A stretch of DNA of 64,000 nucleotides from an uncultured Myxococcales bacterium (GTDB lineage Bacteria > Myxococcota_A > UBA9160 > SZUA-336): NCBI GenBank assembly GCA_964454165.1, contig CAYVQJ010000084.1, positions 44,077 through 108,076 on the forward strand. The letters run 5' to 3'. A program made the position numbers and the translations under genes. The notes under the pieces were generated by a model. The model was not told the DNA's origin. It was given only the letters and a program-made list of their open reading frames with translations, and ran no database searches. Within the stretch, counting starts at the first letter, position 1; the number at the start of each line of letters is the position of its first letter. This document shows positions 1 to 64,000 of this stretch, in pieces.

Positions 1-27
1 TGACGCGGGCCTGTGAGGGGCCGGCGC

Positions 28-456
28 TCAGGCGAGGGGGTTACGCCAGCGCAGACCCGGGAAGCGAGAGAAGTCGCCGTCGTTCGAGTGGAGCTCTGCC
101 TGATGCTCGATCGCCAGCGCGGCGAGGTGGAGATCGCTGGCCAGGGTCCCGAGCGTCCCGACGGCCGCCGCCAGCCCGTCGAGCAAATCGAGGTGACGCG
201 AGCCCGGATTCACGATCTCCACGTGAGGCCGCTCCAGCCACGACCGCACGTGTCCGAGCGCTTTGGCCGGGGTGACGGGAGCGAGGAGAGCGCGCCTGCT
301 CGTCGCGATGCGCAGGTATCCCAGAATGGCGACCCAGGCGAGTCCGACGCGCTCGCTGCCCGATAGGCTCGACTCCCACCACTCCAGCGCTCGCTCGTGT
401 TGCGGCGCAGCGTCGTTGTAGGCGTAGACGAGCAGGTTCACGTCGGGAAGGATCAG
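28..456 (-). CDS. vapC: VapC toxin, PIN-domain ribonuclease (type II TA)
   Basis: C-terminal ~135 aa of the long minus ORF (ILPDVNLLVYAY...HERALEWW...SNDGDFSRFPGL) has the PIN-domain acidic-residue pattern. It lies immediately downstream of and overlaps the vapB stop. No canonical ATG/GTG/TTG near the expected start (nearest is CTG at 456), so the 5' end is uncertain. Confidence 0.65.
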   Translation of the reverse strand: MILPDVNLLVYAYNDAAPQHERALEWWESSLSGSERVGLAWVAILGYLRIATSRRALLAPVTPAKALGHVRSWLERPHVEIVNPGSRHLDLLDGLAAAVGTLGTLASDLHLAALAIEHQAELHSNDGDFSRFPGLRWRNPLA

Positions 457-749
457 CGCCGCCCTCGACTCCGCTCGACGCCGGACGTGAACTCTTCGAC
501 CTCGAGCTCGTCCGAGAGCTGGTTCAGCCGGCTCGGGTCGACGCCGGGCTGGAAGGGGCTGGAGAACGGCTCGACCTTGAAGCGCGTAGCTCGCCGCCCG
601 GGCTTCTCGCCCATGCGCAGGCCACGCCGCAGTGCCGCGTTCAGCACCTGTTTGAGGGAGCTCCCCGTTCGGCGCATCTCGGCGCGCAGCTCGCGGGCGA
701 CGTCCTCGTCGAGGGTCAGCGTCGTGCGCACGACGGCATCTTGATGCAC
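453..749 (-). CDS. vapB: VapB/CopG-like ribbon-helix-helix antitoxin
   Basis: 98 aa; N-terminus TLTLDEDVARELRAEMRRTGSSLKQVLNAALRRGL is the typical RHH antitoxin fold signature; directly upstream of the PIN-domain gene. Confidence 0.7.
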   Translation of the reverse strand: MHQDAVVRTTLTLDEDVARELRAEMRRTGSSLKQVLNAALRRGLRMGEKPGRRATRFKVEPFSSPFQPGVDPSRLNQLSDELEVEEFTSGVERSRGRR

Positions 750-824
750 TCTCGGCCTGACAGCAAGATGCAGGCCAGCCGCTGGCGCCTTTGCCGCTTG
801 GCCGCCCTGGTGGGCTGCGGAGAT

Positions 825-838
825 TCACTGGCCAGTGA
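825..838. promoter_or_regulatory. Perfect 14-bp palindrome TCACTGGCCAGTGA in the vapB/enoyl-CoA hydratase divergent intergenic region; candidate VapB operator
   Basis: Seen directly in the sequence, ~80 bp upstream of the vapB start codon. RHH antitoxins usually autoregulate via inverted repeats in their own promoter. Confidence 0.35.
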
Positions 839-930
839 GCGGCCGGGATGGGCCAGGAATGGTCAGTACCGCCTTCGCCCGTTCCGTCGGTGATATTCTC
901 GCCCCGAGCAGACCGAAGGAAGGGGCGCGC

Positions 931-1737
931 ATGGAATTCGAGACGATCGTCGTCAAGACCGAGGGGCCGCTCGGGCACCTGATCCTGAACCGTCCCGACC
1001 GGCTGAACGCGATCGGCGCGACCATGCTGCGCGAGATCGCGCGTGCCGCGCGCTGGTTCGACGAGCAGGCGGACGTGCGCGTGGTGATCGTGCGCGGCGA
1101 GGGCCGCGCGTTCTCGGCCGGCGCTGACCTGCGCGACACGCCGGTCGGCGCTGCGAACCCCGCGTCGAACGCGCCGTGGCACGTGCGGCGCGAGGTCGGT
1201 CAGCTCGGCCTGCGCATGGCCGACGCGCTCGAGTCCATGCGCGCGATCACGATCGCGCAGGTGCAGGGCTACGCGATCGGCGGCGGCCTGGTCCTGATGA
1301 TCGCCTGCGACCTGCGCGTCGCGGCCGAGGACGCCGTGTTCTCGATCCCCGAGATCGACATCGGCATCCCGCTGGCGTGGGGCGGCATCCCGCGCCTGGT
1401 CCGCGAGATCGGCCCCGCCATGACCAAGGAGCTGGTGATGACCTGCCGCCGCTTCACCCCCGCCGAGGCGCACGCGCTCGGCGTGGTGAACCGCGTCGTC
1501 CCCGCCGCGCGCCTCGACGCCGAGGTGCGCGCGCTCGCCGACACGCTCCTCGCCAAGCCGAGCGTCCCCGTGATCATCACCAAGGAGCACACGAACGCCG
1601 TCACCCGCGCGATGGGCGCCGGCTTCACCGCCTTCGCCGACGGCGACGCGCTCCTCGCCAACGCCTTCGACCCCGCCAGCCGCGAGGCCGCGCGCGCCTA
1701 CCAGGAGAAGACCTTCGGCAAGCGCAGCCGGACCTGA
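931..1737 (+). CDS. enoyl-CoA hydratase/isomerase (crotonase family)
   Basis: Crotonase fold motifs (RPDRLNA, GRAFSAGADL, AQVQGYAIGGGL); RBS GAAGGAAGGGG before ATG 931. Confidence 0.85.
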   Translation: MEFETIVVKTEGPLGHLILNRPDRLNAIGATMLREIARAARWFDEQADVRVVIVRGEGRAFSAGADLRDTPVGAANPASNAPWHVRREVGQLGLRMADALESMRAITIAQVQGYAIGGGLVLMIACDLRVAAEDAVFSIPEIDIGIPLAWGGIPRLVREIGPAMTKELVMTCRRFTPAEAHALGVVNRVVPAARLDAEVRALADTLLAKPSVPVIITKEHTNAVTRAMGAGFTAFADGDALLANAFDPASREAARAYQEKTFGKRSRT

Positions 1738-1741
1738 TCGC

Positions 1742-1993
1742 ATGCGCTCCCGCGACACCTCGCCCGAGGCCCACCGCGTCCAGCTCGAGATCCTGCGCCG
1801 AAGCAGCCTGTCCGAACGGCTGCTCTGCGCTCTGCAGGCGGCGGACGAAGGACGCGAGCTGGTCGCCTGCGGCATCCGCATGCGCCATCCCGACTACGAC
1901 GAGCGAGACGTGCAGCGAGCGCTCCGGCGCCTCTGGCTGGGTGACGAGCTCTTCCGCGCCGCGTACGCCGGGGAGCCGCTGCTCGATCCGTGA
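1742..1993 (+). CDS. hypothetical small protein, GTGA-coupled to the downstream nucleotidyltransferase gene
   Basis: 83-aa ORF starting 5 nt after the enoyl-CoA hydratase stop; its stop overlaps the next start (GTGA). No recognisable motif. Could be the partner of the downstream minimal nucleotidyltransferase. Confidence 0.3.
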   Translation: MRSRDTSPEAHRVQLEILRRSSLSERLLCALQAADEGRELVACGIRMRHPDYDERDVQRALRRLWLGDELFRAAYAGEPLLDP

Positions 1994-2384
1994 GCCACGC
2001 GGACTTGCTGCGCCGCGTGGTGGGCTTTCTCGATGCTGCCGGCGTTCCCTGTATGCTCACTGGCTCGACGGCGAGCAGCGCGAACGGGATGGACCGGGCG
2101 ACACGCGACATCGATCTGGTGATCGAAGGCGATGCGCCTGCGCCGTCAGTTCAACGTGATCGATCTTGCGACCGGCCCGAAGGTCGACGCCGGAGGACGT
2201 GATCCTCTCGAAGCTCGAATGGGCAGCCGCGGGCGGGTCCGAGCGCCAGCTCGAAGACGTGGCAGGGATCCTTTCTGTCCGCGGGTCGCGTCTCGACCGC
2301 GTCTACATCGAACGCTGGGCCCGCGAGCTCGGCCTCGTGGCGCTATGGGAGCAGGCTCGTTCAATGGTGGAGGACGAAGGCTGA
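1990..2384 (+). pseudogene. minimal nucleotidyltransferase (MNT) domain gene split across two frames (frameshift near 2150-2200)
   Basis: ORF 1990-2202 carries the GS...DxD nucleotidyltransferase motif (LTGSTASSANGMDRATRDIDLVIEG). The plausible continuation (EDVILSKLEWAAAGGSERQLEDVAGIL...RVYIERWARELGL) lies in a different frame at 2166-2384. Either a genuine frameshift pseudogene or a sequencing indel. Confidence 0.45.
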
Positions 2385-2422
2385 GCCGCCGAGTACGGGG
2401 CCACGACGCGCGAGAGCTCGTG

Positions 2423-3514
2423 TCAGTGCCCTCCCAGCGCCGAGTGGAGGGCGAGTAGGATCCGTTCGGGCTGAGCGAGTTCGAAGGAACTCCCGCCTGC
2501 CCAGAGCGGGGCATCTAGAGCGAGGTGCTTGTAGAGGCTCGCGGCCACCGCGATCGTCCGCTTCGGCGCGAACTCCAGGCGATGTCGCAGCGCGATGTCC
2601 GCGAGTCGCGCGCTCTGGCTCGGCAAGCGGCCTGCCCAACGGTGAACGAACTTCTCGGCCGGAAGGTGGTTGCTCTTCGCGGTGTTCTGGCGTGCGTGCG
2701 CGAGCACCAGGTTCTCGAGTGTCGAGAGCGCGTGCCGCGACCAGGGAATGAAGTGATCCACGTGGGCGTCCGACATCCGGAGGGTCGCGCCGGAGTAGAA
2801 GCACTGGCCCTTTTGCAGGCTGAGTAGGTCGCGTCGAAGCTCCAGCGACGCGACCTCTCGGGGTGCGCCGAACAGGTGAGCGAGGAGCCGGTCCTGCTCG
2901 CGGTCGAGCCCGTTCAGCGCGGCCACCTTGCGCCCGAACTCGAACTCGATCAGCGGTCGCAGCGCCGGCGAGAATTGGAGCAGGTCGTCGGCGGCGCCGG
3001 GCAAGAGCTCGAGCGTGCACTTCGTCCCCGACGAAGTCCGGGCTGGCCGCGGCTCGTACAGGAAGCTCGCCTTCTGACGACCCAACGTCTGGAGCCGCGG
3101 GATGGGGTTCTTGACCAGGGCCGCCTCGACGCGTTCGACCGCCCGCTCGTACTCAGGCCCGCATGCTGCGATTGCCTGCTCGATCCGCGTGGTCTCGTCC
3201 GCTCCGCTGGCCTTGCGCAGGTCGGCGACTGCTCGAAGGTATACGTGCGGCCCCTTGGCACTCGCGTTGACCTGCGCGAGCGTGATCGCCGAGCCGTCCG
3301 CGCGGACGAACGGCAGCGCGTGCCGCCAGTGCAAGCCGATCACCCGCCGAGCGAGATCGACACTCCGAAGGTGCGGAGGAGGGACGCCGTCCGCGCTGGC
3401 CCCCTCGACGCAGCTGTCGAGGATCGCGAGTAGGAGGGCGAGCTTGTGAGTCCCGTGCTTCGGCCCCTCCGTGACGATCGCAAGGATACGCTCGAGCAAG
3501 GCGCCGGCCATCAA
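2423..3514 (-). CDS. HNH (His-Me finger) endonuclease domain protein with uncharacterised N-terminal domain
   Basis: C-terminal CFYSG...HVDHFIPWSRHALSTLENLVLAHARQNTAKSNHLP matches the HNH_4/Cas9-type HNH motif (D/H-x-D-H-I-P-x-S ... N-x-V-L ... N-x-x-K). 363 aa; co-directional downstream of the LLM/NTF2 pair. Confidence 0.7.
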   Translation of the reverse strand: MMAGALLERILAIVTEGPKHGTHKLALLLAILDSCVEGASADGVPPPHLRSVDLARRVIGLHWRHALPFVRADGSAITLAQVNASAKGPHVYLRAVADLRKASGADETTRIEQAIAACGPEYERAVERVEAALVKNPIPRLQTLGRQKASFLYEPRPARTSSGTKCTLELLPGAADDLLQFSPALRPLIEFEFGRKVAALNGLDREQDRLLAHLFGAPREVASLELRRDLLSLQKGQCFYSGATLRMSDAHVDHFIPWSRHALSTLENLVLAHARQNTAKSNHLPAEKFVHRWAGRLPSQSARLADIALRHRLEFAPKRTIAVAASLYKHLALDAPLWAGGSSFELAQPERILLALHSALGGH

Positions 3515-3538
3515 ATCCTCGCAGGCGAGCCTCTCTGC

Positions 3539-3970
3539 CTACCTTCCCCCCATCTGCCCCGGGACGTGGTTGGAGCAGTGGAAGTGGACCATGCGCCAGT
3601 CGTCGCTGGCGCCCGGCTGGCGCTGCCAGACCTCGGTGCAGCGGGCGTCCTGGGAGACGCGCCCCAGCGGGCCGAAGTCGGCCTCGAAGTGCAGCAGGTA
3701 GGCGACCCATGCGGCGTCGCCGGAGACGCTGACGCGCTCGTCGCGCGCGATGCTCTTCGCGGGCTTGCTGCCCGGAGACACGCTGCGCAGCATGTCCCAG
3801 AGCTCGCAGATGTGATCGACGCCGTAGTAGTTCGACTGGTTCAGGTTCCACCAGGTGAGCGCGTCCTTGCCGGGCGCCATGTGCGCGCGCAGGAACGCGG
3901 TCTCGCCCGTGCAGTTGGCGGCGATGAAGCCGTCGTGCAGCTCGCGGATGCGCTTCTCGTCGGGGGTCAT
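3539..3970 (-). CDS. NTF2-like / SnoaL-like domain protein
   Basis: 144-aa product from MTPDEKRIRELHDGFIAANCTGE... (ATG at 3970 overlapping the upstream stop as ATGA). Composition and pattern are typical of the NTF2-like superfamily. The longer track ORF is upstream run-on. Confidence 0.6.
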   Translation of the reverse strand: MTPDEKRIRELHDGFIAANCTGETAFLRAHMAPGKDALTWWNLNQSNYYGVDHICELWDMLRSVSPGSKPAKSIARDERVSVSGDAAWVAYLLHFEADFGPLGRVSQDARCTEVWQRQPGASDDWRMVHFHCSNHVPGQMGGR

Positions 3971-4953
3971 CGTTGTCCTCCTGCAGCGGGGCGGGCGTCG
4001 GCGAGCGCGCGCACGAGCGCCGGGTGCTCGTCGGGCGCGGCGAAGAGCGCGACGGAGAGCTCGTCGATGCCGGTGGCGGCGTAGGCGGCGAGCGCGTCGC
4101 CGAGGCCGTCGGGCGTGGAGACGAGCGCGATCGCGTCGATCACCTCGGGCGTGAAGACGCGCAGCGCGGCGAACAGGCCGCCGCTCTGCGCGGAGTTGAC
4201 CAGCGCGCCGGGTGCGATCGCGCCGCGCGCCAGGTACTCGGCCATGCCGGGCTCGGCCATCGCAAACAGAGGGAGCACCGACTTGCGCGCGGAGTCGAGA
4301 TCCTTCGCGATCACACCAAGTGCTAACGCGGTGATGCGGAAGTCGCCGCGCGCGCGGCCGGCAGCGGCGAGCTCGCGCTCGATCTCGCGCACGCTGTCTG
4401 CGAGGTACGCGCGCGACGCGCCGACCGAGAGCGAGACGCCGTCGGCGACGCGCGCCGCGGTGCCGAGCATGCGCGGGCGGATCGCCATCAGGTCGAGCGG
4501 CGGCGCGCCGGTCGCGTGCGCGAGCTTGAAGCCGCGAAAGGCGTAGCGCTCGTACGACACGTTCATCTCGGTCCCGGCGAGCGCGGCGCGGAGCGCGCGC
4601 ACGAAGCTCTCGCACGCGCGGGCGGGACCCTCGATCGCCTGCCCGAGCTTCGCGACGAGCCCCGGATCGCCGGTTCCCACGGCCGCGCGCACGCGCCCCG
4701 GGAAGCACTCGCAGAGCGACGCGAGCTCCATCGCGGTCGTGGCGGGGTGTCGCGTTGCTGTCGACAGGCCCACCACGCCGACCTCGAGCCGTTCGCTCTC
4801 CCGCAGGTACAGCGTCGCGGGGACGATCGCGTCGTGGAACCCCACGTGCTCCGCAACCCAGACGCCGTCGAGCCCCGCGCGATCCGCCTCCCGCAGCGCC
4901 GGCAGCGTGCTCGCGATCGGCGCCATCCCCGTAAAGGCCAGCGAGATCCTCAT
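3967..4953 (-). CDS. LLM-class (luciferase-like) flavin-dependent oxidoreductase
   Basis: 328 aa; TIM-barrel luciferase-like monooxygenase pattern (GLDGVWVAEHVGFHD..., F420/FMN-dependent family). Confidence 0.85.
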   Translation of the reverse strand: MRISLAFTGMAPIASTLPALREADRAGLDGVWVAEHVGFHDAIVPATLYLRESERLEVGVVGLSTATRHPATTAMELASLCECFPGRVRAAVGTGDPGLVAKLGQAIEGPARACESFVRALRAALAGTEMNVSYERYAFRGFKLAHATGAPPLDLMAIRPRMLGTAARVADGVSLSVGASRAYLADSVREIERELAAAGRARGDFRITALALGVIAKDLDSARKSVLPLFAMAEPGMAEYLARGAIAPGALVNSAQSGGLFAALRVFTPEVIDAIALVSTPDGLGDALAAYAATGIDELSVALFAAPDEHPALVRALADARPAAGGQR

Positions 4954-4977
4954 CGAGCCATTCTATGCTGGCAACGC

Positions 4978-5100
4978 CTAGTTCCGGTGGTCGAGCCAGG
5001 CGAGGATCTCGGCCGAGAAGCGCTCGAAGCGGTCCGGAGCGCGCAGCAGCACCTCGTGCACGCGGAGTCGCGCCTCGATCGATGCTCGGCGGATCGTCAC
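4978..5100 (-). other. 40-codon ORF downstream of the MNT gene; possible truncated HEPN (HepT-like) remnant
   Basis: GTG overlapping the MNT stop (GTGA). Encodes VTIRRASIEARLRVHEVLLRAPDRFERFSAEILAWLDHRN with a degenerate R-x3-H-E-V resembling the HepT Rx4HxY motif. Only 25 nt remain before the next gene. Confidence 0.2.
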
Positions 5101-5507
5101 AGCGGCCGTCCGAGCAGGTAGTGGTTCTGCACGCGGCGCAGGTGGTTGGTGTCGAGGTAGACCTGGAGCAGGCGTTCCTCCTGGACGTCGGCGGCCTCCG
5201 CGTCGCGGGCGAAGACGCGCCGGCCGCCGTCGATCACCTCGAAGGCGAGCACGGGCGTCTGGTCGCTGACGAGCGAGAGATCGATGGGTAGTTCCGTCGC
5301 TCGGGCGAGGGCCAGGCGAAGTCTCTCGCGGTCGGCGAAGGTCAGCTCCGCGCCCGGCGCGAGGATCAGCGCCACGTCGAGGTTGCTCTTCGGACGCTGC
5401 TCGCCACGCGCGCGCGAGCCGAAGAGGTACGCGGCGAGCACCGCGGACTCGTCACGCACGGCGGCCGCGATCGCGGCATCGGCGCGCGGATCGGCCGGGC
5501 TCTCCAT
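5097..5507 (-). CDS. minimal nucleotidyltransferase (MNT/MntA-like antitoxin-type)
   Basis: 137 aa from MESPADPR...; GS-x-ARG...SNLDVALI motif (FGSRARGEQRPKSNLDVAL). Remaining 5' part of the track ORF is run-on. Confidence 0.75.
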   Translation of the reverse strand: MESPADPRADAAIAAAVRDESAVLAAYLFGSRARGEQRPKSNLDVALILAPGAELTFADRERLRLALARATELPIDLSLVSDQTPVLAFEVIDGGRRVFARDAEAADVQEERLLQVYLDTNHLRRVQNHYLLGRPL

Positions 5508-5557
5508 CGGCTCCAATCTAGCGCCCGTCTCGCGGCGGAGGACGCGCCGGTGAGTCG

Positions 5558-6397
5558 CTACTTGCCGATGCGCGCGAAGTGGGGCGGGCGGCGCTCGAGG
5601 AAGCTCGCCACGCCTTCCTTGAAGTCGGGGCGCCGGCCGCTCTCTGCCATCAGCCGGTTCGCGTCGCGCATCGCCTCGCCGAGCGGGAGCATCAGGTGAC
5701 GGTAGACCTGCTGCTTCATCACCATGAGCGACGTCGGCGAGGTAGTCGCTGCGAGCTCCTCGATGTAGGCGCGCGTCTCGGCGAGCAGCTTCTCGGCGGG
5801 GAACACGCGGTTCGCGAGTCCGATGCGCTCGGCCTCGACGGCGTCCATGCGGCGCGGGCTCCAGAGCAGGTCGAGCGCGCGCGACGGGCCGAGCAGGCGC
5901 GGCAGGATCCAGCTCGCGCCGTGCTCCGCGATCAGGCCGCGCTGTCCGAAGGCGATGGTGAAGCGCGCCTGGTCGCTCGCGAAGCGCAGGTCGCAGAGTG
6001 CCGCGATCGCGAGGCCGAGTCCGGCGACCGGTCCGTTCACGGCGGCGACGAGCGGCTTCCGGATCGAGAGCAGGTAGCCGAACGTCACCTGGAAATCGGG
6101 GCCCAGCGAGGGATCGCCGGGACTGGCTTCCAGCGCAGGATCGCCCTCGAAGCCGCGGCCTCCCGCCTCGCCGGCTGCGGCCTGGGCGGAGAGGCCGCGC
6201 ATGTCGGCGCCCGCGGAGAAGCCGCGCCCCGCGCCGGTGAGAATGATTCCGACGACGCGAGCGTCGCCTTCCGCCGCCGCGAGCGCGTGGCGCAGCTCCG
6301 AGAGCATGCGCCCGGTGAGCGCGTTCAGCTTCTCGGGGCGGTTCAGCGTGATCGTCGCGACCGGCTCGGCGACCTCGTAGAGGATCTCCTGGTACAT
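5558..6397 (-). CDS. enoyl-CoA hydratase/isomerase family protein
   Basis: 279 aa; NRPEKLNAL, GRGFSAGADM, AAVNGPVAGLGL crotonase motifs. Confidence 0.85.
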   Translation of the reverse strand: MYQEILYEVAEPVATITLNRPEKLNALTGRMLSELRHALAAAEGDARVVGIILTGAGRGFSAGADMRGLSAQAAAGEAGGRGFEGDPALEASPGDPSLGPDFQVTFGYLLSIRKPLVAAVNGPVAGLGLAIAALCDLRFASDQARFTIAFGQRGLIAEHGASWILPRLLGPSRALDLLWSPRRMDAVEAERIGLANRVFPAEKLLAETRAYIEELAATTSPTSLMVMKQQVYRHLMLPLGEAMRDANRLMAESGRRPDFKEGVASFLERRPPHFARIGK

Positions 6398-6492
6398 GCG
6401 CGTCTCCTCGTCGTCGCCACAGCCTACGCCGTGCGCGCTGGTTTGGGGAACGCGTCCATTTGCGCGCGGAGTCGGGTAGCGTTGGAGAAAGG

Positions 6493-8031
6493 ATGAGCGA
6501 CCGCGACGCCGAAGCGATCCGCACCTACCACGCCGCCACCTGCCACGACGAGGCGCGCCTGCGCGCGGGTCCCCAGGGGCTCGACTGGGAGAACCAGCCG
6601 ATTCCCTGGAAGCTCTACCGCGGGCTCGAGGCGCTCGCGCTGCCGCATGCGCTCGATCCGGGCAGCGTCCCGGCGCTGCGTGCGCTCGCGCCTCTGGAGT
6701 CCTCCGCGTGTGCGAGCGCGACTCCCGACCTCGCGACCCTGGCGCGTCTGCTCCTTTTCTCGGCGGGCGTCACCAAGCGCAAGCGCGTCCCGGGCGGCGA
6801 GAGGCAGATGCGCGCGTATCCGAACACCGGCGCGCTCTACCACGTGGACCTCTACCTGGTGTGCGGCGCGCTTCCCGGGCTCGATGCGGGCGTCTATCAC
6901 TTCGGCCCACACGACTTCGCGCTGCGGCGGCTGCGTGCGGGCGACTGGCGCGGGGCGTGCGTGGCGGCGAGCGGCGGCGAGCCGCACCTGGCACGGGCTC
7001 CGGCGCTGCTCGTTTCGGGCGCGACGTGGTGGCGCAATGCCTGGAAGTACCGCGCGCGCGCCTATCGCCACGCGTTCTGGGACGCGGGCACGCTGCACGC
7101 GAACCTGCTAGCGCTCGGAGCCGTGGCGAGCCTCGCGCCGCGGCTAGTGCTCGGCTTCGCCGATCGCGACGTCGAGGCGTTGCTCGCGCTCGACCCCGAA
7201 CGCGAGGGTGCGCTCACTATGGTTGCGATCGGCGCGGGCGACGAGGCTTCGCTCGCGCCGAGGCCGGCTCCGCTCGAGCTCGAGACGGAGCCGCTCTCGC
7301 GGCACGAGCTCGACCAGCCGGAGATCCGTGCCGCTCACGCCGCGACGTCGCTGCCGGACGCAGAGGCGGCCTCGCGCTGGCGGGCCGCGGCCGCCCCGCT
7401 CCGGGCGGATCCGCCGGCACGAGGGAAGCTCTTCCCGCTGCCATCCACCGCAGCCGATGCGGCCCCGTCCGAGCCGCTCGCGTCCGTGATCCTGCGGCGC
7501 GGCTCGACTCGCGAGTTCGACGCGCAGGCGTCGCTCTCGCTGGAAGAACTTGCGCGCGTGCTCGACGCGGCGGCGGCAGGCGCGCCCTCCGACTTCGCCG
7601 AGTGGGGCGCCTCGCTCCTCGATCTGTATCTGATCGCGCACGCCGTCGAGGGTCTGCCCCCAGGCGCGTACTACCTGCGGCGCGGCGAGCGCGCGCTCGA
7701 GCTCTTGCGCGAGGGGCACTTCCGGCGCGAGGCCGGCCGGCTCGCACTGGGGCAGCCGCTCGGTGCCGACGCCTGCGCCGACCTCTACTCGCTGTGCGAC
7801 CTCGAGTCCGTGCTCGTGCAGCTCGGCGCCCGCGGCTACCGTGCCGCGCAGCTCGAGGGCGGGATCGCGGGCGGGCGCGCGTACCTGGCGAGCTACGCGC
7901 AGGGCTTCGGCGCGACCGGGCTCACGTTCCTGGACGGCGAGGTCGTCGACTTCTTCTCGCCTCACGCCGCCGGCAAGGCGGTGATGTTCCTCGTCGCGCT
8001 GGGCCGCTCCGCCCGGCGCCGCCGGGACTGA
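6493..8031 (+). CDS. SagB/ThcOx-type dehydrogenase (tandem nitroreductase-like domains)
   Basis: YHAATCH...LDWENQPIPWKLY and KRKRVPGGERQMRAYPNTGALYHVDLYLV are hallmarks of SagB-type dehydrogenase domains; the second half is a second nitroreductase-like domain. RBS GGAGAAAGG before ATG 6493. Confidence 0.8.
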   Translation: MSDRDAEAIRTYHAATCHDEARLRAGPQGLDWENQPIPWKLYRGLEALALPHALDPGSVPALRALAPLESSACASATPDLATLARLLLFSAGVTKRKRVPGGERQMRAYPNTGALYHVDLYLVCGALPGLDAGVYHFGPHDFALRRLRAGDWRGACVAASGGEPHLARAPALLVSGATWWRNAWKYRARAYRHAFWDAGTLHANLLALGAVASLAPRLVLGFADRDVEALLALDPEREGALTMVAIGAGDEASLAPRPAPLELETEPLSRHELDQPEIRAAHAATSLPDAEAASRWRAAAAPLRADPPARGKLFPLPSTAADAAPSEPLASVILRRGSTREFDAQASLSLEELARVLDAAAAGAPSDFAEWGASLLDLYLIAHAVEGLPPGAYYLRRGERALELLREGHFRREAGRLALGQPLGADACADLYSLCDLESVLVQLGARGYRAAQLEGGIAGGRAYLASYAQGFGATGLTFLDGEVVDFFSPHAAGKAVMFLVALGRSARRRRD

Positions 8032-8034
8032 GGC

Positions 8035-8886
8035 TCACGACGGCGGCATCTCCTGGAACTGCGGCAGCCCGTCGCTGATCTCGTACCACGGCGCCTTCGA
8101 GCCGACGTAGATGTTCGCCATGGGCCGCGCAATCGGGTCGTCGTCGAGGCCGCCCGCGGGGATCAGCACCAGCGGCGCCTGCTGGAACACGCGCGGCACC
8201 GGCGAAGCGCACTGGCGGCAGAACGAGTTCCCGAAGAACTGCGCGCCCGCCAGGAAGAACTCCTTCACCTGCTCCTTGCCCGAGAGCCAGCGGAACGCCT
8301 GGTGCGTCACGAAGATCTGTGTCGAGAACGCTGCGCTGCGCGCCTTGCGGCAGCGCGAGCAGTGGCAGCTCCCCATGCGCGGCGGCACGCCGTCGGATTC
8401 CCACGTGACGGTCCCGCAGAGACAGCTCCCCGCGATCGTCCCCGTGCGCGCGAGCTTCGGTCGCGGCGGAGTCGGTAGCTTGGGGTCGGCCCAGCCGGCC
8501 GGCGTGATGTCGTACGCCGTCACGCCGTCTTGGATCTCGAACCACGGCGCCTTGGAGCCGACGTAGATGTGGGCGATGGAGCGCACGCCGGGATCGCCAT
8601 CGAGCAGGCCGGCCGGCATGAACAGGGCGTCGCCGTGCGGAGGTCCCGGGAGCTTGGAGCCGCAGACGGCGCAGAACGCGCGCTTCACTCCGGGTGACGA
8701 CTCGTAGTACGCCTGAGCGCCGTCGCCCTTCTTCCAGCGGAAGCCCGCCGTTGGCGCCCCGACGAAGGTGGAGAACGCGGCGCCGTGCAGCTTGCGGCAG
8801 AAGCTGCAGTGGCAGTGGCCCATCATGTGGAACGGGCCGTCGACCTCGAACGCGAAGCGACCGCAGACGCAGCTTCCGGTGACCAT
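8035..8886 (-). CDS. GFA-family (glutathione-dependent formaldehyde-activating / CENP-V-like) protein, duplicated domain
   Basis: Two repeats of the C-x-C-G...H-C-H-C-S-x-C-R zinc-binding GFA signature (CVCGRFAFEV...HCHCSFCRK and CLCGTVTWES...SCHCSRCRK). Confidence 0.85.
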   Translation of the reverse strand: MVTGSCVCGRFAFEVDGPFHMMGHCHCSFCRKLHGAAFSTFVGAPTAGFRWKKGDGAQAYYESSPGVKRAFCAVCGSKLPGPPHGDALFMPAGLLDGDPGVRSIAHIYVGSKAPWFEIQDGVTAYDITPAGWADPKLPTPPRPKLARTGTIAGSCLCGTVTWESDGVPPRMGSCHCSRCRKARSAAFSTQIFVTHQAFRWLSGKEQVKEFFLAGAQFFGNSFCRQCASPVPRVFQQAPLVLIPAGGLDDDPIARPMANIYVGSKAPWYEISDGLPQFQEMPPS

Positions 8887-8917
8887 CGAAGCCCTCCCCT
8901 CGAGAGGAGCCTCGATT

Positions 8918-10183
8918 CTACGCCGGGGAGAGTTCCAGGTGCTTCGGCCCGCGGACCAGGAAGGAGTCCACCAGCTCGGGCTCGCCCACCGCGCGCAGTC
9001 GGGGCAGGTGCGGCGCCAGCGCCTCGAGCGCCACGCGCGCCTCGAGCCGAGCGAGCGACGCGCCGAGGCAGAAGTGCTTGCCGAAGCCGAACGCGATGTG
9101 CCCCTGTGTGTCGCGGTCCAGGTCGAAGCGGTCGGGATCGGGAAAGCGCCGCTCGTCGCGGTTGGCCGAGCCGATCAGTGCGGCGACGATCGCATCCTTG
9201 GGGATGCACGTGCCCGCGATCTGCACGTCGGCGAGCGCCTTGCGGAACACGAGCTGGATCGGCGGATCCCAGCGCAGCGTCTCCTCGATCACTTGCGGCA
9301 CCAGCGCCGGATCGGCGGCCACGCGCGCGAGGGCTTCCGGGTGGCGCAGCAGCGCGCGCACGGCGTTGCCGATCAGGTTGGTCGTCGTCTCGTTCCCCGC
9401 GACCAGGAGCAACGCGACGAACTGCACCACCTCGCGGTCGCTGAGCCCGACCTCGCCTGCCTGGTTGCCGACGAGCACGCTGACCAGGTCGTCCGTCGGC
9501 GCACGCCGCCGCTGGTGTGCGATGCGCTTCATGTACGAGATCATCTGCGTGAGCGCGCGGCTGAACTCGAGCGAGTAGGGCGTAGCGCGGCCGGCGCCGG
9601 TGGCGTTGTGAATGATCGCGTCCGACCAGCGCTTGAAGTCGCGCTGGCGCTCGGGCTCCACGCCGAGCATCTCGGCGATGATCGTGACGGGGAGCGGAAT
9701 CGCCAGCTCGCCGACCAGCTCCAATCCCTGCCCGCGGCGCAGCTTCTCCAGGCAGGTGTCGACGACCTCCTGCGCGCGCTTCTCCCACGACGCGATCCGC
9801 CGCGGCGTGAAGCCGCGGTTCACGAGAGCGCGCAGCCCGGTGTGCCGCTCGCCGTCCTCCGCGATCAGGTTGCGCGCAGACGCGAACGTGAAGGGATTCA
9901 TGCGCGTGCGCAGGAACATCAGCCCGAGGAAGCGCACCACCGGCCACGAGAGCGGCGGCATCGCGTCCTGGCCGTTGTTCATCAGCATCATGAACATGGC
10001 GCGCGACGAGAACACGTCGTCGCGCCGCAGCACGCTCTGCACGTCGTCGTAGCGCGACACGCACCAGACGTTGGCGCCCGGCGCGAAGTGGACGGGCGCG
10101 CGGTCGCGCAGCTCGCGGAAGTGCGGATACGGATCGCGGCGGAGCTCGGGCAGGAACGGGTCGTAAGCGACGGGGCTGGTCAC
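8918..10183 (-). CDS. cytochrome P450
   Basis: Heme-binding loop FGFGKHFCLGASLA plus AGNETT I-helix and ETLR motifs. GTG start at 10183 with GGAGGA RBS 9 nt upstream, overlapping the upstream stop (GTGA). Track ORF extends further 5' as run-on. Confidence 0.9.
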   Translation of the reverse strand: MTSPVAYDPFLPELRRDPYPHFRELRDRAPVHFAPGANVWCVSRYDDVQSVLRRDDVFSSRAMFMMLMNNGQDAMPPLSWPVVRFLGLMFLRTRMNPFTFASARNLIAEDGERHTGLRALVNRGFTPRRIASWEKRAQEVVDTCLEKLRRGQGLELVGELAIPLPVTIIAEMLGVEPERQRDFKRWSDAIIHNATGAGRATPYSLEFSRALTQMISYMKRIAHQRRRAPTDDLVSVLVGNQAGEVGLSDREVVQFVALLLVAGNETTTNLIGNAVRALLRHPEALARVAADPALVPQVIEETLRWDPPIQLVFRKALADVQIAGTCIPKDAIVAALIGSANRDERRFPDPDRFDLDRDTQGHIAFGFGKHFCLGASLARLEARVALEALAPHLPRLRAVGEPELVDSFLVRGPKHLELSPA

Positions 10184-10485
10184 GGCTCGATCTCCTCCGG
10201 GAAGTCGTCGAACGGGAAGGGCGCCCGCTCCTCGTTGTACGTCACGTAGCGCCCCATACGGTAGCCATACGCGAGCACGCGGTTGGCGAAACGCCGCACC
10301 CGCTCGCTCGGCGGCGCCTTGGTCACGAATGCGACGATCAGGCTGAACGCGACCAGCGTGATCAGCACGGTCTCGACGACCTGGTAGATCAGAATGAAGA
10401 GCAGGCTCTTCACGAGCCGCAGCGTGGTCTCCGGCCGCTCGATCACACCATCCTCGAACTCCGAGCTCTCGACATGCTGGACCAT
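10180..10485 (-). CDS. small membrane protein (DUF4389-like), co-transcribed with the P450
   Basis: 101 aa from MVQHVESSEF...; two hydrophobic helices (LVKSLLFILIYQVVETVLITLVAFSLIVAFV); GAGGAG RBS 6 nt upstream of ATG 10485. Confidence 0.55.
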   Translation of the reverse strand: MVQHVESSEFEDGVIERPETTLRLVKSLLFILIYQVVETVLITLVAFSLIVAFVTKAPPSERVRRFANRVLAYGYRMGRYVTYNEERAPFPFDDFPEEIEP

Positions 10486-10619
10486 TGGTTTCTCCTCGCC
10501 ACAGGCTGACGCAATCCCCATGCCGGCCTCCAGGTCCCCGGGACCTCCGCCGTCGCATCGAGACGGCACAGGTGCAGTGCCAACCAGGCAGCTACCGCAG
10601 CCCCCGGCCGGCAATGGGT

Positions 10620-10731
10620 TGGAAACGAAGTTGGATCCGAGCTCACAGAGGCCAAGCGCATATCATCGATCAAGTACCTGAAATAGCTAATGGTAATTCT
10701 GTCCTCGGCCCTGCCTTGACTTGGAAACGAA
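10620..10731. repeat. Direct 12-mer repeats TTGGAAACGAAG (10620-10631 and 10720-10731) flanking an AT-rich ~85 bp stretch in the P450-operon/fic divergent intergenic region
   Basis: Seen directly. The AT-rich core (atatcatcgatcaagtacctgaaatagctaatggtaattctg) is anomalous in a ~72% GC background. Candidate promoter/regulatory region for fic. Confidence 0.35.
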
Positions 10732-10749
10732 GCGGAACATGATTGTGCC

Positions 10750-11937
10750 ATGGCTGTCCTCTACGAGCTGCCTCGAAGCTGGATTGGCTACGACCCCGCG
10801 ACCCTGCTCCAGCCGCTTTCCGAGGCAAAGGCTGCGCTACTGGCGTTGACTCAGATCCCCTACCAGCGGAGTTGGGCGGACGACCTGCAGCGCATCCAGC
10901 TCAAGCGCGAGGTGGCGGGAACATCGCGCATCGAGGGCGCCGAGTTCACCGAGATGGAGCTGGAGGCCGCGCTCCGGCAGACACCCGAGAACCTCGCAAC
11001 GCGCTCGCAGCGGCAGGCCGCGGCGGCCGTCGCCACCTACCGGTGGATTGCGAAGTTGCCGAGCGATCGCCCGATCGACGAAGCGCTGATCTACGACGTG
11101 CACCGCCGTCTCGTTACGGGTTGCGATGACGACCACTGTCCGCCGGGCATCCTCCGCGGCCGCGACCAGAACGTGACCTTCGGCACGCCGCGCCACCGCG
11201 GCGTCGAGGGCGGCGAGGCGTGCGCCGAGGCGCTGCGCGGACTCGTCGAGTCCACAGCCACGGGCTTCCGCGCACACGATCCGCTCGTGCAGGCATTGGC
11301 GCTGCACTACCACTTGGTGGCGATGCACCCGTTCCTCGACGGCAACGGCCGCACTGCTCGCGCGCTCGAAGCGCTGATGCTGCAGCGCGTCGGGCTGCGC
11401 GACACGCTGTTCATCGCGATGTCGAACTACTATTACGAGGAGAAGCCGGCCTATCTACAGGCGCTCAACGATACGCGCGCCGCGGGCCACGATCTCACGC
11501 CCTTCCTCCGCTTTGCGCTCAAGGGGATCGAGACGCAGTGCCGGCGGCTCTTCGGCGAGATCCGTCTCCACGTCGCCAAGGCTCTGTACCGCAACACCGT
11601 TGCGGATCTCTTCGGTCGGCTTCGGTCACCGCGAAAGCGCGTCATGTCTGCGCGTCACGTGCAGCTCCTGAACCTATTGCTCGACGAGGGTAGCCTGGCT
11701 CTGAGCGCACTCTCGAAAAGAGCGGCGCCTTTCTACGCGCTCAGGAACCCGGAAAAGGCGCTGGTACGCGACCTCAATTACCTGCTTCGCCTCGAGGCCA
11801 TTGCGTTCGTCTCCGAGGGCGACAGCTACATCTTTGGAATCAACCTCGACTGGCCGACGCAGATCACCGAGACGGAGTTCTTCCGCCGCGTGAAGGAGAT
11901 GCCCAAGGGCAAGGTCTACGGCTTCCTCTCGTCCTGA
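10750..11937 (+). CDS. fic: Fic family protein (AMPylase-type; Fic domain with C-terminal winged-helix region)
   Basis: Fic motif HPFLDGNGRTARAL. N-terminal TSRIEGAEFT matches the (S/T)xxxE(G/N) inhibitory-helix motif of class II autoinhibited Fic proteins. Confidence 0.9.
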   Translation: MAVLYELPRSWIGYDPATLLQPLSEAKAALLALTQIPYQRSWADDLQRIQLKREVAGTSRIEGAEFTEMELEAALRQTPENLATRSQRQAAAAVATYRWIAKLPSDRPIDEALIYDVHRRLVTGCDDDHCPPGILRGRDQNVTFGTPRHRGVEGGEACAEALRGLVESTATGFRAHDPLVQALALHYHLVAMHPFLDGNGRTARALEALMLQRVGLRDTLFIAMSNYYYEEKPAYLQALNDTRAAGHDLTPFLRFALKGIETQCRRLFGEIRLHVAKALYRNTVADLFGRLRSPRKRVMSARHVQLLNLLLDEGSLALSALSKRAAPFYALRNPEKALVRDLNYLLRLEAIAFVSEGDSYIFGINLDWPTQITETEFFRRVKEMPKGKVYGFLSS

Positions 11938-11949
11938 TCCCGCGAGCCG

Positions 11950-12762
11950 CTACCTGGTGCGATCGCCCTTCGTGCCCCGGAGCGCGAGGTCGACGCCCGG
12001 GAGGCGGCGCTCCGCGGGGCGCTCGCGCGGGTGGCCGCCCATGTGGGCGGTGACCAGGAAGTCGGCGAAGGCGGACTCCATCGCTGCGGAGAAGCCGACG
12101 AGGTCGTGCATCTTGTTGGTGGCGAGCTTGGCCATGCGCAGCGTGCCGTAGCCCTGCTCGGCGACACGGCGCGCCCACGCCAGCGTCTCGCGCTCCAGGT
12201 CCTGCTTCGGGTAGACGCGGTTCACGAAGCCGAGCGCGCGCGCCTCTTCGGCGTCGATGAAGCGGCTCTCGAACAGCAGCTCCTTCGCCTTGCGGAAGCC
12301 GACGTCGAACGGGATCGAGAAGTACTCCACCTGACCCGCGAGGAAGCGCGCGTCGGGCGAGGCGAAGATCACGTCCATCGCGGCGGCGATCATCCAGCCG
12401 CCGTAGATGCAGTAGCCGCTCACCATCGCGACCGTGGGCTTGGGCAGGTTTCGCCATTTGAGCGTGAGATCGAGGTTGTACTTGCGGAAGGCCTCGTACT
12501 CCTCGATGCCGACCCGCGGCGTGCCGCGCGCCTTGTAGTCGGCGATCTGCTCGGGCGTGCCCAGGTCGTGTCCGGCCGAGAAGTGGTCGCCCTCGCCGCG
12601 CACCACCGCGACGCGGATCGCGCGGTCCTGCTGTGCTCTGTCGAGCGCCACGTCGAGCTCGTCGAGCAGCTGCCAGCTCTGCGCGTTGCGGTAGCGCGGG
12701 CGCGCCAGCGTGACGAGCGCGACCGCCCCGTCGGTCTCGTAGCGAACGTCCTTCAGCTCCAT
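11950..12762 (-). CDS. enoyl-CoA hydratase/isomerase family protein
   Basis: 270 aa; NRPRYRNAQS, GDHFSAGHDL, crotonase fold pattern. Confidence 0.8.
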   Translation of the reverse strand: MELKDVRYETDGAVALVTLARPRYRNAQSWQLLDELDVALDRAQQDRAIRVAVVRGEGDHFSAGHDLGTPEQIADYKARGTPRVGIEEYEAFRKYNLDLTLKWRNLPKPTVAMVSGYCIYGGWMIAAAMDVIFASPDARFLAGQVEYFSIPFDVGFRKAKELLFESRFIDAEEARALGFVNRVYPKQDLERETLAWARRVAEQGYGTLRMAKLATNKMHDLVGFSAAMESAFADFLVTAHMGGHPRERPAERRLPGVDLALRGTKGDRTR

Positions 12763-12805
12763 CGGAGTCCTCCCGGAGTCGCCTCCGGGAGCACTCTACC
12801 CCGGG

Positions 12806-13132
12806 TCAGGTGTCGGAGGAGTCGTCGCGGGGCCAGCGGCCGCTGCGGAAGGCCGTGCCATTGACCCGGGGCTCCGCGAGCCGGAACGCGACGTGCGCGT
12901 AGGCCGGACCAGGTTCAGCGACGCGCGCAAGCGCGCCGTGCTCCTCCCAGACGTCGCGGCCGAGCTCGCCGACGCTTGCGCTCGACTCCAGCCAGAGGGC
13001 GGCCTCCGGGCTTTCCTCGAGGAGCCGCTCGGCGATGGCGCGGTCCCTGGGCGCGAGCTCGCCGTCGAGCAACGCGGACAGGAGCAGCGCCTCGTCTTCG
13101 CTGACGGGCGCCGCGAGTCGTCGTGGGCTCAC
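12806..13132 (-). CDS. anti-sigma factor (small, no obvious TM segment)
   Basis: GTG at 13132 overlapping the sigma-factor stop (GTGA); contains the LSALLDGEL anti-sigma N-terminal motif. Longer track ORF is out-of-context run-on. Confidence 0.55.
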   Translation of the reverse strand: MSPRRLAAPVSEDEALLLSALLDGELAPRDRAIAERLLEESPEAALWLESSASVGELGRDVWEEHGALARVAEPGPAYAHVAFRLAEPRVNGTAFRSGRWPRDDSSDT

Positions 13133-13668
13133 GGCGCGAAGCCCAGCGCAGTGAGCTCTCGCACGAGCCGCCCACGCGCAGCCGCAAGCGACGGGCCGAC
13201 CGTGTTCTGGCTGATTCCCCGGGTCTCCGCGATCGCCTTGTAGGACAAGCCGTCGATCTCCTTCAAGATCCAGATCTCGCGCTGCGCTTCGGGGAGCTCG
13301 GCGAGTGCCTGGAGCAGCGCGCGCCGAATCCGGGCGCAGCCGAGCTCGCGCTCGGGGTCGCTGGGATCCGCATCGTCGCCGAGGGCACGCGCATGCGGGC
13401 GCGCGACCCGCGCGCGCAGGTAGTCGAACGCGGCGTTGCGCGCGATGCGGCACACCCAGCCCGGAAAGCTGCCATCGACGCGCAGGCTACCCCGCTGCGC
13501 CCACAGCCGCTCGATGGCCTGCGAGGCGACGTCCTCGCGATCGGCGGGCGGGGCGATGTAGCGCAGCACGGCCTCGACCTGTCGCCGCGCGATCGACAGC
13601 GCCTGCGCGATCTGCGCCGAATCGAACGGTCGTCCGTGGTCGCGCGTCTCCGGCAAGCCCCCTCCCAA
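13129..13668 (-). CDS. ECF-family RNA polymerase sigma factor (sigma-70 regions 2 and 4)
   Basis: Region 2 (DVASQAIERLWAQRGSLR...FPGWVCRIARNAAFDYLRAR) and region 4 (ILKEIDGLSYKAIAETRGISQNTV) are recognisable; TTG start. Confidence 0.85.
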   Translation of the reverse strand: MGGGLPETRDHGRPFDSAQIAQALSIARRQVEAVLRYIAPPADREDVASQAIERLWAQRGSLRVDGSFPGWVCRIARNAAFDYLRARVARPHARALGDDADPSDPERELGCARIRRALLQALAELPEAQREIWILKEIDGLSYKAIAETRGISQNTVGPSLAAARGRLVRELTALGFAP

Positions 13669-13726
13669 CCGACGACAAGATAGACGTCGCCGGAGGCGGG
13701 ATCGTTAGAGCGAGCCGAACGGCGGC

Positions 13727-14134
13727 CTAGGCGCCGAGCCGGCCGCCGACGAACCCTACGACCTCGGCGGCCAGGTCGACCGCCGTCGCCGCGGCGTCGC
13801 GTGTATAGACGCGCGCGGGGATGCTGTCGGGCAGTCCGTTGGGATAGCGCGTCGGAACGTAGTAGCCGTCGAGGATCGCCCAACGGAGGACGTGCTCTCG
13901 GAGCGCCGGCTCGGCTTCTCCAGCCTCGTGGCAGAGCCGCTCGACGGAGTGGCCGAGGACGATCTCCTCACCTTGCGCGTAGCGCAGCGCCTTCAGGGCC
14001 TTCTCGGCCAGCTGCTGCGCGAGGAAGCAGGCGATGTGATAGCCGCCCTGTTCGGCCAGTGCGCGCGCCCAGCGCAGGTCCTCGACTGCCTGCTCGAGCC
14101 AGCGCCTGCCCTCTTCATGCGGGGTCCTTCTCAA
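13727..14134 (-). CDS. HEPN domain protein (toxin-type partner of the upstream MNT)
   Basis: 135 aa; [21 protein letters not shown] is the classic HEPN helix signature; overlaps the MNT gene 3' end by 20 nt. Confidence 0.8.
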
Positions 14135-14471
14135 CGAGCACTACCTCGCCGGCCAGCGCGTGCCGGAGGAACGGAAGGGAGCGCAGCCGCTCGAACTCGT
14201 CGGGCGTATAGCACAGCAGATCGGCGTCGACCGACAGCGCGAGAAGCGAATAGAGCTGCTCCAGGCGCTTGGCGATGGGCAGACTCGTCTCCATCACCAC
14301 GAGGATGTCGAGATCGGTCAGCAGATCCGCGCGCCCGCGTGCATACGAGCCGAACAGGCTCACGCGGCGGACGTCCGAGCGCGCGCCGAGGCGCTCGCGA
14401 ACCACGCTCACCGCTTCCTCGAGACGGCGCCGGTACGCCGCTCGCTTCTGACTCAGCCCGTGCTCCATCAT
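14115..14471 (-). CDS. minimal nucleotidyltransferase (MNT), antitoxin-type partner of HEPN
   Basis: [21 protein letters not shown] = GS-x-ARG...D-x-D nucleotidyltransferase motif. Confidence 0.85.
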
Positions 14472-14514
14472 CGCAGCCCTTCTGGATCTGCACCGAAGGT
14501 AGCGAGCAGCCCCT

Positions 14515-15591
14515 TCAGGCGATCGGGAGGCGCCGGCCGCCGCTCGCGAGCTCGATGTCGCTGAACTCGGCAGCCCCTTCGCCGTGCTGGAACAGCGCGA
14601 CGGAGATCAGCCAGATCGCGACCACGCGCCGGGGCGGCGCGCCGATCGCGCGCGCGTAGTCGGCGCAGAGGGCGCGCTGCTCGCGCTGCCACGCGCCTAG
14701 CCCGTCGCTGCCGCTGCGCGTTACCAGGTGCGTCTCGCGCGGCGTCCACTGCGGGATCGGGCAGGCGAAGTGCGTCTCGGGCGGCAGGCAGGCGCTCCAG
14801 AAGTACGACAGGTCGCGCCCGTTCTCGAACTCGACCGCGAGCGACAGGTAGTCGTGCTGCAGGAGCTGGTCCTCGGGCTTGGAGGACGGCAGCTCGCGCA
14901 CGCGCCAGCGCCACGCGACCTGCGTGTCGGGCGCAAGCTCGAAGTCGACGGGACGCCGCAGGATCGCGACGTCGTCGCGCAGGTGCGCTGCGATGCCGGG
15001 GCGACCGTCGACGTCGATCGAGCGGTAGGTCTCGCTCTGGCCCAGGAACCACAGGTACTCCCAGCCCGCGGGCGCCTCGATCGGCGCGACCAGGCGCGCG
15101 AGTTCGGCGGCCATCCGCGGCTCTTCGGGCGCGACGCGCCGCAGCGCCTCGAGCCCGGCGCGCGCGCTCCCGCGCCAGCGCAGGATCACCACCTCGAGCT
15201 CGCCGGAGAGCGCAGCGTACGCCTCGGCCGGCGTCGCGAGCGCGCCGTCGCGCGACGACCACTCGCCCTGATAGATGGCCAGCTCGAGCGGCCCGTCGTG
15301 GGGCGCGCGGAAGGTCTGCGTGTCGGCCTGCCCGCTCCAGATCGGGCCGCGCCCGCCCACTCGCGCCCAGAGTGCGTAACGCGGCCGCGACCAGAGCCCG
15401 GCGTCGGCCAGGATCACGACCCGTCCGCTGGCGAGAATGCTGACTTCCTCACCGCGAGCGACGCGGACGCCGGTGTCGCGCCACGGTGGCGTGTTGGCGG
15501 GCACGCAAAGCGTGCGCAGCTCCGCGACGTTCCGTACGCGCTCCGCATCGGTCAGCCGCGCGATCAGCCGTTCCCAGTGCGCCTGCAGCAT
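14515..15591 (-). CDS. hypothetical two-domain protein (C-terminal DUF3047-like region)
   Basis: 358 aa from MLQAHWERLIARL (ATG 15591); C-terminal HDYLSLAVEFENGRDLSYFWSA pattern resembles DUF3047. Track ORF N-terminal extension is Arg-rich run-on. Confidence 0.45.
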   Translation of the reverse strand: MLQAHWERLIARLTDAERVRNVAELRTLCVPANTPPWRDTGVRVARGEEVSILASGRVVILADAGLWSRPRYALWARVGGRGPIWSGQADTQTFRAPHDGPLELAIYQGEWSSRDGALATPAEAYAALSGELEVVILRWRGSARAGLEALRRVAPEEPRMAAELARLVAPIEAPAGWEYLWFLGQSETYRSIDVDGRPGIAAHLRDDVAILRRPVDFELAPDTQVAWRWRVRELPSSKPEDQLLQHDYLSLAVEFENGRDLSYFWSACLPPETHFACPIPQWTPRETHLVTRSGSDGLGAWQREQRALCADYARAIGAPPRRVVAIWLISVALFQHGEGAAEFSDIELASGGRRLPIA

Positions 15592-15608
15592 CTTGCTTCT
15601 TCCTCGCC

Positions 15609-15959
15609 TCAGTCGAGAGGGATGAAGAGCGAGCGGCGGGGCTTTCCGTCCACTGAGCGGCTGATGTGGCCGCGGCCGGTGGTGTCTTCGGCGAGCAGGA
15701 TCGAGCCGGGGCCGAGTCGTCGCTTCTCGCCGCTGCCGACCTCGATCTCGACCTCGCCGTCGAGGTTGATCACGAGCTGGCGGCGCGGCGCGTTGTGCCA
15801 GTCCAGCAGGTAGTCGCCGTCGGTCTCGCGGAAAATCACGCTCGACGCCTTCCACGCGCTCGAGATCCGGCCCATCGCGCCGCGATCGACCAGCGGGACG
15901 TCCACGTCCTCGAAGTGCGACTCGCCGTCGGCCCCGGTGTAGATCCGCAACAGCTTCAC
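15609..15959 (-). CDS. cupin-domain small protein
   Basis: 116 aa from VKLLRIYTGADGESHFEDVD...; beta-rich cupin-like pattern. GTG start overlaps the upstream hydrolase stop (GTGA). Confidence 0.55.
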   Translation of the reverse strand: MKLLRIYTGADGESHFEDVDVPLVDRGAMGRISSAWKASSVIFRETDGDYLLDWHNAPRRQLVINLDGEVEIEVGSGEKRRLGPGSILLAEDTTGRGHISRSVDGKPRRSLFIPLD

Positions 15960-17113
15960 AGTGAGTCGTAGAGCGCGCCGTACAGCGCCTTGGGCCGCGG
16001 GTCGATCAGCCAGATCCCGTTCTTCATCTGGTTCATCGCGTAGCCGAAGCCGAGCTTCGCGTCGGGATCGGCGAAGCCGAGCGAGCCGCCGGCGCCGCCG
16101 TGACCGAACGAGCGCGGGTTGGGGCCCAGCTTCTCTGCGTCCGTCGAGATGAAGAAGCCGAGGCCGAGGCGCGTCGTGAGCGGCAGCACGGCGTCGGGGC
16201 CGTTCGACTGCTCGACCCAGGCGCGGGAGATCGTCTCGGGGCGCAGCAGCTCGACACCGTCCTGTGTTCCGCCGCGCCCGAGTGCGCCGTAGATCCGGGC
16301 GAGCGAGCGCGCGTTCGAGTGGCCGTTGGCGGCAGGCAGCTCCGCGGCGCGCCAGGCGCGGGAGTTCGCCATCTCGGGCGCGAACGGCGGATTCGTGAAC
16401 GCCTTGGCCGCGACGCCTTCCGGGTCCTTCATCAGCTCCGCGAACAGGTTGGGCAGGTTCGGGTCGATCGGCTCCGGGATCAGCTCTGCGACGCGCGCGT
16501 CGAGGCCCGGGCCGAAGCCGATCTCGAAGTCGACGCCGAGCGGGCCGGCGATCTCGCGGCGCACGTACGTGCCGACCGACACGCCGGTGATGCGGCGCAC
16601 GACCTCTCCCACGAGCCAGCCGAACGTCAGCGCGTGGTAGCCGTGGCGAGTGCCGGGCGTCCACCAGGGCTTCTGCTCGGCGAGCGCCTCGGTCATGGCG
16701 CTCCACGAGTACAGGGCCTCGGGCGCCAGCGGCTTCTGCACCGCTGGCAGTCCGGCGCGGTGCGAGAGCAGCCAGCGCACCGGGAGGGTGGCCTTGCCGG
16801 CCTGCGCGAACTCCGGCCAGTAGCGCGCGACGGGAGCGTCGAGATCGAGCAGCCCGCGCTCGACCAGCCGCAGCGCCGCGAGCGCGGTGATGCCCTTGGT
16901 GGTCGAGAACACGTTCACGAGCGTGTCGCGGTCCCAGGGTCGCGTGCGGCTGGCGTCGGCGTGACCGGCCCAGAGGTCGATTACCGTTCTGCCGTCGAGC
17001 ACGGCGGAGACCGACGCCCCCGTCTCCTCGCCCTGTGCAAAGTGCGCGGCGAACACCTCCTGGACGCGCTTGAACCGGGGATCACAGCTGCCGTGGATCT
17101 CGAGCGCCGGCAT
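15956..17113 (-). CDS. serine hydrolase, class C beta-lactamase / EstB-like esterase family
   Basis: S-x-x-K active-site motif (FSTTKG), YxN-like and HGGxG regions (FGHGGAGGSLGFADP). Confidence 0.85.
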   Translation of the reverse strand: MPALEIHGSCDPRFKRVQEVFAAHFAQGEETGASVSAVLDGRTVIDLWAGHADASRTRPWDRDTLVNVFSTTKGITALAALRLVERGLLDLDAPVARYWPEFAQAGKATLPVRWLLSHRAGLPAVQKPLAPEALYSWSAMTEALAEQKPWWTPGTRHGYHALTFGWLVGEVVRRITGVSVGTYVRREIAGPLGVDFEIGFGPGLDARVAELIPEPIDPNLPNLFAELMKDPEGVAAKAFTNPPFAPEMANSRAWRAAELPAANGHSNARSLARIYGALGRGGTQDGVELLRPETISRAWVEQSNGPDAVLPLTTRLGLGFFISTDAEKLGPNPRSFGHGGAGGSLGFADPDAKLGFGYAMNQMKNGIWLIDPRPKALYGALYDSL

Positions 17114-17171
17114 GAGGCCTCCTCCGTGAATGCGCGCATCCTATCAGCGGGATGCGCCTCGGAGGGGTGCT

Positions 17172-19184
17172 TCAGTGCCCGCGGCCGCGCGGCTCCTTGT
17201 CTTCGCGCTGGCGATCGTGCGAGCGGTGCTCCGGCTCGTCGGGCGGCGTGGAGGCTTCTGCAGGCGGCGCGGACTCGGGCCGTCTCTCCCTGTGCTCGCG
17301 GGGCTCCGCACGGAACACGCGGTTCGCCGGCTCGCCCGGCAGCTCGCTCTGCGGCTGGCGCTCGCGCGTCCGCGTCTCGCTGCGCTCCCGCGAGGGCCGC
17401 GGCTGCTCTCGCGGCTCAGGAGCGCGTGCCTCGCGCTGCTCGGGTGGGGCGGAGCGCGTGGGCTCTGCCTGGCGCTCGGAGCGACTCCGCTCCCGCTGCG
17501 TCGGCTCGGGCGCTGCCGTGGGTTCCGGCGCGCGACGGCTGGATGCGCGGCGCTCGCGCACATCGTCGAAGCGCGGCGGCGGCGCAGGGGCCGCTCGCTT
17601 CTCCGCGCCGTGCCGGCCGAAGGGCGGACGCTCCGCCGCTTCCTGCCCGCGGGGAGGCGGCTCGCGCGGCACCACGCGCGCAGGGGGATGCTCGCCTGGA
17701 ACGTCCGCACGCGAGCGGCGCGACTTCGTCTCGGCCTCGTTACGCCGATCCAGCTCAGGGACCGCGGCCCGGCGCGGCTCGCGCGTCGCGACGACGGCGC
17801 GTTCGACGTCGCCACGCGGCGGCCGCTTCGCGCGCCGATCGGTCCCGACCAGACTGCGCTGGCTCGGCCGGACGCCGAAGTCGCGCTCGCCGATCGGGCG
17901 CAGCTTCGCGGTATCGAGCTTCGCGAGGCGAGCTTCGTGCACTCGACGCCGGCCGAAGTCGCCGCGATCGACGGCGACGATCGCGCCCTTGTGCGAAGCG
18001 TGCGAGTACTTCGAGATCTCCTTCACGTGGACGATCGTGGTGTGATGGATCACCACGTTGTTGACCACGCGCGGTCCGCCCCAGCCCGCCCAGCGCGCGT
18101 GGTGGCGCCAGTGCGACGGTCCCCACCACGGCACGAGCGGCTCGCCCCAGCCGAGCGCGACCCAGCCGAAGCGATGACCGAAGCCGATCGACAACGTAGG
18201 CGTGCCGTAGAAGGCGACGAGCGCGGGCGCGTAGTACACGCGCCGGACGCGCGGGCCCGGGCACCACGCCCAGAAGCGATCGACGTATACCCAGCGCCCG
18301 TAGTGAAACGGGGCCCAGCCCCAGGGCGCGTCGTCCACCCACGTCCAGCCGTAGTAGGGGTCGTAGATCCAGTCGCCCGCGCTGTAGGGCACCCAGCCGC
18401 CGACCACGCGCGGCACCCACACGGGGCCGTACGACGCAACCACGCGCCAGCTCCCGTAGTGATCGAGATCGTCGACGCCGTACACACCCGCGGGCACGTA
18501 GCGCGAGCTCTGCGCCTCGATCTGCGCGTCGGTGCGCGCGTAGTTCCAGCGGTCCCAGTCGTCGAGGTACGGCGCCGCGTAGGTCTCGAGCACGGGATCG
18601 TCCGTGCTCGAGATCACGACCTGCTCGCTCGGCGCGATCGTCGCCTGTGCGCCGCTCGCCGTGGTCACGTTCGCGAAGCCGCCGCGGCGGCTGGAGAGGC
18701 GCGTCGTGTCGTCGTTTACGTGGAAGCGGTAGTAGCCGGTGCGCTCGATCGTGAAGGCGCCGTGCGGCGTGGCGACCTCGAGCGTCCAGCCCGCGGGCAG
18801 GCTGCGCAGATCGAGCGACGCCGTACCGTTTGCCAGCCGGAGCTGCAGGTAGTCGGGCTCGAGCGTCAGGAGACCCAGCTGCGTGCGCTCGCCGGCTCGC
18901 GCGAAGGCACGCCCGCCGATCTGGATCTCCAGGTTGGAGTCGTCGCCGGCGTAGAGCTCGTCGCCCTCGGCCAGCGGGGTATTGGTGCGCGCTGGAGCCC
19001 AGTCCGCGGCGCCACTGCGCCAGAAAGACACTTCGCCGTCTGCCAGCGACAGGCGCGGGGGCGTGCGCTCGAACCCCAGCGCCTCGTCGTCGTCCGCCCG
19101 AGCCGCGCCGGTCGGCAACAGCCAGAGCAAGAGCGCGACTGCAGCCGCGGAAAGCAAATTTCGGGGTCTCAGGAAGCTCCACAT
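17172..19184 (-). CDS. secreted FecR-domain protein with Trp/Tyr-rich middle domain and long Arg/Glu/Pro-rich low-complexity C-terminal tail
   Basis: Signal peptide MWSFLRPRNLLSAAAVALLLWLLPTGAARA (ATG 19184). FecR-like beta-sandwich region (GEVSFWRSGAADWAPARTNTPLAEGDELYAGDDSNLEIQIGG). W/Y-rich segment (YDPYYGWTWVDDAPWGWAPFHYGRWVYVDRFWAWCPG). The 3' ~240 codons are highly charged low complexity and may partly be run-on. Confidence 0.6.
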   Translation of the reverse strand: MWSFLRPRNLLSAAAVALLLWLLPTGAARADDDEALGFERTPPRLSLADGEVSFWRSGAADWAPARTNTPLAEGDELYAGDDSNLEIQIGGRAFARAGERTQLGLLTLEPDYLQLRLANGTASLDLRSLPAGWTLEVATPHGAFTIERTGYYRFHVNDDTTRLSSRRGGFANVTTASGAQATIAPSEQVVISSTDDPVLETYAAPYLDDWDRWNYARTDAQIEAQSSRYVPAGVYGVDDLDHYGSWRVVASYGPVWVPRVVGGWVPYSAGDWIYDPYYGWTWVDDAPWGWAPFHYGRWVYVDRFWAWCPGPRVRRVYYAPALVAFYGTPTLSIGFGHRFGWVALGWGEPLVPWWGPSHWRHHARWAGWGGPRVVNNVVIHHTTIVHVKEISKYSHASHKGAIVAVDRGDFGRRRVHEARLAKLDTAKLRPIGERDFGVRPSQRSLVGTDRRAKRPPRGDVERAVVATREPRRAAVPELDRRNEAETKSRRSRADVPGEHPPARVVPREPPPRGQEAAERPPFGRHGAEKRAAPAPPPRFDDVRERRASSRRAPEPTAAPEPTQRERSRSERQAEPTRSAPPEQREARAPEPREQPRPSRERSETRTRERQPQSELPGEPANRVFRAEPREHRERRPESAPPAEASTPPDEPEHRSHDRQREDKEPRGRGH

Positions 19185-19327
19185 CTCGAGAGCTTCGACC
19201 CCGACCGCCCCTGGAACGTTCAGGTACGGCAAGCGGCTGCCCCCCTCCCCGCGCGGGGCTGGGACGGACCAAAGGCGCAAGATCCCGAGCGTCGTACGCC
19301 GGACCACTGTAATGTAGGCTGGCGAAA

Positions 19328-21508
19328 ATGGTGTGGCGGGCCCCAATGCGTGCCCCGATCCCAAGCCGCCGGAGCCTCCCGCGTGCGACGGTCGTGCTCG
19401 CCCTGCTGCTCGCTGCCGGATTCGCCGCGTCGCCCTTCGTGCTTGGCGGCTGCAACAGCCCGGTGCAGGGCGGCAGGCGCAACGTCGAGCTAGGGGCCGA
19501 CCTCAGCTTCGACGGCTTGACCGGCTCGTTCAGCGTGAGCGGCACCGCCGACCTGGTCGTTCCGATCGCCGACGGATTCACCGGGGCGATCATCGCTCCC
19601 GCCGGCTTCAATCCGAACATCGACGCGATCACGCTCAACGGCGTACCCGTGCCGATCACGACGGTGGTCAGCCCCACCTCTCGAGCGCTGCTCACCAACG
19701 AGGCTCAGGCCCAGGGTGTGTATGGACCAGGCGAGTCGCTGGTCTTCTTTACCACCACGACCCCGGTCGTGATCCAGGACGGCGACCGAATCGAGGTCGC
19801 GGCGACGGTGGTCACGACCGCGGGGCCGGCCCAGTCGCCGCAGGTCGGCTTCATCGCGACGAACAACGCCGACCTGGCCGACGGCGCGCCGCTCGTCAAC
19901 GCGCAGGTCGCCGACATCCTCGGGGCCTTCCAACCCGGCGGCGATCCCTCTCGGCTGCCGCCCGGCGCTGCGGCCTGGGAGGCGGTGAACCCCGAGATCG
20001 CGCATTCCGATGGCATCCGCGCGCTTCCGGGTGCACCGAACCCGCAAGGCTGGCCCGTGCTGCACCCGCTGCAGCTCTCCGCGCTCGGTCTCTCCTTTGC
20101 CGCACCCAACGTGTGCTTCGCGATTGCCGGCCACGGCTACTGCACGGGGTGCAGCCCGCCTCATGCCGACCCCGCTCCGGGCCCGCCCGCGACTGTTTCG
20201 GCGTGCGGGCACCTCGTGGTCAAGTTCCTGCCGAATCTAACGGCGACGCTCGAGGCGCCGCCGCAGACGTTCGTCCTCTCGGGTGGCTCCGTCTCGCTTA
20301 CCGCGACCGTGTCGACGACCGGGCTCCTGGTGCGCCGGCTCGACTTCCGGTCGGACGGGGTCACCTTCACCTCGGCGCCCATCCCGCCCGGGGCCTCCAC
20401 GGCGCTCTACACGCCGCTGTCGGTGTCTCAGACGTCGAATGTCCAGCTGGACGTACTCGCGGTGGACTGGGACGGCCTGACCTATGTCACCCCGCCGCAG
20501 ACGCTCACCGTGGTGGCGCCCCTCGGACAGACCGTCGACGTCCCGCTGTCCGCCGTGATCGCAGGGACGGGGATCAGCGCGACGTCGACGCTAACGGGGG
20601 GACTTCCGCCCTTCGTCGCTGAGCTTCGCTTCGACGACCTGCTCGTCGACACGGTTGAAGGCAGCGCCGGCCCGTTCACGCTCGTGTTCGACACGCCGTC
20701 TGCGAGCCCGCTCACGACCGGAACGCTGAGCGTGCAGACCATCGACTCGGCGGGTCAAGTGGTTTCGCAGAGCTCGTCGGTGACGATCGTACCGCCGATC
20801 GGAGCCGCCCTGAATCTCTCGGCCAGCGCCGTGCCCGCCGGGAGCTCGGTGAGTGCCACGGTCACGGTTCTCGGCGGCCTGCCACCGATCACCGCTCAGG
20901 CGCTCGTCGATGGCAGCCTCTCCGGCACACCCCAGACCGGGGCGTCGCCGTTCGTCTTCGTGATCCCGACTGTGCCCGGCGCACCGACCAGGGTGTACTC
21001 CGTCGCAGGGACGGCACGCGACGCGATGGTTCTGCCGCAGTCCGTGACGACAACCGCGAGCTCGTTCACCGCCACGGGCCCCGAGACCCGGCCGCAGGTC
21101 GTGCTGGTCGCCCCACCCCCCGAGATCCAGGTGATCGCTGGCCAGGGCCTCACGATGACGGCGAGCGTCCAGCTCGGTTATGGCGGGATCCCGCTGGTCG
21201 TGTTCCGACAAGGAACCCAGATCGTCGGGGCCGACACCGACGGCGCCAACGGCTTCTCGATTATCTACGCGGTGCCACTTCCGCAAGGCGGCGGCGCTAC
21301 GCAGGGGATTCCGGTGAGCCTGACGGCCGAGGCGACCGACTCGATCGGGCAGGTGGGTGTATCGCCGCCGGTCCAGATCTTCGTGGTATCCGCCGCGGTC
21401 TCGATTCCGGTGATCGGCGCGGCGGCCGTTGCGGCGCTCGTGGCGCTCCTCGGGGGCGTGGGAGCGTGGCTGCTCTGGCAGCGGCGGCGGAGCACACCGC
21501 TCGCCTAG
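19328..21508 (+). CDS. lipoprotein with repeated Ig-like/beta-sandwich segments and C-terminal transmembrane anchor
   Basis: Signal peptide with lipobox FVLGGC; Thr/Val/Ser-rich repetitive beta-strand segments; C-terminal VIGAAAVAALVALLGGVGAWLLWQRRRS anchor. Confidence 0.7.
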   Translation: MVWRAPMRAPIPSRRSLPRATVVLALLLAAGFAASPFVLGGCNSPVQGGRRNVELGADLSFDGLTGSFSVSGTADLVVPIADGFTGAIIAPAGFNPNIDAITLNGVPVPITTVVSPTSRALLTNEAQAQGVYGPGESLVFFTTTTPVVIQDGDRIEVAATVVTTAGPAQSPQVGFIATNNADLADGAPLVNAQVADILGAFQPGGDPSRLPPGAAAWEAVNPEIAHSDGIRALPGAPNPQGWPVLHPLQLSALGLSFAAPNVCFAIAGHGYCTGCSPPHADPAPGPPATVSACGHLVVKFLPNLTATLEAPPQTFVLSGGSVSLTATVSTTGLLVRRLDFRSDGVTFTSAPIPPGASTALYTPLSVSQTSNVQLDVLAVDWDGLTYVTPPQTLTVVAPLGQTVDVPLSAVIAGTGISATSTLTGGLPPFVAELRFDDLLVDTVEGSAGPFTLVFDTPSASPLTTGTLSVQTIDSAGQVVSQSSSVTIVPPIGAALNLSASAVPAGSSVSATVTVLGGLPPITAQALVDGSLSGTPQTGASPFVFVIPTVPGAPTRVYSVAGTARDAMVLPQSVTTTASSFTATGPETRPQVVLVAPPPEIQVIAGQGLTMTASVQLGYGGIPLVVFRQGTQIVGADTDGANGFSIIYAVPLPQGGGATQGIPVSLTAEATDSIGQVGVSPPVQIFVVSAAVSIPVIGAAAVAALVALLGGVGAWLLWQRRRSTPLA

Positions 21509-23871
21509 CGCGTCCCGGCGGCCTGCCGCTCGAGACGCTCCACGCCCTGGCGCGCCACCAGGTTGCGCGGCTCCAGTGAAGCCGCGCGCCGGTACGCCGC
21601 GAGCGCAGCGGTCTCCTGCTGGCGCGCGCGAGAGAGGAGCGCGGCGCTCGCTTCCTCCGGTGCAGCCGTCTTCGCCTCCTCGCGCGAGCGCCGTGCGAGC
21701 AGCTCCTGCGCGGCGGCCCGATGCGTCCATGCGGAGTGGTCCGCGGGATTGCCTGCGACCGCCTGCTCCGCGAGGGCGAGCGCGTGCTCCAGCTCGTCGC
21801 GCAGGAAGTACGCGCCCGCGAGGGTGAGGCGGGCGGCCGCGGGGCCTGTCACGCGCTCCTGCTGCCACTCTGCGTCGGCCGCGGCCTGCAGCGCTTCACG
21901 CGCGCGCTCGAAGCTCGACTCGCGCAGCGCGACGAGCCCGAGCGTGAGATGGGCGGGACCGAAGCTCGGGTAGAGCTCGGCGGCGCGGGTGGCGAGCCTG
22001 CGCGCGCGCTCCAGGTCGCCCAGCGCGAGCGCGGCGTTTGCGGCGTCGCGCAGGATGTTCGCGTTCGCCGGATCGAGCGCGAGCGCGCGGTCGTAGGCAT
22101 CGCGTGCCTCGTGGACGGCGGCGTCCGCCGGGGCTAGCGCCGCGAGGGCTTGCGCCGTGCGTGCGAGATTCGACCAGGCGTAGCCGCGCTCCGCGAGCGA
22201 AAGCGCCTGCGCGTGGGCCTCGCGCGCCCGCAAGAGGTGGGAGCGCGCGCCGCCCGCCGCGCCGCTGGCCAGCTGCTCGTGCGCCGCGCCGAGCAGCACC
22301 CAGGCGCTCTCGTGGCGAGGATCGAGCGCCACGGCGTGCTCGAGCCGCTCGACGGCGGCTGCCGGTGCGCCGAGCGCGAGCGCGCGCTCGCCGTCCGCCA
22401 GAAGCACGTTCGCGCGCAGCGGCACCGCCACCCCGGCGGCGAGCGCGACGGCTACGAGTCCCCAGGCGAGCGACTGCAGCGCGCGCAGTGCGAGGGTCGC
22501 GCGCGGCGCGGGCGTCTCCAAGCGCGCTGCGTCGCCGACGCGCGAGAGCAGCGCGACGTAGCTCGTGGCGAGCGTGCCGAGCGCGATCACCGTGAAGCTG
22601 AAGAGCCCCTGTACGACGAAGGCAATCAGCCCCGCTGCCAGCGCAATCGCGAGGGCGGCCTCGGGTCCGGCTCGGACTGCGCGGCGGAGCGTCCGGAGCA
22701 GCGCGAACCCGAGCGCCGCATACGCGGCAAGCCCGACGCTTCCCTGTGTCGCCGCGATCTGCAGCAGCGAAGCGTGCGCGCGCTTGGCGTTGCCGTTCCA
22801 CTCGACCAGCCAGTAGCCCGGCTCGCGATAGCGGTCGAAGCCGACGCCGAACGCGTCGAGCCCCACGCCGAGCACAGGCTGGTCGAGGAACATCGCGAGC
22901 GCGGCTCGCCAGATGTAGATGCGAGGCTCGTCCGAGAGCGACGCGAGCGACGCCAGGCGCTCGCCGGCGAACGGCAACGCCTCGCCGAGCGGAGCGCCGT
23001 GCGGGAGCGCGGCGAGTGCGAGGCCGCCCGCGGCGAGCGGGATCGCCGCCACCAGCGCGCGCGCGGCAGCGCGCTCACCGGCCCAGAGCCAGCCCACGGC
23101 GAGCGATAGGTGTGCGGCCCCGAGCGCGAGCCAGACCGCGCGCGTGAGCGAGAGCGCGCAGAGCAGCGCGCAGAGCACGGCGAGTGCGACGGCCGCGAGC
23201 GCCATGCCCTTCCTGCCCGTGCGCCACGACGCGAGCGCGAGCCAGGCGGCGAGCGGGTACACGGTCGCGAGGTACGCGCCGAGGAAGTTGGGCCGGCCCA
23301 GCGTCCCGATCGGGCGGATCCCGAAGTCCGGGTCCCAGGCAAGCGGGTCGAGGCGGACGACCTGGACGCCTGCGTAGGCGCAGACGACGAGCGCTCCCGC
23401 GAGCGTGGCGGCAACGAGCACGCGGCGGGCGCGCCGGCTCTCCGCACACGAGCGGGTGGCGAAGAAGAGCACAGCGTAGGCGGTCACGCTCTCCAGGCCG
23501 AGCCAGCTCCGATCCGCGCCGACGACCGAGGTCCAGCGACTCTCGCTCCAGATGGTCGACGCGAGCGCCGAGAGCAGCAGACCGAGCACGCCCCAGCACA
23601 GGGGATCGCGGCGCCACTCCGCGTCCAGGCGCGTCGCGGAGAGAGCGCGAGAGAGCCACGCGCACGCGCCGACCCCTGCGATGAGTAGCGCTGCGGTGTG
23701 GAGCAGAACGACCTTCGGGTACTCGAACGGGTCGTGCGTGCGCGTGGAGAGCGCGCTGGCGGAGAGCGCTGCGTGCAGCGCGACGATCCAGAGCAGCGCC
23801 CGCGCGCGGCGCTCAGCCACGCGCGCGTCCCGGGCTCCGGCGTCGTTGGTCCGTGCTGGCAAGCCAGACAC
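21505..23871 (-). CDS. O-antigen ligase (Wzy_C) family membrane protein fused to C-terminal TPR repeats
   Basis: Polytopic N-terminal half with the NAKRAHASLLQIAATQG motif characteristic of O-antigen ligase/Wzy_C; C-terminal ~330 aa Ala/Leu-rich TPR-like repeats. 3' end overlaps the convergent lipoprotein gene by 4 nt. Confidence 0.8.
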   Translation of the reverse strand: MSGLPARTNDAGARDARVAERRARALLWIVALHAALSASALSTRTHDPFEYPKVVLLHTAALLIAGVGACAWLSRALSATRLDAEWRRDPLCWGVLGLLLSALASTIWSESRWTSVVGADRSWLGLESVTAYAVLFFATRSCAESRRARRVLVAATLAGALVVCAYAGVQVVRLDPLAWDPDFGIRPIGTLGRPNFLGAYLATVYPLAAWLALASWRTGRKGMALAAVALAVLCALLCALSLTRAVWLALGAAHLSLAVGWLWAGERAAARALVAAIPLAAGGLALAALPHGAPLGEALPFAGERLASLASLSDEPRIYIWRAALAMFLDQPVLGVGLDAFGVGFDRYREPGYWLVEWNGNAKRAHASLLQIAATQGSVGLAAYAALGFALLRTLRRAVRAGPEAALAIALAAGLIAFVVQGLFSFTVIALGTLATSYVALLSRVGDAARLETPAPRATLALRALQSLAWGLVAVALAAGVAVPLRANVLLADGERALALGAPAAAVERLEHAVALDPRHESAWVLLGAAHEQLASGAAGGARSHLLRAREAHAQALSLAERGYAWSNLARTAQALAALAPADAAVHEARDAYDRALALDPANANILRDAANAALALGDLERARRLATRAAELYPSFGPAHLTLGLVALRESSFERAREALQAAADAEWQQERVTGPAAARLTLAGAYFLRDELEHALALAEQAVAGNPADHSAWTHRAAAQELLARRSREEAKTAAPEEASAALLSRARQQETAALAAYRRAASLEPRNLVARQGVERLERQAAGTR

Positions 23872-24592
23872 ACGCGAGTGTCGCGAGAAGCGCGCTGGTC
23901 CACTGCGCCTCGCTGAGCCCGAGCGCCAGCGGCCGGGCGGTGCGCACGAACTCGATCGCGAAGCGCGCGGCGGCGGCGAGGGCGAGATAGCGCATGAAGA
24001 TCTCGCCGTCCCTCGCGACGCGGGAGCGCGCCCGCCAGAGCGCGCCTGCGATCGCGAGCAGCGCGAGCAGCTCGTAGAGGGCAGCGGGATGCACGCGCAC
24101 TCCGGCCGGATGCGGCCAGCCCGCGACCGCGTTCACGTACGCGACGCCCCACGGGAGCTGCGTCGGGGTCCCCCAGTCGCCGTCGCCCGCGAGGTGGCAG
24201 CCGATCCGCCCGATGGCGAGCCCGACCGCGAGGGCGGGCGCGGCGCTGTCAGCGGCGGAGAGCCAGCGCACGCGGTAGCGGCGGATCGGCCAGCCGGTCG
24301 CGAGCACTCCACCGAGAAGCCCCCCGTACCAGACCAATCCCGACCCGCTCGCGACGAAGCCGACGGGATCGGCCGCGAACGCCTCGGGGTGCTGGAACGC
24401 GAGGTGGATCCGCGCACCGACGAGCCCCCCGACCAGGCCGCATAGCACGATCCACCACGCCAGCTCCGCCGGCACCTGCTTGCGCCGGAAGTCTGCGTGC
24501 ATCACGAGCCCACCGGCGAGGAACGCGAGCGAGAGCATCAGCCCGAAGGACTGGATGGCGACCCCGCGGATCTCGAGCAGTACCGGAAGCAC
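23813..24592 (-). CDS. lgt: prolipoprotein diacylglyceryl transferase
   Basis: WYGGLLGG and GRIGCHLAGDGDWG (Lgt signature G-R-I-G-N-F-I-N-G-E-like). GTG 24592 with AGGAA RBS 11 nt upstream; 3' end overlaps the ligase start region. Confidence 0.8.
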   Translation of the reverse strand: MLPVLLEIRGVAIQSFGLMLSLAFLAGGLVMHADFRRKQVPAELAWWIVLCGLVGGLVGARIHLAFQHPEAFAADPVGFVASGSGLVWYGGLLGGVLATGWPIRRYRVRWLSAADSAAPALAVGLAIGRIGCHLAGDGDWGTPTQLPWGVAYVNAVAGWPHPAGVRVHPAALYELLALLAIAGALWRARSRVARDGEIFMRYLALAAAARFAIEFVRTARPLALGLSEAQWTSALLATLACVWLASTDQRRRSPGRARG

Positions 24593-24684
24593 GCCGAGAG
24601 TGTTCCTCCGCGCGGCGCGCGAGGAAAGTCCGCCCCGACAGGGCGGACGAGTACAATGAGCGCAACGACGAGAGGAGGCCCCCA

Positions 24685-25905
24685 ATGCAAGTTGCGCCGG
24701 TCACCGGGCTCGGGGACGAGATCAACGAGATCCGTCTCCGCACGGCAGAGATTGTCACCAAGGAGATCATCCCCAACGAGAATTCGCTGCGGTACGGCAG
24801 CGGCGACAAGCGCCGCGACCTGTTCCGCGGCATCCAGGCGAAGGTCAAGCAGGCCGGCCTCTGGGCGCCCCACCTTCCCGAGGAATACGGCGGGATGGGG
24901 ATCGGGTTCCTGAAGCACGCCTACATGAACGAGATCACGGCGTGGAGCCCGTTCTCGGGCGCGCTCTTCGGCTGCCAGGCGCCGAACTCCGGCAACCAGA
25001 CGATCCTGGTGAAGTACGGGACGCCCGAGCAGAAGAAGCAGTTCCTCGAGCCGTTGGTGCGCGGCGAGATCGAGTCGTGCTTCTCGATGACGGAGCCCAA
25101 CCAGCCGGGCTCGGACCCGTACGCGATCCAGACGCGCGCGGTTCGCGACGGCAACGACTGGGTGATCAACGGGCACAAGTGGTTCACGTCCAACGCGCGG
25201 CGCGCCGCGTTCGCGATCGTGATGTGCCGCACCGAGGGCGACGACGACAGCGGCTCGCGCGACCGCATGACGCAGATCATCGTGCCGATGGACACCAAGG
25301 GCGTGAACATCGTGCGCAGCGTGCCGGTGTGGGGGCACGAGCAGGGCGACCACTGCGAGATCCTCTACGAGAACGTGCGCGTGCCCGTGGAGAACGCGCT
25401 CGGGCGGCGCGGCAGCGGGCACCAGGCGGCTCAGGATCGCCTCGGCGCCGGTCGCGTGTTCCACTGCATGAGCTCGGTCGGCCAGATGTGGCGCGCGTTC
25501 GACCTGATGGTGCGCCGCTCGATGGACCGCGAGGTGCACGGCGGCAAGCTCGAGACCAAGCAGTTCGTGCAGGGCTTCATCGCCGACTCGTACATGGACA
25601 TCCAGAGCGCGAGGCTCATGACGCTGCACTGCGCGCACCAGATGGAGGCGGGCGTGGACCCGCGCACGATGATCTCGGCGATCAAGATCTTCGTACCGGC
25701 GGCGCTCGAGCGCGTGGCCGATCGCGCGATCCAGGTCTGGGGCGCGGCGGGCGTCTCTTCGGACCTGCCGCTCGAGGGCATGTACCGCGGCGCGCGCACG
25801 CTGCGCATCGCCGACGGCCCCGACGAGGTGCACCGCATCCTGATCGCCAAGAACGTGCTCAAGCGCTTGCACGCCGGTGAGTCGTGGGACTTCGGGGTGA
25901 TGTGA
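24685..25905 (+). CDS. acyl-CoA dehydrogenase
   Basis: 406 aa; ACAD N/M/C-domain pattern (CFSMTEPNQPGSDP, IFVPAALERVADRAIQVWGAAGV). Confidence 0.9.
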   Translation: MQVAPVTGLGDEINEIRLRTAEIVTKEIIPNENSLRYGSGDKRRDLFRGIQAKVKQAGLWAPHLPEEYGGMGIGFLKHAYMNEITAWSPFSGALFGCQAPNSGNQTILVKYGTPEQKKQFLEPLVRGEIESCFSMTEPNQPGSDPYAIQTRAVRDGNDWVINGHKWFTSNARRAAFAIVMCRTEGDDDSGSRDRMTQIIVPMDTKGVNIVRSVPVWGHEQGDHCEILYENVRVPVENALGRRGSGHQAAQDRLGAGRVFHCMSSVGQMWRAFDLMVRRSMDREVHGGKLETKQFVQGFIADSYMDIQSARLMTLHCAHQMEAGVDPRTMISAIKIFVPAALERVADRAIQVWGAAGVSSDLPLEGMYRGARTLRIADGPDEVHRILIAKNVLKRLHAGESWDFGVM

Positions 25906-26429
25906 TGGCCGTGAAGAAATTCCCGATCGAAGCGGGAGCGATCGCGCTGTTCGCGCGCTCGGTCAACGATCCCAACCCGATCTACTACGACGAGGACCAC
26001 GCGAAGAAGACGGAGGTCGGCGGGCTGATCGCCCCGCCCACGTTCACGCAGTCGTCGGCGCAGTTCGATCCCGACTGGATGCTGCGGCCGCGCATCGACC
26101 AGCCCTGGCTCGGGTCGGGCAGGGAGCCGACCGGCCTGGTGCGGCGCGCGCCGGCCGAGTCGAGCGGCGGCGGCGGCGGACGGCCGAGCGGCGCGGCCGC
26201 CGGCGGCCTGCACGCCGAGCAGCACTTCGAGTACCTCCGGCCGCTGCACCCGGGAGATGTTCTTCGGGCCGAGACCAAGCCGGGCAAAAGCTGGGAGAAG
26301 GAGGGGAAGCGCGGCGGCAAGCTGCACTTCTCCGAGACCGTGACCGAGTTCTTCGACCCCCAGGGCCAGCTCGTGGTGCGGGCGCGCGGCGTCGGCGTGC
26401 GCACCGAGCGCGTGATCGAGCAGAAGTAG
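25905..26429 (+). CDS. MaoC-like (hot-dog fold) hydratase, N-terminal-type subunit
   Basis: ATG overlaps the ACAD stop (TGATG); MaoC_dehydrat_N-like pattern; Gly-rich linker. Confidence 0.75.
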   Translation: MAVKKFPIEAGAIALFARSVNDPNPIYYDEDHAKKTEVGGLIAPPTFTQSSAQFDPDWMLRPRIDQPWLGSGREPTGLVRRAPAESSGGGGGRPSGAAAGGLHAEQHFEYLRPLHPGDVLRAETKPGKSWEKEGKRGGKLHFSETVTEFFDPQGQLVVRARGVGVRTERVIEQK

Positions 26430-26438
26430 GAGGCAGTC

Positions 26439-26861
26439 ATGGCGCTCAAGCGAAAAGAGCTAGAGGTGGGCAGCGCGCGCGAAGAGGTCGTGGTCGACAA
26501 CCTCACGCGCACCCAGCTCGTGATGTACGCGGGGACGTCCGGCGACTACAACCCGGTCCACAGCGACGAGGTGTTCGCGACCAAGGTCGCGGGCTATCCG
26601 ACGGTGTTCGCGCACGGGATGCTCACCATGGGCCTGACCGCGCGCATGCTCACCAACTGGGTCGGGGACGGGCGGCTCACGCGCTACGGCGTGCGCTTCG
26701 TCTCGCAGGTCTGGCCGGGCGACACGCTCACGGCGCGCGCGAAGGTCGAGACGCTGCGCGACGAGAACGGCGTCGCGCTCGCCGACCTCGAGGTGGTGAC
26801 GACGAACCAGAACGGCCAGGAGGTCGTGCGCGGCTACGCCACGGCTCGGCTCGATCCATGA
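26439..26861 (+). CDS. MaoC family dehydratase (hot-dog fold)
   Basis: YAGTSGDYNPVHSDEVFA is the MaoC dehydratase signature. Confidence 0.85.
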   Translation: MALKRKELEVGSAREEVVVDNLTRTQLVMYAGTSGDYNPVHSDEVFATKVAGYPTVFAHGMLTMGLTARMLTNWVGDGRLTRYGVRFVSQVWPGDTLTARAKVETLRDENGVALADLEVVTTNQNGQEVVRGYATARLDP

Positions 26862-27727
26862 GCGTGCGCGAAGGGAAGCTCACCGGCTTCGAGCTCGAGC
26901 TTCACGAGCCGGGCATCGCGCTCATCCGCTTCGCGGAGCCCGAGCGGCTGAACGGCATGACCTACCCGATGAAGCGCGACCTGATCGAGACGTTGACCCA
27001 GGCGCAGATGGACGACGCCGTGCGCGTGGTGGTCTTCACCGGCTCGGGACGCGCGTTCTCGGCGGGCGACGACATCTCGGGCCACCGGCGCGAGGGCGCC
27101 GGCCCGGGCTTGGTGCCGCCGATCCACGAGGGCCACCGCAACGCGATCGGCACCTACGACGCGCTGCGCGCGCTGTCGCAGGCGCTGAACGTCGCGGTGC
27201 GCAACCTCGACAAGCTGTCGATCGCCGCGATCAACGGCGTGGCGATCCAGACCGGCTTCTCGTTGGCACTCTCCTGCGACTTCCGCATCGCCTCGGCCGA
27301 CGCGCGCATGGGCAGCGCCACGCTGCGCTTCGGCCTGCTGCCCGACGAAGGCGGCCAGTACCTGCTGGTGCAGCTCCTCGGCGTCGCGAGCACGCTGGAC
27401 TTCCTGATGCGCAAGCGCATCGTCTCAGCGAGCGAGGCGCTCGAGCTCGGCCTGGTCCACGAGGTGACGCCGCCGGACAAGCTCCTGGAGCGCGCGCTCG
27501 ACTTCGCGCGCGAGCTCGCCGAAGGACCGCAGGTCGCCATGCGCCTGCTCAAGCGCTCGATCTACAACGCCGCCGAGCTGTCGTTCGCGCAGGCCTGCGA
27601 CGAGATCGCTGCGAAGACTGCTGTCAGTGACCACCATCCCGACGCGCGCGAGGGCGTCGCCGCGTTCCAGCAGAAGCGCAGCCCGCGCTTCAACGAGTGG
27701 CTGGACAAGGAGAAACGGTCGACCTAG
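26858..27727 (+). CDS. enoyl-CoA hydratase/isomerase family protein
   Basis: ATGA overlap with the upstream gene; crotonase motifs GSGRAFSAGDD, AINGVAIQTGFSLALSCD. Confidence 0.85.
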   Translation: MSVREGKLTGFELELHEPGIALIRFAEPERLNGMTYPMKRDLIETLTQAQMDDAVRVVVFTGSGRAFSAGDDISGHRREGAGPGLVPPIHEGHRNAIGTYDALRALSQALNVAVRNLDKLSIAAINGVAIQTGFSLALSCDFRIASADARMGSATLRFGLLPDEGGQYLLVQLLGVASTLDFLMRKRIVSASEALELGLVHEVTPPDKLLERALDFARELAEGPQVAMRLLKRSIYNAAELSFAQACDEIAAKTAVSDHHPDAREGVAAFQQKRSPRFNEWLDKEKRST

Positions 27728-27787
27728 CCGCGTCACGTGCTGCTCGGTCCGACCACTCTCGTAACGAGAGTTGAAGCCGGAGCGGCA

Positions 27788-30700
27788 GTGAGTCGAGTCC
27801 TGATCGCGCTCCTCGTGATCGCAATGAGCGCGCCGGCCGGCGCGGCGCTGGTTCCCTACGAGGCAGTCGACGGCAGCGCCGGGACTGCGCGCGGCAACAA
27901 CCTGGTGGACGTGACCGCCACCAACGCGTGTGGGTTCACCATCGTCGCCGGGAACATCAACCTGACGGGCTGCCGCGACCGCAACGGGGTGCTGTGCCCC
28001 ACGAACGCTGCGTGCGACCTGGACCGCGTGCCCGCCGGGCGCTGCACGCTCGGCAACAATGCCGCGTGCCTGTGGCCGAACGGCGCCGGGTTCTGCACCG
28101 CCGATGGCAACGTCGGCTGCCTGGTGAACCTCGACTGTACGAACAAGGGACTCGCGGGCACCTGCGACACCAGCCAATGCCCGGGCGGAGACTGCAGCGG
28201 GTGCGCCTGCCAGGGCACCGACGACACTCTTGCAACGTTCGAGACGAACGCCGGGCGCTGCGGCGGAACCATCGGTGTCTGTTCCGACGGAGACAGCGAG
28301 TTCGCATACGCACCCTCGATCTCCGGCGGGCTCTGCTTCAACCTCGTCGCGCCTACGGACCGGCCGTTCAACTGCGGTCTCGAGGCGGGCCAGGCGCTGA
28401 CGGGAGCGCGCTCGTCCTTCGAGAATCCCCCGATCTCGCCGTCGCTACAGCGCGAGTCGCCCGCGGGTCCGATCGTCGAGCTGCGCACGACGCAGGTGTA
28501 CGACATCGGGGCCCTGGAACCCGGGCGCGGCAGCATCCGCCGCTTCTCGCTGCTGGCGGATTCCTACTGGGAGGATCCGACCTGGTCGGACAAGACCCTG
28601 ACGGGCGCTGCGGCGAACGCGCACATCTGGACCCTGTGGTGCGACACGCCGACGGGCTGGTCGACGGACGACAACCTGCCGAATGGGCAGAGCTGCTGGA
28701 ACTCGACGGCCAACTCGATCGGATACATCTGGACCCAGGACGTTCCGGCCAACGACTTCCTTCCAGCCGGGTCGCTCACGACGAACCTCGATGTCGACAT
28801 GAACGGTGTCGCGGATTGCCCGCCGCACTGCGGTTTGAACTACGACCTGCACACGTTGGAGCAGCTCGCGCTCGAGGCCGTGCTTCGCCTCGACGTACGT
28901 GCGGGAGCTCAGCTCGCGCTGGAGTCGTTCGTCGATGGCCCGGCGGGCGCGGGAGATCTGGTCGCGGTCGCGAGCGTCGTCAGCCACGTGTGGCTGCCCG
29001 CGATCGATCAGCGCTGCTGGATGGGCGGCGATCCCGAGGCCATCTGCTCGACCTGCGTGGGCGGCCTTTGCAGCGGCTACCTGGCGCTCAGCTGCACCGT
29101 GGGCCGCGACTGTGCGCTCTACACCGGACGCTGTAGCGACAGCGAGCAACCCTGCAACCCGGCCGGCGCCGGCACGGCGTGCCCGGGCGCACAGCTCTGC
29201 CGCTCCTGCGTAGGCGTATTCGCGAGCGGGCTGTGCGTCGGCATCGGCGGCGCCTGCCGTCTCGACTCCGACTGCGCCAACAACAACTGCGGCGACCAGA
29301 ACGGAAACAACATCTATCCGGAGCCGACCGCCCACAACCCGCTCGCGATCCCGGTCGGCTACAACACCTACGGCTTCGCCGAGCTCGAGCTCGAGACCAG
29401 GTGCAACCCGACCCGCCCCGGGCGCCTCGGCCTGGTCACCCACTTCGGACGAGCACTGGCGGCGCCGCTCGCGCTGCTGGTGACGACCGGCGCTGCCGCA
29501 ACCGAGGTGCGCGATCCCGACCTGGGGGGCGCTCCAGCTCCGAATGACACCGGCGCTCTAGGCCTTGTGAGTGGCGCAGCGGTCGGAATCGCAGCTTGGG
29601 GTGGCTATCCCCTGGAAAACGGCAGCTACGCGGTCGGAACGGTGTTTCCCGTCGATCCGACCGGTCCGCCGTGCTGCGCTGCCACGGGAAACGTGACCGG
29701 CGTGCTCGACAAGGCGACGGAGAGCGTGCGACCCGTGATCACGGAGAATGCCGGCGCGATCACCTGGCCCGAGGGGAGCGCTGGGTCGGTACAGACAGCG
29801 CCGTTGCGCACCTCGGGCTGGGGAGGCGGAGCGAACCGAACCCCCGGCTGCCCCGGGGACAGCTCGCTCGTCGGCGCGCCCGCGCCGGATCCCGGACCGT
29901 GCAACGATCCTCTCGGGGGATCGTCGTTCTGTACCGGCGGCGACTGCGAAGGCAACACCGGCGCGGACGACGTGCGCACCACGGCGACGATCGGCGGTGT
30001 GGCGAATGTCCCTGCGCTCAACGCCCGGGCGAAGGTCCCCGACCGGTTCGCGACGGGAACCTCGGCCCCGACGCTCTACGGTGTGGCCACATTCACGGGC
30101 CTGGACGTGGACGTGCTCTCGCCGAGCGACACGGATTTCTCGGCCGCTGTCGAACTCCTGCACTGCCCGATGATCGGCGCGTGCAGCGAGGCGCCGACGC
30201 AGGACTGCATCCGCGACGCGGATTGCGGTGCGGGAAACACCTGCCTGAACCGCGTCAAGCGCTGCGTGACGCTGGAGCCCGACTGCGAGGACCCCGACAT
30301 GGATGGGGTCTACGTGTGCGCCGGGGGTGACAACTGCCCCGATAGGTTCAATCCCGACCAAGCGAACTTCGAAGGAGACGCGCTCGGCGACGCGTGCGAT
30401 GCCTGTGAGACGGTCGTGAACGCCGGCGTGGACACCGACATGGACGGGGTGGACAACGCGTGCGACACCTGCACCAACCAGGGGAACCCGCAGCTCGCCG
30501 GGACGCCGGTGCTGAACCGCACCTTCGTCAGCCACCAGCGCGACGACGACGCGGACGGCCGCGGCAACCGCTGCGACTTCGACTACAACAACACGGGCGT
30601 TGCGATCACCGCCGGGGACTTCAACGACATGAAGTTCTCGCTGCTTCCGAGCTCGGGTTTCACTGCGCTGAACACTTGCGGCGCCACGACGGCCGAGGGT

Positions 30701-30946
30701 GGATCGGGCGCCACGCAGCCGTGCGGCGAGTTCGATCACGACGGCATGGGTTCGACGGTCAGCGCCGGAGATTTCAACCTGTCGAAGGCGGCCGTTGCGG
30801 CAGGCGGTGTGATCAACACCAACTTCCCGAAGTGCACGGCCTGCACAGTCGGCACTGGCTGGTCGAATGTGATCGGCCCGGGAGCTCGCCTCGGGCGGCC
30901 GGTCTGCCAGACCGCCGTCCCCGGGCGCTGCGTCTTCGCGCCTTGA
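27788..30946 (+). CDS. large secreted Cys-rich protein with thrombospondin type-3-like calcium-binding repeats and a conserved ~200-aa C-terminal domain
   Basis: GTG 27788 with GGAG RBS; signal peptide VSRVLIALLVIAMSAPAGAA; many D-x-D-x-D-G-x-x-D-x-C repeats (DPDMDGV, DTDMDGVDNACDTC, DDDADGRGNRCDFD). The C-terminal domain is shared with the 57808-59724 paralog. Confidence 0.75.
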   Translation: MSRVLIALLVIAMSAPAGAALVPYEAVDGSAGTARGNNLVDVTATNACGFTIVAGNINLTGCRDRNGVLCPTNAACDLDRVPAGRCTLGNNAACLWPNGAGFCTADGNVGCLVNLDCTNKGLAGTCDTSQCPGGDCSGCACQGTDDTLATFETNAGRCGGTIGVCSDGDSEFAYAPSISGGLCFNLVAPTDRPFNCGLEAGQALTGARSSFENPPISPSLQRESPAGPIVELRTTQVYDIGALEPGRGSIRRFSLLADSYWEDPTWSDKTLTGAAANAHIWTLWCDTPTGWSTDDNLPNGQSCWNSTANSIGYIWTQDVPANDFLPAGSLTTNLDVDMNGVADCPPHCGLNYDLHTLEQLALEAVLRLDVRAGAQLALESFVDGPAGAGDLVAVASVVSHVWLPAIDQRCWMGGDPEAICSTCVGGLCSGYLALSCTVGRDCALYTGRCSDSEQPCNPAGAGTACPGAQLCRSCVGVFASGLCVGIGGACRLDSDCANNNCGDQNGNNIYPEPTAHNPLAIPVGYNTYGFAELELETRCNPTRPGRLGLVTHFGRALAAPLALLVTTGAAATEVRDPDLGGAPAPNDTGALGLVSGAAVGIAAWGGYPLENGSYAVGTVFPVDPTGPPCCAATGNVTGVLDKATESVRPVITENAGAITWPEGSAGSVQTAPLRTSGWGGGANRTPGCPGDSSLVGAPAPDPGPCNDPLGGSSFCTGGDCEGNTGADDVRTTATIGGVANVPALNARAKVPDRFATGTSAPTLYGVATFTGLDVDVLSPSDTDFSAAVELLHCPMIGACSEAPTQDCIRDADCGAGNTCLNRVKRCVTLEPDCEDPDMDGVYVCAGGDNCPDRFNPDQANFEGDALGDACDACETVVNAGVDTDMDGVDNACDTCTNQGNPQLAGTPVLNRTFVSHQRDDDADGRGNRCDFDYNNTGVAITAGDFNDMKFSLLPSSGFTALNTCGATTAEGGSGATQPCGEFDHDGMGSTVSAGDFNLSKAAVAAGGVINTNFPKCTACTVGTGWSNVIGPGARLGRPVCQTAVPGRCVFAP

Positions 30947-31046
30947 GGTCCGGCCTGAGCCGCGATGGCTGTCGCCAAGCGGCCTTCGCTCGGCTGCGCC
31001 TCGCTGCGCGCGCTTCGCGCTTGCGAGGTAGGCTCTCGGCTCGACG

Positions 31047-31745
31047 ATGATCTGTCTGTCGTTCGACAACCTCGGCGGCATCGCGGAGGGTGACTTCGAT
31101 CCGGCGCATCCGGCGCTGGCGGTCGGGCTGCCGCGCATCCTGGCACTGCTCGAGCGTCTCGGTGTGCGCGCGACCTTCTTCGTCGAAGGCCACGCGGGGG
31201 AGATCTTTCCCGACGCCGTGCGGGCGATCGCGCGTGCCGGGCACGAGGTCGCGCTGCACGCGTGGCAGCACGAGCAGTGGGGAGCACTCGCGCCCGCGGA
31301 GGAGGAGCGTCTACTTGCGCTTGGCGTAGACGCGCTGACGAAGCTGCTCGGCGCGCCGCCGCGCGGGTTCCGCCCGCCCGGAGGCAAGCTCACCGACGCG
31401 AGCGCCGAACTCTTCGCCGCACACGGGATCGCGTGGGTCTCGACCGCGGAAGGGCACACTCGCGGGCTGGCGGGCGCGGCGTTTACCTGGCGTCGCGTAG
31501 ACGCCACGAACACGATCCCGCGCCTCGGTGGGCGTGAGACCCCGGAGCAGTGCTTCGCGCGCTGGCTCGACGAGGCGCGCGCGCACGAATCCCGCTCGCC
31601 CGAGGCTCCGTGGGTCACCGTGGCGCACCCGTTCTGCGCGGGTCTCGACCCGGCGTGGCCGGCGTTCGAGCGCTTCGCCGAGGCGCTCGCCCATGCGGTC
31701 GGACCTGCTGCATTCCACACGTTGGGCGACGCCTCGGCGGTGTAG
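31047..31745 (+). CDS. polysaccharide deacetylase (NodB-homology) family protein
   Basis: RATFFVEGH...HEVALHAWQHE matches the NodB motifs. Confidence 0.8.
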   Translation: MICLSFDNLGGIAEGDFDPAHPALAVGLPRILALLERLGVRATFFVEGHAGEIFPDAVRAIARAGHEVALHAWQHEQWGALAPAEEERLLALGVDALTKLLGAPPRGFRPPGGKLTDASAELFAAHGIAWVSTAEGHTRGLAGAAFTWRRVDATNTIPRLGGRETPEQCFARWLDEARAHESRSPEAPWVTVAHPFCAGLDPAWPAFERFAEALAHAVGPAAFHTLGDASAV

Positions 31746-31766
31746 GATCGCCCGAGGGAGGAGCCG

Positions 31767-33314
31767 ATGAACCCGATCGTTGTTACGCAGCAGGGCAAGC
31801 TTGAAGGCCTCGAGCGCGGCGGCATGCAGGTGTTCCTGGGCATTCCGTACGCCGCCCCGCCGGTAGGAGCGCGCCGCTGGCTGCCGCCCGCCCCGCCCGA
31901 GCGCTGGTCCGGCGTGCGGCGCGCGCAGACCGCCTCGCCCGCGGCGCCGCAGAACCCGATCCCCATCGACATCCTGCCGATCCTGAAGCTCGACGGCCCG
32001 CAGAGCGAAGATTGCCTGTACCTCAACGTCTGGACGCCCGCGCTCGACGGCGCGCAGCGCCCCGTGCTGTTCTGGATCCACGGCGGTGGCTTCACGATCG
32101 GCTCCGGCACGCAGCTCCTCGAGGACTACGACGGTTCCCTCGCGAGGCGAGGCGACTGCGTGATGGTGTCGATCAACTACCGTCTGGGCCCGCTCGGCTT
32201 CCTGAATCTGCGCGAGCTCACGAACGGCGCGATCCCGGCGTGCGGCAACGAGGGGCTGCTCGATCAGATCGCCGCGCTCGCGTGGGTGCGCGACAACATC
32301 GCGTCGTTCGGCGGCGATCCCGACAACGTGACGATCTTCGGCGAGTCGGCCGGCGGCATGAGCGTGGGGTCGCTGTGCGGCATGCCCGCTGCGGCGGGCC
32401 TGTTCCACAAGGCGATCCCGCAGAGCGGCGCGACCAACACCGCGAGCTCGCTCGGGCGCGCGGTGAAGGTGGCCGAGCGCTGCGCGGGGATCCTCGGCAC
32501 GCGCGACGCCGCCGTGCTGCGCGCGCTAGACGTGCCGACGCTGCTCGCGCTCCAGCCCAAGCTCGTGCCGGGACCGGGCCAGCAGGACCCGGAGATCGGC
32601 GCGATGCCGTTCCAGCCGTGCGTGGACGGCGACGAGCTGCCGACCAGCGCGATCGAGGCAGTGCGGCGCGGGCTGGCGCGCGGCGTCGCGCTGCTCGTCG
32701 GCGCGACGAGCGAAGAGTGGAAGCTGTTCGGCGCGATCGACCCCACGCTCCAGACGCTGGACGAGGCGCGCCTCGGACCGCTCTGCGCGTCGCGCGCGCC
32801 TGGCGGTGAGAGCATCGTGTCGGCGTACCGCACCGCCCGTGCGGCACGCGGACAGAGCACGACGCCGCGCGAGCTGTTCATGGCATTCGAGACCGACCGC
32901 GTGTTCCGCGTCCCGGCACAGCGCATGCTCGAAGCGCAGGCCGCGCACGAGCGCCGGCTGTACTCGTATCTCGTCACGTGGCCCTCGCCCGCGTTCGGCG
33001 GGATGCTCGGCGCCTGTCACGCCGTCGAGCTCGGGCCGCTGTTCGGGATCCACGACAAGACGCCGGTGCTCGCCGACTTCTTCGGACGCGGCCCGGCGGC
33101 CGACGCGCTCTCGCGGGCGATGCAGGAGGCGTGGACTGCCTTCGCGAAGAGCGGCGATCCGAGTGGACCGTCGCTCGGCCGCTGGCCCGCCTGGGACGCA
33201 GCGCGCCGCGCCACCATGCTGCTCGGCGAAAAGTGCTCGGTGGAGCACGATCCGCTCGGCGCCGAGCGCCAGGCGTGGGACGGTGCACCCGACGCCGTCA
33301 TCGGCACTCTCTAG
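31767..33314 (+). CDS. carboxylesterase type B (para-nitrobenzyl-esterase-like)
   Basis: FWIHGGGF oxyanion-hole region and nucleophile elbow GESAGG. Confidence 0.9.
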   Translation: MNPIVVTQQGKLEGLERGGMQVFLGIPYAAPPVGARRWLPPAPPERWSGVRRAQTASPAAPQNPIPIDILPILKLDGPQSEDCLYLNVWTPALDGAQRPVLFWIHGGGFTIGSGTQLLEDYDGSLARRGDCVMVSINYRLGPLGFLNLRELTNGAIPACGNEGLLDQIAALAWVRDNIASFGGDPDNVTIFGESAGGMSVGSLCGMPAAAGLFHKAIPQSGATNTASSLGRAVKVAERCAGILGTRDAAVLRALDVPTLLALQPKLVPGPGQQDPEIGAMPFQPCVDGDELPTSAIEAVRRGLARGVALLVGATSEEWKLFGAIDPTLQTLDEARLGPLCASRAPGGESIVSAYRTARAARGQSTTPRELFMAFETDRVFRVPAQRMLEAQAAHERRLYSYLVTWPSPAFGGMLGACHAVELGPLFGIHDKTPVLADFFGRGPAADALSRAMQEAWTAFAKSGDPSGPSLGRWPAWDAARRATMLLGEKCSVEHDPLGAERQAWDGAPDAVIGTL

Positions 33315-33344
33315 CCCACAACGCATCCAGCGGAGGAAATCCCG

Positions 33345-34232
33345 ATGCCCAGCTCACAACACGAAATGGTCGTTCAGATGCTCGTCGCGCGGCCGCGGCC
33401 GCAGAACCCGACGCTCGCCGAGATGCGCGCCGGCTTCGAGGCGCTCGTCCAGATGTTCCCGGTGCCGGCGGACGTCGTGCGCGAGCCCGTCCAGGTCGGG
33501 CGCATCGCGGCGGAGTGGGTGAGTGTCCCCGGCAGCCGCAGCGATCGCGCCGTGCTGTACCTGCACGGCGGCGGCTACGTGATCGGCTCGCTGAACACGC
33601 ACCGAGAGCTGGCGTCGCGCATTGCGCGGGCGACGCAGACGCGCGTGCTCATGATCGACTACCGGCTCGCGCCGGAGCACCCGTTCCCGGCCGCGGTCGA
33701 CGATGCGACCGCCGCCTATCGCTGGCTGCTCGCGAGCGGGCTCCCGGCCGGTCGTATCGCAGTGATGGGCGACTCGGCCGGAGGCGGGCTCACGCTCGCC
33801 ACGCTGCTCGCGCTGCGCGGTGGGCGCGATCCGCTCCCCGCGGCGGGAGTCTGCCTGTCGCCGTGGACCGACCTCGAGGGAACCGGCGCCTCGGCCCAGC
33901 CGGGCGGCGCCGACGATCCCCTGCTCGAGCTCGCGGGCCTGCGCGAGATGGGCCGCCACTACGCGGCGCACGACCCGCGCAATCCGCTTGCGGCACCCTT
34001 GCACGCGGACTTTCGAGGACTTCCGCCACTACTGCTCCAGGTCGGCACGCGCGAGCTCCTGCTCGACGACTCCACGCGCGTGGCCCAGAAGGCGAAGGCC
34101 GCCGGCGTGGACGTGACGCTCGAGAAGTGGGACGGCCTGATCCACGTCTGGCAGCTCTTCGGCCCCACGGTCCCCGAAGCCGAGCAAGCCGTCGCCCGCA
34201 TCGGCGAGTTCGTCCGCAAGCACGTGGGATAG
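33345..34232 (+). CDS. alpha/beta hydrolase, hormone-sensitive-lipase-like esterase family
   Basis: HGGGY oxyanion motif and GDSAGG nucleophile elbow. Confidence 0.9.
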   Translation: MPSSQHEMVVQMLVARPRPQNPTLAEMRAGFEALVQMFPVPADVVREPVQVGRIAAEWVSVPGSRSDRAVLYLHGGGYVIGSLNTHRELASRIARATQTRVLMIDYRLAPEHPFPAAVDDATAAYRWLLASGLPAGRIAVMGDSAGGGLTLATLLALRGGRDPLPAAGVCLSPWTDLEGTGASAQPGGADDPLLELAGLREMGRHYAAHDPRNPLAAPLHADFRGLPPLLLQVGTRELLLDDSTRVAQKAKAAGVDVTLEKWDGLIHVWQLFGPTVPEAEQAVARIGEFVRKHVG

Positions 34233-34242
34233 CCGTTCAGGC

Positions 34243-35046
34243 TCAAGCGGGAGTCGTTCGGAACTCCGCGTAGACGCCGAAGTGGTCGGAGGGCCAGACT
34301 CCGGCGTCGGCGCTGTCGCACACGACCTGACAGCGCTCGATCCGGCCGACGCCGTCGGGGCGCGGCGGCGTTGCGAACACGTAGTCGATGCGGCGGTCGG
34401 GCTCCTGACCGACGCGCGCGTAGTCGTTGCGGTTGCACCAGGTGATGCCGGGCCCACCGTCGCCCGCATAGCGCCACGCATCCATGAAGTAGACACTGCG
34501 GCTGTCGAGTGACTGCAGCCCGGTCACGTAGCGGATCTCCGCAGAGTCAGGCTCGCCGTTCCAGTCGCCGGCCATCACGGCCGGGAAGCCGCCGCGCGGC
34601 CGCCGCCGCAGCGCGAGCGCGCAGACCGCGGCCGCCTGCTTCTCGCGCAGGAAGCCGTGGTGCCCGCGCCAGGCCAGGTGCGTGACGTTCATGCACAGCG
34701 GACCGAACGGCGCGTCGATCGTCACCGAGAGCGCGACGCGGCGCTCGTCGTCCGCCATCGGCAGATAGAGCTCCTCGCGCTCGCGGATCGGCCAGCGACT
34801 GGCGATCGCGTTGCCGAATGCGAACGAGCGGTCCTCCCAGAAGTCCACCGCCTTCAGGAAGTCGAGGTGGTACGGGCGCCCTTCGAACAGCACGGCGAGC
34901 TGATCGAGCCCGGGTCCGCGTAGAACCTCCTGCAGCGCGACCACATCGGGATCGAGCCGGTCGAGCCAGGCCCGAATGCGCCCGGCGCGCTCCGGCCAGG
35001 GCCCGCTGCGATTCCAGATGTTCAGGGTGAGCACGCGCAGGGTCAT
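34243..35046 (-). CDS. endonuclease/exonuclease/phosphatase (EEP) family protein
   Basis: 267 aa from MTLRVLTLNIW (ATG 35046); EEP motifs (VVALQEV, SDHFGV). Confidence 0.8.
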   Translation of the reverse strand: MTLRVLTLNIWNRSGPWPERAGRIRAWLDRLDPDVVALQEVLRGPGLDQLAVLFEGRPYHLDFLKAVDFWEDRSFAFGNAIASRWPIREREELYLPMADDERRVALSVTIDAPFGPLCMNVTHLAWRGHHGFLREKQAAAVCALALRRRPRGGFPAVMAGDWNGEPDSAEIRYVTGLQSLDSRSVYFMDAWRYAGDGGPGITWCNRNDYARVGQEPDRRIDYVFATPPRPDGVGRIERCQVVCDSADAGVWPSDHFGVYAEFRTTPA

Positions 35047-35154
35047 CGCGAAGATCCTACCCGGGCGGGCCCGGCGCTTGCACGATGCGGTCGCAGCCAC
35101 GCCGGGCGCGTGCTCGCGTCGAGCGACGCGGCCGGGGTGCAGGGGAGAGCTTTC

Positions 35155-36669
35155 ATGTGCAAGCGGATGCTGGCGGCGACTCTCGGACTCGCGCTCGCGG
35201 CCCCCGTGGCGGCGGCGACCGGCGGCGATCTCGCCGCCGAGCTCCGCGCGATTCTCGAGCAGGAGCGGGAGCGGAGCGGGGTTCCCGCGCTCTCTCTTGC
35301 GCTGGTCCAGGACGGGGCGCTGGCGGCGGAGGTCGCGTCGGGATACGCGGACGTAGAAGCGCGACGCGAAGCGACCCCGGACACGGTGTTCGGCGGGGCG
35401 TCGGTGTCCAAGCTGATGACGGCCACGCTCGTGATGCGCGCGGTCGAGCGCGGCGCGCTCGAGCTCGATGCGCCGGCGAATCGCCACCTGCCGTCCGAGC
35501 GCTGGATCCGCGACGCGGCAGGCGCGCCGGTCGACGCGACGCTGCGCCAGATGCTGACGCACACCTCGGGTATTCCCGTGAGCTGGGCGGGTATCCAGTT
35601 CGAAGCCGACGATGGCACGCCCGACCTCGTCGAGTTCCTCGCGCAGGGTCTCCGCACGATCCGCGCCCCGGGCGAGAAGATCATCTACGCCAACGACGCG
35701 TACGGCCTGCTCGGCTATTTGGCCGCGCAGGCGGCTGGGCGCGACTTCGCCGAGCTCGCGCGCGACGAGCTGTTCGCGCCGCTCAGCATGAGCAGCTCGA
35801 GCTTCCGCCGCGCTCCGGAGCTCGCGGCCAGGAGCGCGCGCGGCTACGGTGGCTACTTCGGCGGCGACGAGCCGCTCGGCGCGCCGTTCGAGAGCGTCGT
35901 CAATCCCGCCGGGTCGCTGGTCACGACCCCGCGCGATCTCACGCGGTTCGCGCGCATGGTGCTCGGGCGCGGCGAGCTCGACGGCGTCCGCATCCTGAGT
36001 GCCGACACGCTCGCGGAGATGCTCCGGCTGCAGGCGAGATCGCATCCGGCGCACGACGAGGGCTACGGCCTCGGCTTCATGGTTCGCGAGCGGGGTGCCC
36101 GCAAGCAGGTCTGGCACGATGGCGATCTCCCGGGGGTCGCCGCGCGCGTACTACTCCTGCCCGCGCAAGGCGCCGCCGTGGCGGTGCTCGCCAACAAGAA
36201 CGACCACGATCCGGTGAACCGCGCCGCGCGTCGCGCGCTCGCGCTGGTCGCCGGCGCCGAGAAGATCTCCGCTCCGACGCCCGACGTGAGCGCGCTCTCG
36301 GCGTGGAGCGGCACGTATCGCGCCGCGGACATGGTGCCGCCGCGGCTCGGCTTCCTCGAGCTGCTGTTCAACGTGGAGGTGACGGCGCGGGACGGGCACC
36401 TGGTCGGCTACATGCCCATCATCGGCCAGGAGCTCGAGCTGCAACCCCTCGGCGGCGACCGCTTCCGCATCCTCGGCGGCGTCCTCGACGACTCCACGCT
36501 GGTCTTCGCCCGCGACGCGCTCTACGCGAGCTTCGTCGAGATGCGCCGCATCGGCCCCTGGCAGAGCGCCCGCGCGCTCCTCGCCTATGCCGCGCTGCTC
36601 GGTGTCGCCGCCTTGGTCAGCATCGGCTGGCTGGGCGTTCGCCTCGTCCGGCGGCTACGCGCTGGCTGA
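35155..36669 (+). CDS. secreted serine hydrolase (beta-lactamase-related) with C-terminal TM anchor
   Basis: Signal peptide MCKRMLAATLGLALAAPVAA; S-x-x-K motif (ASVSK); C-terminal hydrophobic segment LLAYAALLGVAALVSIGWLGV. Confidence 0.85.
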   Translation: MCKRMLAATLGLALAAPVAAATGGDLAAELRAILEQERERSGVPALSLALVQDGALAAEVASGYADVEARREATPDTVFGGASVSKLMTATLVMRAVERGALELDAPANRHLPSERWIRDAAGAPVDATLRQMLTHTSGIPVSWAGIQFEADDGTPDLVEFLAQGLRTIRAPGEKIIYANDAYGLLGYLAAQAAGRDFAELARDELFAPLSMSSSSFRRAPELAARSARGYGGYFGGDEPLGAPFESVVNPAGSLVTTPRDLTRFARMVLGRGELDGVRILSADTLAEMLRLQARSHPAHDEGYGLGFMVRERGARKQVWHDGDLPGVAARVLLLPAQGAAVAVLANKNDHDPVNRAARRALALVAGAEKISAPTPDVSALSAWSGTYRAADMVPPRLGFLELLFNVEVTARDGHLVGYMPIIGQELELQPLGGDRFRILGGVLDDSTLVFARDALYASFVEMRRIGPWQSARALLAYAALLGVAALVSIGWLGVRLVRRLRAG

Positions 36670-37848
36670 CGCCTTCGGCTCCGGCTTCGTCGGGGTCTGG
36701 TTGCTCGGCAGGTTGTAGTGGGAGACGTCGATCTCCTCGAGCTCGATCTCGCGCGCGAGCACGCGCTCCTTCCAGGCGAGAAGCTCGGGGTGGCGCGCCT
36801 GGAACTCGGGCATCACCTCGCGGCCGAACAGCTCGAGCGAGGAGCAGATGTCCTCGTGCGTGTTGTTGCCGGCCTGGTTCAAGAGGATCACCTGATCGAC
36901 GTGCGACTCCTCGAAGCGATGCAGGCGCTCGCGCAGCGTGGCCGGTGAGCCGATCAGCGCGGTCCCGCGCCGGCGCTGGCCTTCCGGCGACTGCTTCCAC
37001 TGGAGGTACTCGTTCCACAGGTTCACGGTGCCGGGCTTCACCGGGCCGTGGCGGTTGTAGAAGAGCAGCGCGAACTGGAAGAAGGTCCAGCCTTCGGCCT
37101 TGCGCTCGGCTTCCTGGTCGGTCTCGGCGCACATGAAGCCGGACACGACCGCGATCTGCGGATTGGTCTGGTAGTCGCAGAGCTTCTCGAGGCGGCGGGT
37201 GTAGGCGTTGTAGTAGCAGTGCACCCAGGCCTTCGCGGCGTCGGCGCTCATGAACTGGAAGCCGAGCACGCCGAGGCCGCGGCGTCCCGCCATCTCGATC
37301 GTGTCGAGCTGCGAGCACGCGACCCAGAGCGGCGGGTGCGGGCGCTGCAGCGGCTTGGGCAGCACGTTGCGCAGCGGGAAGTCGAAGTACTCGCCGTGGT
37401 ACTCCCAGCCTTCGCTCCAGAACATGGGCAGCGTCGCGCGCACGGCGTCTTCCCAGACCGCGCGCTTGTCGCGGAATTTGCGGCCGAACGGATGCAGCTC
37501 GGTCACGCTCGAGCCTTCGCCGATGCCGAGCTCGACGCGCCCGTGCGAGACCAGGTCGAGCGTCGCGACGCGCTCGGCCACGCGCGCCGGATGGTTCGTG
37601 GTGAGCTGGACGATCCCGTGCCCGAGGCGGATGCGCTTCGTACGCTGGCTCGCCGCCGCCAGGAACACCTCGGGAGCCGACGAGTGCGAGTACTCCTCCA
37701 GGAAGTGGTGCTCCACCTCCCACGCGTAGTCGTAGCCAAGCCCGTCGGCCAGCTCGATCTGGTCCAGCGAGTGCTGCAGCAGCCGGTACTCGCTGCCCTC
37801 GTCCCAGGGGCGTGGAATCTGGTGCTCGTAGAAGATCCCGAACTTCAT
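36655..37848 (-). CDS. LLM-class flavin-dependent oxidoreductase
   Basis: MKFGIFYEH..., luciferase-like TIM-barrel pattern; 3' end overlaps the convergent hydrolase by 15 nt. Confidence 0.85.
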   Translation of the reverse strand: MKFGIFYEHQIPRPWDEGSEYRLLQHSLDQIELADGLGYDYAWEVEHHFLEEYSHSSAPEVFLAAASQRTKRIRLGHGIVQLTTNHPARVAERVATLDLVSHGRVELGIGEGSSVTELHPFGRKFRDKRAVWEDAVRATLPMFWSEGWEYHGEYFDFPLRNVLPKPLQRPHPPLWVACSQLDTIEMAGRRGLGVLGFQFMSADAAKAWVHCYYNAYTRRLEKLCDYQTNPQIAVVSGFMCAETDQEAERKAEGWTFFQFALLFYNRHGPVKPGTVNLWNEYLQWKQSPEGQRRRGTALIGSPATLRERLHRFEESHVDQVILLNQAGNNTHEDICSSLELFGREVMPEFQARHPELLAWKERVLAREIELEEIDVSHYNLPSNQTPTKPEPKASASA

Positions 37849-37987
37849 GCTGCCTCCGGCGTCCGGCGCCGCGGCCATTCTAGGCAGCGCGCCCGCGATC
37901 TCGGGAAAGTTCCCGCCTGTGGGGAGTTCCCGGCACTACGGGAAGGGCGTAAGATCCGCGCGCCTGAAACACGTTCTAGGGTGCTGG

Positions 37988-40273
37988 ATGCTGCGTTGGC
38001 TGTGGATCTCGTGTGTGCTGATGGTGCCCCTGCCGGTGGCTGCGGCGCGCTTGATCCTGAACGAGCTGAACGCGGTCAGCGCCAGCAACTACCTGTACGG
38101 AGGCACCGCAGCCGCTGATGAATCGGGTGGTCAGGCGGCCGATCCGTTCTTCGGGCGCAGCCTCGGAAATGGTGGCGACTGGCTCGAGCTGGTCGCGATC
38201 GGCGATGGGCTGGACGTCCGGGGCTGGACGCTCGACTTCTACGAGCTGGGCGTATTCCGGACCCGCCTGACACTCTCCTCGAGCCCCCTCTGGGGGAACC
38301 TCGCGGCGGGCACGCTGATCACGATCGCAGAGGACGTGCCCGAGGACGCGGGCTACGACCCCGCGGCCGGCGACTGGTGGATCCAGGCACGGGCCGGGAC
38401 GGCGGGCGGCGGCGCGCTCGTGAGCGCCCTCGACTTTCCGGCCTCGCACGACGACTGGCAGCTCGTGATCCGCGACGCGGCCGGGAATGGGGTCTTCGGC
38501 CCCGTGGGCGAGGCCATCGCCGGCGCCGGCGTGAACTCGCGCGAGACCTTCCGGCTCGAGGCGGATCCGAGCGCGATCGTCGCCCCGAGCTCGGCGAGCT
38601 ACAACGACGCGGTCTCGAGCTCGTTCGGCGCGCCGAACCTCTACGCCGCGGGAGCGGTCACGCAGGACTTCTCCGCGCTGCGCCTGGGACTCCCGCTGCC
38701 CGACCAGGACGGCGACGGCGTCGCCGACGACGGCGACTTCTCCGGGATCGCCGGCGACGCGCCCTGCGCGACGAATGCCGGGACAGGCTGCGACGACAAC
38801 TGCCCCGTCTTCGGGAACCCCGGCCAGGGAGATACCGGAGTGGTCGGCGGCGCGGGGTCGGACGGCCGCGGCGACGCCTGCCAGTGCGGCGACGTGAACG
38901 ACGACGGCGCGGTCACCGCCAACGACGCGTCCGATCTGCGCGCCTGGCTGGCGTCGGCGCTGGCGCCGCTCCCGGGTGTGTCGAAGTGCGGCGTCGTGAA
39001 CGACGGCCGTTGCAGCGTGGCGGACGCGAGCGTGCTCCAGCGCACGACGCTCGCCGGCCTCGGTCCCGCGATCGCGCCCGTGTGTCTCGCAGCGACGCCT
39101 CCGGCGTCCTCGGCGGACATCTACTTCGACCCGACGCGCGTGCTCGACATCGAGGTCACCATGTCGCCCGCGGACTTCGACACGCTGCGCACGCAGACCC
39201 GGTACATCTACGCGTATCTCTACTCGCCGACCTGCGGCGACGGGCCGTTTCCGAGCCCCTACACCTGGTTCCCCGCGACGGTGCGCGTGGACGGCGTCAC
39301 GGTCCCGCAGACCGGCATCCGCAAGAAGGGCTTCGTCGGGTCGCTCTCCGTGACGAAGCCCGCGCTCAAGCTCGACTTCGGCCAGTACGTCGGCGGCCGC
39401 ACGCTGAACGGCCTCGGCTCGATGACGCTCAACAACGCGCGCCAGGACCCCACGTACCTGAAGCAGTGCCTCGGCGCGATGATGCTCTCCGACGCCGGCT
39501 TGCCGGTCGGGCGCTGCAGCTTCGCGAACGTACGCGTGAACGGCGAGAACCTGGGCCTCTACGTGCACGTCGAGGAGTACAAGACGCCGTTCCTCACGCG
39601 CGCCTTCGGGAGCGCGGCCGGCAAGCTCTACGAGGGCACGCTCTCCGACTTCTGGCCCGGCGAGTGGCGCAACACCTTCGAGATCGAAGGTGCAGCAGCG
39701 GCCGACACGACCGAGCTCGACGCGCTGGTCGACGCGCTCCAGCTCCCCGACGGACAGGTGCTGCCGGCAGTCGAGGCGCTGGTGGACGTGCCCGCGTTCA
39801 TCGACTTCTGGGCCGCGAGCGCCTTGATCGGGGACTGGGACGGCTACACCAACAACCAGAACAACTTCTGGATCTACCTGCGCCCGGGCCAGGGGCGCTT
39901 TCATTTCCTGCCGTGGGGTATCGACGACGTGCTGGGTCGCGGCAATCCCGCCTTCTACGAGGACGCGGTGAACGCGCCCGCCGTCGTGCCGCGCTCGACG
40001 CTCGCGCGCCGGCTGTACGGTCAGCTCGACACCCAGATCGCGTTCATCGCGCGTCTCGTTTACCTGGCGCAGTCGGTGTGGAATCCGGTGCGCTATCTGG
40101 CGGAGATCGATCGCATCCAGGCGCTGATCACGCCGTACACGGGCGACCTCACGGCTTCACTCGTGCCGGTCCGCCAGTGGATCGCGCTACGACAGGGGCG
40201 GGTCGAGGCGGAGCTCGCCAACGGTCCCCCCGTCTGGTCCGAGGACCAGCGCGATCATCCCTGCGTGTACTGA
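37988..40273 (+). CDS. CotH kinase-family protein with N-terminal lamin-tail domain and dockerin/thrombospondin-like Ca-binding repeats
   Basis: Signal peptide MLRWLWISCVLMVPLPVAAA; LTD pattern (LILNELNAV...GDWLELV); DQDGDGVADDGD and CGDVNDDGAVTANDASDL repeats; CotH core (FWIYLRPGQGRFHFLPWGIDDVLG). Confidence 0.8.
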   Translation: MLRWLWISCVLMVPLPVAAARLILNELNAVSASNYLYGGTAAADESGGQAADPFFGRSLGNGGDWLELVAIGDGLDVRGWTLDFYELGVFRTRLTLSSSPLWGNLAAGTLITIAEDVPEDAGYDPAAGDWWIQARAGTAGGGALVSALDFPASHDDWQLVIRDAAGNGVFGPVGEAIAGAGVNSRETFRLEADPSAIVAPSSASYNDAVSSSFGAPNLYAAGAVTQDFSALRLGLPLPDQDGDGVADDGDFSGIAGDAPCATNAGTGCDDNCPVFGNPGQGDTGVVGGAGSDGRGDACQCGDVNDDGAVTANDASDLRAWLASALAPLPGVSKCGVVNDGRCSVADASVLQRTTLAGLGPAIAPVCLAATPPASSADIYFDPTRVLDIEVTMSPADFDTLRTQTRYIYAYLYSPTCGDGPFPSPYTWFPATVRVDGVTVPQTGIRKKGFVGSLSVTKPALKLDFGQYVGGRTLNGLGSMTLNNARQDPTYLKQCLGAMMLSDAGLPVGRCSFANVRVNGENLGLYVHVEEYKTPFLTRAFGSAAGKLYEGTLSDFWPGEWRNTFEIEGAAAADTTELDALVDALQLPDGQVLPAVEALVDVPAFIDFWAASALIGDWDGYTNNQNNFWIYLRPGQGRFHFLPWGIDDVLGRGNPAFYEDAVNAPAVVPRSTLARRLYGQLDTQIAFIARLVYLAQSVWNPVRYLAEIDRIQALITPYTGDLTASLVPVRQWIALRQGRVEAELANGPPVWSEDQRDHPCVY

Positions 40274-41379
40274 GCCTCGGGCAGACGCCAGGCCGGCTCG
40301 GTCTGCGCGCCGCCGAGCGCCAGGTCCGCGGCGATGCAGCCGATCGCGGGCACGAACTTGAAGCCGTGGCCCGAGCACGGCGAGCACACCACGAACGGGC
40401 CGCGGCGGTCGAGCAGGAAGTGCTCGTCGGGTGTGCTCGTGTAGAGGCAGGGCGTGGCTTCGACGGGCGTCGGGTCGAGCCCGGGGAACCACTCCGCGAC
40501 GTAGCGCGACAGTCGCGCGAGCTGCCCGCGATCGATCCCGCCCGGCGCATCCGGATGCAACGCCTCGCCCGCGCCGTGCTCTCCGACCTTCACGCCCAGG
40601 CCGGGCGCGAGCAGCCCGTAGGTCGCGAAGCCGAGGTGCCTGGCGGCGCTTGCCGCGTCTGCACCGCCGTGATGGATGAACGCCGGCCACGGCTGGTCGG
40701 GAGTCCGCGGCGCGAAGTGAGCCGGGAGCTCACGCGTCACGCGGAGCGGCGGCAACGCGACGAGGTCCCGGAGCAGCATTCCGACCCAGGCCCCCGCGGC
40801 GACGACGACCGTACCCGCGCGATCCTCGCCTCGCGCGGTCGTCACGAGCACGCCGTCGCCGTCGATGCGCAACGCGAGCACCTTCTCCCCGAAGCGAAGC
40901 TCGGCGCCATCCCGCGAGCACAGCCGCTGCAGCGCCGCGACGGTCGCCTGCGCCCGGCAGCGCCCGCCTTCGGGGCTAAAGACGACCGCGGCGCCGAAGC
41001 GCATCCCGGGCCAGCGCCGCGCGGCCTCTGCGGGCGACAGCCGCTCGAAGGGTCGACGGGCAGCCCGGAGGTTGGCGGCGATTGCGTCGACCGCCGCCGG
41101 CGCGCCGTGGTCGAGCTGACCGTCCTGATCGAGCAGCGTCTCGCCGGCCAGGCACTCGAGCTCGCGCCAGAGTGGCAGCGCCTGGAGTGCTAACGCTACG
41201 TAGCGGGGATCGCGGTACGCCACGCGGAAGATGCGCGCGCTGCCGTGCGAGCTGCCGCGCGCGTGGCCGGGTTGGAACTGCTCGAGCAGCAACACCGAGC
41301 GCCCGCGGCGCGCGAGCTGCCACGCCGTCGCCGAGCCCATCGCCCCCGCGCCGACGACGATCGCGTCGTAGGCGCTCAA
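40255..41379 (-). CDS. monomeric sarcosine oxidase / N-methyl-tryptophan oxidase-like FAD-dependent oxidoreductase
   Basis: Rossmann YDAIVVGAGAMGSATAW near the N-terminus; covalent-FAD-type motif SPCSGHGFKF. Probable TTG start at 41379 overlapping the upstream amidohydrolase stop (TTGA); track N-terminal extension is run-on. Confidence 0.8.
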   Translation of the reverse strand: MSAYDAIVVGAGAMGSATAWQLARRGRSVLLLEQFQPGHARGSSHGSARIFRVAYRDPRYVALALQALPLWRELECLAGETLLDQDGQLDHGAPAAVDAIAANLRAARRPFERLSPAEAARRWPGMRFGAAVVFSPEGGRCRAQATVAALQRLCSRDGAELRFGEKVLALRIDGDGVLVTTARGEDRAGTVVVAAGAWVGMLLRDLVALPPLRVTRELPAHFAPRTPDQPWPAFIHHGGADAASAARHLGFATYGLLAPGLGVKVGEHGAGEALHPDAPGGIDRGQLARLSRYVAEWFPGLDPTPVEATPCLYTSTPDEHFLLDRRGPFVVCSPCSGHGFKFVPAIGCIAADLALGGAQTEPAWRLPEAQYTQG

Positions 41380-42539
41380 CGCGCGAGCGCCGTCCCCATC
41401 AGGTCCACGAAGTTGTCGCAGTAGAAGCGCTGCTTCGCCTGCTCGGAGGCTCCCGCCAGGCTCGCCTCGAAGCGCCGCAGCGGATTCCGGCCCCCTTCGA
41501 CGTGCGGGTAGTCCGACGAGAACAAGCAAACCTCGTCGCCGGCCTGCGAGGTGATCCAGCCAACGTCCTCCGCCGGGTACGGCGTCACGCGGATCTGGCG
41601 GCGCACGTACTCGCTCGGCCGCAGCGACAGCTTCCGCAGGCGCTCTTCCGACTTCATGAACGCGTCCTGCGCCGAGTCGAGCTGGCGCATCCAGCCCGGC
41701 AGCCAGGAGGCGCCCTGCTCGATCACGCCGCAGCGCAGCCGCGGGAAGCGCTCGAACACGCCATCGATGATCAGCGTGGCCAGCGTCTGCATCACCGGAT
41801 AGGGGATCGCCATGTAGTCGACGGAGCGGAAGTTCTCGTCGCCGCCGTGGAAGTCGGTGACGCGCGGCAGGCCGTTCTCGAAGTAGCTCGGGTCGAGCAG
41901 CTCGCCTCCGCCGCCGACGTGGAACACGATCGGGATGCCGGCCTCCTGCGCCTGCGCCCAAACCGCGTCGAGCGCCACGTGGCTCGGCGAGTGCCCCTTC
42001 GGGCAGGCGGACGCGACCAGCAGCGCAGCGGCGCCGAGCTCGATCGCCTCGCGCGCGACTACGGGTGCCTGCGCCAGGTCGCGGAGCGGCACGTAGAGCG
42101 TCGGCAGCAGCCGGCGATCGGCGCTGCAGAAGTCGGCCAGCGCGCGGTTGTGTGCGCGCGCCATGCCGTAGCTGTACGCGATGTCATCGCCACGCTCGGC
42201 GCGGCAGAGCGCGCCGTTCAGGAAGGTGTTGAAGACGAGCTGGCTCGAGAAGCCGAGCAGGTCGAGCGCGCGCGAGCGGTCCTCCTTCAAGAAGGACCCG
42301 GTCGCGCTCCAGTTCTTGCGCTGCATGATCTCGGCTTCGTCGGCGGCGCGGTACGCCGGGTCGCGGTGCCGGCGCCGCCAGACGTCGATGAAGCTCTCCT
42401 CGCCGGGCTTGACCCGCGCGACGTCGAGCGGGCGCAGCTTCTCGCGCAGCGCGGCGTCGGCGAAAGGGAACAGCCAGTCCGGGGTCTCCATCACGTGCGA
42501 GTCCGCGTCGTGATAGATCCGTCCGCTCGCGTAGGGCAT
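41376..42539 (-). CDS. amidohydrolase-2 (ACMSD-like metal-dependent hydrolase) family protein
   Basis: 387 aa; TIM-barrel amidohydrolase_2 pattern (IVFHVGGGGE, SSDYPHVEG). Confidence 0.85.
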   Translation of the reverse strand: MPYASGRIYHDADSHVMETPDWLFPFADAALREKLRPLDVARVKPGEESFIDVWRRRHRDPAYRAADEAEIMQRKNWSATGSFLKEDRSRALDLLGFSSQLVFNTFLNGALCRAERGDDIAYSYGMARAHNRALADFCSADRRLLPTLYVPLRDLAQAPVVAREAIELGAAALLVASACPKGHSPSHVALDAVWAQAQEAGIPIVFHVGGGGELLDPSYFENGLPRVTDFHGGDENFRSVDYMAIPYPVMQTLATLIIDGVFERFPRLRCGVIEQGASWLPGWMRQLDSAQDAFMKSEERLRKLSLRPSEYVRRQIRVTPYPAEDVGWITSQAGDEVCLFSSDYPHVEGGRNPLRRFEASLAGASEQAKQRFYCDNFVDLMGTALAR

Positions 42540-42595
42540 CGCTCGGGCCTCCGTCGGCGAGAGCCTAGACGGAGGCCCGACCGAACGGAAGCGGG

Positions 42596-42991
42596 TCAGC
42601 TCGCGCGAACTTCGATGCGGCGGGCGCGGGCGGCGGCGGCCTTCGGCAGCTCGATCTCGAGCACGCCATCGGTCACCCGGGCTCGGATGCGGTCCAGATC
42701 GACGGTCTCGCCGACCCGGAAGCTGCGCTGCCAGTTCCCGACGTTGTACTCGGTGTAGAGCGGCGCGAGGTCGGCGTAGTCGCCGACGTCCACGCGCCCT
42801 TCGAGCGTGAGCACGCCGTTGTCCAGCCGCACGTCCACCGACTTCTCGTCGACGCCCGGCACGTCGGCCCAGAGCCAGAGCGCCTCCGCGGTCTCGGCGA
42901 TGTCTACGCTGGGCATGTAAACGCGCCCGGGGCGCGTGGTCTCCTGCTTCGAGACCTCCTGCTTTTTCACGGGAACCACTTCGGTCTGCAT
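42596..42991 (-). CDS. Hsp20/alpha-crystallin family small heat-shock protein
   Basis: Alpha-crystallin domain pattern (DIAETAEALWLWADVPGVDEKSVDVRLDNGVLTLEG...GVLEIELPK). Confidence 0.85.
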   Translation of the reverse strand: MQTEVVPVKKQEVSKQETTRPGRVYMPSVDIAETAEALWLWADVPGVDEKSVDVRLDNGVLTLEGRVDVGDYADLAPLYTEYNVGNWQRSFRVGETVDLDRIRARVTDGVLEIELPKAAAARARRIEVRAS

Positions 42992-43014
42992 CTTGGTCTC
43001 CTATCTCAGGTCAG

Positions 43015-43455
43015 TCATGCTGCCTGGATGGCGATCTGGCGCGGCTTCGCCTCTTCGCGCCGGGGCACGCGGATCGTGAGCACGCCGTTCTTGTGGCTGG
43101 CCGCCGCGCGCGACGGATCCAACTCGGGCGGCAGGCGCAGCGAACGCGAGAACTCTCCCGACCAGCGCTCGCGGCGGTGGAAGCTGCCCTGCGCCGGGTG
43201 CGGTACGTCGCGCTTCGCCGAGATCGTCAGTGTGTCGCCGTTGCTCTCCACCTTGATCGACTCCTGCGCGACGCCGGGGAGCTCCACTCGAAGCGCGGTC
43301 TCGTCCTTCCCGCCGAACACGTTCACGGGCGGGAAGACTCCACGGCCGGAAGGCCCGAGGGCGAACCAGCCCACCTCGCGCTCGAGCGCCTGCTCTAGCT
43401 CGTCCTGCAGGCGGCGAAGCGCATCGAATGGCTCGAAGGTGACGCCGAATGACAT
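43015..43455 (-). CDS. Hsp20/alpha-crystallin family small heat-shock protein
   Basis: ACD pattern (ALRVELPGVAQESIKVESNGDTLTISAKR...GVLTIRVPR). Confidence 0.85.
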   Translation of the reverse strand: MSFGVTFEPFDALRRLQDELEQALEREVGWFALGPSGRGVFPPVNVFGGKDETALRVELPGVAQESIKVESNGDTLTISAKRDVPHPAQGSFHRRERWSGEFSRSLRLPPELDPSRAAASHKNGVLTIRVPRREEAKPRQIAIQAA

Positions 43456-43500
43456 GTTCTCGTTCCTCCTCTGTGACAGAGCCTCGGCACCGGCCGTGGT

Positions 43501-43518
43501 CCGTCAAGCGCTTGACGG
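43501..43518. promoter_or_regulatory. Perfect 18-bp palindrome CCGTCAAGCGCTTGACGG between the divergent Hsp20 and short-chain dehydrogenase genes; candidate repressor operator
   Basis: Seen directly; 46-63 bp upstream of the Hsp20 start and ~72 bp upstream of the dehydrogenase start. Carries TTGAC -35-like hexamers in both orientations. Does not match CIRCE or HAIR consensus. Confidence 0.35.
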
Positions 43519-43589
43519 CGCCGGTTCGGGGCCTACGCAGTTTGGTGGCACGGTTGACGGGACTGCCAGCCGGCTGGTCAGATCGGCGC

Positions 43590-44423
43590 ATGGGTCGTCT
43601 GGAAGGCAAGGTGGCGCTCGTCACCGGCGGCGCGAGCGGGATCGGCGAGCGAACCACGCGCCTGTTCGTGGAGGAGGGCGCTCGCGTCCTGGTGGCCGAC
43701 CTGCAGGAAGAGCGCGGGCGCGCGGTGGCCGCGAGCCTCGGCAAGCACGCGGCGTTTTGCCGCACCGAGGTGAGCCGCGAGGACCAGGTGCGGGCGGCCG
43801 TGGCAGCGTCCGTCGCCGCGTTCGGGCGCCTGGACGTGCTCGTGAACAACGCGGGATTCGGCGGTGCGCTCGGGCCGCTCGAGAGCACGCCCGTCGAGGA
43901 GTGGGACGTGACCTTCGCCGTGCTGGTGCGCGGGCCGTTCCTCGGCATGAAGCACGCCGCGCCGGCGCTGCGCGCGGCGGGCGGCGGGGCCGTGGTCAAC
44001 ATCGCGAGCGTGGCGGGGCAGGTCGGTGGCTTCGGCCCGCACGCCTACAGCGCCGCGAAGGCCGCGCTGATCCAGCTCACGCGCACGGCGGCGCTCGAGC
44101 TCGCCGAGCAGAGCACGCGCGTGAACGCGATCTGCCCGGGCTTCATCGCCACTCCCCTCGCGACCAACACCGTCGGCCGGCCTGACGCGGGCATCGCGAA
44201 GGCCAAGCCCGCGATGTCACGCGCCCAGCCGATCGCGCGCGCGGGTGAGCCCGACGACATCGCGCAGGCCGTGCTCTGGCTCGCGAGCGACGCTGCGGGG
44301 TTCGTGACGGGTCAGACGCTCGTCGTCGACGGCGGGCTCACGGCTGGCCGGCGCTGGAGCGAGCAGCCGGAGTTCGTGCGGCAGCATCGTCCTCTGCGCG
44401 TGTATCGGCCGGAGGGCTACTAG
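43590..44423 (+). CDS. short-chain dehydrogenase/reductase (SDR)
   Basis: TGGASGIG Rossmann motif, NNAG, YSAAK catalytic Y-x-x-x-K. Confidence 0.85.
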   Translation: MGRLEGKVALVTGGASGIGERTTRLFVEEGARVLVADLQEERGRAVAASLGKHAAFCRTEVSREDQVRAAVAASVAAFGRLDVLVNNAGFGGALGPLESTPVEEWDVTFAVLVRGPFLGMKHAAPALRAAGGGAVVNIASVAGQVGGFGPHAYSAAKAALIQLTRTAALELAEQSTRVNAICPGFIATPLATNTVGRPDAGIAKAKPAMSRAQPIARAGEPDDIAQAVLWLASDAAGFVTGQTLVVDGGLTAGRRWSEQPEFVRQHRPLRVYRPEGY

Positions 44424-47400
44424 CGGCGTCTTCCTCGGCCTGCGCGGCGAGCAGCGACGACGCCACCTTGGGGCGCAGGATCGAGTAGAAGGCCGGCACC
44501 ACGGTGATCGCGCCGAGCATGTTGATCACCATCAGGATCGTGAGCAGCCACGCCATCTCGGCCTGGAAGCGCAGCGTCGAGAAGCTCCAGAACACGATCC
44601 CGCCCACGACCGTCGTCACGGTGAACGTGACCGCCATGCCGGTGGTGCGGATCGCGCGCCGGATCGCCTCGTCGATGTCCCCGCGCGTCGAGACCACCTC
44701 CTGCCGGATGCGATCGACGATGAAGATCGCGTAGTCCACGCCGATCCCGACGCCTACCGACTGGACGGGCAAGGTGTTCACGTTCAGGCCGAGCCCGGCG
44801 ACCGCCATGTACGCCAGCGAGAGCAGCGTCGCGGTCATGATCTGGAGCAGGATGATCCCGCCGGAGATCGCGGACCGGTACGTGAGCGAGTGCATCACGA
44901 AGATCACCAGGAAGATCAACGAGATGTTCGCGAGGTGCGCGCGCTCGACCTCGTCGTTCACGGCGGCCAGGATGCCCATCAGGCCGCCAGCCATGGTGAA
45001 CTGCACGCCGCGCGCCCAGGACTGCGTGGGCTGGAATACCGGATCGGGCTCGCGCCCCTTCAGGTCCTGCACCAGGAGCCGGTTCGTCTCGACCGCGACC
45101 GCGCGGATGCCGAGCTCGGGCTCCTCCCACCACTGGTCCACCGCGGACGCGTCGAAGGCTTCGAGCTCCTTCGGCCAGGTGAAGACCTCGCCGGGACGGA
45201 CCTCGTCCTTCGCCTGCACGTACTGCTGCGTCGCCTTCGCGCCGAAGTCCTCGAGCCAGGGCGGGGCGCCGTCCGCCTGCACCTGCTTCACCGCGGAGTC
45301 GACGTAGCTGCCGTCCTCCTGGCGCAGCCGCACGCGCAGCGTATGCGCGCGCCGGGGCAGCACCGGGCCGAGCACGTAGTAAAGGAAGTCCTTGAGCGCC
45401 TCGGGGTGGAGCGCGCCGGTGTCGGGGGCTGCGTGGTTCGGATCGAGCCGGATCGCGACGAGCCCGAGCGGGTTCTCCTCGACGAAGCGAGACGCGATCT
45501 GAACGGCGCGACGGATCGTCTCGCCCTTGTGGTCCGGGAAGAAGACGGTGGTGCTCGCGGCGCGCCCGTCCGGCGTCAGGAACAGGTTGAGCGCGCCGGG
45601 CGGGCTGGCGTTGCGCACCTGGAAGATCGTGCCGCGCACGCGGCCGGTGTCCTCGGGGAGCGTCTCGAACTTCGGATCGCCGTAGCGCAGCTGCGAGCCC
45701 ACGGTGCGCATGATCGGCACCAGCGAGATGGCGCCGCGCGCGCCGGCGCGCGTGGTGAGCTCGCGTTCGAGCCGCTCCATCAGCGCCAGGGGCTCGAGGT
45801 CGCTCGCGGAGCCGTCGCGGTCGCCATCGGCGTAGACGATCAGCGCGTCGGCGCCGCCGAACTTCTTGGTGATCTCGGCCGCGGCCTGGTTGAACGGGTG
45901 ATCCGGCCAGAACAGCGTGGTCCCGGGAGCCGCCTCGCCGATCTGCGAGTAGAACAACGTGATCCACGCCGACACGGCGAAGGTCGCGACCGTGACGCCC
46001 GCGACCGCCCACTTGCCGAACGGATCGGTGGTCAGATTCCCGACAGCACGCGTGAAGCGGATCATGAACCTGGGCACGAAGTGGTGCCAGTCGCGCGGCG
46101 GCGGGAACCAGCAGATCAGGATCGGGTGCATCAGCTCGACGGTGAACACGATCGCGCCGACCCAGAAGGCGCCGAAGATGCCGAGGCTGCGCATCTGCGG
46201 GATCGTGGTGACGAGGATCATCAGCAGCCCCGCCACGTCGGTGAGCACGCCGAGCGTTCCCGGGATCATGAGCTCGGCCATGGCGGTGGTCGCGGCGTGG
46301 AGCTTGGCGTCGTGCTCGTTGTCGAACTGGTCGTGGATCGCCTCGTAGTCCTCGAAGAAACGCTCGGCCATCTGCACCGTGTGCGACACCGCGCGCGCCG
46401 TGATGATCATCGGGATCACCAGGATCAGCGGATCGAAGGTCAGGCCCGCCCAGCCCGTGAAGCCGAGGCCCCAGACGACCGTGGTGCCGGCGCAGATCAG
46501 CGGGATCGCCACGCCGTGGCCGCGCCGGAAGTAGAGCCAGAGCAGCGCGAAGATCGCCACCACGGCGAGGCCGACGAAGATCACGATCTCCTTGGCGTGC
46601 TGCAGGATCCAGCCGGTCAGGATCGGGATACCCGTGACGTAGACCTCGGTGTTCCCGTCCGACTCGCGGGCCTGGATCTTCATCACGTGGTCGAACACCG
46701 CCTGGAAGATCGCGCGGTGGTCCAGGCGGTCCGTCACGAAGCCGGCCGTGACGAGCGCCGCCTTCTCGTCGGTCGAGACCAGGTTCCCGAGCACGAAGGG
46801 GATCTTCTCGTGGACCGCCGTGCGCACCAGATCGGCCTCTTCCTGCGTCTGCGGCATCTCCTCGATCAGGAAGCCGCCGATCATCGCGCCCGAGGGCTCG
46901 ATGTCGACCACGCGCGTGCTCTCGTGCGTGAGCGAGCGGATGTAGTAGTGGTTGATCGGGTAGCTCGGGTACTTGTCGTCGAGCGCGTCATCGATCTGCT
47001 TGGGCGTGAGCATGCCCGCGTCGCGCAGCTCGGCGCGCAGGGCGCGGCGCTCGTCGCCGTGCGCCTCGTAGTCCCAGCCGTCGAGCGACTTGGTGATGCG
47101 GTCGATCTTCTGCAGGTTCTCGGGGGTGAAGATCGTCCCGTCTTTCACCACCATCGCGATCGCGATCAGTGTCGAGTTGCCGAAGCGCCCCGCGAACTTG
47201 TCCTGGGCGTGGATGAAGGGGTGCTCGGGGAACAGGTCGCGCGCGTTCGTGTTCAGCCGCACAGCGGGACCCGGCAGCGCCTTGCCCACTGCCGTGAACA
47301 CGCCGTTCGCGATGGGGTAGGCGAAGAAGAGCGTGACGAGCCCCATCAGCGCGCCGATCGCGTTGCGGTTGCGCACCACGAAGCGCGCCAGAACCAGCGT

Positions 47401-47436
47401 GGAGCGCGGGGCCGGGGTGTGGTCAGCGGGCTGCAT
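44338..47436 (-). CDS. MMPL/RND-superfamily transporter (two 6-TM bundles with large periplasmic loops)
   Basis: 1032 aa; duplicated MMPL-type membrane domains; 3' end overlaps the convergent dehydrogenase gene by 86 nt. Confidence 0.85.
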   Translation of the reverse strand: MQPADHTPAPRSTLVLARFVVRNRNAIGALMGLVTLFFAYPIANGVFTAVGKALPGPAVRLNTNARDLFPEHPFIHAQDKFAGRFGNSTLIAIAMVVKDGTIFTPENLQKIDRITKSLDGWDYEAHGDERRALRAELRDAGMLTPKQIDDALDDKYPSYPINHYYIRSLTHESTRVVDIEPSGAMIGGFLIEEMPQTQEEADLVRTAVHEKIPFVLGNLVSTDEKAALVTAGFVTDRLDHRAIFQAVFDHVMKIQARESDGNTEVYVTGIPILTGWILQHAKEIVIFVGLAVVAIFALLWLYFRRGHGVAIPLICAGTTVVWGLGFTGWAGLTFDPLILVIPMIITARAVSHTVQMAERFFEDYEAIHDQFDNEHDAKLHAATTAMAELMIPGTLGVLTDVAGLLMILVTTIPQMRSLGIFGAFWVGAIVFTVELMHPILICWFPPPRDWHHFVPRFMIRFTRAVGNLTTDPFGKWAVAGVTVATFAVSAWITLFYSQIGEAAPGTTLFWPDHPFNQAAAEITKKFGGADALIVYADGDRDGSASDLEPLALMERLERELTTRAGARGAISLVPIMRTVGSQLRYGDPKFETLPEDTGRVRGTIFQVRNASPPGALNLFLTPDGRAASTTVFFPDHKGETIRRAVQIASRFVEENPLGLVAIRLDPNHAAPDTGALHPEALKDFLYYVLGPVLPRRAHTLRVRLRQEDGSYVDSAVKQVQADGAPPWLEDFGAKATQQYVQAKDEVRPGEVFTWPKELEAFDASAVDQWWEEPELGIRAVAVETNRLLVQDLKGREPDPVFQPTQSWARGVQFTMAGGLMGILAAVNDEVERAHLANISLIFLVIFVMHSLTYRSAISGGIILLQIMTATLLSLAYMAVAGLGLNVNTLPVQSVGVGIGVDYAIFIVDRIRQEVVSTRGDIDEAIRRAIRTTGMAVTFTVTTVVGGIVFWSFSTLRFQAEMAWLLTILMVINMLGAITVVPAFYSILRPKVASSLLAAQAEEDAASSPPADTRAEDDAAARTPAARSSAGQP

Positions 47437-47554
47437 CGGGTCTCCGCGCGGCGATGGCCGGGCTGCGCAGTCTAGTGTCAGCGTCTACGCGCGGGCAAAG
47501 GACGCGCTGCCGCTTCCCGGCTGCGGGGCGGAACCTCGTACGCAGGGGGAGGCG

Positions 47555-48424
47555 CTAACTCGTGCGGCGGCGCAGGGCGGCGAGGCCAGCGAGGCCGAGG
47601 CCGAGCAGCAGGACCGAAGACGGCTCCGGAATCGGATCCGAGTCGGTCATGAAGCGCTGCTCGATCACGCTGATGTGCGCGATCCCGTGCCCGATCCCGA
47701 TCCCGTCCCGGTTGCGGATGAAGCGGCGCCAGTTGCACCAGCAATCGCCTTCGCCGCCGCAATCGCCGTCGTGGTCCCACTCATCATCGCCGTCCCCATC
47801 GTGCTCCGAGCCGCGGGCATGGCGCTGCCACCCCGGCGGAACCTCGCCGTCCCAGCCGTGGTGCTCGCCGCGCTCCCAGCCGTAGTGATTGCCCTGGTCC
47901 TCGTGGCGCCGTCGCCGGACGCTCTCGAGCAGGATGTCCTTGGTGACGTGCAGCGTGTTCGCGCCGTCGCCGAGGCTCGCGCTATCGCTCGTCCGCGTGG
48001 AGGTGCGGGTGTCGAACACGCCGAGCGCCACCCCGGGAAATTCGTCGATGGTCTCCGCGATCGAAGCCGAGGAGTTGCCGCCGGCAGCGAAGCCCGTGAA
48101 TGCGAGCTCCACCGCCACGATTCGGTCGCTCGAGGTCACGGTGTAGTCGAGGACGATGTCGAGCGTCTTTCCCCGGGTGACGACGATGGGGCCCACCAGC
48201 CGGAAGCCGTCGTGGTCGAACTCGATCTCGATCAGATCGATGTCGAAGCTCCGGGTGCCCGTCACGGTCACCGAGAAGTCCGAAAAGCTGAGGTTGCTGC
48301 CCTCGGCGGAGAAGGTCCCCGGGCTGCCGTTTACGTCGCTGAGCGACAGCGCTCGCGCGAGCGAAGGGTCAAGGGCAAGAAGGCAGACGAATAGCCCAAC
48401 GAGATGATTCCACCGGTTTCGCAC
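47555..48424 (-). CDS. PEP-CTERM sorting-domain secreted protein with His/Asp-rich region
   Basis: C-terminus PIPEPSSVLLLGLGLAGLAALRRRTS = PEP motif + TM helix + Arg cluster. Signal peptide from VRNRWNHLVGLFVCLLAL (GTG 48424). HEDQGNHYGWERGEHHGWDG...EHDGDGDDEWDHDGDC acidic/His-rich stretch. Confidence 0.7.
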   Translation of the reverse strand: MRNRWNHLVGLFVCLLALDPSLARALSLSDVNGSPGTFSAEGSNLSFSDFSVTVTGTRSFDIDLIEIEFDHDGFRLVGPIVVTRGKTLDIVLDYTVTSSDRIVAVELAFTGFAAGGNSSASIAETIDEFPGVALGVFDTRTSTRTSDSASLGDGANTLHVTKDILLESVRRRRHEDQGNHYGWERGEHHGWDGEVPPGWQRHARGSEHDGDGDDEWDHDGDCGGEGDCWCNWRRFIRNRDGIGIGHGIAHISVIEQRFMTDSDPIPEPSSVLLLGLGLAGLAALRRRTS

Positions 48425-48548
48425 GCTCCTGCATCTCCCTGTAACCCTCCAGGGAAAGCGCGAGCTCCAGAAGCGCGCGAATCGGGCGGGGTCCCGCGCA
48501 AACGGAAACCCCAACCTTCATGGGTACAGTAACCGAAACCGGGGTCTG

Positions 48549-49817
48549 GTGTCGCGGGAAATCTTGTGGCCGGACGATGTCATAGGTGTGACGGCCCGAG
48601 CGGACCCCCGAGGACCCGTGGGGCGGCGCCTGCGCGCCGGGCTGCGGCGCCACGGGCTGGTCTGGCGCCCCAGAGCCGTCCGCCGCTGGGTGCGCTCGCG
48701 AGCCCTGCGGTTCACGGACGGGAACCGGGTGGCGGTCCTGGAGGACGGTCGCAACGGCCTCGGCGCCATGCTCCAGGCGGTCGAGGCGGCCAAGTCCCGG
48801 ATCCACCTGGAGACGTACACGCTACGCGCCGACCGGATCGGCGCCTGCTTCCTGGACGCCCTCGAGGAGCGCGCTCGCGCCGGCGTCGAGGTGCGCGTGC
48901 TCTACGACGCGCTCGGCTCCCGTGGGCTCGAGGACGCGGCGCTCGCGGGGCTGCGCGCCGCCGGCGGGCAGGTCGTCGCGTTCAACCCGCTCTGGCGCGT
49001 GTGGCCGCGCTTCGCGCCGCGCCGCCGCGACCACCGCAAGATCCTGGTCATCGATGGCGCGATCGCGTTCACGGGCGGCCTCAACATCGGCGACGAGTAC
49101 TGGGGTGGGATCGGGCCCGGCAACGCCGGCTGGCGCGACACACACCTGTGCATCGAAGGGCCCGCGGTGCGCGACCTCGAGGCGGTGTTCCTCGAGAGCT
49201 GGTTCCGCGCCGACGGTCCGGACATCGCCTGGCACGCCCTGCTCGAGGGCGAGCGCCCGAAACAGGGGGACGTGCGCTGCGCGGTGCTCGCCGACGGCCC
49301 GTCCTATCGCCGGCGCCGCATGCGCGACCTCTTGCTATCGGCGCTCGAAGAGGCCCGCGGCCAGGTGCGTCTGCAGAGCCCCTACTTCGCGCCGGGACGG
49401 CGCGTGCTCGACTCGCTTGCCGACGCCAGCCGGCGCGGGGTGAAGGTCGAGCTGCTGCTCGCGGGGCGCACTGACCATCCCGTGCTGCGCCGCGCGGTGC
49501 GCTCGATCCTGCCGCGCCTGCTCGAGTGCGGCGTGTCAGTCTACGAGTACGAGCCGGCCATGATGCACGCCAAGGTCGGGCTGTACGACGACGCCTGGGC
49601 GACGGTCGGCACCTCGAACCTGGACCGCCAGAGCTTCGAGCACAGCTACGAGGTCAACCTGATCCTCGAGGGTGGGGGCGTGCCGGCGCGCCTGCGCGAG
49701 CGCTTCGAGCGCGACCGCACGCAGGCGCGGCGCATCGATACTGCGTCGCTGGCGGCACGCGGGCCCTGGGAGCGCTTCGTGGATCGGCTCGCCGCGCTCG
49801 TGCTGCTCTTTGTGTAG
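48549..49817 (+). CDS. phospholipase D / cardiolipin-synthase family protein (two HKD motifs)
   Basis: HRKILVIDG and HAKVGLYDD HxKxxxxD motifs. Exact start uncertain (GTG 48549 or downstream). Confidence 0.8.
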   Translation: MSREILWPDDVIGVTARADPRGPVGRRLRAGLRRHGLVWRPRAVRRWVRSRALRFTDGNRVAVLEDGRNGLGAMLQAVEAAKSRIHLETYTLRADRIGACFLDALEERARAGVEVRVLYDALGSRGLEDAALAGLRAAGGQVVAFNPLWRVWPRFAPRRRDHRKILVIDGAIAFTGGLNIGDEYWGGIGPGNAGWRDTHLCIEGPAVRDLEAVFLESWFRADGPDIAWHALLEGERPKQGDVRCAVLADGPSYRRRRMRDLLLSALEEARGQVRLQSPYFAPGRRVLDSLADASRRGVKVELLLAGRTDHPVLRRAVRSILPRLLECGVSVYEYEPAMMHAKVGLYDDAWATVGTSNLDRQSFEHSYEVNLILEGGGVPARLRERFERDRTQARRIDTASLAARGPWERFVDRLAALVLLFV

Positions 49818-51053
49818 CTAAACTTCTTCGAGGGTCAGCAGCTCCTCGATGCGCTGGCGGCGGCGGATCAGGCGCGCCTGCTCGCCGTCGACGAGCACCT
49901 CGGGCGCGAGCGGCCGCGAGTTGTAGTTGCCGGCCATCGCCGCGCCGTAGGCCCCGGCGTCGTGCAGCACCAGCAGGTCGCCGACTTCGGCGCGCGCCAG
50001 CTCGCGCGGAACGACCACGCCGCCTTCGCTCTGGGTGAACACGTCGCCCGACTCGCACAGCGGTCCCGCGACCACGGTCGGCTCGCCGGGACCGTCGAGG
50101 CGTCCTGCCCCGCGGCGGACGATCGAGATCTCGTGGTGGCTGCCGTAGAGAGCCGGCCGCGCCAGATCGTTGAAGCCCGCGTCGACCAGCACGAAGCGCT
50201 GGCCGCCCGTCCGCTTCGTCGCGCGCACCTCGGTGAGCAGCAAACCGGCCTCGGCGACCAGGTAGCGCCCGGGCTCGATCTCGAGCGACACCGGGTGGCC
50301 GACGATGCCCTCGATCTCGTGGCGCGCCGCGTCCCAGAGCCGGTGCAGCTCGCGCGTGTCGATCCGCGCCTCGCCCGGGTGGTAAGGGATGGGCAGCCCG
50401 CCGCCGCCGGAGATCGCACGCAGGTCGCGGCCCGACGCGCGCACCAGCTCGACCATCGCCGAGCACACGCGCCGCAGGTGTTCGACGTCGGTCCCGGAGC
50501 CGATGTGCATGTGCAGGCCGACCAGGTCCAGCCGGTGCTCGTCGACGTGCTTCCAGGCGTCGCGCAGATTGGCGTGCCAGATGCCGTGCTTGCTCCACTC
50601 ACCGCCGGTGTTGGTCTTGCGGCTGTGGCCGTGCCCGAAGCCCGGGTTCACGCGCAGCCAGACGCGGTGGCCGGGGTGGCGTCGGCCGAGCTGCGCGAGC
50701 ATGTCCTCGGATCCCGCGTTCACCGGGATGTCGCACTCGATCACGCGCTCGAGCGTGCGGGCGTCGAGCACGTCTGCCGCGTAGACGATGCCCGCGGGCT
50801 GGCCCGCGCCGCTCCATCCCGCGCGCAGCGCGCGCTCGATCTCGCCCAGCGAGACCGCGTCCACCAGACAGCCGAGGCTGCGCAGCAGCTCGAGCACGTG
50901 CACATTCGAGCTGGCCTTCTGCGCGTAGCGGATCACGTCGAACGCGCGCAGCTCGGCGACGCGGGCGCGGATCAACGCGGCATCGTAAACGTACACCGGC
51001 GTGCCGTGCTCGGCGGCGATGCGCTCGAGGAGTGCGGCGTCGATCGGCTTCAT
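49818..51053 (-). CDS. lysA: diaminopimelate decarboxylase
   Basis: PLP fold-III decarboxylase pattern (YAQKASSNVHVLELL..., GLHMHIGSG, CESGD, EPGRYLV). Confidence 0.9.
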   Translation of the reverse strand: MKPIDAALLERIAAEHGTPVYVYDAALIRARVAELRAFDVIRYAQKASSNVHVLELLRSLGCLVDAVSLGEIERALRAGWSGAGQPAGIVYAADVLDARTLERVIECDIPVNAGSEDMLAQLGRRHPGHRVWLRVNPGFGHGHSRKTNTGGEWSKHGIWHANLRDAWKHVDEHRLDLVGLHMHIGSGTDVEHLRRVCSAMVELVRASGRDLRAISGGGGLPIPYHPGEARIDTRELHRLWDAARHEIEGIVGHPVSLEIEPGRYLVAEAGLLLTEVRATKRTGGQRFVLVDAGFNDLARPALYGSHHEISIVRRGAGRLDGPGEPTVVAGPLCESGDVFTQSEGGVVVPRELARAEVGDLLVLHDAGAYGAAMAGNYNSRPLAPEVLVDGEQARLIRRRQRIEELLTLEEV

Positions 51054-51079
51054 GCTTCCGCCAGACTACAGTACCGGAC

Positions 51080-53167
51080 GTGGATCCGATCGTCGCCGAG
51101 GAGCTCGCGCTGCTCGAGCAGGTCCTCGGCGTGCTGCGCCGCTCGACGGGACCGCGTCCGCCCTCGGAGGCCGCGGTGGTCGGCGAGCTGGTGCGCATCC
51201 GCGATTCGCTGGTCTCGGGCGACGAGTCGAAGGACCGGCTGGCGCTCGAGGACGAGTGGCAGCGCTATCAGGCGCTGCTCGCGCAGCTCCGGCGCTCGCG
51301 CGAGAGCACGCTCGGCGTGGATCCCGACGCGCCGTACTTCGCGCACCTGCGGCTGCGCGACGAGCGCGGCGAGCGCGATCTGTGTCTGGGCCGCGCCACG
51401 CGGATCGAGGCCGGGGTGCGCATCGTGGACTGGCGCAACGCGCCGATCTCGCGCGTGTTCTACCGCTACCAGCAGGGCGACGAGTACGAAGAGGAGATGG
51501 GCGGGCGGCTGCACGCAGGGGTCGTTTCCGCGCGCCGTACCGTGGCGGTCGCGCACGGCCGCCTCGAGCGAGTGGACGCGCCGGAGGGATCGTTCTCGCT
51601 CGACCCGCGCGCCTCGGACGGCTGGCGCCGGCTCGAGCGCGAGAGCGCGCACCTCGGCGGCGGCGAGGGCAGCGCGGTGCGCGTGTACGGCGCCGCGGAG
51701 GGCCGCGGGCGGCGGCTGGGCACCGACACCGGGGGCGGGCGCCGCCGCGGCGACAAGCGCCTGCCCGAGATCTCCGCGCTGATCGACCCGGTTCAGTTCG
51801 AGGCGATCGCGCGGCCCGACTCGGGGATCGTGGTCGTGCGCGGCAGCGCGGGCTCGGGCAAGACCACCGTCGCGCTACACCGAATCGCGTGGCTGGCGTA
51901 CGCGGACGAACGCGTCGACTCACCGGCCACGCAGTTCCTGACCTTCTCGCCCGCGCTCTGCGAGTACGTGCGTAACGTGCTGCCCGCGCTTGGCGTGCGG
52001 CGCGCGCGCGTCGCGACGTTCGAGGCCTGGACGCACGCGCAGCGCCGGCGACTGTTTCCCGAGCTGCCGCGCGAGGTGCGCGACGACACGCCGACGCCCG
52101 CGCGGCGCCTGAAGCTGCACCCGGTCCTGGCGCGCGTGCTGGAGGAGCACATCAAGGACACGCCCGGCGAGCGCACGGCAGAGCAGGTGATCGACGACTG
52201 GGCCAGCGCGCTCACCGTGCGCGACCGCCTCGCGCGCGCCTTCCGTGAGCGCGCGCCCGACGCCTTCCGCGGCGACGAGCTCGCGCGCGCCGTCGACTGG
52301 TGCCGCGAGCGCGTGGACGAGCTGAACGCGCTCGCCGACGGCGACCCGGTCGTCGAGGCTGCACTCGACGCGGAAGACGAGGCGCTGCTGCTGCGCGCCT
52401 GGCAGCTCCGCATCGGCCCGCTGCCGGACCGCTTGAACCGGCCGCTGCGCTATCGCCACCTGGCGATCGACGAGGCGCAGGACTTCTCTCCGCTCGAGCT
52501 GCGCCTGCTGCTCGAGTGTCTCGACGAGCGCGGGAGCGCCACGCTGGCCGGCGACGCGCAGCAGCAGGTGTTCACCGAGAGCGGCTTCGAGTCGTGGCAG
52601 GAGCTGCTCGCCGAGATCGGCGCATCCGCGGCCGAGGTCGACACGTTGCGCGTCTCGTACCGCTCGACCGAGCCGATCGTGCGTTTCGCACACGCGCTGC
52701 TCGGCGATCTCGCCGAGGAGGACGCTCCACCGCGCGCAACCCGGCACGGTCCACCCGTCGAGCTGTTCGAGTTCCACGACCCCGGCGCTTGCGTGGCGTT
52801 CCTGTCCGACGCGCTCAAGGAGCTGGCGCGAGCCGAGCCCCTCGCTTCGGTCGCGGTGCTCGCCGCGTCGCCGGCAGCCGCGGCCCTCTACCACGACGGC
52901 TTCGTGCAGGCGGAGGTGCCGCGCCTGCACCGCGTGGAGCAGTACGACTTCCGCTTCACCCCCGGTGTCGAGGTCGCCGAGATCGAGCAGGCCAAGGGCC
53001 TCGAGTTCGACTACGTGGTGCTGGTCGACGTCTCGGACGAGGCCTTCCCGCCGACGCCACTCGCGCGCCGCCTGCTCCACGTCGGCGCCACGCGCGCCAT
53101 GCACCAGCTCTGGCTCACGAGCATCGGCCCCCCCGCCGCGCTGGTGCGTCGCGCTTCCGGCGCGTAG
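51080..53167 (+). CDS. UvrD-like/HelD-like superfamily-1 DNA helicase
   Basis: Walker A GSAGSGKTT; DEAQDF (motif II); VSYRSTEPIV region. Start chosen at GTG 51080 to avoid overlap with the divergent lysA. Confidence 0.8.
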   Translation: MDPIVAEELALLEQVLGVLRRSTGPRPPSEAAVVGELVRIRDSLVSGDESKDRLALEDEWQRYQALLAQLRRSRESTLGVDPDAPYFAHLRLRDERGERDLCLGRATRIEAGVRIVDWRNAPISRVFYRYQQGDEYEEEMGGRLHAGVVSARRTVAVAHGRLERVDAPEGSFSLDPRASDGWRRLERESAHLGGGEGSAVRVYGAAEGRGRRLGTDTGGGRRRGDKRLPEISALIDPVQFEAIARPDSGIVVVRGSAGSGKTTVALHRIAWLAYADERVDSPATQFLTFSPALCEYVRNVLPALGVRRARVATFEAWTHAQRRRLFPELPREVRDDTPTPARRLKLHPVLARVLEEHIKDTPGERTAEQVIDDWASALTVRDRLARAFRERAPDAFRGDELARAVDWCRERVDELNALADGDPVVEAALDAEDEALLLRAWQLRIGPLPDRLNRPLRYRHLAIDEAQDFSPLELRLLLECLDERGSATLAGDAQQQVFTESGFESWQELLAEIGASAAEVDTLRVSYRSTEPIVRFAHALLGDLAEEDAPPRATRHGPPVELFEFHDPGACVAFLSDALKELARAEPLASVAVLAASPAAAALYHDGFVQAEVPRLHRVEQYDFRFTPGVEVAEIEQAKGLEFDYVVLVDVSDEAFPPTPLARRLLHVGATRAMHQLWLTSIGPPAALVRRASGA

Positions 53168-53254
53168 TTGACGCGGCGCGTAATCGCTCGAAGTCGAAAA
53201 TAGTTGCGCCACGCGCTTGCTCGTCGACCACACTCCACTTCTGGAGGGAACGAC

Positions 53255-53620
53255 ATGTCGACGGTCAGGACGGCCTTTCTGGCTCTGGCGCTCGCGAGCG
53301 TGGCGTTGCTCAGCCCGGCGCGGGGCGGGGCCGCGATCTGCGGCTTCCCGGGTGTGGTGCTCGCGGGCGCATTCGCCGGCGGTTTTGGCTGGGTCACGCT
53401 GTTTTCTCCCATCGCGCCGTTCCCGCTCACCGGGATCGCGAGCACCCTGCTCGCCGGACCGATCGGTCCCGCGTGCATGGACATGTGGACGACGGCGGCG
53501 CTCGGGCCGCCTCCGCCGAACTTCCTGGCGGTCTGGGGTACCGGGCCCGGGTTGTGCGCGGGTGCATGCTCGGCGGTCGCGGTGTCCTGTTCCGCAACGC
53601 TCTGCGCGGCGTATCCGTGA
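53255..53620 (+). CDS. small secreted hydrophobic Gly/Ala/Pro-rich protein with 7 Cys
   Basis: RBS GGAGGG 6 nt before ATG 53255; signal peptide MSTVRTAFLALALASVALLSPARG. Mature ~97 aa, low complexity, Cys-rich (AICGFPG..., GPACMDMW, LCAGACSAVAVSCSATLCAAYP). Stop overlaps the next start (GTGA). Confidence 0.5.
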   Translation: MSTVRTAFLALALASVALLSPARGGAAICGFPGVVLAGAFAGGFGWVTLFSPIAPFPLTGIASTLLAGPIGPACMDMWTTAALGPPPPNFLAVWGTGPGLCAGACSAVAVSCSATLCAAYP

Positions 53621-54276
53621 GCGCACGGCGTCGGCTCACTGCGCCGGCGCTGTCGCTCCTCGTTGCGCTCTCGGGCTGTGAGCCGAGTGCTATGCCGGGA
53701 CCGGAAGCGAGCGCCGCTGCCACGGGGTCCGAGGTCGCGATCACGCCGGTGGTCGCGCCGTCGGCGGCGAGCCTGTACGGCGACGACGTCTCGCGCCTGC
53801 GCTACCAGGGTCGCAGCGACGACGAGACGCTCGTCGCGTCCAGCGCCGGGCCGTACGTCCGCGTGGGTGAGTTCAACGCCTGGCTCGGCAGCTATCCCCT
53901 GCGCATCACGAGCGACGACCTGCCTGCCGCGCGACGACAGGCGCTCGAGCAGCTCGTCACGTTCAAGCTCTTCGTCGCGAAGGCGCGTGCGAGTGGCTAC
54001 GAGGAGCGCCTGGGCAAGGCGTCGGATCAGAGGTCACTGGCGTTCGCGTACATTCGCGACCAGGTCACCGACGTCGCGTCCATCTCCGACGAAGCCGCGC
54101 GCCAGTACGAGTCCGGGCATCCGGAGCTGCTGGCGCAGATCGGCTCCGACGACGTCCCTGTCGACGTGCGAACGCTGGCCATCAAGGGCTCGATGCGCGG
54201 GGAGCAGCTCTGGACGCGCGTCCAGGAGTGGATGACCGAGGCCGGGATCCGTTACGAGGAGGGGGCTCTGCAATGA
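53617..54276 (+). CDS. lipoprotein with SurA-N-like / PpiC-type chaperone-like domain
   Basis: GTG 53617; lipobox LLVALSGC. Pattern resembling the SurA N-terminal chaperone domain (family assignment tentative). Stop overlaps the next start (ATGA). Confidence 0.5.
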   Translation: MSARRRLTAPALSLLVALSGCEPSAMPGPEASAAATGSEVAITPVVAPSAASLYGDDVSRLRYQGRSDDETLVASSAGPYVRVGEFNAWLGSYPLRITSDDLPAARRQALEQLVTFKLFVAKARASGYEERLGKASDQRSLAFAYIRDQVTDVASISDEAARQYESGHPELLAQIGSDDVPVDVRTLAIKGSMRGEQLWTRVQEWMTEAGIRYEEGALQ

Positions 54277-54938
54277 GTGGGATCGCGCTTGCGGGTCGGA
54301 GTCTGGCGCCGCTCGTCGCGGCCCTCCTGGTGGCGCACGGGCCCGCCGGGGCGCAGGAGGTGCCACCCGACGAGTCCGCGCGCACAGCACAGCTCACGAT
54401 CGACGCCGTCTCCGGCAACCTGCTCGCGGTCTCGCCCGCGCTGACCGGGCGCGGGCCGGGTCCGAGCGACGAGAGCGCACAGGTCGCGGCGACGGTCGTC
54501 GACGAGGTGAACGGCGACTTTCTCTCGGCGCCGCCGCTCGGCACTTCGAAGGGCGCGATCGACCGCACGGCCGACGCGAACGCCACGCTCGTCGACGCCG
54601 TCAACGGCTCGCTGCTTTCGTCCGCGCCGAACTCGGCGAACCACGGCGCGGTGGACCACGCAGCCGACGTCGCCGCGACGTCCGTCGATGCGAACACGGG
54701 GGACTTGCTGAGCGCCCCGCCGACGTCGACGTCGCTTGCGAGTCAGGGCGCGCGCAACCACGCCGTCAACGTCGCGGCCATGGTGGTCGACGCCGTGCTG
54801 GGATCGCTCACCACAGCACCTGCTCAGTTCGTCTTCCCGGAGGTGCCGGTTCCTGCGCTCGCGCTCTGGTCCGCGCTTGCGCTCGGGGCTCTGCTCGTGG
54901 CCGGCGGCTGGCGCCGAGCGCGACGCGCAGCGTCCTGA
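54273..54938 (+). CDS. secreted tandem-repeat protein with PEP-CTERM-like C-terminal anchor
   Basis: Signal peptide MSGIALAGRSLAPLVAALLVAHGPAGAQE; four ~40-aa repeats (x-VD-A-VNG-x-LLSAPP...). C-terminus FPEVPVPALALWSALALGALLVAGGWRRARRAAS = P-E-x-P motif + TM helix + Arg cluster. Confidence 0.5.
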   Translation: MSGIALAGRSLAPLVAALLVAHGPAGAQEVPPDESARTAQLTIDAVSGNLLAVSPALTGRGPGPSDESAQVAATVVDEVNGDFLSAPPLGTSKGAIDRTADANATLVDAVNGSLLSSAPNSANHGAVDHAADVAATSVDANTGDLLSAPPTSTSLASQGARNHAVNVAAMVVDAVLGSLTTAPAQFVFPEVPVPALALWSALALGALLVAGGWRRARRAAS

Positions 54939-55135
54939 GCCGCGGCGCGCAGACAGGTTCGCGACGAGGAGCTGGCAGCAGCGGATCTTCGCCTCGTTCG
55001 CCGCGCCGATCGCGAGCCCGCGCGCGCGGCGCGAACCGCGCGCGCGTTCGGAAAGAACACGTCGGGCCCGGCCAGGTAGACGCGCAGAGGTCGGGCCATC
55101 GCGCGAGTCTACGCGCGGAGCGGTAGGCTCTCGCG

Positions 55136-56353
55136 ATGACCACCCCCCTCGCCGACGATCCCTGGAAGGGCGCTAACCCCGTCGACCCCGCGTTTCGGCG
55201 CGATCCGTATCCCGCGCTGGCCCGGCTGCGCGAGCTCGATCCGGTCAACGCCACGCCGTTCGGCGTCTGGCGGCTCACCCGCTACGACGACTGCGTGCGC
55301 CTGCTGCGCCACTCGGGCGCCGGCGTGCGCCGCTCCGATGGCACCACGATGCGCAGCGCCGCGATGCCAGAGCAGTTCGTCGACGAGTTCATGCTGCAGC
55401 GCGACCCGCCGGCGCACACGCGCTTGCGCAAGCTCGTCTCCAGGGCCTTCACGCCGCGTGCGGTCGAGCGGCTGCGGCCGCGCATCGAGGCGATCGCGCA
55501 CGAGCAGGTGGATGCCGCGCTGCGCCGCGGTCGCATGGACGCGATCGCCGACTTAGCACTCCCGGTGCCTGCGACGCTGATCTGCGAGATGATGGGTGTG
55601 CCCGCCTCCGACCGCGACCGCTTCACCGAGTGGACCACGCGCACCACCCACTTGCTCGCCGCGCCGTTCCAGCCGCCCGACGTCGTCAAGGACGCGCTCG
55701 AGGCTGCCGGCGCGCTGCGGGGCTACTTCGAGGAGCGGATCGCCTCTCGCCGCGGCTCGCGCATCGACGACCTGCTCGGCGACCTGATCGCAGCGGAGGA
55801 AGAGGGTGATCGGCTCTCGCCGAGCGAGCTGCTCGCGCACGCTTCGGGCCTACTCGTTGCCGGCTTCGAGACCACGATCGGCCTCGTCGGCAACGGCATC
55901 CTCGCGCTGATCCGGAATCCCGCAGAGCAGGAGCGCCTGCGCGCGCAGCCCACGCTGCTGCCGGCCGCCGTCGAGGAGTGTTTGCGCTTCGACGGACCGA
56001 TCATGCTCACCGTGCGCATCCCGCGCGAGGACCTCGAGATCGGCGGCAAGACCATCCCGAAGGACGCGACCGTGATGGCGATGCTCGCCGCGGCCAATCG
56101 CGATCCCGCGAAGTTCCCCGAGCCGGATCGCTTCGACGTCGGGCGCCGGCCCAACGAGCACCTGGCCTTCGGCGGCGGCGTGCACTTCTGCCTCGGCTCG
56201 CATCTGGCGCGGATGGAGGCCGAGATCGCGATCGGGACGCTGCTCGCGCGCACCAAGAACCTGCGCTTGCAGGCACCCGACGCCGAGCTCGAGATGGGCG
56301 CGTCGCTCTTCCGCGTGCTGGCGCGCCTGCCGATCGCATTCGACGCGGCGTGA
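55136..56353 (+). CDS. cytochrome P450
   Basis: FGGGVHFCLGSHLARME heme loop, AGFETT I-helix, ECLRF. Confidence 0.9.
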   Translation: MTTPLADDPWKGANPVDPAFRRDPYPALARLRELDPVNATPFGVWRLTRYDDCVRLLRHSGAGVRRSDGTTMRSAAMPEQFVDEFMLQRDPPAHTRLRKLVSRAFTPRAVERLRPRIEAIAHEQVDAALRRGRMDAIADLALPVPATLICEMMGVPASDRDRFTEWTTRTTHLLAAPFQPPDVVKDALEAAGALRGYFEERIASRRGSRIDDLLGDLIAAEEEGDRLSPSELLAHASGLLVAGFETTIGLVGNGILALIRNPAEQERLRAQPTLLPAAVEECLRFDGPIMLTVRIPREDLEIGGKTIPKDATVMAMLAAANRDPAKFPEPDRFDVGRRPNEHLAFGGGVHFCLGSHLARMEAEIAIGTLLARTKNLRLQAPDAELEMGASLFRVLARLPIAFDAA

Positions 56354-56381
56354 CGCGACGCGCGCTGGTAGGCTGTCGTCG

Positions 56382-56990
56382 ATGTCGATCCTGGTGGCGC
56401 GGCACGGCGAGACGGAGCTGAATGCCGCGCGCGTGCTGCAGCACCCGGGCACGCCGCTCTCGCAGCGCGGGATCGCACAGGCGGATCGCCTCGCGGAGCG
56501 GCTCGAGCCGCTCGGCGTGGAGCGCATCCTGTCGAGCGACTACGCGCGTGCGCGCATGACCGCGGAGCGGCTCGCGGCGCGCTTCGGGGTGCCGATCGAA
56601 GTCGATCCGCTGCTGCGCGAGCGCAACTTCGGCGACGTGCGCGGCCGACCGTACAGCGAGCTGCCGCCAGACCTGTTCGGACCCGATTACGAACCGCCCG
56701 GTGGCGAGACCTGGGCCCAGTTCTTCGGGCGCGTCGATGCAGCCTGGCAGCGCGTCGCGCGCGTCGCGAGCGCCACGCCGGGGAATCTCGCGGTGATCAC
56801 GCACGGTCTGGTCTGCGCCGGATTCGTCGAGCGCCACCTGCGTCGGCCCGACGCTGCACCGACCCCGCGCGGCTGGGGCAACACATCACTGACGATCGCC
56901 GAGAGCGCTCCCCCCTGGGCCATCCGTGTCTTGAACTGCACCGCTCACCTCGACGCCGCGACCCTCGCCCCCGAGGGCGGCCGCGCCTAG
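56382..56990 (+). CDS. histidine phosphatase (phosphoglycerate-mutase-like) family protein
   Basis: N-terminal ILVARHGETELN = RHG catalytic motif. Confidence 0.85.
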   Translation: MSILVARHGETELNAARVLQHPGTPLSQRGIAQADRLAERLEPLGVERILSSDYARARMTAERLAARFGVPIEVDPLLRERNFGDVRGRPYSELPPDLFGPDYEPPGGETWAQFFGRVDAAWQRVARVASATPGNLAVITHGLVCAGFVERHLRRPDAAPTPRGWGNTSLTIAESAPPWAIRVLNCTAHLDAATLAPEGGRA

Positions 56991-57193
56991 AGAGGCGGCA
57001 GCTCCGATGCGAGGCTCGAGCCTTGCGGCCGTGCCAGGACGGTGGCCTTGGAACGGCAGGTTGCCACCGAATTGCAGCTTGACTTTCTCACTTGAACTCG
57101 CGACAAGAGTTGCAGAGCCAGATCGAGGCCGCATGGCGTCGGTCGGCACTCGGCGGCATCAAGGAAATGACCGGGCGCCGGGAGGTAGAGGGA

Positions 57194-57811
57194 ATGGAGA
57201 GAGGACTGATTCGCGATCTGCGGGTGTACCTTGTCGCTGCCGCGCTGGGCACGCTAAGCGGTGGATTCGCGTCGGCACAAGACAATCAGCCGCAGGGCCC
57301 CCAGCTCCCGAAGGCGGCACTCAGCACCTCAAGCGGCGCAGCCTCTGCCCCCGCGCCTCGACCAAGAGAGCTCACGCTTCCGAAGAGGGGGGTTCTTCGT
57401 AGCGCCACTATCGTCGGCCGCAGCGGGGACCCGATCGAGCTAGAGGCGTTGTCGGAGAGCGACCGGCAGCAGGTCCTACGAAGCCTCGGTGCCGGGATGT
57501 CCCCGAGCGAGATCGACCAGCATCGAGCGTACGTCGCTGACCTCTACCAACTCGGCGGGATTTCGCAGGGTACGTGGGAATACACAGCCGGGCGCCAGTG
57601 CATGTACGGACCAGCACCAGCGCCGGTGGGTGTGACAGAGGACAAGCTCAAGAGGATCGTGGACCAGAACCGCAACCTCCCCGCCCGCGACCTGTGGAAG
57701 TTGGTGATGTCACTGCCTCCGGAGACACCGACCACGGCGGAACCCCGCCCCTTGATCGTCCGCCTCGGCGCGCCCGACGGCCCGAATTGCGTGGGACTCT
57801 CCGAGCGGTGA
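57194..57811 (+). CDS. secreted hypothetical protein (lower-GC islet)
   Basis: RBS GGGAGG before ATG 57194; signal peptide MERGLIRDLRVYLVAAALGTLSGGFASAQD. ~63% GC vs ~72% background; stop overlaps the next start (GTGA). Confidence 0.5.
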   Translation: MERGLIRDLRVYLVAAALGTLSGGFASAQDNQPQGPQLPKAALSTSSGAASAPAPRPRELTLPKRGVLRSATIVGRSGDPIELEALSESDRQQVLRSLGAGMSPSEIDQHRAYVADLYQLGGISQGTWEYTAGRQCMYGPAPAPVGVTEDKLKRIVDQNRNLPARDLWKLVMSLPPETPTTAEPRPLIVRLGAPDGPNCVGLSER

Positions 57812-59724
57812 TTTACGTCCTCCTCTTCGCAATCGGTGCGTTGTTGCCGCTGAGCGCTCGCGCCGAATGCACTTCTGACCCATGGATCGACGGGCTGCGG
57901 CTTCCGGGCCTCGGAGGGCGACAATTCCCTGCGTTGACGAGCTTCGGCGTTATCGGATTAGTTCCAAACGCGCCCACGCCACTTCAGTGGGGGGACGCTC
58001 GCGTGTGGGCCGAGTCTGTCTTCGTACATGACGACCCTTTCTCCGTGACCTGGCAAGACTCAGCGTGCTGTATCTGGTTCACGAATCCCATTCCAGTTGG
58101 GACCTTTACTGACCCCTATTGCACGTTCATCGACGCTGTAAGCAATGAGGTTTGCACCCCCGGGTACGATGGCTGGATCGTAGTTGTCTCTGGGTGGGAC
58201 TTTACTTGGTGCCCGGGGACGGACATGTGCCTGGCCGACGCTGCCGACGGAAGCCGTGTGCTGTACGTAAAGGCCGGCTCGCTTCCGTACAGCCCGCCGG
58301 AATCTGGTCTCGGAAACGTCGTAGCTACGGGCATCGGCTGGCTGTTCGCTGGGCTGCCGTTCTCCCAGTTCATTGACGACACCATGCTCTCCCTCGCCGC
58401 CAGCGATGAGGGGAACGAGACGATCACGGTCTCTCAGTGTGCCGCGCTTCGGGGTGGGATGGGACGCGAACTTGGAACAACGTGCCTTTGCGCTCTCGAT
58501 CCGATCCCAAGCGTACCACCGAATAACGGTGCACCGTGCCAGTGCCCGTACTTCGAGCAGCCTCCCCAGGTGTGGGCCTGCCTCGACGGCAGGTGCACGA
58601 CGTTCTACGAAGTTCCGGCGCCGGATTGCCTGTGCATGTTGGGCGACAGCGACAGCGACGGAATCTGCAGCAATGGTGATTGCATCGGTGGCGCTTGCAC
58701 GGCGACGTCGTTTGAAGTCGCCCCGGAAAATCCTCGATGCGCCTGTCTGAACGGGATGTCAGAGGGACCTGGCGGTGTACCGCCGCCCCCCTGCGACGAT
58801 AACTGCAGGTCTGTGTCGAACGGAGGGCAAGCGGATCAAGATAACGACCAGGTCGGCGATGCGTGCGACAACTGCCCGAGCTTCTACAACAGCGACCAGG
58901 TGAACCGCCACGGGGGCGGGCCTGGGGATGCGTGCGACGACCCCGATGGGGATGGGTTAACCGACAAGACTGAGCTGACATCCTCCCTAACTAACCCGGA
59001 CGATGCTGATACAGACAATGACGGGATCGTTGATGGGATCGAATTTCTGGGACCGGACGGAAGCCCCGGGACAGGAGATGAGTCCAACCCACTGCTGAGT
59101 GACTCGGACGGGGATTCAGTTCCAGACGGGACGGACAACTGCCGCACGATCGCGAACGTGTCGCAAGCGAACTTCGACGGGGATGCGCTGGGAGATGCCT
59201 GCGACGCGTGCGCCACTCTCGCCGATCTCGGCACGGACCCAGATATGGACGGGGTCGACTCCGCATGTGACACGTGCACGTCCACTTTTAATCTGAGACT
59301 GCAGGGTACGCCCGGCGCGAACCGGACGCGCATGAGTGGCCAGGCAGATGACGATGCGGATGGCCGCGGTAACTCGTGTGACTTCGACTACGATAATGCC
59401 GGTGCTGTGATCATTGCGGCTGATTTCAATCAGATTAAGGCGTCTGTAGGTAAACTCGTATCTGCGTCGAATTGCGGTGCCGCACCCACGGATAACCAAC
59501 GCTGTGGCGAGTTCGACCACGATCAGGCGGGAGCGGCCGTGAGTGCCGGCGACTTCAACCAGGCAAAGGGCGCCGTGGGGAAGGTGATTAGTACAACGTA
59601 TCCGAAATGCGCAGCGTGCAGTGTCGGCACCGGCTGGTCTAATGTGCTTGGCAGCGGCGGCGAACGAATCGGTCGACCGGTCTGTGAATCGGCGGTTGCC
59701 GGTGCCTGCCAGTATGCGCCGTAG
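57808..59724 (+). CDS. secreted Cys-rich thrombospondin-type-3-repeat protein; paralog (C-terminal ~200 aa) of 27788-30946
   Basis: Signal peptide VIYVLLFAIGALLPLSARA. TSP3-like DxDxDG repeats. C-terminal domain near-colinear with the 27788 gene (NFDGDALGDACDAC...DDDADGRGNSCDFDYDN...CGEFDHD...AGDFNQAK...CAACSVGTGWSNVLG...GRPVCESAVAGACQYAP). ~57-58% GC. Confidence 0.7.
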   Translation: MIYVLLFAIGALLPLSARAECTSDPWIDGLRLPGLGGRQFPALTSFGVIGLVPNAPTPLQWGDARVWAESVFVHDDPFSVTWQDSACCIWFTNPIPVGTFTDPYCTFIDAVSNEVCTPGYDGWIVVVSGWDFTWCPGTDMCLADAADGSRVLYVKAGSLPYSPPESGLGNVVATGIGWLFAGLPFSQFIDDTMLSLAASDEGNETITVSQCAALRGGMGRELGTTCLCALDPIPSVPPNNGAPCQCPYFEQPPQVWACLDGRCTTFYEVPAPDCLCMLGDSDSDGICSNGDCIGGACTATSFEVAPENPRCACLNGMSEGPGGVPPPPCDDNCRSVSNGGQADQDNDQVGDACDNCPSFYNSDQVNRHGGGPGDACDDPDGDGLTDKTELTSSLTNPDDADTDNDGIVDGIEFLGPDGSPGTGDESNPLLSDSDGDSVPDGTDNCRTIANVSQANFDGDALGDACDACATLADLGTDPDMDGVDSACDTCTSTFNLRLQGTPGANRTRMSGQADDDADGRGNSCDFDYDNAGAVIIAADFNQIKASVGKLVSASNCGAAPTDNQRCGEFDHDQAGAAVSAGDFNQAKGAVGKVISTTYPKCAACSVGTGWSNVLGSGGERIGRPVCESAVAGACQYAP

Positions 59725-59787
59725 ACTGGGGGACGTCCGATGCACGGATGGTGGGGTGCATACCTCAGCACCTCGATCGGCTGCTCC

Positions 59788-60875
59788 TAGTGTCCCGCAA
59801 CTGAAGTTGGGTGAATTAACTTCGAGTCTGGCCCGTCCCCCATGCGAGCTGCTCTCATGGAGGACCACCGATGGCTCGAGGACGACCCAAGGCCCCGCTC
59901 TCGCGCTCGGACGATGAACGTCGCGTGCTCGAGGGCTACACGCGCCAGCGCGAGATCGCCCAGCAACTGGCGCTGCGCGCCCGCATCGTGCTCGGCTGCG
60001 CCGCGGGAGCGGAGAACGAGGCCGTCGGCGAGAAGCTCGGCGTGCATCCCGTGACGGTCGGCGAATGGCGGGCGCGCTTCCTGCGCGACCGGCTCCGGGG
60101 TTTGTCCGACGCACCCCGTTCCGGCGCCCCGCGCAGCATGAGCGACGAGCAGGTGGAGCGCGTCGTGAAGCTCACGCTGGAGGCGACGCCGCGCAATGCG
60201 ACGCTCTCGCTGCAGCCGCATCGCGTCGAGAGCTTCCGGCTCTCCAACGATCCCACCTGAACGGGCGATGGTGCTGTGCGTCGACGAGAAGTCGCAGATC
60301 CAGGCGCTCGATCGCACGCAGCCGATGCTGCCGCTGCGTCCGGGCCAGCCGGGGCGGCGCAGCCACGACTACCGACGCCACGGCACCACCTCGTTGTTCG
60401 CCGCACTCGACGTGGCCTCGGGGTCCGTGCTGGGCAAGTGCTACCGGCGGCACCGCTCCCAGGAGTTCCTCGACTTCCTCAAGCGAATCGACAGCGCCGT
60501 GCCCGTCGGGCTCGACCTGCACCTGATCCTCGACAACTACTCCACGCACAAGACCGAGAAGGTGAGGAGCTGGCTGGCCCGCCATCCCCGCTTCCAGCTG
60601 CACTTCACGCCGACCTACAGCTCCTGGATCAACCTCGTCGAGCGCTTCTTCGCACTGCTCTCGGAGCAGTGGCTCAAGCGCGGCGCGCACCGCAGCACCT
60701 TCGAGCTGGAGCAGGCGATCCTGCACTACATCGAGCATGGCAACCGCAACCCCAAGCCGTTCGTCTGGACCAAGACCGCCGACCAGATCCTCGAGACGAT
60801 CGCCCGCTTCTGCCAGGGCACCCTCGCCGCGCACGCGCCCGATTCACTCAAGCGAACTTCAGGCACGGGACACTA
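59788..60875. mobile_element. IS630-family insertion sequence (~1.09 kb) with imperfect terminal inverted repeats and flanking TA
   Basis: Left end TA|GTGTCCCGcaaCTGAAGTT... at 59788; right end ...AACTTCAGgcaCGGGACAC|TA at 60875 (reverse complement matches the left end 18/22). TA target duplication is typical of IS630/Tc1-mariner. Encodes the two transposase ORFs below. Confidence 0.8.
59871..60260 (+). CDS. IS630-family transposase, N-terminal HTH part (frame 0)
   Basis: HTH region and HRVESFRLSNDP, resembling the conserved IS630 KPHRVETFKLSTDP segment. Appears to lack ~20 aa of the second HTH relative to typical family members (from memory of the family). Confidence 0.7.
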   Translation: MARGRPKAPLSRSDDERRVLEGYTRQREIAQQLALRARIVLGCAAGAENEAVGEKLGVHPVTVGEWRARFLRDRLRGLSDAPRSGAPRSMSDEQVERVVKLTLEATPRNATLSLQPHRVESFRLSNDPT

Positions 60876-60876
60876 G
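60196..60876 (+). CDS. IS630-family transposase, DDE catalytic part (frame +1 relative to N-terminal ORF)
   Basis: VLCVDEKSQIQALDRTQP, ILDNYSTHK, TPTYSSWINLVERFFA = DDE motifs of IS630 transposases. Frame change relative to the N-terminal ORF occurs ~60240-60265. Confidence 0.8.
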   Translation: MRRSRCSRIASRASGSPTIPPERAMVLCVDEKSQIQALDRTQPMLPLRPGQPGRRSHDYRRHGTTSLFAALDVASGSVLGKCYRRHRSQEFLDFLKRIDSAVPVGLDLHLILDNYSTHKTEKVRSWLARHPRFQLHFTPTYSSWINLVERFFALLSEQWLKRGAHRSTFELEQAILHYIEHGNRNPKPFVWTKTADQILETIARFCQGTLAAHAPDSLKRTSGTGH

Positions 60877-60895
60877 GACCTCCGCCGTGGGCGAG

Positions 60896-61765
60896 ATGGA
60901 TGGCAAGCAAGTAGTCGTGACCGGGGCCACGTCCGGGATCGGACGCGTCACCGCGAAGGCGCTCGCGCGCAAGGGAGCCGCGCTTGCGATCGTCTGCCGC
61001 GACGCGGCGAAGGGCCACGCGCTGGCCGCGGAGATCCGCTCCGGCTCGGCCGAGCCGAGGGTGGACGTGTTCTTGGCCGATCTCTCGAAGCAGGCCGACG
61101 TGCGCCGCGTCGCCGTGGAGCTGCTCGAGCGCTGCCCCCGGATCGACGTGCTCGTGAACAATGCTGGCATCGTGAACGTGCGCCGCGAGCTCACCGACGA
61201 CGGTCTCGAGGCGACCTTCGCGACCAATCACCTGGCGTATTACCTGCTCACGCGGCTGCTGCTGGAGCGCCTCGTCGCGTCGGCGCCCGCGCGGATCGTC
61301 AACGTGGCTTCCGACGCGCACCGCTTCGGAACGCTCGACCCTGACGACCTGCAGAACGCGAAGCGCTACCGCAGCATGTCCGTCTACGGCCAGTCGAAGC
61401 TTTGCAATCTGCTGTTCAGCTACGAGCTGGCGCGGCGGCTCGAGGGGACCGGCGTGACGGTGAACGCGCTCCACCCGGGCACAGTGCGAACCGGGCTCGG
61501 GCGCAACAACGGCGGCCTGCTCGGGCTCTTGCCCGCGATCCTCGGGCTCTTCTTCCGCACGCCGGAGAAGGGCGCGCAGACGTCGATCTGGCTGGCCTCG
61601 TCGCCCGACGTGAAGGATGTCTCGGGCAAGTACTTCTACGACCTGCGCGAGCACCGCTCGAACGACGCGTCGCGCGACCGCGAGCTCTCGCGGCGGCTAT
61701 GGGACGAGAGCGCCAGACTCGTCGGGCTTCAGTCGTCCAGCCCCGGCATGCGGACGGGGGCGTAG
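60896..61765 (+). CDS. SDR-family oxidoreductase (retinol-dehydrogenase-like)
   Basis: VTGATSGIG, NNAG, YGQSK (Y-x-x-x-K). The IS630 right end lies ~20 bp upstream of its start codon. Confidence 0.85.
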   Translation: MDGKQVVVTGATSGIGRVTAKALARKGAALAIVCRDAAKGHALAAEIRSGSAEPRVDVFLADLSKQADVRRVAVELLERCPRIDVLVNNAGIVNVRRELTDDGLEATFATNHLAYYLLTRLLLERLVASAPARIVNVASDAHRFGTLDPDDLQNAKRYRSMSVYGQSKLCNLLFSYELARRLEGTGVTVNALHPGTVRTGLGRNNGGLLGLLPAILGLFFRTPEKGAQTSIWLASSPDVKDVSGKYFYDLREHRSNDASRDRELSRRLWDESARLVGLQSSSPGMRTGA

Positions 61766-62847
61766 TAGCGGCGCTCGCCGAGCGCGTCGACGCGCCCCCA
61801 GAACTCGGGACCGCCCGCGGCCATCGGGTCGCCGAGCGCCAGACGCTGCCGGAAGAAGCACCAGCTCTCGGGCCGCAGGCGCACGGCTTCCTCGAGGAAC
61901 GGCGCGGCCTCGGTCGCGCGGCCGTGTGCGTGAAGCCACTGGCCGAGCCGGAAGCTCGCGGTCGCGCGCGCGTCGTCGTTGCTCGGCGCCGCCAGGCGGT
62001 CGCGCGCTTCCGTGGGCGCGACCACGTAAGGGCTCTCCGCCCCGAGCCGCACCCAGTCGCGGATCGCGTCGTGGTACACCGCACGGCGTCGCCCGTACTC
62101 GGCGATCACGTCGGGCGCGAGCGCGAACGTCTTCCGGTCCATCGCGCGGAAGCCGTCGAAGGCGCTCGAGGGCTCGGGCGGGCGCACGATCCGGCCCTGC
62201 TCGTCGATCCAGACTGCGATCGGCACGTTCAGCATGTCGTAGAGCGCCGCGACGCGGTGCTCGCGATCCACGAGCGACGGATGCGTGGGCTTCGCGGCGC
62301 GAATCCACGGGCCCGCTGCGTCGGCTCCGGCGCTATCGAGCGCGACGGTGATCGGGACGAAGCCCTGCGGTCCGAGCTCCGCGTACAGTGCCTGCCACCC
62401 GGGCAGGTCCATGCGGCAGCCTCACCACGAGGCCCAGCTCACCACGATCACCTTCTTGCCGCGGTGATCGGACAGGCGATGCGTGCGGCCGTCCAGGTCG
62501 GGGAGCTCGAAGTCGGGCGCTTCGAGGGACGCGAGCGCGGCGCGCCGGTCCCCGCTGGCTTCCCCGATCGACCACACGTCGCCCGACGTCGTGCGCAGCA
62601 GCGGCTGCCTGCGCTGGCGCGCCAGAGCGGCGAGATCGAAGCTGCGCTCGGGGCCGGCGCCGCGCACGAATTCGGCCTCGCGGCCCCGCGGCAGCGGTAC
62701 GCAGAGCGAGCCGCGGCAGGCGCCCTCGGGCTTCAAGGTCCAGCCGGACGCCACCTCGAGCTCTTCGAGCGGGATCCAGAGCGACTCGCCGTCGACGCGC
62801 GCGCCCTTCGCGTGCCCGGTGCCCTCCTCGTTCAGGATCGTCGTCAT
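61729..62847 (-). CDS. TlpA/redoxin-like thioredoxin-fold protein interrupted by a single in-frame TGA at the active-site Cys position (selenoprotein candidate or pseudogene)
   Basis: ORFs 62422-62847 and 61729-62412 are in the same frame, separated only by TGA at 62422-62424. Read-through gives ...APDFELPDLDGRTHRLSDHRGKKVIVVSWASW-[TGA]-GCRMDLPGWQALYAELGPQGFVPITVALD..., colinear with TlpA/ResA WCxxC proteins. The TGA sits where the first Cys is expected; motif reads W-U-G-C, one residue shorter than canonical. Confidence 0.5.
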
Positions 62848-63191
62848 CGCCGCCTCCGTGTCTTGCGCGATTGTACTCGCGCACGGGGTCTCCAGGCGTA
62901 GCGGTCGAGATCGACCCGGCCGCGGGCGTCGAAGCGGACGCCCTCCGCCTCCAGTCGGTCGCGCTGCTCGAAGTCGCCGGCGGAGGAGCGGCGCGGCGAG
63001 ACCTGGCCGCGGACGTTGATCACGCGCTGCCAGGGCACCGAGGTCGGGTCACTGACGAGCGCCGCCAGGGCCCAGCCGACCTCCCGGGCGCCGTGCGGCA
63101 GCCCCGCGAGCTCGGCGACCTGCCCGTACGTCGCCACGCGCCCTCGCGGAATGCGCGACACCACGCGGTAGATCTGCTTCCAGCGCGACAC
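62844..63191 (-). CDS. alkyltransferase-like (ATL) protein, MGMT-family DNA-binding domain with Trp replacing the acceptor Cys
   Basis: IYRVVSRIPRGRVATYGQVAELAG...VPWQRVINVRG: MGMT helix-turn-helix plus P-W-Q-R-V in place of the P-C-H-R-V active site, the hallmark of ATL proteins. GTG start ~63191; track ORF 5' extension is antisense run-on of the dioxygenase gene. Confidence 0.65.
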   Translation of the reverse strand: MSRWKQIYRVVSRIPRGRVATYGQVAELAGLPHGAREVGWALAALVSDPTSVPWQRVINVRGQVSPRRSSAGDFEQRDRLEAEGVRFDARGRVDLDRYAWRPRARVQSRKTRRRR

Positions 63192-63236
63192 CTCGCGCGC
63201 TTTACACCGAGGGAGCGCGAAAGGCAAAATCCGCGC

Positions 63237-64000
63237 ATGGCAATCTCGCAGCTCGGCTACCTGGGTCTCTCCGTCGGCAAGCTCGAGGAGTGGGAGAAGC
63301 TCGCGACGCGCGTGCTTGGCCTCGAGGTCGGGCGGCGCGGCGACGACGGCTCGCTCTTCCTGCGCATGGACGAGTACGACTGGCGGATCGCGCTGCATCC
63401 GGGCGCCGCGGACGACGTGGCGTATCTGGGCTGGGAGGTACCGGACGAGGAGGCGCTGGCCGAGGCTGTCGACCGCCTGAAGCAGCATGGTGCGACCGTG
63501 CGCGACGGCGACGCCGCAAAGCTCGAGGCCCGCGGCGTCTGCGGGCTGGTGGACGTGGTCGATCCGGCGGGCGTCGCGCACGAGATCTACTACGGCCCAC
63601 GCGTGCGCTTCGAGCAGCCGTTCCGCCCGTCGCGCGCGCACTCGGGCTTCCTGACCGGCTCGCTCGGCATCGGCCACGCCGTGCTGGTGATCCCCGACGC
63701 CGAGGCGGGTCTGCGCTTCTACCGCGACGCGCTCGGCTTCCGGATCAGCGACTACATCTTCCTGCGGCCGGCGCCGAACTTCGAGCTCAAGCTCCACTTC
63801 ATGCACGCCAACCCGCGCCACCACTCGCTGGCGTTCGCGCAGGCGCCGCTGCCGAAGCGGCTGAACCACTTCATGCTGCAGGTGCGCGAGCTCGACGACG
63901 TGGGCAAGGCACTCGACCTGTGCGCCGAGCACGGGGTGCCGATCGCGCAGACGCTCGGGCGCCACACCAACGACCACATGGTGTCGTTCTACCTGCGCAC
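63237..64000 (+). CDS. extradiol ring-cleavage dioxygenase (catechol/biphenyl-diol 2,3-dioxygenase-type, VOC superfamily), 3'-truncated by window end
   Basis: MAISQLGYLGLSVGKLEEWEKLATRVLGLEV... two VOC modules (GHAVLVIPD, HHSLAF, NHFMLQV). No stop before the window end. Confidence 0.8.
   Translation, partial: MAISQLGYLGLSVGKLEEWEKLATRVLGLEVGRRGDDGSLFLRMDEYDWRIALHPGAADDVAYLGWEVPDEEALAEAVDRLKQHGATVRDGDAAKLEARGVCGLVDVVDPAGVAHEIYYGPRVRFEQPFRPSRAHSGFLTGSLGIGHAVLVIPDAEAGLRFYRDALGFRISDYIFLRPAPNFELKLHFMHANPRHHSLAFAQAPLPKRLNHFMLQVRELDDVGKALDLCAEHGVPIAQTLGRHTNDHMVSFYLR

Follow-up and report, generated by a model that had tools for sequence, protein, structure and literature searches.

An in-frame UGA at the catalytic position of a ResA/TlpA-like gene from an uncultured Myxococcales bacterium: a new member of a predicted selenoprotein family

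The stretch of DNA analysed (64,000 nucleotides from an uncultured Myxococcales bacterium, hereafter the window) contained on its minus strand two open reading frames, one at 62422..62847 (141 aa) and the other at 61729..62412 (227 aa), which lay in a common frame with a single TGA (62422-62424) between them; a first-pass annotation of the locus had described the same arrangement, with coordinates and sequence that proved correct. Translation across the TGA gave ...KKVIVVSWASW*GCRMDLPGWQALYAELGPQGFVPITVALD..., where the motif context reads ...VVSWASW-U-GCRMDLPGW.... According to this translation and to the match with the NCBIfam model NF041054, the complete gene occupies 61729..62847 (minus strand) and comprises 372 codons plus a terminal TGA (61729-61731). 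Its start ATG (62845-62847) was placed where the N-terminus aligns with the starts of full-length homologs, and a GGAGG resembling a Shine-Dalgarno sequence, presumably functional, could be read 5 nt 5' of it (62853..62857, minus strand). The in-frame UGA corresponds to residue 142 (U142), a column that also holds TGA in orthologs, and belongs to W-A-S-W-U-G-C (62416..62436, minus strand), the WAxxUGC family motif, which includes the U-x-C redox centre. A coding signature was present on both sides, GC3 being 0.93 upstream of the TGA and 0.87 downstream, and 62422-62424 was the only in-frame TGA within the window for which this was the case. The window held no further selenoprotein genes, the other adjacent same-frame ORF pairs being separate genes ended by TAG.

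Directly upstream, an MGMT-like gene (62844..63191, minus strand) encodes an alkyltransferase-like protein of 115 aa with a PWQRV motif (Pfam DNA_binding_1, E=6.3e-21), and its stop overlaps the start of the selenoprotein gene (ATGA). This adjacency was absent from the other loci, which makes a functional link improbable; the MGMT-like gene is thus probably unconnected in function to the selenoprotein. When the ORFs within ~6.5 kb of the gene were clustered for 160 loci, no partner conserved across phyla appeared, and the synteny observed was lineage-specific only.

The read-through protein, with U entered as C for HMM scoring, matched NF041054 (WAxxUGC_long) with 316.7 bits (E=2.2e-94), exceeding the 300 bits set as curated cutoff, and the alignment ran across the stop codon, from residues 24 to 364 of the protein on model positions 7-351 of 354. 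The model bears the name "ResA-like WAxxUGC motif-containing protein", and the family has the aliases "Prx-like (UGC-containing)" and "UGC-containing TlpA family". The W-A-S-W-TGA-G-C of the window is an exact match to its motif, with TGA at the U position, and the protein displays the long architecture of the model, namely an N-terminal C-x4-C domain, a thioredoxin fold and a C-terminal helical domain. It was collinear over its full length with 72 full-length homologs; among the 73 full-length family proteins W138, S140 and C144 were invariant and C142 and G143 nearly so. Two features that the first-pass annotation had listed as oddities, the W-U-G-C motif one residue shorter than usual and the extensions of about 100 aa at both ends, turned out to be conserved traits of the family and not defects. 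No essential difference separated the window protein from the family, and the three-domain length class was the same. Compared with most members, Gly replaces Val in D-L-P-V-W-Q, so that the loop of the hairpin described below is CGGGU and not CGUGU (this D-L-P-G variant with loop CGGGU occurred in 8 of 145 loci), and, compared with many NF041054-type homologs, Ser stands in place of the Cys of Y-P-C-L-I-D.

The family has been described as a predicted selenoprotein (PMC2398784; PMC13188914) and is tabulated in a 2026 review as having no established function (PMC13188914). The "Prx-like (UGC)" group of the GOS data probably corresponds to NF041054, judging from the shared motif and the Pfam assignment; a literature search with the term "WAxxUGC" gave no papers. 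The window gene is a real selenoprotein gene; as its family was predicted in 2008 and is curated at NCBI, it adds one more member to a known family without being novel itself, and current understanding is left unchanged. Both the function and the selenium content of family members are predictions.

The first-pass annotation had pointed to orthologs as a means of learning whether this column holds Cys or TGA and whether the shortened motif is kept. In two unselected scans, TGA occupied the Sec column in 157 of 160 orthologous loci, genuine Cys forms were also present, and the short motif was conserved. Among species-representative genomes, TGA was carried by each of the 80 best loci (Myxococcota, Binataceae, Chloroflexota, Methylomirabilota, Acidobacteriota, Alpha- and Betaproteobacteria), as did 77 of 80 metagenome loci retrieved with a Cys-form query, the remaining three being Cys loci; owing to this outcome, the Cys-form control was confined to 8 verified TGC/TGT loci. 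The motif of the window gene recurred in 153 Sec-form loci, and the other four had W-S-S-W-TGA-G-C. The 157 TGA loci are ~50% diverged and distributed over many phyla, and the nearest relatives of the window gene were all Sec forms. Wherever tested (153/153 Sec loci), no stop interrupted the frame on either side, over a minimum of 136 codons upstream and 224 downstream. Verified Cys forms displayed, at the DNA level and in the same column, either TGT (Hyalangium gracile) or TGC (Pseudorhodoferax, a Dehalococcoidia MAG and others). Thus, a UGA that aligns with Cys in homologs (8 TGC/TGT loci) is kept as UGA in orthologs (157 loci).

A hairpin located just 3' of the UGA constitutes a candidate bacterial SECIS (62391..62407, minus strand), lying within the coding sequence for D-L-P-G-W-Q-A. 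Its 6-bp stem is formed by CCUGCC (62402-62407) and GGCAGG (62391-62396) and closes a 5-nt loop, CGGGU (62397-62401), with G as the second loop base and at a distance of 20 nt from the UGA. The energy ranged from -9.3 to -10.6 kcal/mol (-9.3 for the bare hairpin), with all six pairs formed. The hairpin conforms to all four published bSECIS rules, these being a stem of 4-16 bp, a loop of 3-9 nt with a G among its two leading nucleotides, a UGA-loop distance of 16-37 nt and an MFE <= -7.5 kcal/mol (PMC13188914). RNAalifold, applied to 80 Sec loci, gave the same hairpin as its consensus, in which 99.2% of cells were paired and two pairs presented compensatory CG<->UA changes; its covariation score was reached by 0 of 500 shuffles, the shuffle and Fisher statistics on the hairpin being uncorrected for phylogeny. 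The Leu codon in the stem ended in G in 145/145 loci, in comparison with 37/133 and 70/129 for the neighbouring Leu codons. In the 8 Cys forms the hairpin was weaker (85% of cells paired; median -7.0 vs. -9.3 kcal/mol). Since the conserved Pro, Trp and Gln largely dictate four of the six pairs, selection at the RNA level is visible only in the Leu wobble position and the two covarying pairs.

In keeping with the bSECISearch consensus, whose prototype is E. coli fdhF, this is a stem-loop in coding sequence just 3' of the UGA in which loop position 2 is G and the next base is G or U; it departs from that consensus in that a lower stem is not conserved, RNAfold giving different lower helices for different orthologs. 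The bulged U of the fdhF SECIS probably has no counterpart in the window hairpin. By analogy, SelB may bind the hairpin at 62391-62407. Rfam returned no family at gathering threshold in the whole window and, at E<=10 around the TGA site, only a spurious ACAT match; the bacterial SECIS families of Rfam omit this gene family. The conserved hairpin supplies the SECIS-like structure that the first-pass annotation had named as something to look for, and it overlaps another one drawn there, CUGCCGC...GUGGCAG. The latter does exist (-10.7 kcal/mol), but it is not conserved and a role as SECIS could not be upheld: its helix (UGCCGC/GUGGCA, alignment columns 22-27 with 42-47) showed no compensatory changes and did no better than shuffles, its closing pair was broken in 41 of 80 orthologs, and it fails the bSECIS rules because the apical loop starts only 13 nt after the UGA and neither of its first two bases is G.

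Three domains could be distinguished in the protein. The N-terminal one bears a C-x4-C pair (C44, C49; 62701..62718, minus strand) that is nearly invariant in the 73 family proteins and may have a role. The central ResA/TlpA-like thioredoxin-fold domain (~residues 110-228; 62164..62520, minus strand) was identified through Pfam, AhpC-TSA matching with E=6.8e-17 and Redoxin with E=2.9e-10; the score for AhpC-TSA (PF00578) was 62 bits, above the gathering cutoff of 26. The C-terminal domain (~residues 245-360; 61768..62115, minus strand) was assigned as all-helical and TPR-like from the model of a homolog and family conservation, the TPR matches being weak and under the Pfam cutoffs. Fold and domain boundaries were taken from an AlphaFold2 model (pLDDT 94.7) of a Cys homolog, P0002, 53% identical to the window protein; this model displayed all three domains, with C-terminal helices at 248-358. 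Foldseek superimposed it on ResA (1su9, 1st9, 2f9s) with an rmsd of 1.2-1.5 A over ~115 residues (~28% identity, TMt ~0.77), and also matched TlpA (1jfu); the model has a thioredoxin fold with the TlpA-type insertion. For the extra N- and C-terminal domains, no PDB counterpart was present among the structural matches (TMq ~0.3). A HMMER comparison with solved TlpA/ResA-type proteins aligned the TGA with the first Cys of CxxC, which bears out the earlier proposal that it sits at the redox Cys of a TlpA-like fold, and left a gap of one residue ahead of the second Cys (WASWCG-CR vs. WATWCPPCR).

The window protein thus shares with ResA of Bacillus subtilis and TlpA of Bradyrhizobium the central thioredoxin fold, the upstream F-x-L-P-D-x-x-G and W-A-S-W context and the position of the catalytic residue. 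Whereas ResA and TlpA are extracytoplasmic CxxC reductases involved in the maturation of cytochrome c and Cu centres, the window protein has a U-x-C centre, no anchor and extra domains. Instead of a C-x-x-C active site it presents U-G-C, one residue shorter, or C-G-C in the Cys forms, and its scores of 58.4 bits with the curated ResA model (NF002854, >=170 bits required) and 41.2 bits with the curated TlpA model (NF047696, >=230 bits required) were far too low for either family. A simple hydropathy analysis detected no hydrophobic segment, signal peptide or anchor (maximum 19-residue Kyte-Doolittle mean 0.88; mean of the first 30 residues -0.31); in view of this sequence feature, the selenoprotein is probably cytoplasmic. 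It also resembles the Sec-containing peroxiredoxin and Prx-like selenoproteins (T-x-x-U, U-x-x-C), which fall in the AhpC-TSA clan and in which Sec replaces the redox Cys (PMC13188914), although the U-G-C spacing is different. The peroxidatic motif that defines Prx, P-x-x-x-T/S-x-x-C(U) (PMC13188914), was not found in the window protein, where V-V-S-W-A-S-W-U has Ala at -3 and Val at -7.

Gene integrity, family membership, TGA conservation, the conserved hairpin and the fold were established here. We consider it very likely that the locus is one intact gene, encoding a soluble selenoprotein of 372 residues, whose UGA is recoded as selenocysteine; the mid-gene stop codon is almost certainly decoded in this way. 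The earlier proposal of a Sec-containing TlpA/ResA-like oxidoreductase gains support from the NF041054 match, the TGA in 157/160 loci, the TGC and TGT homologs, the covarying hairpin and three independent assemblies.

The alternative that retains most plausibility, albeit very little, is that the gene is intact but stranded in an organism that lost the Sec machinery or never had it, so that the UGA would terminate translation or allow low-level read-through with a near-cognate tRNA, either that for Cys or that for Trp. Homologs of E. coli SelA, SelB and SelD were not found by tblastn in the window, nor did ARAGORN detect a tRNA-Sec there or in 60 flanking loci, and one study describes loss of selenoproteins and Sec-to-Cys conversion as common in bacteria (PMC1794560). 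Under such circumstances, however, decay or conversion to Cys would be expected, yet the hairpin is at full strength with its six pairs, the coding signature is intact, and every one of the nearest relatives is a Sec form. In two related loci (L135 and L020) a selB homolog adjoins the gene, the sole sel gene that tblastn found there. The Sec-decoding capacity of this organism is assumed.

A pseudogene, decaying after mutation of a Cys codon (TGC or TGT) to TGA, had been the alternative offered in the first-pass annotation. TGC and TGT homologs do exist, a single base change would lead from them to TGA, and gene calling yields two ORFs at the locus; against this, the TGA persists in the 157 diverged loci, the frame is open in all 153 tested, GC3 is high in both halves, the joined halves exceed the curated full-length cutoff and the hairpin 3' of the TGA is conserved. 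We regard this alternative as close to refuted. It would be just as surprising if there were two genes, a 141-aa protein ending at the TGA and a 227-aa protein starting at the ATG 62410-62412. That ATG (the Met of C-R-M-D) does come three codons after the TGA and pipelines call both ORFs, but the position is Met in just 14 of 145 Sec loci, and Arg, Phe, Ala or others elsewhere, so the restart codon is not conserved; moreover, such a split would cut the thioredoxin fold right before the active-site helix and drop the catalytic residue, and each Cys form is one polypeptide chain. An error of sequencing or assembly hiding a true TGC or TGT, a generic alternative wherever a MAG shows a lone in-frame stop, has nothing specific in its favour and can be practically dismissed: besides the source contig, independent assemblies of three read sets (SRR9952630, SRR15166930, SRR15166932) contain the identical sequence with TGA, and TGA is the rule in orthologs.

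For the selenoprotein gene, the following course of events is proposed. The UGA at 62422-62424 would be recoded to selenocysteine during translation and, in analogy to E. coli fdhF, the hairpin at 62391-62407 would bring SelB-GTP-Sec-tRNA(Sec) to the ribosome. The predicted product combines the N-terminal C-x4-C domain, the ResA/TlpA-like thioredoxin fold and the C-terminal TPR-like helical domain; Sec142 is its nucleophile, first in the active site, where helix alpha-1 begins. Sec142 and Cys144 may then cycle between the selenol/thiol and selenenylsulfide states (U-G-C); from this cycle we propose a thiol-disulfide (or peroxide) oxidoreductase activity. Sec insertion in this organism, as well as the redox chemistry and the substrate of the protein, are what we infer from the locus.

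The terminal domains without a match among solved structures and the lack of a conserved operon partner leave room for a functionally new selenoenzyme. Such a reading, which we put forward as a speculation less likely to be right than wrong, would make the family a cytoplasmic enzyme distinct from ResA/TlpA-type reductases, with the strained U-G-C centre and the conserved N-terminal C-x4-C pair forming an internal redox relay and the C-terminal TPR-like domain holding some client. If this were true, Sec forms would dominate in soil and groundwater phyla because Cys is inefficient at such relay chemistry.

As regards annotation, the ORFs of 141 aa and 227 aa, unnamed in public collections, constitute one selenoprotein gene and should be annotated as such. 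Standard gene calling splits the Sec forms, so that Cys forms, although rarer, are over-represented in protein databases; in the DNA itself, the great majority of unselected loci carry TGA (157/160). The family is widespread in phyla of soil and groundwater (Binatota, Methylomirabilota, Chloroflexota and Myxococcota) and, with its unusual U-x-C centre and a function that is predicted, it represents a reasonable experimental target.

Two minus-strand open reading frames of 141 aa (62422..62847) and 227 aa (61729..62412) shared one frame and were divided by a single in-frame TGA (62422-62424), as coordinates and translation both confirmed for the arrangement claimed in the first-pass annotation. 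The 372-residue read-through protein includes ...KKVIVVSWASW-U-GCRMDLPGWQALY..., and a GGAGG was located 5 nt upstream of its ATG at 62847 on the same strand. All TGAs of the window were screened for a two-sided coding signature (open for ≥ 60 codons, GC3 ≥ 0.8, GC2 < 0.6), and across the whole window only 62422-62424 passed, with GC3 values of 0.93 upstream and 0.87 downstream. This indicated that the feature is real, unique in the window, and no by-product of the high G+C content (70.6%).

When Cys was substituted for the stop, the window protein matched the Pfam models AhpC-TSA (E = 6.8e-17) and Redoxin and, as the more telling result, the NCBIfam model NF041054 over residues 24-364 (316.7 bits vs. 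a curated cutoff of 300), whereas it scored far under the cutoffs of the ResA and TlpA models (58 vs. 170 bits and 41 vs. 230 bits, respectively). NF041054 ("WAxxUGC_long") is of equivalog type and carries the name "ResA-like WAxxUGC motif-containing protein", and W-A-S-W-U-G-C in the window is the exact motif of the family name. A table in a 2008 GOS paper lists 46 Sec sequences as "Prx-like (UGC-containing)", pfam00578, motif UGC, a group commoner in non-marine samples (PMC2398784). The shared motif and Pfam assignment indicate that the family of the window gene is the selenoprotein family predicted in 2008 and curated as NF041054. HMMER alignment with solved TlpA/ResA-type proteins matched the Sec codon to the leading Cys of CxxC, with a one-residue gap preceding the second, in agreement with the proposed location of the UGA at the redox-active Cys of a TlpA-like fold. 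The one-residue-short motif and the extensions of about 100 aa, previously flagged as oddities, proved to be family features: full-length homologs read W-A-S-W-C-G-C with the same spacing, and have in common an N-terminal domain of about 100 aa with a nearly invariant C-x4-C (C44 and C49 in the window protein) and a C-terminal helical region.

Orthologs mostly carried TGA at the motif column. It was present in 80/80 of the best loci when a single genome of each species was scanned; these loci belong to Myxococcota, Binataceae, Chloroflexota, Methylomirabilota, Acidobacteriota, and Alpha- and Betaproteobacteria. When metagenomes were scanned with Cys-form proteins as seeds, 77 of the loci obtained had TGA and 3 had TGC. 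Cys forms are real, and were verified in DNA: Hyalangium gracile has TGT, and Pseudorhodoferax sp. Leaf274, a Dehalococcoidia MAG, and several metagenome contigs have TGC. Against this conservation, and with at least 136 open codons before and at least 224 after the TGA in 153 Sec loci, a pseudogene, that is, an in-frame stop in a decaying gene, as the first-pass annotation had allowed, is very improbable. Equally hard to credit are two separate genes, the second restarting at the ATG three codons past the TGA; gene callers do take this codon as a restart, but it is Met in only 14/145 loci, so that the two-gene reading is not conserved. A read error could be excluded, since three read sets, each assembled on its own, yielded the window sequence with the TGA. 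The interpretation of the window gene as Sec-encoding is therefore supported. A natural variant without the first redox residue was found in the homologous protein P0004 (79% identical to the Cys homolog P0002), where W-A-S-W-S-E-C has Ser-Glu-Cys in place of U/C-G-C.

From an ungapped alignment of 80 distinct Sec loci, beginning 15 nt ahead of the TGA and reaching 75 nt past its first base, RNAalifold derived a single 6-bp consensus hairpin (CCUGCC / GGCAGG). Its 5-nt loop reads CGUGU in the majority of loci and CGGGU in the window, where this candidate SECIS maps to 62391-62407 (minus strand). Pairing was observed in 99.2% of cells, with compensatory CG<->UA changes at two stem pairs (in 6 and 2 sequences); neither this paired share nor the covariation score was attained in any of 500 shuffles, and the paired share fell to 26-62% at slid control positions. 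As the stem lies inside the D-L-P-V-W-Q-A codons, several of its pairs are fixed by amino acids. The purely synonymous wobble base of the stem Leu was G in 145/145 loci, vs. 37/133 and 70/129 for nearby Leu codons (Fisher p = 3e-44 and 5e-24, uncorrected for phylogeny), and the stem Gln was CAG in 142/145, with neighbouring Glu codons G-ending in only about 60%. The window hairpin agreed with every bSECIS rule of a 2026 review (PMC13188914): 6-bp stem (rule 4-16 bp), 5-nt loop (3-9 nt), G at loop position 2 followed by a further G (G within the first two positions), UGA-to-loop spacing of 20 nt (16-37 nt), and MFE of -9.3 kcal/mol for the bare hairpin (≤ -7.5 kcal/mol). Cys forms kept a weaker hairpin (85% of cells paired, median -7.0 kcal/mol), a pattern that fits relaxation following Sec-to-Cys conversion, in a small sample (n = 8 loci). 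The hairpin drawn in the first-pass annotation (UGCCGC...GUGGCA) can form in the window (-10.7 kcal/mol) but is not the conserved element, with which it is mutually exclusive; it was rejected as SECIS, having no compensatory support, a closing pair broken in 41/80 loci, and a loop that begins too near the UGA and lacks the required G. A sub-clade of four loci (L108, L118, L119, and L120) reads W-S-S-W-U-G-C and D-L-S-V-W-Q, with the TGA kept at about 1915-1921; through the replacement of Pro by Ser, one stem pair becomes a G-U wobble, and pairing is preserved.

No tRNA genes were found in the 64-kb window, nor did tblastn searches with E. coli SelA, SelB, and SelD detect homologs there. Indirect support for Sec machinery came from two orthologous loci, each with a nearby selB homolog (37-40% identity to E. 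coli SelB). In L135 (a 211-kb metagenome contig) the homolog lies directly downstream of the Sec-form gene on the opposite strand (2577-4025) and covers E. coli SelB residues 154-608; in L020 (a Candidatus Acidiferrales MAG) it is about 8.5 kb away (10257-11297).

No gene neighbour conserved across phyla was found around the orthologs. In the window, a 115-aa MGMT-like gene (Pfam DNA_binding_1; 62844-63191, minus strand) precedes the selenoprotein gene, and its stop and the selenoprotein start codon overlap (ATGA), an arrangement suggesting that both are co-transcribed; this pairing is unique to the window locus, being absent from about 160 others. The encoded protein reads PWQRV where methyltransferases read PCHRV, an alkyltransferase-like (ATL) signature. 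The 3' end of the selenoprotein gene is faced by a short-chain dehydrogenase gene in convergent orientation. In five loci (L164, 1965-2888; L171, 22-888; L172, 1-886; L085; and L086) a divergent AraC_N/HTH_18 regulator was located about 520 nt upstream; all five are Cys forms of a Hyalangium/Myxococcus-like clade, and no Sec-form locus had the regulator. An IS630-like insertion sequence (59820-60876, plus strand) comprises overlapping ORFs in different frames, HTH (59820-60260) and DDE_3 transposase (60196-60876), probably linked through a programmed frameshift; close to this element lies the end of an independent Logan contig covering the locus. Same-frame adjacent genes separated by TAG occur at 25881-26861 and 31032-34232 (plus strand), named by eye from translations as a MaoC-like dehydratase pair and polysaccharide deacetylase-like, carboxylesterase-like, and alpha/beta-hydrolase-like genes. 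They were rejected as read-through candidates because every downstream gene has its own start, and are ordinary gene boundaries.

The AlphaFold2 model of P0002, which shares 53% identity with the window protein, was confident (pLDDT 94.7, pTM 0.91). In it, a mixed alpha/beta domain at the N-terminus is followed by a central thioredoxin fold, in which C-G-C starts a long helix, and by a bundle of helices at the C-terminus. PDB counterparts were found for the central domain only, which resembles ResA, TlpA, StoA, and Etrx (rmsd 1.2-1.5 A, about 28% identity, query coverage about 0.3), and none for the terminal domains. Unlike ResA and TlpA, the window protein is probably cytoplasmic, since it has no hydrophobic segment fit for a signal peptide or anchor. 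In the best-supported mechanism, Sec142 would be inserted in a SelB/SECIS-dependent manner, and a U142-G-C144 selenenylsulfide would then redox-cycle in the thioredoxin-fold active site.

Among the best 120 protein-database matches there were many full-length Cys forms, whereas Sec forms appeared only as C-terminal fragments of about 220 aa; at the DNA level, TGA was present in 157/160 unselected loci (L004-L163). This indicated that standard gene calling conceals the Sec majority of the family. Novelty is limited by the 2008 prediction and the curation as NF041054; what is new is one more family member, at present mis-split, together with the description of the family's SECIS and of the extent to which Sec forms outnumber Cys forms in DNA.
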